Shown here: positions 1-64,000 of the stretch, piece after piece
Layout of the letters: each line of letters starts with the position of its first letter
How positions within the stretch are numbered: position 1 is the first letter of the stretch
DNA from: Torpedo marmorata
Taxonomy: Eukaryota
Length of the DNA: 64,000 nucleotides
Assembly (NCBI GenBank): GCA_977017645.1
Contig: OZ360225.1
Span: 94,984,001-95,048,000 of the forward strand
Reading direction: 5' to 3'
Notes under the pieces: model-generated
What the model was told of the DNA's origin: nothing
The model's input: the letters and a program-made list of their open reading frames with translations, nothing else
Databases searched by the model: none
Made by a program: the position numbers and the translations under genes

Positions 1-685
1 ATATTCATTTTAATACAATTTACCCTTCCCATTAAAGTTATAGGTAAATGTTTCCAATTTTCTAAATCTTTTTTTATTTTCACAAATAATGGTAAATAAT
101 TTAAATCATATAAATTATCCAATTTTGTATCAATCTTTATTCCCAAATATTTAATTCCTTCTTTTGCCCATTTAAATTGTGTAATTTCTTTACATTTACT
201 ATAATCCCCTTGTGATAATGCCATAATTTCACTTTTATCAGAGTTAATTTTATATTCCGATATTTCCCCATATTCTCTCAATAACACAGACAGTTGTACT
301 AAAGATGTAGTAGGTTTTGTCATATATATCAATACATCATCTGCAAATAAACTAATTTTATGTTCTTCCGTTCCAACTTTAATACCAACTATTTTAGGAT
401 CTTTTCTAACTAATTCTGCCAAAGGTTCTATCGCCAAAATAAATAACGCTGGTGACAAAGGACATCCTTGTCTAGTAGATCTAGTCAGGGGAAATCTTGA
501 AGAAATTTGTCCATTTGTAATTACTTTAGCGGATGGTTCTTTATATATAATTTTAATCCAATTAATAAATATGGTTCCAAAACCAAATTTCTCCAATACC
601 TTAAATAAAAAATTCCATTCTAATCTATCAAAAGCCTTTTCAGCATCTAAGGTTAAAACTAATGGTAAATCTTCCTTCTTTTTAT
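1..685 (-). mobile_element. L1-clade LINE ORF2 fragment (RT domain); 3' part runs off the left edge of the window
   Basis: The minus strand translates to KKEDLPLVLTLDAEKAFDRLEW...TRQGCPLSPALF...LFADDVLIY, homologous to the L1 ORF at 4768-6240. Confidence 0.9.
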
Positions 686-1118
686 CTACCCAAAGTAGAG
701 AATCTTTAGATTTACCTTTCTCAATGAGGGAAGTTAATGAAGTTCTTACTTCTTTAAAGAGTGGTAAATCTCCAGGTGAAGATGGATTTCCATCAGAATT
801 TTACAAAGTTTAAAGATTTATTAATACCTCCATATATGGATGTATTGAATCAAATTACGGAAACCCACTTATTACCAGATACTTTCTTAAATGCAATAAT
901 TACAGTCATACCAAAAAAAGATAGAGATGTATTGAAAACTGAATCATATAGACCTATTTCATTGTTAAATGTAGATTATAAGATAATGGAAAAAATTCTA
1001 GCAAATAGAATGGCCAATTATTTACCAGATTTAATTCATGTAGATAAAGCTGGTTTTATTAAAAATAGATATTCAAAAGACAATATAGCTAGATTAATTA
1101 GTTTAATTAATCTACATT
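686..1118 (+). mobile_element. Inverted 5' segment of the same L1 (twin-priming inversion)
   Basis: ORFs 571..813 and 761..1120 give KSPGEDGF...SYRPISLLNVDYK...RLISLINLH, ending exactly where the minus-strand segment begins (KKKEDLP). Confidence 0.85.
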
Positions 1119-1120
1119 AA

Positions 1121-3415
1121 AAGGAATTTGAAGTTCTTGACCTTCTCCACTACTGATCCCTCGATGATGACTGGGTCATGTTCCCCTGACTTCCTCCTGA
1201 AGTCCACAATCATCTCCTTGGTTTTGCTGACGTTGAGCTCAAGGTTGTTGTCGTTACACCATTCAACGAGCTGATCTATCTCCCTCCTGTACGCTTCCTC
1301 ATTGGTGTATGTGATTCTGCCGACAACTGTGGTGTCATCGGCAAACTTGTAGATGGCATTGGAATTGTGCCTGGCCACACAGTCATGGGTGTATAACGAG
1401 TAGAGCTGTGGACTAAGCACGCATCCTTGGGGTGCGCCTGTGTTGATAATCAGTGAGGAGGAGACGTTGTTTCCAATTCGTACTGACTGTGGTCTTTCGA
1501 TGAGAAAGTCAAGGATTCAGTTGCAAAGTGGGGTACAGAGGCCTAGAGTTTGTAGCTTCTTGACCAACACTGAGGGAATAATGGTATTGAAGGCCGAGCT
1601 GTAGTCGATGAAGAGCAGCCGTATGTATGAATTGCTGTTTTCGAGGTGATCCAGAGCTGAGTGGAGAGCCAGCGATATTGCATCTGCTGTGGAGCGATTG
1701 TGATGATAGGCAAATTGCAGTGGGTCCTGATCTTTGCTTAGGTACATCTTAATTCTGGCCATGGCCAGCCTCTCAAAGCATTTCATCACAGTAGAAGTTA
1801 GTGCTGCTGGGCGGTAGTCGTTTAGGCAGCCCACACTACTCTTCTTGGGTACCGGGATGATTGATGCCCTTTTGAAGCAGGTGGGAACCTCTGACTGCCG
1901 CAATGAGAGGTTGAGAATGTCCGTGAACACTCCGGCTAGTTGGTTGGCGCAGATTTTCAGTACCCTGCCAGGTACGCCGTCAGGGCCTGACGCCTTGCGA
2001 GGGTTCACCCTCTTTAATGATGTTCTGACGTCGCCCTCAGAGACAGATATCACGGGTCCTCAGCCTTTTCAGGGATTCTAGTAGGCACTGTTTTGTTCTT
2101 CTTCTCCAAGCGGGCATAGAAGGTGTTCAGCTCATCGGGTAGTGAAGCATCACAGCCGTCTATAGTGTTTGCCGTCGCTTTGTAGGCTGTAATGGCCTGC
2201 ACTCCTTGCCATAGCTGGCATGTATCTGTGTCTGTCTCTAGCTTCCTCCGGAATTGCCACTTTGCTTCAGAGATGGCCTTCCGCAGGTCGTGCCTGGACT
2301 TTTTGTAAAGATCCTGGTCCCCAGCCTTAAACGCCCTTGTTCTCATCCTCAGCAGGTTGCGAATTCTCTGATTCATCCAGGGCTTCTGGTTGGGGAACAC
2401 CCGGTATTTGCACGTGGGCACACACTCATCCACGCAGGTCTTGATGAAGTCGGTGACACCTGTTGCATATTCATTTAGGTCTATGGCTAAGTGCTTGAAT
2501 ATGTTCCAGTCCACCGATTCAAAGCAGTCCTGCAGACGCTCCTCCGCCCCCCTCGACCATACTTTTGCCGTCTTCACCACTGGTGCTGTGGTCTTCAGTC
2601 TCTGCTTGTACGCCGGGAGTAGAAGTACAGCCAGGTGATCAGACTTGCCGAAGTGCTGTCGTGGTATGGCTCGGTATGCGTTCTTCATGGTGGTGTAGCA
2701 GAGGTCGAGTGTTTTAGTTCCCCTGGTCTCGCATGTGATGTGTTTGTGGTAGTTTGTCAGTGACTTCTTCAGGTTTGCCTGATTGAAGTCCCCTACAATG
2801 ATCGGGACAGCATCAGGATGTGCTGTCTCATGGCTGTTTATCACAGTGCTCAGTCCCTCCAGTGCCAGCCTATAGTTAGCCTGGGCGGAAAGTACACTGC
2901 GACCAGGATGATGGCAGTGAACTCCCTCGGCAGATAGAATGGGCGACACTTGATCGCCAGATGTTCCAGGTCGGGGGAGCAGGACTGGGACATGACCATC
3001 ACGTCTGTGCACCACGATGAATTGATGATGACACAAACGCCGCCTCCCCTGGTTTTTCCAGACGCCGGTGTTCGGTCAGCGCGATGGAGGGTGTAGCCCT
3101 TGGGCTGCAGCGCCGTGTCCGGAATGTCCGCGTTTAGCCACGTTTCTGTAAAGCACATCACACAGCACTCCCTGATGACTCTCTGATGTTGAAGTCTGGC
3201 TTGGAGTTCATCACGTTTGTTCTCCAAGGATTGTACGTTGGCCAGGAGGATGGTAGGGAGCGGAAGCTTCAGGTCCCCGCGTCTCAGCTTGACCTGTAGC
3301 TCCCCTTTGCGTCCACGTGGTCGGTTTTCTTTACCTGGCCCCTGGGTCCGCTGCTGGTAGTTCCCGCAGTGTTGAAACAGTCCGTGCGCTGTCCCTTTAA
3401 ATCCTCCGCGACGTG
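1121..3415 (-). mobile_element. Rex1/Babar non-LTR retrotransposon (APE endonuclease + RT), frameshifted, interrupted by the L1
   Basis: LPTILLANVQSLENK, CFTETWL, IIVGDFN, SDH, KASGPDG and YKFADDTT motifs; near-identical to the copies at 8451, 28754 and 48143. The 5' boundary is approximate. Confidence 0.9.
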
Positions 3416-3594
3416 TACATTTTCCCAGGACATCTTGTGTCCCGGGAAAAGTTCCAGCGAAGCCTGGACCTCCGGGTTCTTTCAGACTGCAGCCTAACTT
3501 ACCTGGAGAAGTAGCAACCAGTCAATTTAAGGGCGGTCCCGCCTCCAACGATGACGATGCGAGTGACACGTTATGCACTCACAGGAAATGTTTC

Positions 3595-3811
3595 AAAAAA
3601 CAACGGGCCCGCTCAGGGCGGCGGCTCAATGCGGGATCAATGGCCGTCTTCGTTACCTATAATCCCCCACGCAGCTGGAACTGCTCTGCCACTTTGCCAG
3701 CGCCAGGGAAACGCAGAGCGGTTCCAGCTGCATGGGGGAATTATGGGTAACGAAGACGGCCATTGATCCTGCATTGAGCCGCCGCCGCCCTGAGGGGGCC
3801 CATTGTTTTTT
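3595..3811. repeat. Long inverted repeat (arms of ~95-99 bp, spacer of ~23 bp)
   Basis: 3595-3689 (aaaaaacaacgggccc...ctgctctgc) is the reverse complement of 3713-3811 (gcagagcgg...cattgtttttt), with about 6 substitutions and 2 small indels. Confidence 0.95.
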
Positions 3812-3864
3812 CATTTTGGTAAGCTACAAGTTTTTCAATTTTAAAATACTTTGAATAAATAGCG

Positions 3865-3967
3865 ACCCTCTGTCTGCGTTACGGTAGACAAAAATTAAAG
3901 AATTTCATGTATGTTACATTCTAAATGTAGTATTACGTGACAATAATGGAACCTTTACCTTTACCTT
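3865..3967 (+). mobile_element. Short LINE 3' tail (Rex-like) ending in (CTTTAC)n
   Basis: aagaatttcatg...gtgacaataa followed by a short microsatellite, the same layout as the other Rex tails in the window. Confidence 0.45.
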
Positions 3968-4311
3968 TTATATTGTGGCTTAGGTCCCTTTGGCGTCGTT
4001 AAAGTAACATTTATTTTGTTGTATCTCTTATTTCTATTTTTATGGGTTTTATGTGACGCAAGCACGCAGGCGTTGATGTCAGTAATATTACTGGGTGAGC
4101 CATTTGCTTTTTCAGACCGCCAGAGGATTGCTGCCTGGTTAACTCGGCCGGGCTCCGAGAGTACCCCCGACTAGCTCTCAGAGCCCAGTCGATTTTGACT
4201 TGCCATGCAAGGTTGGGCCTTTTCAGACTGGACATTTTACAGGTAAGATCCCGGGAAATCGGACGGTCTGCCCACATACACTCGGCGGTGTGAAAGGGCT
4301 TACTGTCTCAC

Positions 4312-4440
4312 CACCTCCCCTTCCCTTTTTTTACCAGCTATCTTTCCCCTCCACTCTGTCCTGATGCAGAGTCTCGACCCAAAGTGTTGACAATGCCTTC
4401 CCATCCCTCTGCAGATGCTGCTCAACCCACTGAGCTTGCT
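4312..4440 (+). mobile_element. Degraded Penelope-like pLTR fragment with a decayed hammerhead core
   Basis: cctgatgcagagtctcgacccaaagtgttgac...gcagatgctgctcaacccactgag resembles the CTGATGA-stemII-GAAAC motif of PLE pLTRs. Confidence 0.6.
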
Positions 4441-4764
4441 TTTAAATCTTATAATATTTATGCATTCTCACTGTCCCCGACATTATGAGTGGAGAATTGC
4501 TAAGAAAGTACTCATTGTCAGAAAAAGCAGAAAATTATGGATGTTAACATCTGGATGAAAAACCTTTGTAGTTCAGACGGTGTAGTAATATGTCGAGGTG
4601 ATTATATTATGCTATGTCCATCACATAATTTACATTTATATTTTATTTTCAGTCTGGGTTCTCACATTTAGTTTTCCTCAGTTTTCAGAAAGATAAGTCA
4701 AATTATAGTCAATATGACATTTATAAATTTCCTGGTAAAAAAATTAAGATAATCTTTAGTTTTT

Positions 4765-7513
4765 ACGATGAGAGAAGTTACTGAGGCAATATCGACGTTG
4801 AAAAGTGGTAAATCTCCGGGTGATGATGGATTTCCAGTAGAATTTTATAAAGAATTTAAAGATTTATTGATACCTTTATATATGGAGGTATTGAATCAAG
4901 TTACTGAAACTCATTTATTACCGAAGACATTTTTAAACGCTATTATTATGGTTATACCAAAGAAAGATAGAGATGTGTTGAAAACTGAGTCTTATAGGCC
5001 TATTTCATTGTTAAATGTAGATTATAAAATAATGGCAAAAATTTTAGCAAATAGATTAGCTAAATATTTACCAAATCTAATACATTCAGATCAAGCTGGA
5101 TTTATTAAGAATAGATATTCGAAAGATAATATAGCTAGATTGATAAGTTTGATTAATATATATAAGAAGAAACAAGATTTACCATTGGTGGTAACATTGG
5201 ATGCAGAGAAGGCTTTTGATAGGGTAGAGTGGAATTTTTTATTTAAGGTTTTGGAAAAATTTGGATTTGGAGATAATTTTATAAATTGGATTAAAACTAT
5301 ATATAAAGAACCTACGGCTAAAGTAGTTACAAATGGACAAATATCGCAAAAATTTTTGTTATCAAGATCAACAAGACAGGGATGCCCTCTGTCACCTGCT
5401 TTGTTTGTTTTGGTAATAGAACCTTTAGCTGAAATGATTAGAGAAGATATAAATATAATGGGAATAAAAGTTGGTGGGGAAGAACATAAGATTAGCTTGT
5501 TTGCAGATGACGTATTAATATATATGACAAAATCTGTTACATCACTTCAGCAATTGGCTACTATATTGATAGAATATGGTGAGATATCTGGATATAAAAT
5601 TAATTCAGATAAAAGTGAGATTTTGGCTTTATCTCAAAGGGATTATACTAGATGTAGAGAAGTTACGGACTTTAAATGGGCTAAAGAAAGTATTAAATAT
5701 TTGGGAGTTAAAATGGATACAAAGTTGGAAAATTTGTATAAATTAAACTATACACCTTTATTTATGAAAATAAAAAAAGATTTAGAACTTTGGAAAGACC
5801 TACCTATAACTTTGATGGGAAGAGTAAATTGTATTAAAATGAATGTTTTTCCAAGAATTCAATATCTTTTTCAATCGATTCCTTATGGTATTCCAAATAA
5901 ATTTTTTAAAGATTTAAAATTTGTTATTAGGAAATTTTTATGGAAAGGAAAGTTGGCAAGAGTAAGTATAGATAAATTAACATGGAATTATGAGATGGGA
6001 GGGTTACAACTTCCCAATTTTCAGTATTATTATAAAGTAGCTCAATTAAAGTTTATCAATGAATTTTTTGATTCAACTAAATCTTCTGCTTGGATTAATA
6101 TAGAATTGAATAATATAGGAGAAATACATAAAGAAGAGATTATTTACAAGTGGAATTTGTTATCAGTTAAAAAGAAAAATTCACCAATTATTAAACATTT
6201 GTTGGAAATTTGGTCACAGGTAGATAAAGAGATAGGTTGAAAAGGATCAATTTCTTTAAATACACCAATATATCAGAATCCGCTTATTCCATTTTCTATT
6301 GACAATCAATTACTTAAAATATGGTTTCAAAAGGGAATTAAGACTTTAAAAGATTGTTTTGAAGCTGGTAGATTTATTACTTTTCAAAGGTTAAAAGAAA
6401 AATTTAATATATTAGATAATACAATGTTAGTTTATTTTCAAGTTAAAGCTTTTTTGATTGAGAGATTAGGGAATGAATTAATAGCACCAAGACAAAATGA
6501 ATTGGAATTGTTAATTACTAAAGCTAATATTAATAAGTTTATATCACAAATGTATAAATTATTTCAGAGAAAGATGTCTAAAGTAGGGTTGCATAAATCT
6601 AGATTAAAATGGGAATTAGACTTAAATGAAAATCATTGGAAAGATTTATGTAAATTAAGTATGACTAAAGTTATTAATGTTAGATATAGATGAAAATCAT
6701 TGGAAAGATTTATGTAAATTAAGTATGACTAAAGTTATTAATGTTAGATATAGATTAGTACAATATAATTTTTTACATCAATTATATTTAACACCTAAAA
6801 AATTGAAGAAATTTAATCCAGCGTTATCAGATATGTGTTTTAGATGTAAAAGTGAAATAGGTTCTTTTGAACATTGTACATGGTTATGTTCAAAAATTCA
6901 AGATTTTTGGTTGAAAGTTAAGAATTTTTTAGAAAGAATTTTTAATGTTGGATTTACAATGGATCCTATGTTATTTTTATTTGGAGATATTAAAAAATTT
7001 AGTATTAGAAATAGATTAAATATGTACCAAGTAGAATTTTTACGTATAGTATTAGCAGTTTCGAAAAAATGTATAGCTATTACTTGGAAGTCAGATGTGG
7101 ATTTAAGTTTAGAACGATGGCATGCAGAGTTACGCTCATGTATACCATTAGAAAAAATTACTTATAACTTTCGAAATAAATATCATTCTTTCTTGAAAAT
7201 TTGGGGCCCATATATGAGGATTATGGGTTTAACAATTTAAATTCTCTAGATATCGGATCCACTGGCGAAAATAACCTAAGGTAAATTAGTTTTAAGTTTG
7301 CTGTCTCCTCATCCTATTTTTCTATCTTTCCTTTTTCTTTCTCTCTTTTACTATATTATATTTTATTTTTAGAGTAGTGGGGATATAGGGGTTAGGGAAG
7401 GGAGGGTGGGAAGGGGGGGAGAAAATGTATATCACATGTATTTTTGAAATATATGCAAAATTATTTTATGTATTTTGTGATTTAAAAATTTAAATAAAAT
7501 ATATTTTTTTAAA
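4765..7513 (+). mobile_element. 5'-truncated L1-clade LINE (ORF2 RT + C-terminal CCHC, 3' UTR)
   Basis: ORFs 4768..6240 (LDAEKAFD, QGCPLSP, FADD), 6424..6693 and 6677..7240 (CFRC...H...C); G-rich 3' UTR and AATAAA; 14-bp TSD AATCTTTAGTTTTT at 4751-4764 and 7514-7527. Confidence 0.95.
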
Positions 7514-7611
7514 AATCTTTAGTTTTTGCAGTTTTCATTTTCCAGTGTAAAATGTCAGAGCTACATTTCATCCGTTTAGCTTGTCCTAAAAATATTTTCA
7601 CCAAAATCTTA

Positions 7612-8450
7612 CGTCACCAAAATTATAGTGTAAATGGTGAAGAAGGTTGTGAAAGGATAAAAGAGGATATAGATCAGTTGGAAATATGGTTGGAAAAACG
7701 GCAAATAGAGTTTAATTTGTGCGGTGTTTCACTTTGAGAGATCAAAAAGAAGTGGAAAATAAACAGTAAATGACTTGATCTTTGGGAGTATTTATGTACA
7801 GAGAGATCTTGGAGTGGAAGTTCACAGCTCCCTGAAAGTAGATCGGGTGATATAGAAGGCATACGTCATACTGCCTTAAGGGCATTTAGTATGGAATTTG
7901 GCAAGTCATGTTGCAGCTGGATAAGATTTTTGTGAGGCCACATTTGGAGTAATCATGGAATTCTGATCACTGGAATACAGTAAAGATGCAGTGGCTTTGA
8001 AGAGGTTGCAGAAGAGGTTCACTTGGATGTTGCTGAACTAGAGAGTGATAGCAAAAGGGAGAGTTTGGACAAATGGGTTGTTTTCTCGGGAATGTCAGAG
8101 GCTGAGGGGAGACATGATAGAAGGACATAAAATTATGAAAGGCATAGTTAGGGTAGGCCTTTTTTCCAGGGTGGAAATACTAGAGGGCATAGCTTTAAGA
8201 TGAGTGGGCAGGAGGAGTATAAAGAGGATATGTGGGGCAAGTTTTTTTTTTACACAGAGTGTCAGGTGCCTGAATCACTGCCAGGGGAAGTGGAGGAAGC
8301 ATATATCATACAGACGTTTGAAAGGCATTTAGGCAAGTATATAAACATACAAAGAATGGAGGGATACACTCCATGTGTAGTTGGACGACTTTGGTTTAAA
8401 TTGGCATCGTGGTTGGCACTGAAATTATGGCTGAAGGGCCTGTTCCTATG
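7612..8450 (+). mobile_element. Old degraded CR1 LINE 3' portion
   Basis: EEGCERIKEDIDQL..WLEKRQIEFN, a RPHLEY-like segment, gcagaagaggttcac, and the CR1 3' motif ggctgaagggcctgttcctatgc. Confidence 0.8.
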
Positions 8451-9872
8451 CATTTTCAACCTCTCATTGCGGCAGTCAGAGGTTCCCACCTGCTTCAAAA
8501 GGGCATCATTCATCCGGGTACCCAAGAAGAGTAGTGTGAGCTGCCTCAACGACTACCGCCCAGTAGCGCTAACTTCTACTGTGATGAAATGCTTTGAGAG
8601 GCTGGTCATGGCCAGAATTAACACGTACCTAAGCAATGATCTGGACCCACTGCAATCCGCCTATCGCCACAATCACTCCACAGCAGATGCAATATCGCTG
8701 GCTCTCCACTCAGCTCTGGATCACCTCGAAAACAGCAATTCATACATACGGCTGCTCTTTATCGACTACAGCTCGGCCTTCAATACCATTATTCCCTCAG
8801 TGCTGGTCAAGAAGCTACAAACTCCAGGCCTCTGTACCCCCCTCTGCAACTGGATCCTTGACTTTCTCATCGGAAGACCACAGTCAGTACGAATTGGAAA
8901 CAACGTCTCCTCCTCACTGATTATCAACACAGGCGCACCCCAAGGATGCGTGCTTAGTCCACTGCTCTACTCATTATACACCCATGACTGTGTGGCAAGG
9001 CACAATTCCAATGCCATCTACAAGTTTGCCGATGACACCACAGTTGTCGGCAGAATCACAAACGGCAATGAGGAAGCGTACAGGAGGGAGATAGATCAGC
9101 TCGTTGAATGGTGTAATGGCAACAACCTTGAGCTCAATGTCAGCAAAACCAAGGAGATAATTGTGGACTTCAGGGGGAAGTCAGGGGAACACGACCCAGT
9201 CCTCATCGAGGGCTCAGTCGTGGAGAGGGTCAAGAACTTCAAATTCCTGGGTGTCAAAATCTCTGAGGATCTGTCCTGGAGCATCCACGTTGATGCAATC
9301 ACAAAGAAGGCTCGTCAGCGGCTATACTTTGTGAGGTGTCTGCGGAGATTCGGTATGTCACCAAAGACTCTTGTAAACTTCTACAGGTGTACCGTGGAGA
9401 GCATTCTGGCTGGTTGCATCACTGCCTAGTATGGAGGCGCCAACTCCCAGGACAAGAGTAAACTCCAGAGGGTTGTTAACTCGGCCTGTGACATCACAGG
9501 CACCAAACCTCACTCCATCGAGGACCTCTACATGAGGCGGTGTCTTAAAAAAGCAGCCTCTATCCTCAAAGACCCCCACCACCCAGGCCATGCCCTCTTC
9601 ACTCTGCTTCCATCGGGAAAAATGTACAGGAGCCTAAAGACGAACACTCAACGGCACAAGGACAGCTTCTTCCCCGCTGCCATCAGATTCCTGAATATTC
9701 AATGAACCAAAGACACTGCCTTACTTTTCGTGCACTATTGTTTATAATTTTTTTTATAGTAATGTCGTTAGATGGTTAATATGAATGTTAATTGCACTAT
9801 GATGCTGCCGCAAAACACCGAATTTCATGACTTGTTCATGACAATAAATTCTGATTCTGATTCTGATTCTGA
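8451..9872 (+). mobile_element. 5'-truncated Rex1/Babar LINE (RT + C-terminal domain) with (ATTCTG)n tail
   Basis: [19 protein letters not shown] and YKFADD; premature TAG at 9427-9429; ends in catgacaataaattctgattctgattctg. Confidence 0.95.
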
Positions 9873-10009
9873 TGTTTGATGTAAATGCCCTCTTCATGTG
9901 TGCTAGAATTCACCATTTTAGAAAGGTGATAGATTATGTTATTATTTTTGCCAATGGTGATTTTTTGTGTATTTGATTTACTTCTGAATTCAGTTTTCTA
10001 ACTCATCCT

Positions 10010-10380
10010 GCAGCACCTACAACTTGGGGTTGGAAGATTGTTCAAATCCCTTCCAAGGGATAAGAGTGCAGAAACCTAAGCTGAATTCTGGTGCAGTACT
10101 GAGAAAGTACTGCAGCATTTTGCATGTCATACCGCAGGTGGATGCAAAACATCCCATGGTGCGACTTCAAAGAGGAGGGGAATTTTGTTGGTGCATTTGC
10201 AAATATTCACCACTCTTTCAATATTTGTGAACAATCATTATCACCTTGCTTTTGTTGCACAGTTTACCACGTGCAAATTGACATGCACATTTTCTGCATT
10301 ATGTCAGCAACAAATTACTTAACTGTAAAGTCTCATCGGTTAATGGGAAATGTGTTACGTAAATGATGTGTTTCTTTTAT
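10010..10380 (+). mobile_element. Highly diverged Deu-domain SINE (AmnSINE1/SacSINE1-like)
   Basis: gtgcagtactgag...caggtggatgcaaaacatcccatgg...tcattatcacc...gtgcaaattg...ctgtaaag match, in order, my recollection of the DeuSINE consensus. Confidence 0.65.
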
Positions 10381-12082
10381 TTTAGGGGAGTTTTTGAAGT
10401 TGGATTTACTTTATACTTCTATTGCAGCTCATATCATGTGAACCAAGAAATGCAAAATAAAAATAATAAATGGAAATATGGTAGCACTGTGGAGCAAATA
10501 GATAATTTAATATTTTAATGGATCTTTTTGAAGAATAGTAGATTGAAATATAAGCAAAACTCTGTGAGATTAGAGAAAAAGAGAGACAGTAATAAATTAT
10601 TTTGCGATTTATTTCATACCTGAGCTGTCATATTTATCCACCCTTGGCCTCCAGGCAACATTTATCGCAATACTGCTTGTTTTCAAAATATATTTTGTGG
10701 TAGGCCTTGCACCTTTTCAAGATTTTTATCAGGAAAGGGCATTTATGCCAAATACATATGATTTTCTGAAAAGATTCTATTTACAAATTCTATTGGCAAA
10801 AGAAATTGCAACAGCTTTCAATTTCTCAAATCATCTGCAAATTATAGGATAAATTTACTCAAAAGATTATTAGTCCTATTTACTTTAGATTGTGTTGCCA
10901 CACTTCAAGGAATAAACAAAATGCTCTAGACATGCATCCAACCTAATCATGTGAGATGAATGTCTCGTAGTTAGGATAGAAATCTTTGCAATCATCTTTA
11001 GAATGAATGTATGTAAACTATCAAATGTCCACGTTGGGCTTGTAAAGGTGAGCAGTAACGTAACATTTTCATTTCTTTTTGATGGATTCCATAATGTGCT
11101 GCATATTTCATAGCTTCGCAGGCAATAATGATGATACAAGCAGAATTTGTCTGAATCAGACCTTTGAATTTGTATGAAATAAAATATGGAAGTACTGCAT
11201 GTTTAATGCTTTTGGAAGAACAGTATAATGCTGCTGAATGTGGCAGAACTGAATCACTGAATAAAACCAACACATGCTGGCACATTCAAACTCCACATGA
11301 CATTGAATTTAATATGTCCTCCCCAGCACAGCAATGTCTCACCAGGTTATCCTTTAATAATTCCCAATATGGAAAAAGGCAGATGTGACAAGACCAGCTG
11401 ATTCATTGACCCTCTCATGTTCCACCATGATGGCTAAGGCCTCATGTCAAAATGCTCGAAGTGCCAAGCTTTCTCCATGGGAAAGGCATAAAATGGAATA
11501 AAGACACAAGAACACTTCAGAAAGAGAAACTGGAATTTTATTTGATTGCTCCAGGCCACAGTTGCCAAACTGGAGTGTGTGAGCAGCATATTGGGGCTGT
11601 GAGCATGTCAGATTGTTGGGATTCTGATGCAACATTGCATAATTAGAGAAAGTGCACCAACATTCCATTCATGTGAATTTCATTATATTTCAAAGAAACG
11701 ATGTACATTTCAGTCTCAGAACATTGGCAACATCAGCCAATCAGAGCTGTTTGAATGTCTGCTGATTTCTGAAATTAATCAATTAGAGCTGTTTCTGGTG
11801 CAGTCTAATCAGTGGCATGCTGAACGTCTTCCTTAAGGTAACACAGAATGCCACCTGGAGACCAAATATTTTGTCGTTAAAGATAAAGATATTTTTGAAA
11901 GCAAAGGCATACTCAAAGTGAGCAATGGGGTGAGGTGACATAGGAGCTGGAGAGATGAGCCAAAGAAAAATATAAAATATTAAGTCATGGACCTACACAA
12001 CATGATTGTCCTATTAATTTAAATATGGGTGTGCATTTTCCCCCAAACCCAGAAATGTAAGTCCTGCTCATAATTCAAAAAC

Positions 12083-12335
12083 TCATAGAGTCATAGCATT
12101 TTACAGCATGGAAACAGGCCCTTAGGCCCAACTTGTACATACTGACCAAGCTAAGTCCCATTTGTCTGTGTTCAGCTCATATCCCTCTAAACCTTTCCTA
12201 TCCCAGTACCTGCCTAAATGTCTTTTGATCATTAGAATGGTTTCTGTTTCTACTATTTCCTCTGGCAGCTTATTCCATTTACCCCCCACCCTCTGTGTGA
12301 TCCCATTTGGATCTTTTCCCTCTTGCCCTCTAGTT
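12083..12335 (-). mobile_element. CR1 3'-end fragment
   Basis: catagagtcatag...acagcatggaaacaggccctt...ccctctaaacctttcctatcc, a typical CR1 3' end on the minus strand. Confidence 0.7.
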
Positions 12336-13146
12336 TCAGTTTCAACTGAAAGAACATATGAAGATAATGAAAGAAATCTCTGGTAACTGGTAATAGTATA
12401 ATTTTGACAAGAATTTGTGAATTACAGGAAGACAGCACATGGTTTTGATTAACTCTATTTCAGCATCATTTTCTCAACCAGCATTTCCAATGTTTACAAG
12501 ACTCTTTGGTTGAACCTTACATTGCATGAGAAAACATCGAACTTTGTCACAAGGTTTGCCGTGTTCCAAGACAACGGACCAAATCATCCAAAAATATAAC
12601 AATGCATGTCATTATTGCTGCACACATTTGATCAGGAAATTTAGGGAAGGTACCATGAGTTGTAATCTCTAGAATTAGCTGATTGATTTGCACCAATCCA
12701 ATCTTTTAAAGGTATAATTAGCATTGTGTTCTAATATTACCTTCTAGTTTTAAGAACTTGCTAAAGTTTGACACTAATTGCCCCTTAAACTCAATGTGTA
12801 AGGTTTGGGCATATGATTAAAACCATTAAAAAATTTATTCATAAAATAAGTGTTATTGAAATCTCATCTGTTTCCCTGGATTAGAAAGGGAATACTATTC
12901 AGTTTTCTTTCTGTCTATGGACAATTGTTGCTTTACATTAAAAAAAATAGTTTTATATCTAAAATGTTTTTTAGTTTCCCTTTTATTTCTCTTCCCTTTA
13001 TTTCATTTTATATATCTGATTTGTCTTTAGGTTATCCTTCTTCTCTTTCATTCTTTGTTTCTGTTTCAACCCATAAAGGTAATTGGTTTAGAAAAAACTG
13101 TGTTGGCCCTAATTTTCATTGAGATCTCTGCTACCTTCTTGTTATT

Positions 13147-14181
13147 ATGTTAAGCACCATCACGCTGAGCACTGGTGCACCTCAGGGCTGTGTGCTCAGC
13201 CCGCTCCTGTTCAGGCTACTGACCCACGACTGCATTGCCAGATTCAGCTCCAACAGTGTCATCAAGTTTGCAGATGACACAACAGTAGTTGGCCTCATCA
13301 GCAACAACGATGAGTCGCAATACAGAGAAGAGGTGGAAAATCTCATGAAATGGTGCGAGAATAATAACCTGAATCCCAACGTTGTCAAGACGGAGGAGAT
13401 GATCATGGACTTCAGGAGGAGCAGGAATGACCACCCTCCACTACACATCAACAACTCTGTAGCAGAGAGAGTGGAGAGCACCAAGTTTCTTGGAGTTCAC
13501 TTAACCAGTGACCTATCATGGACACTCAACATCTGACTTGTCAGGAAGGCGCAACAGTGACTGCACTTCCTGAGAAGACTGAAGCAGGCAAGGCTATTGG
13601 CCACTATTATGTCAACCTTCTACAGGAGCTCGATCGAGAGTGTTCTGGCCGGCTGCATCACAGTGTGGTACGGTTGCTGCAGAGAAATGGATCGGAGGTC
13701 AATCCACAGGATCATAAGAGTGGCAGAGAGGATCACTGGAGTCTCCCTCCCCTCCGCCACCATCGATGTGATGTATCGGGATCGTTGTCTGAAGAGGGTG
13801 CGCAAAATCATTGAGGACCCCTTCCACCCTGCACACAGCATCTTTCAGCTACTCCCATCGGGGAAGAGATACAGGAGTATCAGAGCCAGCACCACTAGGC
13901 TGAGGAACAGCTTCTTCCCATGGGCAGTGAGAATGCTGAACGACCAAAGGAACCGCTCACACGAACCATCCGAGACTCTCATATGTACAAAACAATAATA
14001 TTTATTTATTTGTATAGACAAAATACTTGTCCTGCATATGTATTGTTTGTATATGTGTTATGTCTGGTTGTGTGTCTGCTTGATTTGCACCGAGGACCGG
14101 AGAACGCTGTTTAGTTAGGTTCTACATGTACAATCAGATGACAATAAACTTGACTTGACTTGACTTGACTTGACTTGACTT
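13147..14181 (+). mobile_element. 5'-truncated Rex1-type LINE (second subfamily) with (ACTTG)n tail
   Basis: [18 protein letters not shown] and LLPSGKRYRS; ends in gacaataaacttgacttgact... Confidence 0.9.
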
Positions 14182-15689
14182 CCAGCAAGAAATGGCGCAA
14201 ATTATGTTCCATCTGTATTGTCCAGGTAAAATTCAACCTACTGAACTTTCTGCAAAATGCACTGTTGCACAAAATGTGACCTATGTAACAATGATACCTC
14301 TGAGGACTGAGAAAAATTAGTCCTGGATTAATTATGTCATAAATCTAGATTATGTCATTTTCAACTTTGCAAAGAATTTCAATGAAATTCCAAAAGCATG
14401 CAGATGAATTAAAGTATTTTCACTTACCTTGAAGATCTATTTTCAGAGGGCTTTGCAACAAAGGCTAAAATTGTCACAAATCTAAGAAATATAAATTACA
14501 CTTGATTGTTTTAAGAGAAAAGTTAAAGCTATAGTGCTTGATCCATTATTGTTCAAAACTCAAAATGTATTCCCTTAGATCTCCCTGAGAGTCATTAAAT
14601 TATTTGTTCAGTTTGAGCTAATATTTATGTGGGAAGTGTGATCTACTTCATATATCCACATCACACATCAGAACAAAAACAGTTTGAGGGTAATTTGCTT
14701 GTGTTTGATATTCTCCAAGATTAAATCGATTCCATAAATTGTGTACTACCAAGCAGACTCAATCAATTCAATGACATAGAAGTGAGACATCGTCTTCCTT
14801 TATCTTCATTTACTTTAGACAACTAGTTCTGTGCTATTTATTTTATTTTGCTTCCTGTCTTAAAGCCATATTGACTGAGAAAAATATCCTTTTCTTCTAA
14901 CCCAAAATAAAAGGGAAGAACCTCTTTTGCTCTGCATTAATTTTTATTTTAATTTAGTTCTATGGAAAAGAAAATAATAAACCATTTAAACCAACTTGTC
15001 AAGTTTCTTTTGCTTCTTTTGTACTACTGAATAAAACTAAGTTTACTAATTCTCCATCTCCAAGGGAAGCTGAGCACAAACATTTTGGTGACCTTTTCCT
15101 GATGAAAAGAAATCATGTCATATAATTTATAACTCATATCTTGCAATGTCAATCTCCACCCAATAATGGAAGTAGGCCAACAATACTTTGGTGGTACATA
15201 TTAAATCAGCATTCATGTTTGCCATAATTTTTGAGATATCATATTCTTATAGAAATACCCAAATCTTCATCATGTGTTGAATTTTAATGGATATAAATTA
15301 TCTTTACAGGCAATATACTTCATTGCTCTTGAGTATTTGTTTTCATTCTATATTTTCTTTATTGATTACGTTATTTGTGTTTACTTCAGATGCATTCTTT
15401 CACAGTGGTTTGCAATAACTTGTATCCTGAAAACCAATCTTGCATAACTTTGATAATCAGAAGTGACTTTGTAGATTGTGGGAACTCAGTAGGCTGCAAT
15501 TTTCACTGGCCAATTATTTAAAGTATGTAGCAGCAGGGAAAAAGCAAACAATGAAACTTTTAATGGACAAATATTAGACTAAAATTTCTTGAGAACTCAG
15601 TGCTGAGTGAAATAAGAAACAATTATTACATTAATATACAGATATTTATATATTTTATGAATTCCTTCCCTGATATCCAAACCTAAAAA

Positions 15690-16535
15690 ATAGGAGTAGG
15701 AGTAAATTGTCTGACCCTTCAGATTATGCTGATCTTCCATCTCAATACCATTTTCCAGCACTGTCACTAAATCCCTTGATTCCCCGAGTGCTCAGAAATC
15801 TATCAACCTCTGCTTTGAATGACCATAAAAACTGAGCTTCCAGAGAAGAGTGGTGTAGAGAATTCCAAAGATTCATCATCCTGAGTGAAGAGCTTTCTCC
15901 TCTTTGCAATCTTAAATTATCTACCCCATATCTCAAACTGGGTCACCAGTCCTTATCCCTGTATCCCTGTATCTAGCCCAACCATTCCCAACCTTTTTTT
16001 GGCTAAGGCTCAAAGTTTGACTCTGCTCAAAGTTTATGGGCTCCCTCCCCTGTGAAGCAGTCAAGGATTGGTTTCTTCCATACTTCTCTGCTCCCGATTA
16101 CATAAAAAACATAAAATATATTTATGTTACATGAGGTTTAAAGAAAACAAGGCTTTTATTTAAATGTGCTGTGTCCCCCCGGGGGGACGGGGAACATAGG
16201 GCCTTGTTGAGAATGGCTGATCTAGCCTGTCAAGCCCTTCAAGAACTTTCAAGTGAGTTTCCATGAGATCTCTTCTTTTTCTTTCAAATACTTAAAAAAA
16301 TTAGTCCCAGAGTTTTTAATCTCTTCTCAGGTGGCAAACCTGTCATCCCTGGAGCCAGTCTGCTGAACCTTCACTGCACTCACACTGTGAAAAGTACATC
16401 ATTTTTAGATAAGGAGACCAAAACTGTGCACAACACTTCAGGTGAATTCTCACCAAGATCCTATATAATAGCAATAATACTTCCTTACTTCAAATATCAA
16501 ACCATCTCATAATAAAGACCCGTGTACCATCCATT
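15690..16535 (-). mobile_element. Degraded CR1 3' fragment, interrupted by a hAT MITE
   Basis: ORF 15742..15936 gives RMMNLWNSL...FKAEVDRFL; the ggagaccaaaactgtgcacaacacttcaggtg motif lies near 16412. Confidence 0.7.
15979..16219. mobile_element. hAT (Charlie-like) MITE
   Basis: TIRs caaccattcccaac / gttgagaatggctg; perfect 8-bp TSD ATCTAGCC at 15971-15978 and 16220-16227. Confidence 0.85.
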
Positions 16536-17359
16536 TCAAAAACATGAAATCAGAAGAACACGCTTCAATAGAATTAAATATTTTATTCAAAGCTCTTTAT
16601 AATTTAATTTCAAAACAAAACCTGGCCTTAAGCAAATATTAGCGACTTTTATAAATATTGGGAGCATCTGTTCTTGGATTGATTGCAAAATGGTCCTTTT
16701 TCATTGCTGGGATTATTTCCTCTGAAATAGATTGAGCTATGGTTCTCCAGATAAATCAGTTAGTGGGCTAGTGTGCACCACAAATCAAAGAAGGATTCAA
16801 ATGTTGATCGGTAATTTGTTACGATGTGAATTTTCTTTTTGATTTATTGTTGGGTTGCAGGTCTAACTGTCAAATTGGGGAGTTCATGCCGTCCTTAGTT
16901 TCCATGAGAAGGTAGAGATATGGTTGCTTCTTGAAAACAGGTTTGATAGAATTAAAAGAACAATTGGACGACTTCAAAGAGTTAATCATGAGACACATTC
17001 TTTCGAGAACAACCAATTGTGATATTGTAACAATCTGAGGAATTTGTAATCACTTTAAATGACTGATTTTAAACTCAGTTTAATTTTCAGACTGCCGTCG
17101 GGACTTAAAATCATGCCTTCCTGTGTTTTATTCCAGGAGTCAGGATTACTGAAAGCTTTTCAGTTCCAGCAATGTTATTACAGATCTTGCTTGCCAGGAG
17201 GTTTGTTTCCTTGTTTTCAATGTACTATCGTAAAATGGCTAATTCCTTTAATTGGCTCAAAATCCTGTCTGTTACAATGTTTGGTGCTGATTTCTTTGGC
17301 TTAAATGTGAATAACTTAGATTTTCCTGCCACTTCCCATGCCATCTTAGAAACAACAGG

Positions 17360-18400
17360 CTGTTGTTCATTGACTGCAGCTTGGCATTCAACACCATCCT
17401 ACCAGCAAAACTTATTAGCAAACTAAGGGATAAAGGGTTCAAACCTGAAACATTGACTGACTATTTTTACCTATGGATGCTGAGTGCCTCCAGCAATTCT
17501 TTGTCTGCTAAAGATTCCAGCATCTGCAGCTTTTGTGTTTCTCTAAAGGATCTGGGACCCTGTTCACCACTCTGCAACTGGATCCTCAACTTCATCATTA
17601 GCAATGTGGGTCATCACCTCGTCCTCATTGATCATCAATACAGAGGCACCTCAACGTGCTTAGTACCCTGCTCTATTCCTTGTGCACTCATGATTGTGTA
17701 GCCTAGTTTGACTCTAATGCAATCTATAAATTCACTAACAACATCACCTTTTTTGGCTGAATAACGGGAAATGCAGGATGGAGATCGAGAATCTGGTTGG
17801 TTGGTGCTAGATGATAACCTTCTTCTCAAGGTCAACAAGACCAAGGAGCTCATTGTGGATTTTAGGAAGAGGAGGCTGTGGGACCACATACCTGTTTTCA
17901 TTGACAGGAAGGTGGTCGAGAGGGTTAGTACCTTCAAGTTCCAGAGAGTCCACACCTCTCCTGGGGCCAGCACATCGAAGCAACCATGAAGAAGGCACAC
18001 CAACACTTCTACTTCCTAAAAATATTTGAGAAGATTTGACAATTCATTGAATACTCTATCAAACTTCTACTGGGTCACTGTGGAAAGTGTACTGACTGGT
18101 TGCATCATGACCTGTTTAGGTAGTCCAAGTGCCCAGGAACTAAGAAGGCTGCAGAAAGTGGTAAACCGAGTCCATCACAGGCTCCGACCTCCCATCCATT
18201 GAAGACATCTATGTGAGGTGTTGACTCAGGAAGGCAGCCAACATCATAAGACACTCTCATCACCCTGGTCACAACCTCTTCTCACTGTTAGGTTCAGGAA
18301 GAAGGTACAGAAGCCTGAAGTCCTGCACCTCTAGGTTCAAGAACAGATTTTTTTCTGACGGCAATCAGGCCCTTGAACATTCCCTTACTACCAAAACCAT
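17360..18400 (+). mobile_element. Old degraded Rex1-type LINE
   Basis: FIDCSLAFNTILP, LCNWILNF and KTKELIVDFRK, with many frameshifts. Confidence 0.8.
17432..17542 (+). mobile_element. Penelope-like pLTR fragment nested in the Rex element
   Basis: aagggttcaaacctgaaacattgac...gattccagcatctgcag; approximate TSD ctaa(g/a)ggat at 17423-17431 and 17543-17551. Confidence 0.6.
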
Positions 18401-18470
18401 TAATTACTCCAGGACCACAAAAAGACCTGTCTGCATTATCACACTATTTCATTTACTGAACTTGCATTAA

Positions 18471-18905
18471 CTGCAACTCCTCAACTTATGATGGGGTTAC
18501 GTTCCGGCAAAGAATACCACAGCTTCCATTTTTTATAATTAAATTTTGAATACCTTTATTCCACATTGAAAAAACCATTAACATACACAGCTGAAAGCAC
18601 ACTGGGCATGAAGAATGTTTGAAGCATTGAACTAAAATTAATTGCTGGATGGTGAGGATGGTAGGGATGCTAAAGCGACAGGGTCATCAATTTCACTTGT
18701 TCGCGTGATCGCTACAGAGACTGCGAGCGTGGTTGAGTCAGCATCGCGAGAGAGGATGCTGCCATCGCCCAGCATCGTGAGAGAGTAGTGTACCGCATAT
18801 CGCAAACGCGGGAACAGATCAGAATTCGAACTTGAAAGAACGGATTTGAACCATCGTAACTTCGAAAAATCGTAAGTCGGACCATCATAACTAGGGGAGC
18901 ACCTG
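18471..18905. mobile_element. Tigger/pogo-type MITE
   Basis: Degenerate TIRs ...ctcctcaacttatgatgg / ccatcataactaggggagcacctg followed by TA; the ends are shared with the MITE at 38183. Confidence 0.7.
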
Positions 18906-19854
18906 TATCTATCTTTGATATTTATTATCTCTTTCCACACTGAGGTAATTTAATGCATACTATTGTAGTTGTTTTTTTATATATAGAAGTACCTTTTTGG
19001 CTGCAGCAAGTAAGAATTTTGGTGCATATAGTCATTGTACTTATTTGTATGACAATAACTCAATATCATTATCATTACTGGTCCATTTCATAACCACTAC
19101 TTCAAATTGGTCTCATTTTAAATAATAAACACTAAAGTGTAAAGAGAAGCTTTGGTAAGATTGAACTGAGCTGTGAATGGGTCAACACAACGTTTAATGC
19201 AAGTGATATTAAAACTCTGCCGACGAACTGTGTATCAGGCACATGGAGGAACACATTTGCTCTGCCTGCAGCCTGCATTCTATGTAGCTGTTTGCATTGA
19301 TCTTTTGGGTTTTTGACAAGAGAGGAATGTGGTGCTACACACTGAAAGCCATTTAGTTTACAAATTAAAAAAATAAAAAATATAATTCTCAAAATATGTA
19401 CTAAGAACAATTAGTAATATATTAACTCATAACAATAATAGAAATAATATAAAATAAAACTCAGAAAATCTTTTGCACATGAAAAAATCCTTTTGCTGCA
19501 ACACGTTAATAACAAACTAAAATCAGAAGAACCATTTGGACAACAATACAATTTAGTTACAGTTTAATTCATGATTATACAATGAGACTCAATTTTCTCA
19601 TCACAGTTTGAGTCAGGAAGATTTCTGTGGGTATTTGAGCAAAGTGATTGCAGAAAATATATTGTTCAATGAGACAGGTCTTGATGGTTGAAAGTCCTGC
19701 TGACAAATCTACTCTTTTCCTTCTTGGTCTCTGGATTCAATGGAAAATAAAAGAAACCTGCTTGGGAGAAATACCGTATATTTCGGCGTATAAGTCGACT
19801 CGCAGATAAGTCGACCCCCTTTTTCAGCCTCATTTTAATGGTTTTATTGTATAT

Positions 19855-20070
19855 CCGGCGTATAAGTCGACCCCCAAAAATCGCGATGCCTGAGATGCTG
19901 AGCGTTGACCGGCGTATAAGTCGACCCCCAAAAATCGCGATGATTGAGCTGCTGGGCGTTGACCGGCATATAGGTCGACCCACAACGATCGCGATGATTG
20001 AGCTGCTGGGCGTTGACCGGCATATATGTCGACCCACAACGATCGCGCTGATTGAACTGCTGGGCGTTGG
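19855..20070 (+). repeat. Left subterminal ~60-bp tandem repeat containing the TIR core
   Basis: ccggcgtataagtcgaccc...gcgttga occurs about 3.5 times. Confidence 0.9.
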
Positions 20071-20088
20071 CTGGAGGTGATTGTTATC

Positions 20089-21414
20089 ATGGAGGCTCAA
20101 TTGAAACGACGAAAGTATGAGGCGAGTTTTAAATTAAAAGTGATAGAAATGGCCAAGAAACCCAACAACTGTGCTGCTGCAAGAAAATTTGATGTATATG
20201 AGAAGTTGGTAAGAGATTGGAGGAAGAAAGAAGATACTTTAAGAAAAATACCAAAAAGGCAATGTTCGATGAGAAGAGGAATCACTCGTTGGCCAGAGTT
20301 GGAAAATCATGTCGCAGCATGGGTACGTGAACAGAGGCAAGATTGCTACATTGTCACCCGAAATAAAATAAGAACATTTGCACTGAAGTGGGCAAAGTTG
20401 CACCCAGAACTCAGTAATGATTTTGAAGCTACAGTAGGCTGGAGCAACTGTTTCATGAACAGGAAAAATCTGGTATTACGACAAAAAACAAAAATTGCTC
20501 AGAAACTACCAAAAGATCTTGATCATAAAGTTGTAAGTTTTCACCAGTTTATTTTACGTAACCGGCAGAAACACAAGTTTGCGTTGGCAAATATTGGAAA
20601 CATGGACGAAACCCCCATGAATTTTGACATGATAGGCAATAGAACAGTGGAATGGAAAGGTGTGAAAATTGTGCAAACGAGGAGTACAGGACATGAAAGG
20701 ACCAGGTATACCGTGGTGTTATCGTGCATGGCCGACGGGACAAAGTTAAGACCCATGGTAATCTTCAAACGTAAATTTAAACCTAAAATAAAATTCCCTG
20801 CAGGTATTTTTGTACATTTTTATGAAAAAGGATGGATGAATGAAAATGGTGTAAAACTATGGATAGACAATGCGTGGAACAGGCGGCCAGGCAGTTAACG
20901 CAAGGAACGGAGTTTGCTGGTCTGGGATATGTTTCGTAGCCACTTAACTGAGAACACTAAAAGTAGATTAGCACAACATAATACTTACATGGTGGTTATC
21001 CCGGGTGGTTTGACGTCTATATTGCAACCTCTCGATGTCTGCTTGAACAAGCCATTCAAAGACCATGTGCGTGAAGAGTGGAATACATGGATGTCGAGTG
21101 CAGAAAAATCATTTACAAAAGGCGGGGCAATGCGTGCTGCATCGCTTGATGTGCTGTGTGACTTCGTGCTCAAGGCATGGGACAAAGTGAAAGTAGAGAC
21201 TGTAATAAAATCGTTTAAAAAGTGCGGTATCTCTTGTGCAATTGATGGTACGGAAGATGATTTATTGTGGGACACTGACGACAAAGCTGAAGCTACCTCA
21301 TCAGATACAGACTGGGACCCGTACGATGACTGTTTAAACAGTGAGACCTCGGATGTGTTTGCCGAGATCTTTGCCTCAGACGATGATAGCGAAAGTGATT
21401 TTGAAGGGTTCTAA
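20089..21414 (+). pseudogene. pogo DD35D transposase (Brinker-type DBD, CENP-B HTH, DDE_1), ~441 aa with one in-frame TAA at 20896-20898
   Basis: ORFs 20077..20898 and 20914..21414 are in the same frame. RRKYEASFKLKVI, GNMDET, LVWDMF...QPLD with 35 residues between the last two Asp; acidic tail. Confidence 0.9.
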
Positions 21415-21477
21415 ATGTGTTGTTGTTTTCAATACAAATGTCAATGATAATTTGTTGCAGTCGGGTTTTTTTTTGGT

Positions 21478-21571
21478 TTTTCAAGGGTCGACTTATACGC
21501 CGAATCGTGTTTTCAAGGGTCGACTTATACGCCGAATCGGGTTTTCAAGGGTCGACTTATACGCCGAATCG
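21478..21571 (+). repeat. Right subterminal ~31-bp tandem repeat containing the TIR core
   Basis: ttttcaagggtcgacttatacgccgaatcg x3. Confidence 0.9.
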
Positions 21572-21904
21572 GCGTGGAGTGGTTTTTGAGCTGATTTTAA
21601 GGTCTCAAAAGTATATCCGGCGAATAAGTAGACCCCCGTTTTTTGAGAGATTTTTGAGGGTTTCAAGACTCGACTTATACGCCGAAATATACGGTATATT
21701 AAATAAATGGACATGGAAACAAATAGTTGACTCTTGTAGTTACCTGCAAGGAATACCATAGCAAGAACCATTAACTATCTGGGGATATGACTGGTGAAAA
21801 GTGGTTGCTCTGATTAATTGAAGATTGGCAGAAAGCCCATTCAAGTGTATGAATTAGCATTTATGCTATTTCTTTGGGACTTCTGTCAATTCTCTTCTTG
21901 AGTT

Positions 21905-24900
21905 ATGGTGAGTTACGCTGCTGCTGGGGATGAACCATGACAAGGACCCTTACATCCTTCTCCACACACTCTTTGCAAATCTGCATTCTGCAAAGAGGTG
22001 GGCAACTGTCTCCATTCCACCGCAGTCATCTCGGGGACAACATGCATTGTGGGTGATGTTCTGGTTGTACAGTAAGGATCTGACTGGAGTGAGGGCTCCT
22101 CTTACTGCCATCCAAACAAGTCCTGGTGCTTGTTTGTGATCACTGGTGATGAGGCATTCTGCGAGATGACCTGGATGGTCTGCTCCGGGAACTACCCCAC
22201 TGCGTCCATCGAGTCCTCGTCTCTCAGTGTCTGCAGGACATTCCGTGCTGACCACTGCCTGGTGGCCTTGTGGTCAAAAGTGTGTGACTGGAAAAACAAT
22301 GTCACAGTCCAGCTGACTGGGACATTGTGCGCAAATGGGGCCAGGCCCATCCTTCGCAACACTTGGAACAGGTGGAACCTCAGAACACAGCAGCACTTGG
22401 TGCCCTCTCACTTTGGTTCCATGCACAGCTTGATGCAGACACACATGAAGGTGGTCATCAGGATGAGGGCCATATTGGGTACGTCTTCGCTCCCATTGTC
22501 TGGCGACTTGTACATGGTGATCCTTCAGACCCTTTCCATCTTAGATCCCCGTATGAACCGGAAGACTGCTCTGGTGACTGCCAGGGCAGAGGAGCGGGGG
22601 ATGGGCCACACCTGCACCACCTACAAAAATATTGATAGCTCCTTGCACCTGGTGATCAAGTTCTTCCCCGTTATCGAGAGGGAGCGCCATACCCACAGAC
22701 ACAATTTCTGATGGGCCTTTGTGATCCGCTTTGACCAATTCTTCTTGCATGCCTCGGCCCCACCTAACCAGATCCCTAACACCTTCAGGTAGTCAGATCT
22801 GACTGTGAAGGGGATGGTGGACCAGTCAGACCAGTTATCGAAGAGCATTACCTCACTCTTCTTCCTGTTTACCCTGACGCCCGATGCAAACTCAACATGG
22901 CCGCTGATGCTGATCAGTCTGCGGACATATTTTGGATCCGATCAGAAGACAGCGACGTCGTCCAAGTACAGGGAGGCCTTGACCTGAGTGCCTCCACTGC
23001 TTGGCAGTATTACTCCTCTTATACTCCTCTTATGCTCTCGTCCTTCCTGATGGATTCAGCAAATGGATCCATACAGCACACAAATAAGACTTGAGTGAGC
23101 GGGAAACGCTGCCGGACTCCAGACTTGATGAGGAAGCTATGTTATTCCCACCCATTGATTTGGACTGCACTACAGATGTCCATGTAGAGCAGTTTAATCC
23201 AATTTTGGGTTCCCTCCCCAAAGTCCATTTGGGAGATCATATAACCATATAACCATATAACACTAACAGGCCAGTTCGGCCCTTCTAGTCCATGCTGAAC
23301 ACATTCTCCCACCTAGTCCCACTGACCCACACCCGGCCCATAACCCTCCACACCTTTCTCATCCATATATCTATCCAACTTTTCCTTAAACATTAAAATT
23401 GAACCTGCATCTACCACTTCGGCCGGAAGCTCGTTCCACTCTCCCACCACCCCCTGAGTGAAAAAATTCCCCCTCATGTTTCCTCTAAACTTTTCCCCCT
23501 TCAATCTCAATCCATGCCCTCTTGTTTGAATCTACCACACTCTCAATTGAAAAAGCCTGTCCACGTTGACTCTATCTGTCCCCTTCATAATTTTAAATAC
23601 CTCTATCAAATCGCCCCTCAACCTTCTACGGTCCAGGGAATAAAGTCCCAGCCTGCTCAACCTTTCCCTGTAACTCAAACCCAGAAACCCAGGCAACATT
23701 CTTGTAAATCTCCTCTGCACTCTCTCTATTCTATTTATATCTTTCCTATAATTCAGCGACCAAAAGTGCACACAATATTCCAAATTTGGCCTCACCAGTG
23801 CCTTATACAACTTCAACATGACATCCCAACTCCTATATTCAATACTCTGATTTATGAAGGCCAACATACCAAATGCCTTCTTCACCTCGCTATCTACGTG
23901 TGACTCAACTTTATGTACCAGAATTCCTAAATCTCTCTGTTCTACTGCACTCCTCAATTGTCTTCCATTTAACATGTATGACCTATGCTGATTAGTCCTA
24001 CCAAAATGTAGCACCTCACATTTATCAGTATTAAACTCCATCTTCCATGTTTCAGCCCACTCTTCTAACTGTCCTATATCCCCCTGCAAGCTTTGATATC
24101 CCTCTTCACTGTCAACAACACCACCAATCTTCGTATCATCTGCATACTTACTAATCCAATTTACCGCCCTATCATCTAGATCATTAATATATATGACAAA
24201 CAACAATGGACCCAGTACCGATCCCTGAGGCACTCCACTAGTCACCGGCCTCCAATTTGACAAACAATTTTCCACCACTACTCTCTGACATCTCTTATCC
24301 AACCATTGTTGAATCTATTTCACTACTTCGACATTAATACCTAATGCTTGAACCTTCCTAACTAGCCTCTTATGCGGAACCTTGTCAAATGCCTTACTAA
24401 AGTCCATATAGACAACATCCACAGCTTTCCCTCATCGAAAAACTCTATGAGATTTGTTAAACATGATCTACCACGAACAAAACCGTGTTGACTACTCCTA
24501 ATCAATGCTTGTCTTTCCAAATAACTGTATACCCCATCTCTAAGAACACTCTCCATTAATTTACCCACCACCGATGTCAGACTCACAGGCCTATAATTTC
24601 CAGGTTTACTTGTGGAGCTCTTTTTAAACAGTGGGACAACATGAGCTACCCTCCAATCCTCTGGCACCTCCCCCGTGGCCAGTGACATTTTAAATATTTC
24701 TGTCAGAGCCCCCACTATTTGTACACTAACCTCCCTCAGGGTCCTCGGGAATATCCTGTCAGGACCTGGAGATTTATCCACCTTTATACTCTTTAAAATA
24801 GCCAATACTACCTCCTCATTAATCTTTATATTATCCATGACCTCACCACCAGATTTCCTTACTTCACCTGGCTCAATATTCCTTTCCTTTGTAAATACTG

Positions 24901-26890
24901 AAGAAAAAAATTCATTTAAAATTTCCCCCATCTCCTCTGACTTCTCACATAGCCTACCCATCTGATCCTCAATGGGCCCAATTTTATCCCTCACTATTCT
25001 TTTACTTTTAATGTACATCATGCATGTGTGCGATATCCGGTCGAAAGCCTCTCCTGGTCTAAGCTAACCAGCAGGTGTCCACCCCCTCTTCTGCATGTAG
25101 GCGATGATATCTCTGAGCAGTGTGAGGCTGTCATGGATTTTTCTGCCCGGAACCATGCAGGTTTGGTCTGAGTGGATCATCTGCCCCATAGCAAACTTGA
25201 CTCGATTGCTGATGGCTTTGGACAGGATTTTGTAGTTAATGCTTAACAATGATATGGGTTGCCAATTTCTGATATCCTCCTTCTCCCGCTGGTCCAGATT
25301 CTCCCGCTTGCTGTCATCTAAGTCCTCCGTGATAGAGGACGGGAAGTTTTAGGAGGCCATTCTGTCTGTAGCCTTAGTGTCGTACAGTATGGTATAAAAT
25401 GATCTGTTGATCCTCTGTATCCCCGTCTGCGAAGATGTGACTGAGCCATCCTCTTTCTTAATGGTGTGGATCACAGAACCTTTTGGAAGAAGAAGCATGA
25501 GCACATCTCATCCTGCTCCACTGTGCAGACTCTGGATCAGAAGATGACCTTAGAGGACTCCAAGTTGAAAAGCACGGCTTGCCGGCTCATCGCTTCTTGG
25601 AGTTCCTTTCTCACATCCACCCCTCTCGAATGCAGAAGGAGGAGTTGCTGCAGGTCAGTCTGGGGTTGGGTCAGTTCCCTCTGCCTCTTTCTTACTCTCC
25701 GGACACCATTGAGGATAAAGAACCTCTTGATGTTCTCCTTGGTCGCTTCCCACCAGTTCACTGGGGAGTCAAAGAAGGGTTTCATGGTTCTCCAACCAGC
25801 GTACTCCTTCTTTAGTTCCTCTACGTTCTCTGGTGTCAGCAACTTCACGTTCAGCTTCCACGTTCCCCCACCCACCTTCTGGTCCTCCTGTAGGTGACAG
25901 GAGGCGTGAAGGAGGCAGTGGTCAGAGAAGAACACTGGTGTGACATTGGTGGTTCTGACCATGACGGCCTTTGAACCGAAGACTAAGTCTTTCTGAAACC
26001 CGGTTGAGCCATCTGATCTTGACGAGCTGAGCTGCAGCTGTGCTCCACCTATTGTGTGTCCTTTAACGTCTTCATCAGGAGTCTGGAGGAGCTGTCCAGT
26101 CTACTGTTAGCACCACAGGATTGTCAAGCCGCGGTTGAAGTCACCGGCTGGAACGACTGACCTGGACGTCGCCAGCAATGGTGGGAGCTGCTGGAAGACG
26201 CCTAGCTTCTCACTCCGCATGGGCGAGGCATACACGTTGATCAGCCGGAATAGGGTGTCATGGTACCTTAGGTCCACCACGAGGAGACACCCCCCACCAC
26301 CTCCTTAACCTCAGTGATTACAAATTTGCCTCCCTGCAGCAATTTACCCAGACCTGATGCGCGACATTCGATCCCACCCCCCCCCCCCACCTCCACCCAA
26401 CCAGACAGCCCATGTAGCCACCATTGTGACCACCTCCGATAGTTCCTGAGGTGTGTCAGCCCACACTCCTGCATGAAAGTCACAGCTGCCTTGACTTTGG
26501 AAAAGTATTGCAAGGCTTTGTACATCATGTAGTGCGTTTGACACTGCACCTGCTGAGGGTTGCTATTTTAATCTCCATTGTTGTTTATAGGACTCTCCAG
26601 TTCGCAATACTTACAGTCCAATGTCCATCAGCCTGAGCCCTCGTGCCCACTGCTTCTGTGAACTGCAGCACTGATTTTGGGCTCAGGAACAGTGGATGAT
26701 CTTCCTCTGGGAGTGGGGTCTCCTCGGGCGAAGCTGGTAATGTCGGTGGGGGGAGATCAAACTGTGCTCCTGCTTCTCCGTCTCCTGGCTGGCTTGTATT
26801 CTTCTCCCAGCAGCTGATGTTCCATTGCAGCATGTCCCTTGCCAAGATTGAATTGGATGCTGCCCAACCCAAGAACACTTACACCTCATT
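21905..26890 (-). mobile_element. Degraded Tx1-like (L1/Tx1) LINE, split by a CR1 insertion
   Basis: EN motifs (FMQECG, INVYASP, FSDHC) and RT motifs (DQTCMVPGRKIHDSL, AFDRISH, SLYLDDV), YLKVLGIW, and C-terminal CPRDDCGGMETVAHLFAEC. Confidence 0.85.
23238..25016 (-). mobile_element. 5'-truncated CR1 LINE with (ATATGGTT)n tail, nested in Tx1
   Basis: ORFs 24362..25021 and 23532..24302: KSPGPD, NYRPVSLTS, GVPQGSVLGP, KYADDTK, RPNLEYC. Confidence 0.95.
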
Positions 26891-27676
26891 CATTTGCCAC
26901 TAATTAATGGTATTACTGTATCTGGGCGAATAAAGCAGAACTTGGCATGAACACTGGTTACATTATCTGTACATCGAAATTTCCACCAGAGGTAAGACTG
27001 GGTAGAAGATATCTCCTCCCACAATTTCCACTAGTTTCATGTAATTTCACTCCACTGCTTAAAATGTTTAAAATATACAGGATCTCTTGTATTTTATTGG
27101 AATATTAGCTCTGGATCATTGTGTGAAGTCCAAAGTCAGAACAGCATAACTGTAGTTAATAACCATTGGACCCAATTTTCACTCAGGTAAACTGGTATTC
27201 AGGGAGTGATAATTACTTTAAATTGTTAGTAAAATTGCAGTTGCATTTTTGTTAACTGAATGTACACACAGACAATGCAGTCTGCCAGTTACTTTACAAT
27301 AATGTGCTCTTTGTAATCAGAATAATGGTGATTTATTTCCTATCATTAGTGGTGTATGGTGGTGCATTCCCTATCACCATTGATGCATGGTAGTGTGCTG
27401 TTATCAAAGATAAATGGTAGTGCACTCCGCATTCATTATTGCCATGATTATATGGGGATTCCTTTTATTTCTTCTCTTGTAGCACATAAATGGGAATCAG
27501 TAACTTGGGTCTGTAATATGAAAAGGTATTGCACAAAACATCAGTTATATATATTTACCTCCTATGGACGATGCGAGACCTGCTGAATTCCACCAGAATT
27601 TTTGTGAATAAGTTGATTACCAACATCCTTTTATTTAATTGCAACATTTAGTGAGAGAAAGTAAACTTATTTTTTT

Positions 27677-27905
27677 AAATTTAGACATACAGCATGGTAA
27701 CAGGCCCTTCCGGCGCACGAGCCCCTGCTGCCCAATTACACCCAATTATCCTACATTTTTGAAGGGTGGGAGGAAACCGGAGCACCCGGGGAAATCCCAC
27801 GCAGACACGGGAAGAACATACAAACTCCTTACAAACAGCGCCGGATTCAAACCCGGGACGCTGGCACTATAATAGCGTCGTGCTAACCGCTACGCTCTGT
27901 GCCTG
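27677..27905 (-). mobile_element. tRNA-derived SINE (HE1/V-SINE-like) with CR1-type tail
   Basis: On the minus strand, an A/B-box-like head agcgtagcggttagc...gggtttgaatcc and the central gggtgctccggtttcctccca motif. Confidence 0.8.
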
Positions 27906-28753
27906 CATGGATAAAAAACTAGTCAATCACTCCATATCAATTCATTTTAATGGAAACCCACATAATAATGATAATTTTAACAAATGTTGCAAAGGTTGTT
28001 TAACATGAATAGTTGAAATAATCCCATGCCCTGACTAAATTGATTTGTATAAAAAAAAAGCCACACTTACAAGACCAGTGAGCAACTTTTACACTTGATT
28101 TCAAACAGTTGCTAACTACATGCAACTGAGATTTTTTAATATTTCAATTAAATTTAAATATCTTGTATTTTTATCAGCAAAAGCTTTCATTCTGGCTCTT
28201 TGTCAATCCAAAACCATCATCGTCGTAATTCATGATATTTCATTTAGGCTCCAACAACAATTGAAGAAAATTTACAAATTTCCATTTAATCATTGAGAAA
28301 TTCCCCACAGCATTTATTCTAGGAAATGTTCCCAATTGCACTGATTTTCTCATAACTTTATATCATTTTATAGTTTCATCAATTCAGAAAATTTCCAACA
28401 AGGAACGTTTACTCAACTCTATGGTGTTGTACAGAGTCTAATGGAGGGTTCCTGTTAATTCCCACTACGCATTTAACACCTTCCTTCTAACCAATAAATT
28501 CCTCTTGAAAATCTCATTATCCTCCAGAATGCACAGAATAAAAGGCATTAACCCTTTATTGAGAGTAATTTAAAGATTAGCTATTGATTACTATTACCAG
28601 TTAAAAGAAATCACAGTAAATAGCATATCATTTCCCGACAACAGTAACAACCTTGATGCGATAATAATGATACGTTCAATTATGATTACCTCCTTCAAAT
28701 ATATTATTATTTTACGTCACTTAAAGTCTCGCTATTTACATACTGTTTATTGA

Positions 28754-31182
28754 ATCAAGTGTCGCCCGTTCTACTTGCCGAGGAGTTCAGCGCCATCATC
28801 CTGGTCACAGTGTACATTCCGCCCCAGGCTAACGTCAGGCTGGCACTGGAGGGACTGAGCGCTGTGATAAACAGCCATGAGACAGCACATCCTGATGCCT
28901 TCCCGATCATTGTGGGAGACTTCAATCAGGCCAATCTGAAGAAGTCACTGACAAACTACCACCATGCGAGACCAGGGGAACCAACACACTCGACCACTGC
29001 TACACCACCATGAAGAACGCATACCGAGCCATACCACGACCGCACTTCGGCAAGTCTGATCACCTGGCTGTACTTCTACTCCCAGCGTACAAGCAGAGAC
29101 TGAAGACCACAGCACCAGTGGTGAGGACGGCGAAAGAATGGTCGAGGGAGGCGGAGGAGCATCTGCAGGACTGCTTTGAATCGGTGGACTAGAACATATT
29201 CAAGAACTCATCCATAGACCTGAATGAATATGCAACAGGTGTCACCGACTTCATCAAGACCTGCGTGGATGAGTGTGTGCCCACGCGCAAATACCGGGTG
29301 TTCCCCAACCAGAAGCCTTGGATGAATCAGAGAATTTGCAACCTGCTGAGGGTGAGAACAAGGGCGTTTAAGGCCGGGGACCGGATCTTTACAAGAAGTC
29401 CAGGCACAACCTGCGGAAGGCCATCTCTGAAGCAAAGTGGCAATTCCGGAGGAAACTAGAGACAGAGACAGATGCAAGCCAGCTATGGCAGGGAGTGCAG
29501 GCCATTACAGCCTACAAAGCGAGGGCGAGCACTATAGACGGCTGTGATGCTTCACTACCTGATGAGCTGAACACCTTCTATGCCCGCTTGGAGAAGAAGA
29601 ACAAAACAGTGCCTACTAGAATCCCTGAAAAGGATGAGGACCCGTGATATCTGTCTCTGAGGGCGACGTCAGAACATCATTCAAGAGGGTGAACCCTCGC
29701 AAGGCGTCAGGCCCTGACGGCGTACCTGGCAGGGTACTGAAAATCTGCGCCAACCAAATAGCCGGAGTGTTCACGGACATTTTCAACCTCTCATTGTGGC
29801 AGTCAGAGGTTCCCACCTGCTTCAAAAGGGCATCAATCATCCCGGTACCCAAGCAGAGTAGTGTGAGCTGCCTCAACGACTACCGCCCAGTAGCACTCAC
29901 TTCTACTATGATGAAATGCTTTGAGAGGCTGGTCTTGGCCAGAATTAACACATACCTAAGCAAAGATCTGGACCCACTGCAATTCCCCTATCGCCACAAT
30001 CGCTCCACAGCAGATGCAATATCGCTGGCTCTCCACTCAGCTCTGGATCACCTCGAAAACAGCAATTCATACATACGGCTGCTCTTCATCGACTACAGCT
30101 CGGCCTTCAATACCATTATTCCCTCAGTGCTGGTCAAGAAGCTACAAACTCTAGGCCTCTGTACCCCACTCTGCAACTGGATCCTTGACTTTCTCATTGG
30201 AAGACCACAGTCAGTACGATTTGGAAACAATGTCTCCTCCTCACTGATTATCAACACATGTGCACCCCAAGGATGTGTGCTTAGCCCACTGCTCTACTCG
30301 TTATACACCCATGACTGTGTGGCAAGGCACAATTCCAATGCCATCTACAAGTTTGCCGATGACACCACAGTTGTCGGCAGAATCACAAACGGCAATGAGG
30401 AAGCGTACAGGAGGGAGATAGATCAGCTCGTTGAATGGTGTAACGACAACAACCTTGCACTCAATGCCAGCAAAACCAAGGAGATGATTGTAGACTTCAG
30501 GAGGAAGTCAGGTGAACACGACCCAGTCCTCATCGAGGGTTCAGTAGTGGAGAGGGTCAAGAACTTCAAATTCCTGGGTGTCATCATCTCCGAGGATCTG
30601 TCCTGGAGCATCCACGTTGATGCAATCACAAAGAATGCTCGACAGCGGCTATACTTTATGAGGTGTCTGCGGAGATTCGGTATGTCACCGAAGACTCTCG
30701 TAAACTTTTACAGGTGTACCGTGGAGAACATTCTGGCTGGTTGCATCACTGCCTGATATGGAGGCACCAACTCTCAGGACAAGAATAAACTCCAGAGGGT
30801 TGTTAACTCGGCCTGTGACATCACAGGCACCAGACTTCATTCCATCGAGGACATCTACATGAGGCGGTGTCTTAAAACAGCAGTCTCTGTCCTCAAAGAC
30901 CCCCACCACTCAGGCCATGCCCTTTTCACTCTGCTACCATCGGGAAAAAGGTACAGGAGCCTAAAGTCGAGCACTCAACGGCACAAGGACAGCTTCTTCC
31001 CCGCTGCCATCAGATTCCTGAATAATCAATGAACCAAAGACACTGCCTTACTTTTCGTGCATTATTATTTATATTTTTTATAGTAATATCGTAAGATGGT
31101 AATAATATGAGTGTTTGCACTATGATACTGCCGCAAAACACCGAATTTCATGACTGTTCATGACAATAAATTCTGATTCTGA
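28754..31182 (+). mobile_element. 5'-truncated Rex1/Babar LINE (partial APE + RT)
   Basis: ORFs from 28750 to 30756; same family as the copies at 1121 and 8451; (ATTCTG)n tail. Confidence 0.95.
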
Positions 31183-31886
31183 CTGAATAATAATGAGGTT
31201 GTGATAAATGTAAAGCTTTTAGACAACAAACAGTTTAACTTCAGATATTTGTGAGTTTGATCAGATGAGATTACATAGAAATGTTTTAATTTTGTCTGAT
31301 TTCATCGTCTGATTTCATCGTCAAATAGTACCTCCGAATTTTGAATTTTATCCCATTCCAAATAATAGACTTTGCTTTTATTTCTTCTACCGAAGTGCAC
31401 TTTTCAACATTGTATTTCATTTGTCACTTCTTTGCCCATTCTCCTAATCTATTTAAGTCTCTCTTCAGCCTCTCCATTTCCTCGTCACTACCTGCCCCTT
31501 CACCTATTTTTGTATCATCTGCAAACTTAGTCACAAAGTCATTTATTCTGCAATCCAAATCATTAACATTGAAAGAAGTGGTCCCTACACTAACCCCTGT
31601 GGAACACCACTCATAATCGGTCGCCAAGCAGAATAGGATCTCTTTATTCCCAATCTCTGTTTCCTGCCGATCAGCCAATGCTCTGTCCATGCTACTACCT
31701 TTCCTGTAATTTCATGGGCTCTCATCTTGTTAAGCAGCCTCATGTGTGGCACCTTGTCAAAGGCTTTTTGAAAGTCCAAATATACAACATCCACTGTTTG
31801 TCCTTTGCCTAGCCTGCTTGTAGTTTCCTCAAAAAATTGCAGTAGGTTTGTCAGGCAAGATTTTCTCCAAAGGAAACCATGCTGAC

Positions 31887-32498
31887 TGTAAGAGCCGTAG
31901 GCTCAATAACTTACCTTAATCGCGGTGCTCCGATGCCTCGACGGGTTATGGAGAAGTTGCGACGTTTTTGGGCCGTCCTCGGCCTGTTTGGTGCTCTGCG
32001 CATGCGCTGGAGTGCCGACGGGCGCATGCGCAGTCTGGAGTGACGTCATTGTGCGCGGTGTAATGTGGGAGATGTAGTATGCACAGTGGAGCGTGCGCAG
32101 TGGAATAGGAACATGGAGCATGCGCGAATCGGAGAGAATAGGATAAAGATGGTGACGTAGGAGGGTGAGTGAGATCGCCATATCTTTATTGACCGTTTCA
32201 TACATCGTTTCATAGCGTTTCATAGATAGATTCATTGAACTTTTAAACTAGTTTATTTGTGGTTTAAAGTAGTTTATTGAACATCTAATACAGTCAAAAG
32301 GAATCATTTAAAGGAACTCATACATCATTTTCAAGAACTGTTTATTTTTATGTCATTGAAGATTACTGCAAGTCACGTGTGTAAATAAAGTTTTTGAAAA
32401 TATTGGACTTTGTTGGTAAATTAATTGAAACGCGTCAAAGACAAGTATCTCACTTAGCCTCCAGGTGACTATGGTTGGATAGAAGTCACCATATTATA
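31887..32498 (+). repeat. 5' LTR of the BEL element
   Basis: TGTAAGAG...ATATTATA; about 13 substitutions against the 3' LTR by manual count. Confidence 0.95.
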
Positions 32499-32948
32499 GT
32501 CAATAAAGGTGGCTGTTTGGAACAGAAAATTGAAGGAAAGAAGATAGAATAATCTCTCTGTGCTTTGGACCGATATTTAAAATAAAATGGTGGCCATTTG
32601 AAGATGACTCGAGGTGGGGGCAGTTTGTAATCCACATCCATCTGCCATGAATAACAGCCAGAGAGGGATTTAAAGCTTGAAATCTTATAGTAAAATGTCC
32701 TATAAATACGTTGGAGAAACCATTTTTGGAAAATCAGTGATATTATTGACGGATGTTGTGGTTGAAACTCGTTTGTGGATAGCAGCACATTACAGTCATT
32801 TGAAGTGGTAGGCATAAGTCTGTGGACTCCTTCTGTGTATCTTTAGCAAGTAAGAACACAGTTTGGAATTGCTGCCGTTGGTCCATTGGGGACTGTTGTT
32901 TGGCTAGTGTTGTGTATGCTTGAAGGACAGAGGAACAAGACGAGTAAA

Positions 32949-35900
32949 ATGGCCGCAGCAGCCTCTGATACAGCAGCTACTGATGTATCAGCAGCTGACG
33001 CAGCAACCGCTGATGTTGCTGTTGAGGACCAACGTATTGAAGACATGAAGATTGCGGATTTTAAAGAAGAATTGAAGCGACTGAAAAAGGACATAAGTGG
33101 AAATAAAAAGGTTCTTATCGCAAGATTGAAGCTGGCAAAGGATGAAGAGGCAGCTTCATTAGATGAACAAGATGATAACTTGGAAATGGCTGAAATTGTG
33201 TCACCAAATGATGAAGAAAATGATGAAGATATTGAAGAGGTTGAAGATGCAAAGGATATACAATTCGAATTGGATAAAGAGGTAAGTATGAAGACAACAT
33301 ACAAACTGCAGGACGAAATACAAGCAAGTGACAGTGTCTCAAATGCTGAAAGCAGGAGAAGCAAAAGAAGTTCTGGTTTGAGCTCCAGAGTTTCTCGTAC
33401 TTCAAGTTCTGCATCGTCACGTACAAAGATTGATGTTAAATTGGCCGGTTTTCTTGCACAACAAAAAACGCTTAAGGATAAATATATTTTAAAACAAGAT
33501 GAGGAGCAGCTAAGACAAAATGAGAAGCAGCTAAAGGAGCAGCTAAGACAAAATGAGAAGCAGCTAAAGGAGCAGCTAAGACAAGAGAAGGAGCAGCTAA
33601 GGCAGAGAAAAGAACAGCAGGAGCTGGAAACAAACATTGCTATTGCCAAGGCAGAAAAGAAAGCAATAAAAGGCTCAATGGTATCTGGTGCTGGAAGTAA
33701 ATTATCTAAATTGTCTGATAATAAAAGGTCATATTTAAAAAAGGAGTCACAGGAAAAGAAACCAACCAAAAGGATAGATATTTTAGAACCAAGGATACAA
33801 AACTTGCATATACAAGGACAAACCTTTCAAGAGCATATTGGTATCGAGTCACATGTACCAATGGTAACATCTGAAAGCAAAGCTGCGGCTTGGGTTCGGG
33901 CGAACGAAGCAGCTTCTTTGTTATTTGAGTCAAGCATCAGAAATATGGAAGAAACTACACCAGTGAGGTTTCCAGATACATTGCATGCAACAAGAGACGG
34001 TGAACAGAGCAATGTATTATCATCCAAGGAAAGACAAAATGAAATTGCTACATCATTGATTCAGTTACAGTCTCTCTCTTCTTTACCCAAGAAAGAGATA
34101 CAAATTTTTGATGGTGATCCACTTCAGTATCAATCATTTATGAGATCTTTCAAACGCAATATTGAAGATAAATGCCTAGATCGTGATGAATGTCTTTATT
34201 ATTTGGAAATGATCACAAAGGGACATCCAAAAGAACTGGTAAAGAGTTGTAAACAAATGTCTTCAGAAAGAGGATTAGATAAAGCTAAGGCTTTACTGGA
34301 ACAATATTTTGGCAACAAGCATCGAATTGCTTTAGCTTATATAGATAAAGCTCTTAAATGGACATCAATAAAACAAAATGATGTAAAGGCTCTGCAAGAA
34401 TATACTCTATTTTTAAGAGGACGTTGTAATGCCATGGAAGATATTGATAATATTCGTGAGCTTGAAGTGCATAGTAATATGCGAATCATCTTAGAAAAAT
34501 TACCTTACAAGTTATGGGATAGATGGAGAAATTTGGCTTGTGATTTACAAGTAAATTATGGTCGAAAAACTACTTTAAAGGATTTGGTAAATTTTCTTGA
34601 ACGACAGGTGTACGTTGAAGCAGATCCACTATTTGGAAATACCAGAGATAATTCAATGGGCAAAGATGTAAGGAAGTCTAATTCACAGCCTAGTCCGAAA
34701 TTAAAATGGAGAACTTTTGCTACTAATGTGTCAGTTATAAGTAAAGAAAAGGACAAAGTAAATAAGGAAAAGGAAAGTTTGCCTAATGAAAAGAGTTGTT
34801 TGTTCTGTAAAGGTGGACATGCTTTGGAAATGTGTTTAAGATTGGAAAAGAAGGAACATAAGGAGAAGATCGCTTTCTTAAAGGAAAATGGAATATGTTT
34901 TAGCTGTCTGTGTAAAGGGCACATCAGTAAAAACTGCGAGAAGCGAATTAATTGTAACATATGCAATTTGAAACATCCTAGAATTTTGCATATCCATAAC
35001 AGAAACAAGGAATTGGAAAAGGAGCAAACAGAAACAAAGGAAACAACAGAAAATAATGTTATAACCTCGGTTCAGACAAGTGGTCTTACCGGGGCCGGTG
35101 TGGATAACTGCAAACTTTCGATAGTGCCTGTACAAGTCAAGACTAAGAAAGGGGATGCAACAGTACAAACATATGCATTTCTAGACCCAGGCAGCACTGC
35201 ATCTTTTTGCACGGAAGGACTAATGAATAAACTTAATATTCAAGGAAGAAAATCAAGAATTATGTTAAAAACCATGGGACAAGAAAAGGTTGTTGAAACT
35301 AACATTGTTTCTAGCTTAGAGGTTGCTGGATTGATAGACAAAAAATGTTGTGATCTTCCAAGTTTATATACTCAGAAGACTATGCCTGTGCATGAAGGAA
35401 ATATTCCTCATCAAAAAGATATCCATCATTTAGCTTATCTGTGGAAGGTTTATTTACCTAAAATTAATTCTGAGATAGAAATGCTGATTGCTTCAGATGT
35501 GCCAAAGATTTTGGAACCACAAGAAGTAATACAGAGTAAAAGGAATGGACCTTACGCTATTAGAACCAAGTTTGGTTGGACAATCAATGGACCATTGGAA
35601 AGAAATAATGATATTGCTCAGGAACAGTTAGCGATAAATATTAATAGAATTTCGGTTGTGAAAGTTGAAGAGTTAAGCGAAGAGCAAAAAACTGTGAATA
35701 AGAAAATCACTTTTGAAGAAAAGAAAACAGATCAATGTGTAAATAAATCAAGGGTATTTAAAACAACATTGAAGGAATTATTTTCACCAAAAATGGATGA
35801 AAGTGAAGTATTAGAAGATCTTGCAAATAATACTATTGATTGTTCATGTGTAATTGAATCAGATACAGGAATAAAACAAGTGACTGAAAACAAATCTGAA

Positions 35901-36758
35901 TGTAGATTTTGTAGTTCAGAGATTACAACAGACAAAGTTAATGAAGAAATATTGCAATGTGATGTAAAACTGGAAAACACAGAAAATTGTGCTGATGGTA
36001 TAAAGAATAATGTGAATGATAATTTAATACAATTGAATTCAGAGAACAAAATGTTGAAAGGGGAATTGGAAATATTAGATAATCATGAAAACAGTCAACA
36101 GAAAGATTTAATTGTAAGTAAAATTTGCAAAGTCAGAAAGCGGAAGAAAAGAATAACTGCTGAAGAAATGAATACAGTTATTGAGGAAAGAGATTCAGCA
36201 TTGTCAAAATGTAAAAGGTTGGAGGAAGAGATTAATGTTTTGAAAGAGAACAAGTTATTGGTTAATAACACAAAACAGTTGACTTTAAAAACCAATCAAT
36301 AATGTAAATTGAATGTTCAGCTATTAACAATGCAGAAAGAATATGATATTGCATTGCAGAAATGTAACAAGCAAGATGAAGAAATTAAAAAATTTCAAGT
36401 TTGCCTCAACAGGATTGACAATGGAAATATCAATGTATCACATGATATTTTGACTTCAGATCAAATTATTAATTTATCGGAAAGAACTGAGACTGAATTG
36501 AAAGTTGCAAAATTGGATTTGGAATTGCAGGAAAGAGCAATAGAAACCAGAGTGGTTAAAGAGACCTGTTTATTAAAATCGAAAGGATCAAATAAATATT
36601 CAAATTCTAGTTCTAAGAGTTTAAATTCTTCACATGAGAAGTGGAATGCTGAAGAAAGGAATAAAGTGAAACGACATGCTGAAGAAGTGCCTCGTGTTAA
36701 ATTCAAAAGAAAAATTTTATCTATTTTGTCTGAGGAAGATTTGAGGTTTACTGGTTGA
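32949..36758 (+). CDS. SAP-Gag-aspartic protease fused to a MIPOL1-like coiled coil (~1269 aa if TAA 36300-36302 is corrected)
   Basis: SAP-like motif IEDMKIADFKEELKRLKKDISGNKKVLIARL; BEL Gag FDGDPLQYQSF; three CCHC knuckles (CLFCKGGHALEMC, CFSCLCKGHISKNC, CNICNLKHPRILH); protease AFLDPGST...RTKFGWTING. ORF 36309..36758 is in the same frame. Confidence 0.85.
33499..33615 (+). repeat. 33-bp coding tandem repeat (EQLRQNEKQLK) in BEL Gag
   Basis: gagcagctaagacaaaatgagaagcagctaaag is repeated, followed by degenerate units. Confidence 0.85.
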
Positions 36759-36759
36759 T

Positions 36760-36980
36760 GTTTTAACTCAAAGATTATGGAGATAAAAGAACTTTAAAGA
36801 GACATTATGATTATTATGGATAATTCAACTTCAAGAAACTCCTGGTTACTTGGAAAAATTATTGAGACTTTTCAAGACAAAAGGGGACTTGTGCGTCAAG
36901 TGTGAATTAAAACTAAGACTGGTTTTCTAAACAGACCTATTAACAAGGTCTGTCTTTTGTTGGAGACAGAGGAACTTTGA
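36760..36980 (+). pseudogene. Remnant of the BEL integrase C-terminal (DUF5641-like) tail
   Basis: DIMIIMDNSTSRNSWLLGKIIETFQDKRGLVRQV*IKTKTGFLNRPINKVCLLLE. Confidence 0.8.
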
Positions 36981-37173
36981 TAAATATAAACTGACTTTAT
37001 TTGTTGTTGTATACTTCACAGGTTACAGACTTTTGTTGATTCAGAGTTATGGTAAACTCTGAGTTTATGAAGAAGGAAGAAAGAAGATTTGTATATTGTT
37101 TGAATGTTATGGTTATTGTTATTTATAATTTATAGTGTAATTATTATTTAAGACATTGTGTCTAATTATAATA

Positions 37174-37185
37174 ATTAGGGGCCGG
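37174..37185 (+). promoter_or_regulatory. Polypurine tract of the BEL element
   Basis: aattaggggccgg lies immediately before the TG of the 3' LTR. Confidence 0.75.
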
Positions 37186-37797
37186 TGTAAGAGCTGTAGG
37201 CTCAATAACTTACCTTAATCGCGGTGCTCCGATGCCTCGATGGGTTATGGAGAAGTTGCGATGTTTGTGGGCTGTCTTCGGCCTGTTTGATGCTCTGCGC
37301 ATGCGCTGGAGTGCCGACGGGCGCATGCGCAGTCTGGAGTTACGTCATTGTGCGCGGTGTAGTGTGGGAGATGTAGTATGCACAGTGGAGCGTGCGCAGT
37401 GGAATAGGAACATGGAGCATGCGCGAATCGGAGAGAATAGGATAAAGATGGCGACGTAGGAGGGTGAGTGAGATCGCCATATCTTTATTGACCGTTTCAT
37501 ACATCGTTTCATAGCGTTTCATAGATAGTTTCATTGAACTTTTAAACTAGTTTATTTGTGGTTTAAAGTAGTTTATTGAACATCTAATACAGTCAAAAGG
37601 AATCATTTAAAGGAACTCATACATCATTTTCAAGAACTGTTTATTTTTATGTCATTGAAGATTACTGCAAGTCACATGTGTAAATAAAGTTTTTGAACAT
37701 ATTGGACTTTGTTGGTAAATTAATTGAAACGCGTCAAAGACAAGTATCTCACTTAGCCTCCAGGTGACTATGGTTGGATAGAAGTCACCATATTATA
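37186..37797 (+). repeat. 3' LTR of the BEL element
   Basis: Direct repeat of 31887-32498, followed by TSD CTGAC. Confidence 0.95.
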
Positions 37798-38182
37798 CTG
37801 ACTTTGGTCTATCTTGTCATGCACCTCCAGGTACTCTATAACCTCATCCTTGACAATCGACTCTAACAACTTCCCCACCACTGATGTCAGGCTAACAGAT
37901 CTATAATTTCCTTTCTGCTGCCTCCCTCCCTTTTTAAATAGTGGAGTGACCTTTGCAATTTTCCAATCCTCCGGTACGATGCCAGAATATATTGCTTATG
38001 GTAAGATCATTACTCATGCCTCCACAAGCTCTCCAGCTACTTCTTTCAGAACCCAAGGGTGCATTCCATCTGGTCGGGGAGACTTATCTACCCTTATTCC
38101 TTTCAGCTTCCCAAGCACCTTCTCTGTGGTGATCGTGACTGCACTCACCTCTCTTCCCTGACACCCTTGAAAGTTCGGTTTA

Positions 38183-38756
38183 CAGGTACTCCTCTACTTA
38201 CGATGAAGTTGCGTTCCGACAAACCCATCGTAAGTCGAAAAAGAAAAAGAATGCAGGTATACTGTTTGACCAGCTGAGCTTCTCCAGCATTTTGTGTTTT
38301 TACTTCAACCACGGTGTCTACAGATTTTCGTGATTTACTAAAGAATACAGGTATACCTTGTATAACACCAACAGCGCTGTATCAGTCCCCACACTGATCC
38401 CACTGCCCTGCTCTCTCCCCACAGCCCTGTATCAGTCACACACTGATCCCATTGCCCAGCTCTCCCCCGACAGCGCCGTATCAGTCCCCACACTGATCCC
38501 ACTTCCCTGCTCTCTCCCCACAGCGTTGTATCAGTCCCTGCAAGCTTTCCGACTGAACTAAAAGAAGCGATTGACCAAGGAGGCTACAAAGAATTCACCT
38601 AAGAGAAATTATCCATGTTTATTGTAAAAATCAACGATGCTTGCAATTACCTTACTTTAACATATTACATGAACGTAAATAACGACAGTCACGCTATTGT
38701 ACCATTGTAACTTCGAAAAATCGTAAGTCGAACCATCGTAAGTAGAAGAGCATCTG
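38183..38756. mobile_element. Tigger/pogo-type MITE with an internal ~50-bp tandem repeat
   Basis: TA|caggtactcctctacttacgatg ... catcgtaagtagaagagcatctg|TA; the repeat acagcgctgtatcagtccccacactgatccc spans 38370-38539. Confidence 0.85.
38263..38339 (+). mobile_element. Short Penelope-like pLTR 3' fragment nested in the MITE
   Basis: Reverse complement of 48295-48372; 17-bp TSD aaagaat(g/a)caggtatac at 38246-38262 and 38340-38356. Confidence 0.7.
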
Positions 38757-39896
38757 TACTGCTAATGTCTTCCACAGTGAAGACTGCTGCAAAATACTCA
38801 TTCAGTTCCTCTGCCATCTCCTTGTCTCCCATTACAATTTCTCCAGCGTCATTTTTTATCGGTCCTATGTCTACTCTTGCCTCTTTTTTTACTCTTAATT
38901 TACTTATAAAATGTTTTTAGTATCCTTTTTTCATATAATTTGCCAGCCTCCTTTCAAAATTTCTCTTTTTCTTCCAAAAAGCCTTCTCAATTCCCTTCTG
39001 TACGCTTTTAAAAGCTTCCCAGCCTTCTATCTTCCCACTAATTTTTGGTTCCTTGTTAGCCCTTTCTTTTGCTTTTACTTTGGCTTTGACTTCGCTTATC
39101 AGCCACAGTTGAATCATTTTTACATTCAAATATTTCTTCTTTTTTGGAATATACCTGTTATGCACCTTCCTTATTTCTCGCAGAAACTCCAGCCATTGCT
39201 GCTCTGATGTCCTTTCTGCTGGAGTGCCTTTCCAATGAACTTTTGTCAGTTCCTCTCTCATACATCTGTCATCTCCTTTATTCCACTGGTAAACTGACAC
39301 CTCTGGTTTTAATTTCTTTCTCTCAAACTGCAGGCGAATTCTATCATATTATGATCACTACCTCGTAAGGGTTCCCTTACCTTCAGCTCCCTTATCAACT
39401 CTGGTTCATTACACAACACCCAATCGAGAATTACCATTTTCCTGGTCGGCTCAGCCCCAAGCTGTTCTAAGAAGCCATGCTGAAGGCATTTAATAAATTC
39501 CTTCTCTTGGGATCCAGTACTAACCTAGTTTTCCCAATCAACCTGCATATTGAAATCCCCATAACTATTGTAACATTGCCCTTTTTGCATGCCTTCTTTT
39601 TTTTTTAAATTGAAATTGAAATTGAAGCTCCACATCAAAAAATACAGAGTACATAAGAATGCATAATAAAAGTCAAAAAATAGTACATTACACTTAGATC
39701 ATACCAATTCATCCAAGGTACCCCACATTCTCTTTTTTATATTTATTTATTTATTTTATTTTATTTTTTTAATTAAGAAAAGAAGAAAAGAGAAAAAAGA
39801 AAAAGAAAAAGACCCTCCCCCTCCCCCAAAGATAAAAGAAAAAAGAAAAGAAGGGGTAATTCTCCCATATGATGTGACAAAATCATCTGTTTTAAT

Positions 39897-40977
39897 CATC
39901 TCCTCCACAATCTCCACCAGTACTGGAGCACCACAGGGCTGTGTTCTTAGCCCCCTGCTCTACTCACTTTACACCTACGACTGTGTAGCTCGGTACGACA
40001 ATAACACCATCTACAAATTTGCCGACAATACCACGGTAGTAGGTTGTATAAAGGAAGGGGATGAGTCAGCATACAGGATGGAGATTGAAAACCTGGCTGA
40101 ATGGTGCACCAAAAACTACCTTGCACCAATGTCACCAAAACTAAGGAGCTGATTGTTGACTTCAGGAAAGGAAAGCCAGAGGTATACAATCCAGTAATCA
40201 TTGGGGGATCAGAGGTGGAGAGGGTGAGCAAATTTAGGTTCTTGGGAGTCACTATCTCGGAGGATCTTTCCTGGACCCAACACACCAATGGCATCGTGAA
40301 GAAAGCACGTCAGTGCCTCTACTTCCTCAGGAGCTTGCAGAGGTTTGGTATGTCATCAGAAACCCTGGCAAATTTCTACAGATGTGTGGTAGAAAGTGTG
40401 CTGACCGGCTGCATCACGGTCTGGTATGAGAACACCAATACCCCTGAGCGTAAAGCCTTCCAAAAGGTAGTGGACGCAGCCCAGGACATTACTGGCAAAA
40501 CCCTCCCCACTATTGAGTACATCTACAGGGAACGCTGCGTCGGAGGGCAGCAGCAATCATCAAAGACCCACACCACCAGCGCATGCTCTGTTCTCGCTGC
40601 TGCCATCAGAGGAGAGGAATAGGTGCCACAAGACTAGCACCACCAGGTTTAGGAACAGCTGCTACCCCTCTACCATCAGAATCCTCAGCGACAAAGTCAA
40701 ATCAGAGACTCATTTAAGGACTTTTACTCGTGCACTTTATTGATTTTTCTTTGCTCTCTCTGTATTGCACAGTCAGTTTCATTTTCAGTTTCATTCGTTA
40801 CCTGTTAGCAGTTCTTTTGATTGTTTACATGTTTACGCTGTGTTCAGTTTACTTTTTGCACTACCAATTAGTGGTAATTCTGCTGCGCCCGCAGGACAAA
40901 AGAATCTTAGGGTTGTATGTGACGTCATGTATGTACTCTGACAATAAATCTGAAATCTGAATCTGAAATCTGAATCT
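39897..40977 (+). mobile_element. 5'-truncated Rex1-type LINE (third subfamily) with (AATCTG)n tail, inserted in the L1 3' UTR
   Basis: [10 protein letters not shown] and YKFADNTT; ends in ctgacaataaatctgaaatctgaatctg; possible TSD atctgtttt. Confidence 0.9.
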
Positions 40978-43890
40978 GTTTTCCAAAAGCATTAATTACA
41001 TATAGATGAAACATTACGTGATTCATCTAGAGCTCACTTCCTCCCTTAAGTGATAAATGTCTTGACATAGACATCACTAGGGATACTGAAGGTAATGGTA
41101 TTGGAGACTGGAGGGGGGAATCATCAAAGGTTAACCCCCGTATATCTTAAATACGGATTCCATATTCTTAAAAATATATTGTAATAATTTCTGAGATTGT
41201 AAGTAATCTTCTCCAGGGGAACATAACTGTGCATTTCTGACTTCCATCGGGTCAGACTCAGTTGGGAATCAGATTTCCAAGTAATAGCTATGCATTTCCT
41301 GGCCACCGCTAAAGCGAGTTGAACAAATTTCAATTGATATTTCGACAGCCTCATTTTAGGTCTTATATCTGCTAATTTCCCCAATAAAAACAATTCCTGC
41401 ATCTGAGGGTATCGAATTCCAGTAATTTGCTTCAGGAAATTCCCCAAATCTTCCCAAAAGGATCTCACCTTAGGACATGACCAGGTAGAATGCAAAAAAG
41501 TCCCTATATCTTGACCGCATCGAAAACATATATTGGATAATTCAGGTTTCAATTTATTTAATTTTTGCGGAGCAAGGTACAGCTGATGCAAAAATTTATA
41601 TTGCACCAGCCTATACCTTACATTAATTGTATTGCTCATGCTGTCCCGACACAGGTCAGACCAGCAAAATGGATCAATTTCTATACCCAAATCTGATTCC
41701 CATCTCTCTCTTGACTTATCTAGCCCTTGTTTAGGGGCTTCCGCCTTAAGTAAGAGATACATTTTTGAGATCAATTTCTTTGTGATACCCTTTCGAACCA
41801 GAGTCTCTAATTCAGTACATTGCGGTAAGGTCGGTGCTGGACCTAATTTATCCCTTAAATAAGATCTTAACTGAAGATAGCAGAAAAAGGATGTATTTAA
41901 AACTCCAAATTTATACCTGATTTGTTCAAATGTCATAAATTGCCCCTGCTCAAAACAATCTTCGATACATTTGATCCCACTCTGAGACCAAGTTTCTAGA
42001 ATTTTATTTTCAATTGTTAACGGAATTAATTTATTTTGAGCTAGGGGTGTTTTAGGTGAGAGGCCCCCCCGAACACCAATTTGACCATTGAGTTTATTCC
42101 AAATTGTAATAATATGTTTTAGTAAGGGGGCTTCCTTAGGACCTGATAGTAATTTAGAATTCCATTTATATATAAAAATTTCTGCTATCTTCTCACCAAC
42201 CTTATACAGTTCCAATTTTACCCAAGAAGACTTGTCTCCTCTGTCTAAGAGGGAGGTGACGAACTTCATTTGGGTTGCCCAATAATATTTTTTGAATTCT
42301 GGGAGCTTTAATCCTCCCAGTTCATAATTCCAGGTTAATTTATCGATAGAGACTCTGGGAAACTTACCCTTCCACAGAAACTTCCTAATATATTTATCTA
42401 AATTCTGAAAGAATCATTGTGGTACTAAAACAGGTAGGTTTTGGAAAATATATTGTAATTTAGGCAATATATTCATTTTAATACAATTGACCCTTCCAAT
42501 CAAAGTAATTGGAAGAGTTATCCATTTATTTAAATCATCCTCAATTTTCCGAAGCAAGGGAAGATAATTCAACTTATATAAATTCTGTATGTTATTATCT
42601 TATGTTATTATCTATCTTGATACCTAAATATTTTATCCCATTAAGCGGCCACTTAAATTGAGAATCTCTTTTAACATGATCATAATTCCCACCCGTAAGT
42701 GGCATAACTTCGCTTTTATCCCAATTAACTTTATAGCCCGAGAAAGTCCCGAAAAATTCCAATTTAGACTGCAATTTTTGTAATAAACTCGTTGGGTCTG
42801 TCAGATATATCAGAACATCGTCAGCAAATAAATTGATTTTATGTTCTTCCTGGTTAACCCTGAAGCCTTTTATTGATGGGTCTTGGCGGATAGATTCCAC
42901 TATCGGTTCGATAGCCAGAACGAAAAGGGCTGGAGATAATGGACAACCTTGTCTACTGGATCTAGACAATGGGAGCACCGATGAGATTTGGCCATTAGTG
43001 ATTACTTTCGTTTTAGGCTCATAGTATAGAGCTTTAACCCAATTAATAAATACCGCTCCTAGTCCAAATTTTCCCAAAACTTTAAATAAATAGTCCCATT
43101 CCAGTCTGTCGAAAGCTTTCTCCGCATCCAGGGCCAGAGCGACACACAATTCATCTCCTGTTTGTGCCAAATGAATAATACTGAGCAGTCTGCTAACCTT
43201 GTCCACAGACTGCCTCTTCTGTACGAAACCCATCTGATCTACATATATTAGTTTAGGCAAATATATTGCCAATCTATTTGCCAGAGCTTTAGCAATGATC
43301 TTATAATCCATATTCAATAATGATATAGGCCTATAAGATGACGGTTTCAATGGGTCCCTATATTTTTTGGGAATCACTGTAATAATTGCTGTCGAGAAGG
43401 ACTCCGGGAGAGATGCCACTGCTTGATCTAGTACCTCCATAAATAGAGGTATCAGTAAATCTTTAAATTCTTTATAAAATCCAGGTGGGAACCCGTCTTC
43501 TCCCGGGGATTTATTAACTTGCAAGGATAACAATGCTTCCCCTATCTCAACTTGATTAAAGGGAGCGTTTAAAACCCCCTGTTCTTCTAAATTCAAATTT
43601 GGAAGGTCCAATTGTGAAAGGAAACGCTCTATTTTATTCAAATCCCCCTCTGATTGGGATTCATATAAATTCATATAAAATTGTTTAAAAGCTTCATTTA
43701 TGTCCTTTGGTTTATAGGAGATCCTGCCCGTGTTTGACTTAATTGCATTTATCGTTCTTGAGACTTTCTCTGATTTCAACTGCCAGGAGAGGACCTTGTG
43801 GGCTCTTTTCCCTGGATCATAGTACATTTGCTTAGACTTTGTTATCATTTTTTCCATTCTATACATATTTATTGTATTGTACTTGAGCTT

Positions 43891-45422
43891 TTTTTTTATT
43901 ATTTTATTTAAAAATTTTAAATCACAGAATACATAAAGTAAAATATGAAATTATCAAAATATTTGTGATACATTTTCACCCCCCTCCCACCCTCCCCTCC
44001 CCAACCCTCCCAACCCCACTAATCTAATAAAAATAAAATAAAATAAAATAAAATAAAGTAAAAAATAAGAAAGGAAAAAAAAAAGAAAAAAAAGAAAAAA
44101 AAAAGATAGGGTAAGGAGAATGCCAATCTAAAAAACATACATCTATAAACTAATTCTATTGTGGAGGTCAGATATGCCAGTAGATCCGATACCCAGAGAT
44201 CTTCAAATCCTTAAACCAACAACTTTCATATATGGGCTTCAAATTTTTAAGAAAAAATGATATTTATTACGTAAATTATAGGTAATTTTTTCAAGTGGTA
44301 TACACGAACGAAGTTCTGCATGCCATCTTTCTAATCCTACATCTAAATCTGATTTCCAAGTAATAGCAATACATTTCTTTGAAACAGCTAAAGCAATTCG
44401 CAAAAATTCTATTTGATACATGTTTAATTTCATCTTAATACTAAATTTTCTAATATCTCTGAACAAAAATATCATAGGATCCATTGGAAATGTAATCTTA
44501 AATACTTTATCTAAAAAAATTTTAACTTTCAACCAAAAATCATAAACTTTTGGACAAAGCCATGTAGAATGTACAAAAGAACCTTCTTCTTTATTACATC
44601 TAAAACATAAACCTGATAATGTCAGATTAAATTTCTTTAGTTTTTTAGGTGTTAAATATAATTGATGAAAAAAATTGTATTGTACTAATCTATACCTAAC
44701 ATTAATAATCTTCGTCATACTTAATTTACATAATTCTTTCCAATGATTTTCATCTATTCTTACATTCAAATCTAATTCCCATTTTAATCTTGATTTATGA
44801 ATTCCTACTTTAGAAGTTTTCCTCTGAAACAATTTATACATTTGAGAAATAAATTTATTTACATCTCCTTTAGTAACTAATAATTCTAATTCATTCTGTC
44901 TTGGTAAAATCAAACTATAACCTAATTTCTCAATCAAAAATGCTCTAATTTGATAATAAGCAAAAAGTGTATTATCTAGTATATTAAATTTATCCTTCAT
45001 TCTTTGAAAAGTAATAAATTTTCCAGCTTCAAAACAGTCATTAATTTTTTTAATTCCTTTTTGAAACAAATTTTAAATAATTGATTATTAATAGTAATGG
45101 AATAAGTCCATTTTGATATAAAGGCATCCTTGGAGAAATCATTCCTCTTCCTCCTATTTCCTTATCCGTCTTATTCCATATTTCTAACAAATGTTTAAAG
45201 ATAGGAGAATTTTTCCTTCTTGTTGATATTAATTTAGAATCCCATTTATAAATAACTTCTTCTTTGGAATCTTCTTCTATATTATTTAATTCTATTTTAA
45301 TCCAAGCAGAAGATTTAGTTGGATCAAAAAGTTCATTAACAAATTTTAATTGAGCAGCTTTATAATAATTTTGGAAATTAGGAAGTTGTAAACCACCCAT
45401 TTCAAAATTCCAAGTTAATTTG
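43891..45422 (-). mobile_element. 5'-truncated L1 nested in ORF2 of the older L1
   Basis: 14-bp TSD TTGTACTTGAGCTT at 43877-43890 and 45423-45436; poly(A) tail; ORF 44239..45069 is homologous to the L1 at 4765. Confidence 0.95.
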
Positions 45423-48296
45423 TTGTACTTGAGCTTCTTACTAATTAGTCTTCTATGTTTTTCCACAGAGCCTCTTTGTTGAAGGTACTTTTCTAAAATT
45501 GTTATCTCCTTTTCCAATACGTCCACCTCCCTCGTATATTCTTTTTTAATCCTAGAAGCATAACTAATAATTTGGCCCCTTAAATATGCCTTTAACATGT
45601 CCCAAAGTAAAAATTTGTCCGCAGTTGAGTCAGCGTTAGTCTCACAAAACATGTTAATTTGATTCCGAATAAAATTACAAAAATCCGGCCTTTTCAACAG
45701 CAAAGTATTAAAACGCCATCTATGAACCGTCACTTGCTTATCTGGCATATCAATGGTCAATACAAGAGGTGAATGGTCTGATAAAAGTCTCGCTTTATAT
45801 TCGGTTCCTATGATCCTAATCTGTAATTGAGCTGAAGTCAAAAATAAATCTAACCTTGAGTAGGAGTCATATTGTCACGAATAGAAGGAATAATCCCTCT
45901 CCCCCGGATGAAGCCTCCTCCAGATGTCCATTAAATTCAGCTCCCCTATTGACCCTAGTACAGCATTAGCTGCTTATTTCTTTTATCTTTTCCCCCTGAT
46001 CTATCTAGAACCGGATCCAAACAACAGTTAAAGTCTCCGCCCGCCAGAATATTTTCATGGGAGTCAGCCAATCTTAAAAAGTTGTCTCTAATAAACTTAT
46101 CGTCATCTGTATTGGGCGCATATAGGTTCATCAGGGTCCAGGATTCCGAATATATCTGACAGTGCACCAGAACGTACCTACATGCTGGATCCGTAGTTAC
46201 GTCTTGCAGTCCAAATGGGAGATTCTTCCCTATTAATATTGCCACTCCCCTTGCTTTTGAGTTAAAAGAGGATGAAATGACCTGGCCAACCCACCCTCTC
46301 TTTAATTTCAGATGTTCAGATTCCATTAGGAAGGCCAGGTCAGCACCTAACTTCTTGATATGAGTCAATACCTTTTTCCTTTTAATAGGTCCATTAAGAC
46401 CATTAACATTAAAGCTAATACATTTAATTGCCTTATTCATACCTCACAGTTCATTATTATATTATTGAATCCCCCCTCCTGCCTCCACCCCCAGCGCTCC
46501 AGGCCCACAATCCTTCAGAACTATCCCTCTGAGAGCATAGAACTCTAAGTACAATCACAAGTGAAGAGTGGAAAATAGTTGGTTATATAAATATTAAAAA
46601 GGAGTAAAAGAACACCGAAGAAAAAATAAAAAGACCTGCCGAAAGAAGGTAGGAAAAGAACCCCAATGTACGGGTGGAACAAAGTGTCCCATTGGCATGA
46701 CACCAGAGAAGGAACACTCATCCCCACTTCCAGCAAACCGAGCAAAAAAGAATCTTAATTAACTCTAAATAATTATTTACCTAAAAAGACAGTCAACAAT
46801 AAGAGAAAGTCACTAATAATCACACTATATACAATTCATTATACCAACCTTATGTATTCCAAACTATAATTCACCAATACCTCATTTAATTAGTCCTTAA
46901 TCTATATTGACAAAATATTTACAAGAACTCTCAAATATTTTCAAAATATGTTCCAGTTGTACATCAGATGCCTCATTTAATTGTCCATTAATTTGTACCG
47001 GTAAGCTATTTACAAATTCTGTGGCCTTCGCCACATCTGTAAAGAATTTTTTTTGACCTTCTGGCAAAAATATTTTTAGATTTGCTGGGTGTTTCAACAC
47101 AAAACCATATCCCTTTGTTCTTAAGGCATCTTTAACCGGGTTACATTTTTTCCTCCTTTCTAAAAGGGCAGCGCTAATATAGGGGGAAAAAATATTTTAT
47201 GACCGTCCACTGTAAGTGGACCTCTCCTTTCCCTAGCCCCTTGCGCTGCCAATCTTAGGACTTGTTCTCTATCAGGATATCTCAAAAATTTAACTAAAAT
47301 AGAACGAGGGCGGTTTTATACACCATGGCGCGCCCCTAGTGTCCGATGAGCACGATCTATTAATAATTTACTGGGGAAATTATTCTTCCCCAGTTTCTCC
47401 GTGATCCATTCCTCCAAAAACGACGTAATATCTTGTCCTTCAAGACCTTCAGGCAAACCAACAATTTTAATATTGTTACGACGGCTAAAGTTCTCCAGCA
47501 CATCCAGCGTCTGCCACATCTGCTCTCTCTCTTTCTCCCAGGCTTTAACCCCAACCTCAGTTTTTTTTAATCTCGTATCCAGCTCCTCTACTTTATCCTC
47601 TGTGTCTCTTAAACATTGGCTCACTTCCAACAGAGCATTTTGGAATACATTCATTCGTTCTTGAATATCCTTAAGTTTATTTAGCTTAGTGTTTATCTGT
47701 CTATTACTCTCCATTATCATCTTGACCACGTCATTCAGCGTATAATCCTGGGACTGTACCTTCCCTTTCCTGGTATTTCTCCTTCTCTCCCTGATTTCTG
47801 TTGCTCCCATTCCACTCTCTTCATCCTCCTCAGAGAACTCACTATGAAACGGTCCTTGTTCTTCCTCCTCCTCGAGAAATCCAGTACCATGTTTTCCAGC
47901 CAACCCTGCAGCCTGCACGTTGACCTCTTTGAAAGTGTCAGTTCTGTTGGCTGTTTCACATGAGCGTCTCCCACGGACCTGAGAGAGGAGGGCACCAAGC
48001 TTTGCCTCCAGCAATTCAGTCCGTCCCAACATTGGGCCTTTCCCAAGTGTAGGAGCACCTTCTTCAGTGCCGGGTTGATCCTCTGCCCTGACCTCTTCCC
48101 CAGGCTGAGCCTGGGTTCCAGAGCAGGGTCGGCCCGAGAGTCTTCCGCCCCAGGCTAACATCAGGCTGGCAGTGGAGGGACTGAGCACTGTGATAAACAG
48201 CCATGAGACAGCACATCCTGATGACTTCCCAATCATTGTGGGAGACTTCAATCAGGCCAATCTGAAGAAGACACTGACAAACGACCACCAACACGT

Positions 48297-48525
48297 AAAT
48301 CATGAAAATCTGTAGACACCATGGTTGAAGTAAAAAACAAAATTGCTGGAGAAACTCAGCAGGTCAAACAGTGTATTTTATGTAGCAAAGGTAGAAATAC
48401 ATAACCGACGTTTTGGGCTTGAGCCCTTCATCAAAGCAGCCCGAAACGTCGGTTATGTATTTCTACCTTTGCTACATAACAGACACTGTTTGACCTGCAG
48501 AGTTTCTCCAGTATTTGTGTTTTTT
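48297..48525 (-). mobile_element. Palindromic Penelope-derived mini-element with a hammerhead ribozyme core
   Basis: Inverted arms of ~90 bp; TSD ac(g/t)accaccaacacgt at 48281-48296 and 48526-48541. Confidence 0.8.
48405..48435 (-). ncRNA. Minimal type I hammerhead ribozyme motif (variant)
   Basis: The minus strand reads TTGATGAA-GGGCTCAAGCCC-AAAACGTC; the opposite arm retains GCCCGAAACGTC. Confidence 0.6.
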
Positions 48526-50273
48526 ACTACCACCAACACGTCACATGCGAGACCAGGGGAACCATACACTCGACCACTGCTACACTACCATGAAGAACGC
48601 ATACCGAGCCATACCACGACAGCACTTCAGCAAGTCTGATCACCTGGCTGTACTTCTACTCCCGGCGTACAAGCAGAGACTGAAGACCACAGCACCAGTG
48701 GTGAGGACAGTGAAAGTATGGTCGAGGGAGGCGGACGAGCGTCTGCAGGACTGCATTGAATCAGTGGACTGGAACATATGCAAGAACTCATCCATAGACC
48801 TGAATGAATATGAAACAGATGTCACCGACTTCATCAAGACCTGCGTGGATGAGTGTGTGCCCACGCGCAAATACCAGATGTTCCCAACCAGAAGCCTTGA
48901 ATGAATAAGAGAATTCGCAACCTGCTGAGGGCGAGAACAAGGGCATTTAAGGCCGGGGACCGGGATCTTTACAAGAAGTCCAGTCACGACCTGCGGAAGG
49001 CCATCTCTGAAGCAAAGTGGCAATTCCGGAGGAAGCTAGAGACAGAGACAGATACACGCCAGCTATGGCAGGGAGTGCAGGCCATTACAGCCTACAAAGC
49101 GAGGGCAAACACTATAGACGGCTGTGATGCTTCACTACCCGATGAGCTGAACACCTTCTATGCCCGCTTTGAGAAGAAGGACCAATCAGTGCCTAGTAGA
49201 ATCCTTGAAAAGGCTGAGGACCCTGTGATATCTGTCTCTGAGGGCGACATCAGAACATCATTCAAGATGGTGAACCCTCGCAAGGCGTCAGGCCCTGACG
49301 GCATACCTGGAAGGGTACTGAAAATCTGTGCCAACCAAATAGCCGGAGTGTTCACGGACATTTTCAACCTCTCATTGCGGCAGTCAGAGGTTCCCACGTG
49401 CTTCAAAAGGGCATCAATCATCCCAGTACCCAAGAAGAGTAGTGTGAGCTGCCTCAATGACTACCGCCCAGTAGCACTACTTCTACTGTGATGAAATGCT
49501 TTGAGAGGCTGGTCATGGCCAGAATTAACACATACCTAAGCAAAGATCTGGACCCTCTGCAATTCGCCTATCGTCACAATCGCTCCACAGCAGATGCAAT
49601 ATCGCTGGCTCTCCACTCAGCTCTGGATCACCTCGAATACAACAATTCATACATACGGCTGCTCTTCATCGACTACAGCTCGGCCTTTAATACCATTATT
49701 CCCTCAGTGCTGGTCAAGAAGCTACAATCTCAAGGCCTCTGTACCCTACTCTGCAACTGGATCCTTGACTTTCTCATCGGAAGACCACAGTCAGTACGAA
49801 TTGGAAACAACGTCTCCTCCTCACTGATTATCAACACAGGTGCACCCCAAGGATGCGTGCTTAGTCCACTTCTCTACTCATTATGCACCCATGACTGTGT
49901 GGCCAGGCACAATTCCAATGCCATCTACAAGTTTGCCGATGACACCACAGTTGTAGGCAGAATCACAAACGGAAATGTGGAAGCGTACAGGAGGGACAAA
50001 GATCAGCTCGTTGAATGGTGTAACGACAACAACCTTGCGCTCAATGTCAGCAAAACCAAGGAGATGATTGTGGACTTCAAGAGGAAGTCAGGGGAACACG
50101 ACCCAGTCCTCATCGAGGGCTCAGTAGTGGAGAGGATCAAGAACTTCAAATTCCTGGGTGTCAACATCTCCGAGGATCTGTCCTGGAGCCTCCACGTTGA
50201 TGCAATCACAAAGAAGGCTAGCCAGCGGCTATACTTTGTGAGGAGTCCGAGGAGATTTGTTATGTCACCGAAG

Positions 50274-51175
50274 TGTTACAAATTCAAACCAGCAACGACA
50301 GAAGACGCAATGCAAAAGGGGTAAAATTGAAATTTATATTTATTACATACAATTAAACATATAATTTCACAACAATTAACCCCACTATAAACGTCTATAA
50401 ACACTATTCTTATCTAAAAGGTGTGTGTGTGTGTGTGTGTGTGTAAAGCCCAGACCATTACAGTCTGTGCCCAACCCTCATGTAAAAATGGAAAAACTTT
50501 CCCCAAAATCCCCAGGTCAGTCATAAAAACAAGTCAGTAAAAAAAATAATACAGTCCACAAAAATTCACTCTCTAAGTTCAGGTTCCAAATTCAGCTCTG
50601 TGTGCTGGTAGAAGGACTTCTTAATGAAAGTTGGAGAGAGACAATGACTGTTTACGTTCCCTTCTTGTGTTTTCATAAGGATTGCGAATTCAGATCCGTT
50701 TTGGAATTAAGGCGTATACTTGGATTTCACAGCCGGTTCCTCACAAAAGCTGTTTTCACCACTCAGGATTCTGCCGAATCATCAGGCCCTGTTTTTCTCC
50801 CAGCCTTTTTCTCTGGGATGTACAAGCCTGGACTTTTCTGATTCAAGAGACTCTGTGCTATTCTCCCCAGTTCTTCTCTGGAATGCACAGGCCTGGATCC
50901 TACTGAGTTCTCCCTCCTTTTCAACTCCAAAACTGTTCCTGATTTAGTTTCCTCTTTAGGCCTTAGAGAGAGAGTTTTCTCTGCAGCCTTCTTCCAAAGT
51001 TTCACACCAAGTGTGTTTTTCACAGTTTGTCTCCCCCTGATGTCTCTCTCTGGTAAATACAAGAAGTCCTGGGCAAGTTAGCTCTTTCAGTACCATGTCC
51101 CAGTGTATACTCCAAAAGACTTCATCCTTCCTGCTTACCGTCCGCAGTTCAAACTGTCAGTCATGGTCCATAACA
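50274..51175 (-). repeat. 3' LTR of the Gypsy element (902 bp)
   Basis: Direct repeat of 55294-56239 lacking 38 bp and 3 GT units; PPT (minus strand gtgggtgggagg) adjacent at 51176-51187. Confidence 0.95.
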
Positions 51176-51303
51176 CCTCCCACCCACAAAGAAAATTTTG
51201 GTCTGCAAAAACAAAATTTTAGAAATTGAGGTGTTACAATATAAACAAAATCCACAATGTTCATCCACAAATACAAAATATGAACTATTTTTATTTATAA
51301 AGT

Positions 51304-53838
51304 TTAACATCTAGAAAGACAATCAGCAATTACATTATCTTTCCCTTTTATATGTGTTATTACCAAATCATATTCTTGCAAAATTAGACTCCAATTCAAC
51401 AACCGTCGATTCTTATTTTTCACTTTACAAAGAAACACCAATGGATTATGGTCAGTATACACTATGAGTGGTTTTTGAGCTGTACAGATATAAACATCAA
51501 AGTGTTGTAGAGCCAACACAAGAGCCAACAACTCTTTTTCTATGGTTGAATAATTCCTTTGATGATCATTGAACTTCTTCGAGAAGTAGGATACCGGATG
51601 GTCAATGTCCTCTTCGTTCTTCTTCTGTAACAGCACCACACCCACAGCTTCATCGCTGGCATCCACGGCTAAAGAAAACGGCTGTTCTAAATTAGGTGAC
51701 TTAAGCACAGGTTGGTGGCATAACATGGCTTTCAATTTCACAAATGCTTCCTGACAACCTGTCGACCATACAAATTTCTCTTTCTTTCTAAGCAAATTTG
51801 TGAGAGGGAGCGCAAGATCAGCAAAGTTTTTACAGAACTTGCGGTAGTAGCCAATCATTCCCAGGAACCTCCTCAGAGTGTTCTTACCAGTTGGAACAGG
51901 GAACTCGGAAATAGTCACAACCTTTGCCTCTACTGGCGCCAACTGCCCCTGTCCTACTACATAACCCAGAGAATTAACAATCCCATGACCCTCTCTGAAA
52001 CAGGTTTTATCTGTCTCCTCCTTACCCCTGTCAATAACCAGTACCTCTGGTAAATGTTCAGTCCCTTTGTGTGGCACCTGTTCAAAATATGGCTTAATCA
52101 TATTCACATGACAGACCTGTGTGTCTCGTCTGCGATTAGGTGTTTCTATGACATAAGTGACATCATTAATTTTTGACTTAACTCTATAGGGTCCTGAAAA
52201 TCTAGCCCTAAGAGGATTTCAATGGATGGGAAACAGAACTAATACGTTCTCACCAGGTTTAAAAGTTCTTATCTTAGCCTTTCTATCATACCAAACCTTT
52301 ATTCTCTGTTGAGTGGCCTTTAAATTCTCCTTTGCGATCTCACAAGCCCTATGCAACCGATCCTTAAATTTGGAAACATAATCTAACAGATTTAAATGCA
52401 CATCACTATTAAACCACTGTTCTTTTAATAATCTTAAAGGACCTCTCACCTCATGTCCGAAAACTAACTCGAATGGACTAAAACCAAGTGATTCTTGGAC
52501 AGACTCCCTCGCTGCAAATAACAACAAATGAACCCCCTCATCCCAATCCTTTTCCTTCTCACAACAATAGGTTCTAATCATGTTTTTCAAAGTCGAATGG
52601 AACCTCTCCAAGGCCCCTTGACTTTCTGGATGGTACGCAGAGGATACAATCTGTTTAACTCCCAGTCCATCAACCACTTGTTGGAAAACGCCTGACATGA
52701 AATTACTGCCCTGATCTGATTGAATTTCCCTTGGCAAACCTACCAAGGTGAAAAACTTTACCATAGCCTTTACAATTGACTTTGCTTTTATGTTTCTCAG
52801 AGGAATGGCCTCTGGAAATCTGGTGGCTGCACACATAATTGTTAACAAATACTCATTCCCCGCTTTAGTTTTGGGCAATGGGCCAACACAGTCCACAATC
52901 ACTCTCGAGAAAGGCTCACTGAAAGCAGGGATAGGTTGCAAGGGTGCCACCGGGGGACCCTGATTAGATTTACCCACCACCTGACAAGCGTGACAGGCCC
53001 GGCAAAAGCTTACAACCTCCCTTCTCAAACTGGGCCAATAAAATTGTTTCATTATCTTCCTTATAGTTTTCTTCACCCCAAGGTGACCACCTAAGGGTGT
53101 ACTATGAGCCAAAGTTATTATTGCATCCCTATATACTTTAGGGATCACAACCTGCTGCACTACTGCCCATTCTTCATTGGCAGGAACATCACATGGTCTC
53201 CACTTTCTCATCAACACCCCATCTTTTTCATAATAACCCACTGGCACCTTTTTAATCTCCTCTTCAGAGAGAACCTTATCCCTCACCTCAACAAGATCAG
53301 GATCGTCCTTTTGCCTTGCTATTAGCTCCTGTCGCGATAGTGACAAATCTGTGCCTTTAGGTGTCTTATCAGTGGATGGGTGTAACACAGGAGATTGCTC
53401 AACCTTTTCCAGGTGTTCTTGATTATCACTGACTTTTTCTTTCACCAAGTTATTTTCCACTGCCTTCTCTACAGTGACATTTTTCTTAGACATGGCCCTG
53501 GTTATGGCACATGCTGGATAAATATCAGAGTCTTTCTCTGACTTATCAATGACTGGCTTAGTGGTCATACGCACTTCAGGAACTGCTTTATCTTTGGCCA
53601 AGTCATTGCCTAGCAACAGTGAGACTCCTTCTACTGGCAACTCTAATCTCACTCCTATTATAACAGGTCCTTCCACCAAGTCTGAGTCCAACACTATTTT
53701 GTGCAAAGGAATGGACTCAACATCACCACCAATTCCTTTAATTAAATTTATGTCACCGGTATCAGTAGCTTCACAAAATTCCAAGACACTATCTAACACA
53801 AGTGACTGAGCAGCTCCAGTATCTCGCAAGATTTTCAC
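51304..53838 (-). pseudogene. Gypsy pol: protease, integrase, then only the RT C-terminus and RNase H
   Basis: ILRDTGAAQSL; AHSTPLGGHLG...CRAC; VDCVGP, SDQGSNF and LERFH; GPY; FLGMIGYYRKF, DASD and ADCLSR. No YxDD motif. Confidence 0.9.
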
Positions 53839-53850
53839 TGGAACTTGTTA

Positions 53851-55157
53851 TCATCCTGCCTTAACTGAAACAAAACCATCAGTCACAAAAGGTTTAAATA
53901 CATCTCTAACTTTGTCAGTAAATTTATCTCCTTCCTGGGTGTTATGCCTATTCTCACTCTGAATACAAGCATTAGGTGTTGCATCCTTTTCTCTCTTCTT
54001 TTTCAACACTAGACAACTTGCTAGCATATGACCAGCCTTCTTACAGTAGTGGCAAATGGGACCCAAATGGTTTTCCCTTTTCTACTTTCCTTCATCCCTT
54101 TCTTTAACACCACTTCCAAATTTACTTTCCACTTGCTTGTGATTATCCACAGTGACCTTTTGGAAAATTCTGCCTGACGTCCACTTAGGCTTGTGGGTTA
54201 AAGCATATTCATCTGCTAACTTAGCTGAATTTTGCCAAGTTTTCACCTCTTTTTCATCTAAGTATGCCTTAATATCTTCAGGAACACACATTTTTTTTGC
54301 TCGATTATTATCAATTCTCTCAATTGATTGTAATCATTGTTTACCGCCTTAGATGTGCACCACCGGTCAAAACACACAAACTTTTCATAGGCAAACTCTG
54401 TGTAAGATTGGGTTGCTGTTCTTTTTTAATTTCTAAACTTCTGTCTATAAGCCTTTGGAACTAACTCATAAGCCTGGAGTAAAGCCTTTTTCACCATTTC
54501 ATAATCAGCAGCTTGCTCCGTGGTAAGAGTAGAATAAGCTTGCTGAGCTTTTCCTTTTATTACATTTTGTAACATAAGAGACCATTGGTCTTGTGGCCAT
54601 TTTAATTTCACAGCCACCTTCTCAAAATGTTGGAAGTACTTATCTATTTCTGCCTTTTCAAATGGAGGAAGCAACCTAACTTCTCTACTAGCCAAAAACC
54701 CCTCAACAGGATGACAAATTTGATCTTGGTGCTCTTCTTGTCTCCCCTCATTTTCCAACTTTATCTTTTCCAGCATATATATCCTATTTTTCTCCTCGTT
54801 CTCTAAGTCTAATCTCTTTTGTTCCCTGGCTACCTCCAATTCTAATTTCCTTTGTTCCAATTCCCTGTTCTTTTGTTCCAATTCCAATTTCTTTTGTTCC
54901 CTGGCTGCCTCCAATTCCAATTTCTTTATTTCCAACTGTATGTTTTCAGAAGGTTTACCCTTGGGAAACTGCTCTAACACGCTCTCCTCAAACTTTTTTT
55001 TAATATAGTATTTGACAATTTTTCTCCCAATATCTGCCTTTTTCTTTGATGTTTTTACAGACGCAATGCCCAACTCTGTTGCTATATCCACTAACTGTTC
55101 CTTTTTCACCTTTTTTAAAGTATCAGGTTCAGGTGATTCCAAAAATTCTCCTACATT
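53851..55157 (-). pseudogene. Gypsy gag (frameshifted) with coiled-coil repeats and a CCHC knuckle
   Basis: YFQHFEKVA...WP, AYELVPKAYRQKFR and CHYCKKAGHMLASC. Confidence 0.85.
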
Positions 55158-55276
55158 CATTGTTGCTGGTTTTTCGTTACACAAACATTTGCTTTTAATT
55201 ACCTTTACAAAAGGAATGTCTTAAACCAAACTGGGATTCCTTCAATTACCAAGATGGATTTTTAAATCAAATCCAA

Positions 55277-55289
55277 GGACGAGCCCCCA
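55277..55289 (-). promoter_or_regulatory. Primer-binding site complementary to tRNA-Pro
   Basis: Minus-strand TGGGGGCTCGTCC just inside the 5' LTR. Confidence 0.85.
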
Positions 55290-55293
55290 ATAT

Positions 55294-55438
55294 TGTTACA
55301 AATTCAAACCAGCAACGACAGAACACGCAATGCAAAAGGGGTAAAATTGAAATTTATATTTATTACATACAATTAAACATATAATTTCACAACAATTAAC
55401 CCCACTATAAATGTCTATAAACACTATTCTTATCGAAA

Positions 55439-55473
<35 letters not shown>

Positions 55474-56239
55474 GCCCAGACCATTACAGTCTGTGCCCAA
55501 CCCTCATGTAAAAATGGAAAAACTTTCCCCAAAATCCCCAGGTCAGTCATAAAAACAAGTCAGTTAAAAAAATAATACAGTCCACAAAAATTCACTCTCT
55601 AAGTTCAGGTTCCAAATTCAGCTCTGTGTGCTGGTAGAAGGACTTCTTAATGAACGTTGGAGAGAGACAATGACTGTTTATGCTTACGAATACTTGGCTT
55701 GCTTTTCTTCTCTGATGACGTTCCCTTCTTGTGTTTTCATAAGGATTGCGAATTCAGATCCGTTTTGGAATTAAGGCGTATACTTGGATTTCACAGCCGG
55801 TTCCTCACAAAAGCTGTTTTCACAACTCAGGATTCTGCCGAATCATCAGGCCTTGTTTTTCTCCCAGCCTTTTTCTCTGGGATGTACAAGCCTGGACTTT
55901 TCTGATTCAAGAGACTCTGTGCTATTCTCCCCACTTCTTCTATGGGATGCACAGGCCTGGATCCTACTGAGTTCTCCCGCTTTTTCAACTCCAAAACTGT
56001 TCCTGATTTAGTTTCCACTTTAGGCCTTAGAGAGAGAGTTTTCTCTGCAGCCTTCTTCCAAAGTTTCACACCAAGTGTGTTTTTCACAGTTTGTCTCCCC
56101 CTGATGTCTCTCTCTGGTAAATACAATAAGTCCTGGGCAAGTTCGCTCTTTCAGTACCAGGTCCCAGTGTATACTCCAAAAGACTTCATCCTTCCTGCTT
56201 ACCGTCCGCAGTCCAAACTGTCAGTCATGGTCCATAACA
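55294..56239 (-). repeat. 5' LTR of the Gypsy element (946 bp) containing (GT)15
   Basis: Direct repeat of 50274-51175. Confidence 0.95.
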
Positions 56240-56735
56240 GAAGACTCTCGTAAACTTCTACAGGTGTACCGTGGAGAGCATTCTGGCTGGTTGCATCACT
56301 GCCTGGTATGGAGGCGCCAACTCTCAGGATAAGAATAAACTCCAGAGGGTTGCTAAATCGGCCTGTGACATCACACGCACCAGACTTCACTCCATCGAGG
56401 ACATCTACACGAGGCGGTGTCTTAAAAAAGCAGTCTCTGTCCTCAAAGACCCCCACCACTCAGGCCATGCCCTCTTCACTCTGCTACCATCGGGAAAAAG
56501 GTACAGGAGCCTAAAGTCGAGCACTCAATGGCACAAGGACAGCTTCTTCCCTGCTGCCATCAGATTCCTGAATAATCAATGAACCAAAGACACTGCCTTA
56601 CTTTTCCTGCATTATTATTTATATTTTTTTATAGTAATATGGTAAGATGGTAATAATATGAATGTTTGCACTATGATGCTTCCACAAAACACTGAATTTC
56701 ATGACTTGTTCATGACAATAAATTCTGATTCTGAT

Positions 56736-58050
56736 TATTTCTTACAATGCGGGTGTTTAAATACAAGACCTTCAGTGCTGTATTCATGACCCTTTTCAAT
56801 TTTGTTTCCAAAGAACCAAAGTTAATTACTTAATCTTACACTTGCACTTTTGTCCTATGGACTGCCTATCCTTCTTCACAATCTTGTTACACAGTGTATC
56901 TACTTGTGTACCTTCTGCCCTATTCACTTTCTTCTCATTCTGGTTCCCATCCAACTGCCAAACTAGTTTAAACCCTCCCCAACAGCTCTTGCAAGCTTGT
57001 CCACCAGGATATTAGTCCTCCTCCTGTTCAGGTGCAACCCATTCTTTTTGTATGGGCCATACCTTCCCTAGAAGAGATTCCAATGATCCATGAATCTGGA
57101 CCCCTCTTCAGCCACTCATTCATCTGCCATAACTTCCTATTCCTGCCCTCACTGGCACATGGCACTGGTAGCAATCCACAGATTATCAGCCTTGAGGTCC
57201 TGTATTTTAGCTTACTTCATAGCTCCCTATATTCCGTCTTCAGGACTTCATTCATTTTCCTTTCTATGTGATTGGTACAAACATGGACCACAACATCTGG
57301 CTGCTCACCCTTCCATTTGAGAATGCTGTGGACTCGATCTGAGATGTCCCTGACCCTGGCACCTGGGAGGCAAAATACCACCAGGGAGTTCACAGAACCT
57401 CCTATCTATTCCCCTAACTATCAAATCCCCAATCACTTTAGCTCTCATCTTCTCAACCCTTCTCTTCTGAGCTGAAGGGCCAGACTCTGTGCCAGAGACC
57501 TGACCACTGCGATTTGTCCCTGGTAGATCTTTCCCTCCCAACAGTATCCAAAATGGTATGCTTATTGATGAGGGGAACGGCCACAGGGGTGCCCTGGGCT
57601 GACTGCTTATTCCCCTTCCCTCTTCTAACAGTCAACAGTTACCTGTTTCTTGCCTCTTGTGTGTGACTGTCTCCTTATAGCTTCTGTCTACTACACCCTC
57701 TGCCTCCCGAACGATCCGGAGTTCATCCAGCTCCAGCTCCAGTTCCTTAACATGGTCTGTAAGGAGCTGCAGCTGGATGCACCTTTTGCAGGTGTCTTCA
57801 CCAGGGACATTTGTGCTGTCCCAGATTTCCCATATGCTGCAACTGGAGCATACCACTGCCCTGGCTGTCATCTCCACTACCGACTCTGGGTTATTGCGAG
57901 AAGATCTTACCTGACCTTACCTGTACCTGAAGAACATCCTCAGCTTCTGCTCGCCAAAGCCTCTTGAGCCAAAGCCTCTAAGTCTTCACTCCTACACTGG
58001 ACCACTCACACACCGGCTGCTCCAAGAATGACCACTACACTAGTGCCTGC
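56736..58050 (-). mobile_element. CR1 5' part: ORF1 (zinc finger/leucine zipper + SGNH esterase) and the start of ORF2
   Basis: AVVCSSCSIWE...TCKRCIQLQLL and VIGDLIVRGIDRRFC; an LYLN-like EN start near 56765. Confidence 0.8.
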
Positions 58051-58164
58051 TTTATTTTTTTTGTTCCTGCTAATGAATTACAATTTGATAGGTCCATTAA
58101 AGCACTGAGCCCCACAAATGCTCCTTTTTAATCTCTTTTTAAATGTTTTAATTAAATTGTTTTT

Positions 58165-58400
58165 TTGTATTTACAACACAGTGGACACTGATTCTGGCCA
58201 TTTAAAACCGTGCCGCCCAATTGCACCCAAATTAACCTACAACCCCATATGTTTTGGAGGATTGGGGGAAAATGGAACACCCGGAGGAAACCCATGCAGA
58301 TACGGGGAGAATGTACAACCTTCCTACGGACAGCGCCGGATTCAAACCTGGGTCTCTGGCGCTGTATAGCATTGCGCTAACCACTACACTAACCATGCCA
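58165..58400 (-). mobile_element. tRNA-derived SINE (same family as 27677)
   Basis: cagcgccggattcaaacctggg...gcgctaaccactacact, homologous to 27677-27905. Confidence 0.8.
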
Positions 58401-59569
58401 CTCTTCTCCCTGACCTGGCCAGGTCCACAAGTTTCAACTTTAAACCACTAACCCCAACCCTCCCCCCCACTCACCTATCATTCTCTCACCTTCTTCCCTT
58501 CTCATTCTTCCCTCTCCTCTCTCATCCATTCCTCCCTCCTCAACCCACATATCCTTCTTCACCCGGGTGTCATTTCTATTATTCCTCACAGTCACTTTGT
58601 GGCCATTGAGTGAGACTGTCCACTTGATAGCAATCAGAAGCCAAACCAGATTGTGAACTTCGCTCAGATCAGGTTTAAACTTCTAAATTGTACAGGAACC
58701 CTTCAACTAGAAAATTGATGAGTTTAAAAACATAACTTCGGGCTTGTTTTGAACCCAGATTCAAATTTGAAGACCGACAGGAGCATAAAAAGTGGACTTT
58801 CAGGGAGATTCAGTTAGTTCCCATTGCCATGTAAAGGAGGTGGAATTACTATTCCATAAAAATTGATACCACTTCAAATCAGCATCTTGCAGCCTTCTAA
58901 ATTACTCCAGAACTTAGCATCTATTACTCTGTTAAGATAACATTTCCAAGTACTAATCACTCTGTGAATAAAGAAGATGCTTTTTACAAAAGTAATGAAA
59001 TTAGTTTTCTTGTGATTGTAGTTTTAACCTTAACTAGTCCAAAGGGTAACATTTCCTTTTTAACTTCAAATCCTGTCAAACATTCAAATCTTTCCTTGTA
59101 ACTTAATTATCTGAAAATGAGCATCACCCTCAAGACTGTGACTAGAATTGATTACATTGTTCAAGTTGCTGGTCATCCAAGCTAATTAAAGTTTCAGTCA
59201 AGAATTTAAAATTCATCTTCTTTGGTAATAGAGCTTAGAAAATTGGTTTCTTAACTATTGCTTTGCAGTGCTGGGATATGGACACAGCTGAATCTGTCAC
59301 CAATTCCTGAGCTCATAATTATCTACATGGAAACATACAAAAATAATTTTTTTTGCATTGACATTCTCATCTATAATTTCCATTTGTCTCTCTGGAAATA
59401 CACAGTTCTATTAGCTCTGGTGTATTGGTAACATTAAGAGGATTCAATTGTTGAACCACATCCCATCTTTATCCGGTGCCTGGTTGATAGACTTGCAGTG
59501 TTTCTCCATCTGCCGATTTATGCTGAGACCACAACCAAGAGACAGGATCAGAACTCAGCCAGATTTGTT

Positions 59570-59653
59570 TGACTCACTTGGACGTGCTTTGAAGTGGGTA
59601 TAAAACTCCACCTGACCAGATCAGCTCATTCTTATATATTATGAGAGGTAAGG
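59570..59653 (+). promoter_or_regulatory. Candidate TATA/Inr Pol II core promoter with a micro first exon
   Basis: TGACTCA at 59570, TATAAAA at 59599, Inr-like TCATTC with its A at 59628, then ATGAGAG|GTAAGG donor. Confidence 0.3.
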
Positions 59654-60139
59654 TGGCAACATGGAACTGAATGCATGTTTATTTCGCCAGCTGTTAGCCC
59701 CATGACTCCTTGCCACTGTGAAGACAGGAATTATGGGAATATCATGGGGTGACATACCATCCTGATCAGGACACATACCTTTCCTTCTCTATTAATAGGT
59801 TAAAGTTTTATCATGCCCTACCTAAAATTATTGTAGAGATACATTTTAGCAGAGTGACTACAACAATTCAAGAACACGACCCACTGCAAGCTTTTCAATG
59901 CTGTTGGTAATGGACAATTAAAGCAACCTTGCTAGCATCATTCACATCCCAAGAATAAATCAAAACAAAACTGACTTAAAAGTATCTGTAAATATGTGAA
60001 GTATATATGGTGTCTGCACACACATGTGCAGAGTAATTGGAGACAGTGGAGTAAACAAGGTACATATATTTCAGCATGTCTTTTCGTGATTTCATTACAC
60101 TGGCACACACTGTTAGAGTAAGAACCCAACGCATGCAGA

Positions 60140-60312
60140 TACAATAGTAGCATTTAAGAGGCTTCTCGATAGACACATGAATATGAAGGGGATGGAGGGA
60201 TATCTATCAAGTTCATGCAGCAGAGTCTTCTTTTGATTTGGACATCATGTTTGGCACTGAGACATGGGCCAAAGGGCCTGTTTCTGTACTGCACTGTTCT
60301 ATGTTCTATTCA
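60140..60312 (+). mobile_element. CR1 3'-end fragment
   Basis: gcatttaagagg...gatagacacatg...gggccaaagggcctgtttctgtactgcactgttctatgttcta. Confidence 0.75.
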
Positions 60313-61025
60313 TTCAGACATTAGCCAAAATGGTTTAGCAATCATATTGTGCTCCAGAGTTATATAAAAGGATAACGTGTGATTCTTAAAGACCCAAAGA
60401 CATGCAACCTCCAAAAAATTGGCTCAAATCAAATAAAATGTATATTTGCATCTCTCTGGGGAAGACCATTTTAATTCTGTATTTCTGAGCAGCCGTACAT
60501 GTTTCAATTGTGGGAATGTCTTCATATTTCCTTAGATGGGACTGATATAGTGTTTTGATATGCCAAGCATTTAACTGTGGTTCATAATTATCTTGCATCA
60601 CTTGATTCCTATTTTTCATTGACAAGTAGCCAAAAGCAATTCACAAAAATAACTAAAAATTGTCCTCATGTATGACTTCGCAGAGAGTTATTTCTTAACT
60701 CAGCTGTGTTCTCCAGAAAGGGAAGCAGAGGGAATGACAAATGGTCAAGTTACCCTGTTATAATATGAAGCATAGGTTCCAGAGTTATTATGGATAGGAT
60801 ATTTTATTTTTTATTTTATTATTTTCAATGCATGTTATACTGGGCTCAGTTTGTTACAAATTCACACCAACTGTTTTTCAAAGCATTTTAATTATTGAGC
60901 CAAGTTGTAATTTAGCATTTCCTTATTTTGTTATGCTTTCATGACTATTTTTTAAAATTTGCTGCAATTGGATGAAGAAATTGAAAACGGAGGAATTAAT
61001 GTGGAGTAGTAGTGAAAGAAAATTA

Positions 61026-61966
61026 CCGTATTTGACGGCATATAAGACCCCCCTTTTTTTCCCCAAAAATCGCCTCAAAAACCACCCCGGGTCTTATACG
61101 CGAAGGTGACATTTTGGTGCCGCCATTTTGGTGCTGCCATTTTGGGCACCGAATGGAGTCCAGGAAGCGGGCCCGCAGCTTCGTGGACCACCTTCCCTTG
61201 GGTGGCCTGTGCTTTCCGGAATCGCCGCCGCTGCCGCTCACTTCCCCCGGTAAGAAGGCTCGCTCTCTCCCTCCTTCCCGCCCGCTCTCTCCCTCCTGTT
61301 CGCTCTCCCCACCCGCTCGCTCGCTCTCGCCCGCTCTCACCCCGCCCGTTAGCTCTCCCCGTCCGCCTGCTCTCTCCCTGCCCGCTCACTCTCGTCCGCT
61401 CTCTCCCCGCCCGTTCGCTCTCACCAACAGTGCTTTGAGGGGAGCACTGGGCCTCGATGATCATCCTTTGTTCGACGAGCACGGACCCTCGAGCAAATTG
61501 AATGAGGCGCGGGGGTGGGTGGCAGTGAGTGAGCGGTCTGTTGAGCTGAGCTTGACAGGCCGCTCGCTCACTGCCACCCACCCCCGCGCCTCATTCAATC
61601 TGTTCGGGGGCCGTGTGTGTCGAACAAAGGCTCAGCATGGAGCCTGATCACCGAAGCCTAGCGCTCCCCTCAAAGCAAGTGATCGATCGTCTGCTCCCCG
61701 CGACGGTGGGCCTGGGCCCTTCCCGTTGTCCTGGCTTCTCTCCCTCCCACCCTCGCGCGCCCGCAGGTCCCGGCACACCTGTCAATCAATTCGCGTTTGG
61801 ACGGTAGGGGGGAAGCAGCCTGAGCCTCGGTGTGCAGCGGGCAGGAGGACGTGTTGCTGCTGTGAAGGTAAATATACTAAAACAAATTTTTCCTGAAATC
61901 TCACGCTAAAAATGGGAGGGGGGGGGGTCCTATATGCCAGTGGGTCCTATTTGACGACAAATACGG
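61026..61966. mobile_element. pogo-type MITE with a GC-rich interior and a large internal hairpin
   Basis: TA|ccgtatttgacggcatataagaccc ... gggtcctatttgacgacaaatacgg|TA; the TIR is related to that of the element at 19774. Confidence 0.85.
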
Positions 61967-62061
61967 TAAGTAAAACAGTAAAAACATGGTTCAGCATCAG
62001 CCAGTTCATCCTGAACTGATACAAGATTTACTTGGCCTTTTGAAATGATGATTTGTTTGTA

Positions 62062-62755
62062 CAGGCGAACCCCGCTTTAGGTGATTAATTTGTCCCAATT
62101 TTTACTCGCGTAAGACGAATTCACGTTAAGCGATTAATAGAATCAATGGGAATAATTACAATGAATCCCCAACCTTTCAGATCGTCCATCAAGACATAAA
62201 AATGTGTTTTAAAAACAACTTTTAGCTGCATATAATGCCAAAACTGTTAAGGTTAATAAAAATAATTATGATATTTTTCATTTATTTCATAATTACATCA
62301 TAACTAAACTATTTCTTAGAAAAATATTTGTCCAAAGTTGACTGCACAGATTTTGATTTTTTTTTCTCATTATACAATTTCCTATAGCTAGCGATCGCTT
62401 TTTCTAAACTGTTGCGGACATCTATGTTTCTTTCCATGTTAGGATCGACATTTAGATAAAAATCCTTGGCGACTTCAACAAGTTCAAATCCTTCTTCAAG
62501 TTCTTTTATAGTGATTTCTTCAGCCGTATTTTTAGCTGTTTCACCCTCTTTGTCTTCAGCTTCTTCAAATGCATGTTGCTCATCGAGTTGAAGATAATTT
62601 TCACTTAATTCTTCTACATGCGAATCAAGCAATTCTCGCACATTTTCTGTATCCACGTTGAAACCTATGTTACTTCCAATAACAGTTATCTAGTCAATTA
62701 TTTTGTCCGTGGGACAGAAGCCAAGAAAATCATTTGCACAATGGGGCAAAAGGGT
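62062..62755 (-). mobile_element. Tigger-type transposon 3' end (transposase C-terminus + TIR)
   Basis: TA|caggcgaaccccgc TIR; ORF 62309..62656 ENVRELLDSHVEELS...QSTLDKYFSKK resembles Tigger/TIGD C-termini. Confidence 0.7.
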
Positions 62756-62789
62756 AAGTCGATCTTTTGAAGCTTTGTATCCTGGTTGA

Positions 62790-63322
62790 GAAGGAAGAAA
62801 AAGATAAAGTAAGGAGAATGTCACTCTAAACAAAACTACTGTAACCTAATTTTATAGTGGAACACAGGTTCGCCAGTCAGATCCAGTATGTGGAGATCCT
62901 CAAATCCTTAAACCAACAGTTTTTATATATGGGCTCCATATTTTCAAAAAGAAATAATATTTATCACGCAAATTATACGTAATTTTTTCAAGTGGTATAC
63001 ATGAACGCAATTCAGCATGCCATCTTTCTAACCCTAAATCTACATCCGATTTCCATGTAATGGCAATACATTTCTTAGAAACGGCTAAAGCAATACGTAA
63101 AAATTCTGTTTGATACATATCTAATTTCATTTTAACACTGGTTCCTTTAATATCTCCAAACAAAAATATCATAGGATCCATTGGGAGTGTAATTCCTAAT
63201 ACTTCATCTAAAAAATTTTTAACTTTCAACCAAAAATCATAAACTTTTGGACAAAACCATGTAGAATGTACAAAAGAACCTTCCTAGGATTTGAAAGAAG
63301 AAGTCATTTATAAATGGAATTC
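62790..63322 (-). mobile_element. L1 3' fragment (62790-63284) plus a short inverted piece (63291-63322, + strand)
   Basis: ORF 62900..63229 (PLEKITYNLR); the + strand piece KEEVI-YKWNS comes from upstream in L1 ORF2. Confidence 0.8.
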
Positions 63323-63323
63323 T

Positions 63324-64000
63324 AGGGGGGTGTCACGTGATGACGTGAGGTGGAGACGGGTAATTACACCTCTCCCAACGGATTTAGTTAAAAATAGACG
63401 AAAAGGAAGTTAGGGTTATTAAAATAAAGTTAAAGTGTGGAGGAAAGGTTCAGGGATGTCCAGTAAAAGAATGAAGGAAGGGAAATTAAAGAAAACAGTG
63501 TTAAGGGAAAGTATAGGTCAGGAGAAAAATCGGCCTACCTTGTTGTTGGAGCCTCGTGAACAAGCTCCTCTCCCCCCGCGGAAGACACAGAAGAAGACGG
63601 CGAAGGTACGTGGAGCACCAACGCCGCCCTCCCGAGGAACTGGAGAAAATGGCGCTGGGGCCCGGAGTTGTAAAGAACTACAACTTCCGGTCGGGCCACT
63701 TTCGGAGGACACAATGCACATGCGCGGAACGACGCGCATGCGCGAAGACGTTCGAGAACTGTCAGACACAGCTGACAGTGACAGTTCAACGCTAATGCTC
63801 AGCTGTGAGGCTGAGCAGGGCATTCTAACGTCGGCAGATCCAGGGAAAAGAAGAAGAGAGGAACAAGAAGAACATGAAGGGGAAGAAGGACTACAAGAGA
63901 TGGAGAGAGAGGGGGAGGAAGAAGAAAGTGATGAAGAGGAGGCTCCAATGCTTTTAGGTGGGCAAGAGTTAGCAAAGTCAATGATAGAAGCAATGGACAG
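63324..64000 (+). mobile_element. Probable 5' end (5' UTR + start of ORF1) of another L1
   Basis: Starts GGGGGGTGTCACGTGATGACGTG; ATG at 63456 (MSSKRMKEG...); CpG-rich and then acidic segment, like the ORF1 N-terminus at 47.7-48.1 kb. Confidence 0.6.

Follow-up and report, generated by a model that had tools for sequence, protein, structure and literature searches.

An abundant BEL/Pao retrotransposon of Torpedo marmorata carries an in-frame mosaic of spliced host RNAs that includes a putative circular-RNA-derived segment

Results

Architecture of the element

We analysed a 64,000-nt stretch of the Torpedo marmorata contig OZ360225.1 (the window; all coordinates are positions within it). It contains a non-autonomous BEL/Pao LTR retrotransposon in which the reverse transcriptase (RT)-RNase H-integrase core is swapped for an in-frame mosaic of host RNA (Table 1). 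Paired LTRs and a 5-bp target site duplication (TSD), together with a DUF1759 Gag and a DUF5641 tail near those of a full Gag-PR-RT-RH(Peptidase_A17)-IN element, place it in BEL/Pao. The initial annotation had described such an element with its core replaced, an integrase tail remnant, LTRs about 2% diverged and an intact TSD, and this description held throughout: the two LTRs are identical at 599 of 612 nt (2.1% divergence), CTGAC stands on both sides, the tail gave a DUF5641 match at 36825-36902 that lies below the Pfam cut-off (E 0.023), and Pfam found no RT, RNase H or integrase core in the window element, which thus does not qualify as autonomous.

Homology to autonomous helper elements ends at 35687 and restarts at 36799, while the final ~200 nt of the Gag-protease segment (past ~35490) group with the older cassette rather than with the young helpers. 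The ORF of the window element begins at 32847, takes in SAP, DUF1759 and a weak aspartyl-protease match, is cut by the TAA at 36300 and reopens from 36303 to 36755; a stop at 36756, in the ELOA part, occurs in 17 of 30 close copies. The DPG motif of the protease is retained in 26 of 29 close copies of the window's own subfamily (B) and in 15 of 18 copies of an older subfamily (A). The window element and all three young intact helpers end in TG...TA, and subfamily A in TG...CA; since intact helpers share them, the TG...TA termini are a lineage trait and no defect of this copy. These helpers, with one ORF of ~2,040 aa, are the autonomous partners with the same LTR termini that had been predicted.

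Table 1. Features of the window element
Feature	Position	Strand	Remarks
TSD CTGAC, 5 bp	31882..31886 (left), 37798-37802 (right)	+	both flanks
5′ LTR	31887..32498	+	TG...TA ends, as in young helpers; older subfamily A TG...CA
Leader	32499..32948	+	92-95% identity to young autonomous BEL/Pao copies
Gag (SAP, DUF1759) and protease	32949..35682	+	92-99% identity to young helpers as far as ~35490
Spliced BRCA1 fragment	35683..36111	+	one exon's end and start of large central exon
MIPOL1 arc	36104..36554	+	exon order f (3′ part), g, h, back-splice, b (5′ part), c
MIPOL1 junctions f/g, g/h	~36210, ~36315	+	computed from alignment map
TAA stop	36300..36302	+	private to window copy, 1/30 close copies
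Back-splice junction	36409..36410	+	host exon h donor to upstream exon b acceptor
Spliced Elongin A (ELOA) fragment	36554..36775	+	Elongin_A (BC-box) domain of subfamily A lost here
Terminal stop	36795..36797	+	common to 30/30 close copies; closes 1,282-codon fusion frame
Integrase C-terminal (DUF5641) remnant	36799..36980	+	same frame; 91-98% identity to young helpers
Purine-rich tract adjoining 3′ LTR	37177..37185	+	PPT by position, from sequence
3′ LTR	37186..37797	+	AATAAA at 37683

The insert joins pieces of three host RNAs

The insert had been taken for a MIPOL1-like segment, and its translation did match MIPOL1 as expected: 190 proteins were matched at E<=0.001, the best being sawfish MIPOL1 (E 3.7e-28), with 60 of 100 identities to stingray MIPOL1. 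However, MIPOL1 accounts for only ~450 of the ~1,090 bases, and the rest comes from BRCA1 and Elongin A (ELOA) in the same frame; these two further genes, and the back-spliced exon order, had escaped the first reading. A Pfam search of the window insert gave no significant domain, and the host donors were named by sequence searches only. The exons lie intronless within the LTR element (six MIPOL1 exon pieces, at least four ELOA exons and at least two BRCA1 exons), and the host BRCA1 gene was located on C61.

Loci were aligned locally, over their homologous parts, and two switch points, those on either side of MIPOL1, were inspected. The BRCA1/MIPOL1 junction carries a 2-nt microhomology and the MIPOL1/ELOA junction an LTR-end filler. 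Both ends of the MIPOL1 arc fall mid-exon. Its start lies at f:45-48 in all 29 subfamily A copies, a common switch point as left by secondary retroposition, and in subfamily A it reaches 17 nt into exon d and stops on a 16/17-nt match to the 5′ end of the A-type LTR. The filler occurs neither in 22.5 kb of ELOA nor in ~13 kb of BRCA1, the stretches compared, and within them an origin in upstream ELOA sequence was rejected. Skipping of ELOA exon 2 as an alternative isoform was rejected too, as the in-frame deletion removes 111 nt and this exon measures 115 nt.

The MIPOL1 piece is back-spliced

Alignment to the host MIPOL1 locus showed that the arc spans exon junctions, although its exons are out of gene order: late exon h is joined to early exon b at the genomic donor and acceptor. 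This back-splice was ungapped in 59 of 59 copies (29/29 in A, 30/30 in B) and exact across 24 nt in 12 of 29 A copies. Given that out-of-order exons meet at genomic splice sites, ungapped in every copy compared, a circular RNA (circRNA) template of 780 nt is pointed to. Host exons b-h total 780 nt and form one frame without stops through three turns of the circle; they are AG/GT-bounded, occur once each across 320 kb and include an intact exon d. Only circle-resident exons occur in the cassette (exon i has a single genomic match), and MIPOL1 residues 25-210 matched only the host locus among the 130 matches listed in a stricter search. Contigs from four sequencing runs carry the linear host mRNA and cassette junctions, which are uninformative on expression level, strand or circle; among the contigs listed, none crossed the h-to-b junction into host-only exons.

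The arc covers 587 of 780 nt, less than one full turn, which would also suit a linear template whose order was scrambled by trans-splicing, by a tandem duplication of b-h that was later lost, or by read-through from an allele whose exon d contained an LTR. The end of the A arc on an LTR match not present in the compared stretches of host ELOA and BRCA1 fits such an origin as well, and the available text of Dong et al. (PMC4897178) notes further routes to non-colinear junctions; in the same text, more than one turn is not demanded of circRNA-derived pseudogenes. An LTR within exon d equally fits a circle, however, and the single-copy host exons with exon d intact, the colinear MIPOL1 proteins of three other batoids and the ordinary exon order (a-b-c-d-e-f and h-i) in a contig under another organism label all speak against the linear routes, which we consider unlikely. 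They bear on the origin of the piece alone, not on its function. The MIPOL1 piece most likely derives from a 780-nt circular RNA of host exons b-h. The initial claim that a spliced host mRNA was transduced is thus borne out as regards splicing but not as regards mRNA, since the back-spliced order points to a circle.

Two subfamilies and a change of backbone

Pattern matching, with reversed-pattern controls of 0, gave 25,690 MIPOL1-carrying copies in all, among them at least 21,227 of subfamily B, against 963 pol-bearing helpers (~22 B copies per helper). The chimera had been proposed to be a family mobilised in trans, and these counts agree. The older subfamily A has at least 692 copies, and its MIPOL1 part is 93-96% identical to host MIPOL1; the B cassette is ~17% diverged and sits on the young helper backbone. 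Six extra copies in the genome (one with shorter spacing and five that the B-specific list did not contain) included no intermediate between the A and B cassettes, all being B variants 94-97% identical to the window.

These comparisons show that the element lost RT-RNase H-integrase and gained spliced BRCA1, MIPOL1 and ELOA pieces in frame after Gag-protease, and that subfamily A preserves the capture while the B cassette was re-mounted on a young helper backbone. The host pieces would have entered by RT template switches between co-packaged RNAs, with the 780-nt circle as the probable MIPOL1 template. Autonomous relatives may then have copied the chimera in trans to give subfamily A. The cassette would subsequently have shed in-frame blocks, drifted by ~17% and recombined onto a newer helper backbone with a new leader, Gag, integrase tail and TG...TA LTRs, giving rise to the >21,000 copies of B.

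The reading frame, rather than the protein, is conserved

The A loci were chosen as best protein matches and the B loci by DNA identity. Left out of the counts were seven poor segment alignments (BRCA1 L038, L039, L043, L156 and L171; ELOA L033 and L157), six duplicate ELOA loci, insertions >100 nt and sites <=4 nt from gaps. On the B branch no real internal stop was fixed across the insert, versus 8.8 expected (P 1e-4). Indels shared by at least three copies were mostly in frame, 8 of 9 in A versus 29 of 133 private ones (p 8e-5) and 6 of 7 in B versus 2 of 15 (p 0.002); two of the eight in A are near-universal in that subfamily and could reflect changes on the host side. Deletions that span junctions (120, 195 and 273 nt) likewise keep the frame, and an extra 24-nt variant was seen in 11 of 70 pairs on C1. 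The deficit of private stops in A (32 versus 45.7 expected) reflects a bias, because A loci were picked by protein match. The proposal that the Gag-PR-MIPOL1 frame is maintained is therefore upheld by the missing stops and the inherited indels.

The amino acids behaved differently. The B branch carries 104 nonsynonymous (N) and 36 synonymous (S) changes over the whole insert, dN/dS (omega) 1.00 (0.69-1.53), with no sign of the purifying selection expected of a functional accessory protein; the interval leaves room for mild constraint (0.69) or positive selection. For the MIPOL1 part the value was 1.55 (0.88-3.39), and for exons f-g-h alone 1.50 (0.77-4.29). Changes shared within subfamily A gave 0.78 as a pooled point estimate of omega, and those in the ELOA BC-box 0.51 (7 N and 6 S versus 8.7 and 3.8 expected, not significant). 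By the same method, Gag-PR gave 0.52 between A and B/helper, 1.03 for private changes and 0.97 for the 16 B-specific changes. Taken together, these counts indicate that selection acts on the open frame of the insert and not on its protein sequence, which argues against the MIPOL1 decoy of the initial annotation.

Discussion

A translated spacer and its alternatives

The most likely role of the cassette is that of a translated spacer which acts in cis, for instance by averting long-3′UTR decay, and we hold with moderate confidence that this role, joined to the history above, is the best explanation of the copies compared. Ribosomes running to near the 3′ LTR would leave a 3′UTR of ~0.9 kb, near the helper's ~0.7 kb, while termination behind the protease would lengthen it to ~2 kb, which might expose the RNA to nonsense-mediated decay (NMD), the likelihood of which rises with long 3′UTRs according to the part of PMC5031192 available, or to poor packaging with the element's own Gag. 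This role could be filled by any sequence without stops; captured coding RNA provides one, and an in-frame circle would be free of stops whatever the entry point. Against such a spacer, the available text of PMC4974528 describes Ty1 minis that lack up to 5 kb and any ORF and still transpose, so that an open frame is no general requirement.

Identical frame data would arise if Gag-PR needed a long C-terminal tail of any sequence as a stand-in for RT-IN, for folding, for the timing of protease activation or for co-assembly with the helper polyprotein, so that protein length is selected; a tail selected for length only predicts the same sequence pattern as the cis/NMD spacer. The protease is normally internal in BEL/Pao helpers, because these use one long ORF, and the DPG motif is kept. 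On the other hand, the tail of the cassette was shortened repeatedly, by hundreds of bases, and whether B needs its own protein is beyond the power of the Gag-PR data, given so few B-specific changes; we regard a length requirement as rather unlikely. Less probable still is an accessory or decoy function, in which the protease would free a MIPOL1 (or BRCA1/ELOA) peptide and the ELOA BC-box in A could recruit Elongin BC. Exons f-g-h are only 3 nt shorter in B, the BC-box domain stays in frame under the 111- and 291-nt deletions common to A copies and has the low shared-change omega, and an omega above 1 in MIPOL1 could mean diversifying selection; but the f-g-h interval and the pooled value of 1.00 give no support, the BC-box counts are not significant, and the subfamily without the BC-box is ~30 times larger. 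Neutral hitch-hiking, with a frame open by chance in a few master copies, would suit an omega near 1 and few master lineages, yet it leaves unexplained the absence of fixed stops and the in-frame deletions that arose independently in several sublineages of A and B, versus 13-22% in frame among private indels, and is very improbable.

With the translated spacer as the preferred reading, a wider scenario can be put forward tentatively. A host circRNA may have been reverse-transcribed inside the particle, captured coding RNA acting as stop-free filler against decay and the cassette becoming a heritable module across helper backbones; Elongin BC may have been recruited by the early ELOA BC-box, and small RNAs from the ~25,000 copies may act back on BRCA1, MIPOL1 and ELOA. 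If so, this would be, to our knowledge, the most amplified circRNA fossil.

Comparison with known systems

TR-GAG and other Gag-retaining non-autonomous LTR elements, described in plants, keep Gag(-PR) without RT/IN and move in trans; we know of no captured host cassette in TR-GAG elements. A close likeness is maize Bs1 (Elrouby and Bureau, as described in parts of PMC5131818 and PMC5408686), likewise an LTR element with partial exons of three cellular genes as a hybrid ORF, whose copies share switch points through secondary retroposition. The available descriptions give it 1-5 copies per genome, versus >21,000 here, and mention no circular template; the present element differs in being an animal BEL/Pao, in its frame-only selection at an omega near 1 and in its swap of helper backbone. 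Metazoan LTR-mediated retrocopies (Tan et al. 2016, PMC5131818, as far as its text was available) likewise place partial mRNAs in LTR elements with microsimilarity at switch points, include multi-gene chimeras such as a four-gene mouse case and one BEL example in mosquito, and show loss-of-function changes in 14 of 21 older retrocopies; the word 'circular' is absent from the main text, and no comparable copy number appears there. The mouse circRFWD2 pseudogenes (Dong et al. 2016, PMC4897178, available text) share a non-colinear exon junction in genomic copies, LTR-rich flanks and the lack of poly(A), with 33-42 copies, the mechanism left open and no gag fusion, whereas here the arc lies in frame within an LTR element whose helper is known, in ~25,000 copies. 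Together, the maize and mouse precedents span 1-42 copies in these texts.

In the literature searched, which covered few subscription journals, no paper on circMIPOL1 was found; nor, with repeat databases also outside the search, any report of a back-splice junction in an LTR retrotransposon. No title in it linked MIPOL1 to a retrotransposon, the papers on Rfwd2 and ERVs were general ones, and nothing relevant to BEL/Pao in cartilaginous fishes appeared among the best 15 of 22 matches.

Implications

The element supplies the link left open in the available text of the circRNA-pseudogene paper (PMC4897178): a back-splice within an LTR element, together with its helper, switch points inside exons and the footprint of an LTR end. 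It also lets selection on a reading frame be told apart from selection on a protein in a natural sample of large size, and cautions against taking every long open ORF in a captured gene for an accessory protein. If all 21,227 copies were full length, BRCA1/MIPOL1/ELOA-bearing copies would make up at most ~125 Mb, or 2% of the genome, an upper bound. In these rays, such fragments will mislead gene annotation as well as RNA mapping and the calling of circRNAs. Finally, the family makes testable whether decay surveillance shapes the non-autonomous LTR elements of vertebrates.

A mosaic of three host genes behind Gag-protease

The window element is a non-autonomous BEL/Pao LTR retrotransposon whose LTRs are identical at 599 of 612 nt. 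Pfam assigns SAP, DUF1759 and, weakly, a protease to one frame, which then runs on into sequence unrelated to retroelements. The same scan detected neither RT and RNase H nor an integrase core in the element; its one further match, a DUF5641 remnant, falls short of the cut-off. Comparison of the insert with proteins (X placed at 36300) gave 190 MIPOL1 matches (best E 3.7e-28, the top three batoid); the host is accordingly probably a ray. The identity given in the initial annotation was correct. The insert described there is real, but it is larger and different than first read, with three genes and a back-spliced MIPOL1.

Features of the window
Feature	Position	Strand	Evidence or remarks
BEL/Pao element	31887-37797		LTR pair and target-site duplication CTGAC
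BRCA1 piece	35683-36111		sequence map
MIPOL1 piece	36104-36554		sequence map
ELOA piece	36554-36775		sequence map
Second LTR element	50274-56011	-	97-99% repeats about 5 kb apart; gag/pol frames broken; presumably Gypsy-like by its motifs
54-nt tandem repeat adjoining split transposase-like frame	19855-21414		frame putatively pogo/Tigger-like
Long near-perfect inverted repeat	48322-48535		98-nt arms; probably MITE-like
Long near-perfect inverted repeat	61486-61610		62-nt arms; probably MITE-like

A genome search with sawfish MIPOL1 yielded less diverged relatives (the older subfamily A; the window's own element, on a young backbone, belongs to subfamily B), whose flanks of the MIPOL1 part named the other donors. 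BRCA1 makes up the 5′ flank, with 77% identity to its batoid counterpart (E 3e-61); host BRCA1 is a single locus on contig C61, with a stretch 84% identical to a Narcine protein, and at least two of its exons are joined in the element. Nine nucleotides present in the elements and in the Narcine protein P0122 are missing from host BRCA1 (L176, C61), indicating that the host gene was altered after capture. P0122, a public BRCA1 model, has no RING Pfam match, and over its first ~175 residues it matches an unrelated repeat in locus L138; its start is probably mis-annotated. The 3′ flank is Elongin A (ELOA; PF06881, E 1.8e-14), with 136 genomic matches among 150 scored, and at least four host ELOA exons (contig C41) are joined intronless in the element at 91-99% identity. 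Besides this donor, a second, intron-containing Elongin_A-domain gene lies at G000:C25:175318134-175337048.

The MIPOL1 part spans a back-splice

We mapped host MIPOL1 across 320 kb of contig C40, where exons b to i, lettered in gene order, are single-copy and AG/GT-bounded. In the elements the order is f (from base 48), g and h, followed by b and c and the first 17-18 bases of d; this arc is 587 nt long and both its ends are mid-exon. Its h-to-b joint combines the genomic donor of h with the upstream AG of the tandem acceptor of b, and is ungapped in 29/29 subfamily-A copies (at most two mismatches in 24 nt in 28, exact in 12) and in all 30 subfamily-B copies (6-9 mismatches). One frame of exons b-h (780 nt in total) is stop-free across three turns, which is why the scrambled arc stays in frame. 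The ordinary linear order was found in a contig under another organism label, with 191 letters between base 18 of d and f, matching the exon model. The loose end of this one contig suggests that its mRNA uses the downstream AG of b, so that the element junction looks spliceosome-made rather than copied from mature mRNA. The exon order could also come from trans-splicing or a lost duplication; a circular RNA template is the simplest reading of these sequences and, in our judgement, a quite likely one.

Two nucleotides are common to both genes at the BRCA1/MIPOL1 switch. At the MIPOL1/ELOA switch, subfamily A matches the 5′ end of the LTR at 16 of 17 nt; a template jump from end to end, integration into the cDNA of a passenger, or an LTR inserted ancestrally in exon d would each be compatible with this. 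MIPOL1 residues 367-469 are duplicated in tandem ahead of the back-splice in one copy (G000:C42:9563985-9564968), and in another (G000:C40:106864448-106864524) two junction 24-mers lie 53 nt apart.

An old cassette on a young backbone

Pattern counts, which are floors with mismatch limits differing between patterns, reached at least 21,227 genome matches for a B-specific 22-mer (≤1 mismatch), 25,690 for a MIPOL1 22-mer common to A and B (≤2), 692 for the A-type junction (≤2) and 963 for a helper-lineage pol 22-mer (≤1); reversed-pattern controls for these whole-genome counts gave 0 matches. Three autonomous copies, the helpers, carry frames of 2,033-2,047 codons, LTR pairs of 98.9-99.8% and termini as in the window element, and the one scanned has all Pao domains. 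TG...TA ends, as against TG...CA, occur in young intact BEL/Pao copies (L124-L126) and subfamily B; subfamily A ends in CA. This suggests that the helper lineage changed how its integrase recognises the element ends.

Helper homology to the window element ends at 35687 and resumes at 36799. LTR-pair identity is 96.4-99.0% in 5/5 full B copies and 88-94% in subfamily A (true pair recovered in 7 of 12 copies). In leader and Gag, B shares 92-99% identity with helpers but only 70-81% with A; the B cassette is about 80-84% identical to host exons, and identity switches near 35490 and near 36790. From this old cassette on a young backbone we infer recombination with a helper. Cassette junctions also occur in run contigs under two other organism labels, which may be DNA: one contig, which bears a deletion of its own, covers both BRCA1/MIPOL1 and the back-splice, and another has a B-type 120-nt joint. 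Four subfamily-B copies lie within introns of host MIPOL1 itself (G000:C40:64323001-64643000, L062-L093), and five B-type matches form a tandem array at an exact 4,964-nt period (G000:C1:1498045-1517922).

The reading frame is kept

The stop at 36300 is private to the window copy (1/30 B copies); 18 of 30 lack stops or frameshifts across 35685-36755, and all 30 share the stop at 36795. Among indels in at least three copies, 8/9 in subfamily A are in frame (two of these eight may be host-side) vs 29/133 private ones (p 8e-5), and 6/7 in B vs 2/15 (p 0.002); the out-of-frame cases are insertions of a single base, each in three copies. Deletions of 120, 195 and 273 nt across junctions are in frame, as is a 24-nt variant in 11/70 pairs. 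The ELOA frame of subfamily A also continues beyond the integrase remnant towards the LTR.

B-branch changes were counted where the majority of A copies agree with the host: 104 were nonsynonymous and 36 synonymous, and the substitution spectrum predicts 98.3 and 33.9. Omega (dN/dS; a counting estimate without multiple-hit correction) was 1.00 (0.69-1.53). By gene it was 0.81 (BRCA1), 1.55 (MIPOL1) and 0.59 (ELOA), all with intervals that include 1. This branch fixed no real stop, with 8.8 expected (P 1e-4); a lone single-site call was discounted, as it lies in a doubly changed codon. Changes towards A/T outnumber the reverse by 108 to 21 and explain the AT-richness noticed initially. As controls, omega was 0.52 for Gag-PR between A and B/helper (P<0.001) and 1.03 for private changes. 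Judged from these comparisons, selection is on the frame only, although the omega of A-shared changes (0.78 overall; 0.51 in the ELOA BC-box domain, on 13 changes) runs against this.

Comparison with known systems and a probable role

Multi-gene capture, the back-splice junction and amplification far beyond the helper are observed. The element works like maize Bs1 (review, PMC5408686) and like the chimeric retrocopies that Tan et al. (PMC5131818) describe as LTR-mediated, and the junction that marks circRNA-derived pseudogenes (PMC4897178) is present here. As far as the literature searched goes, a back-spliced RNA within the Gag-PR frame of an element whose helper is identified, about 25,000 copies vs 1-42, a cassette moved as a module between backbones and a clean split of frame from protein selection are new; supplements of the compared papers could hold related cases.

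The cassette is probably a translated spacer. Translation to 36795 would keep a 3′UTR of ~0.9 kb (AATAAA at 37683), near the helper's ~0.7 kb, vs ~2 kb with a hypothetical stop after protease. Long 3′UTRs promote nonsense-mediated decay (NMD), and Rous sarcoma virus depends on a stability element to withstand it (PMC5031192). A protein tail for which only length matters fits the sequence evidence equally well. The decoy protein proposed initially fits poorly, as the frame is kept but omega is about 1. Ty1 minis need no ORF (PMC4974528), so a requirement for an open frame, as the translated spacer implies, would be host- or family-specific.
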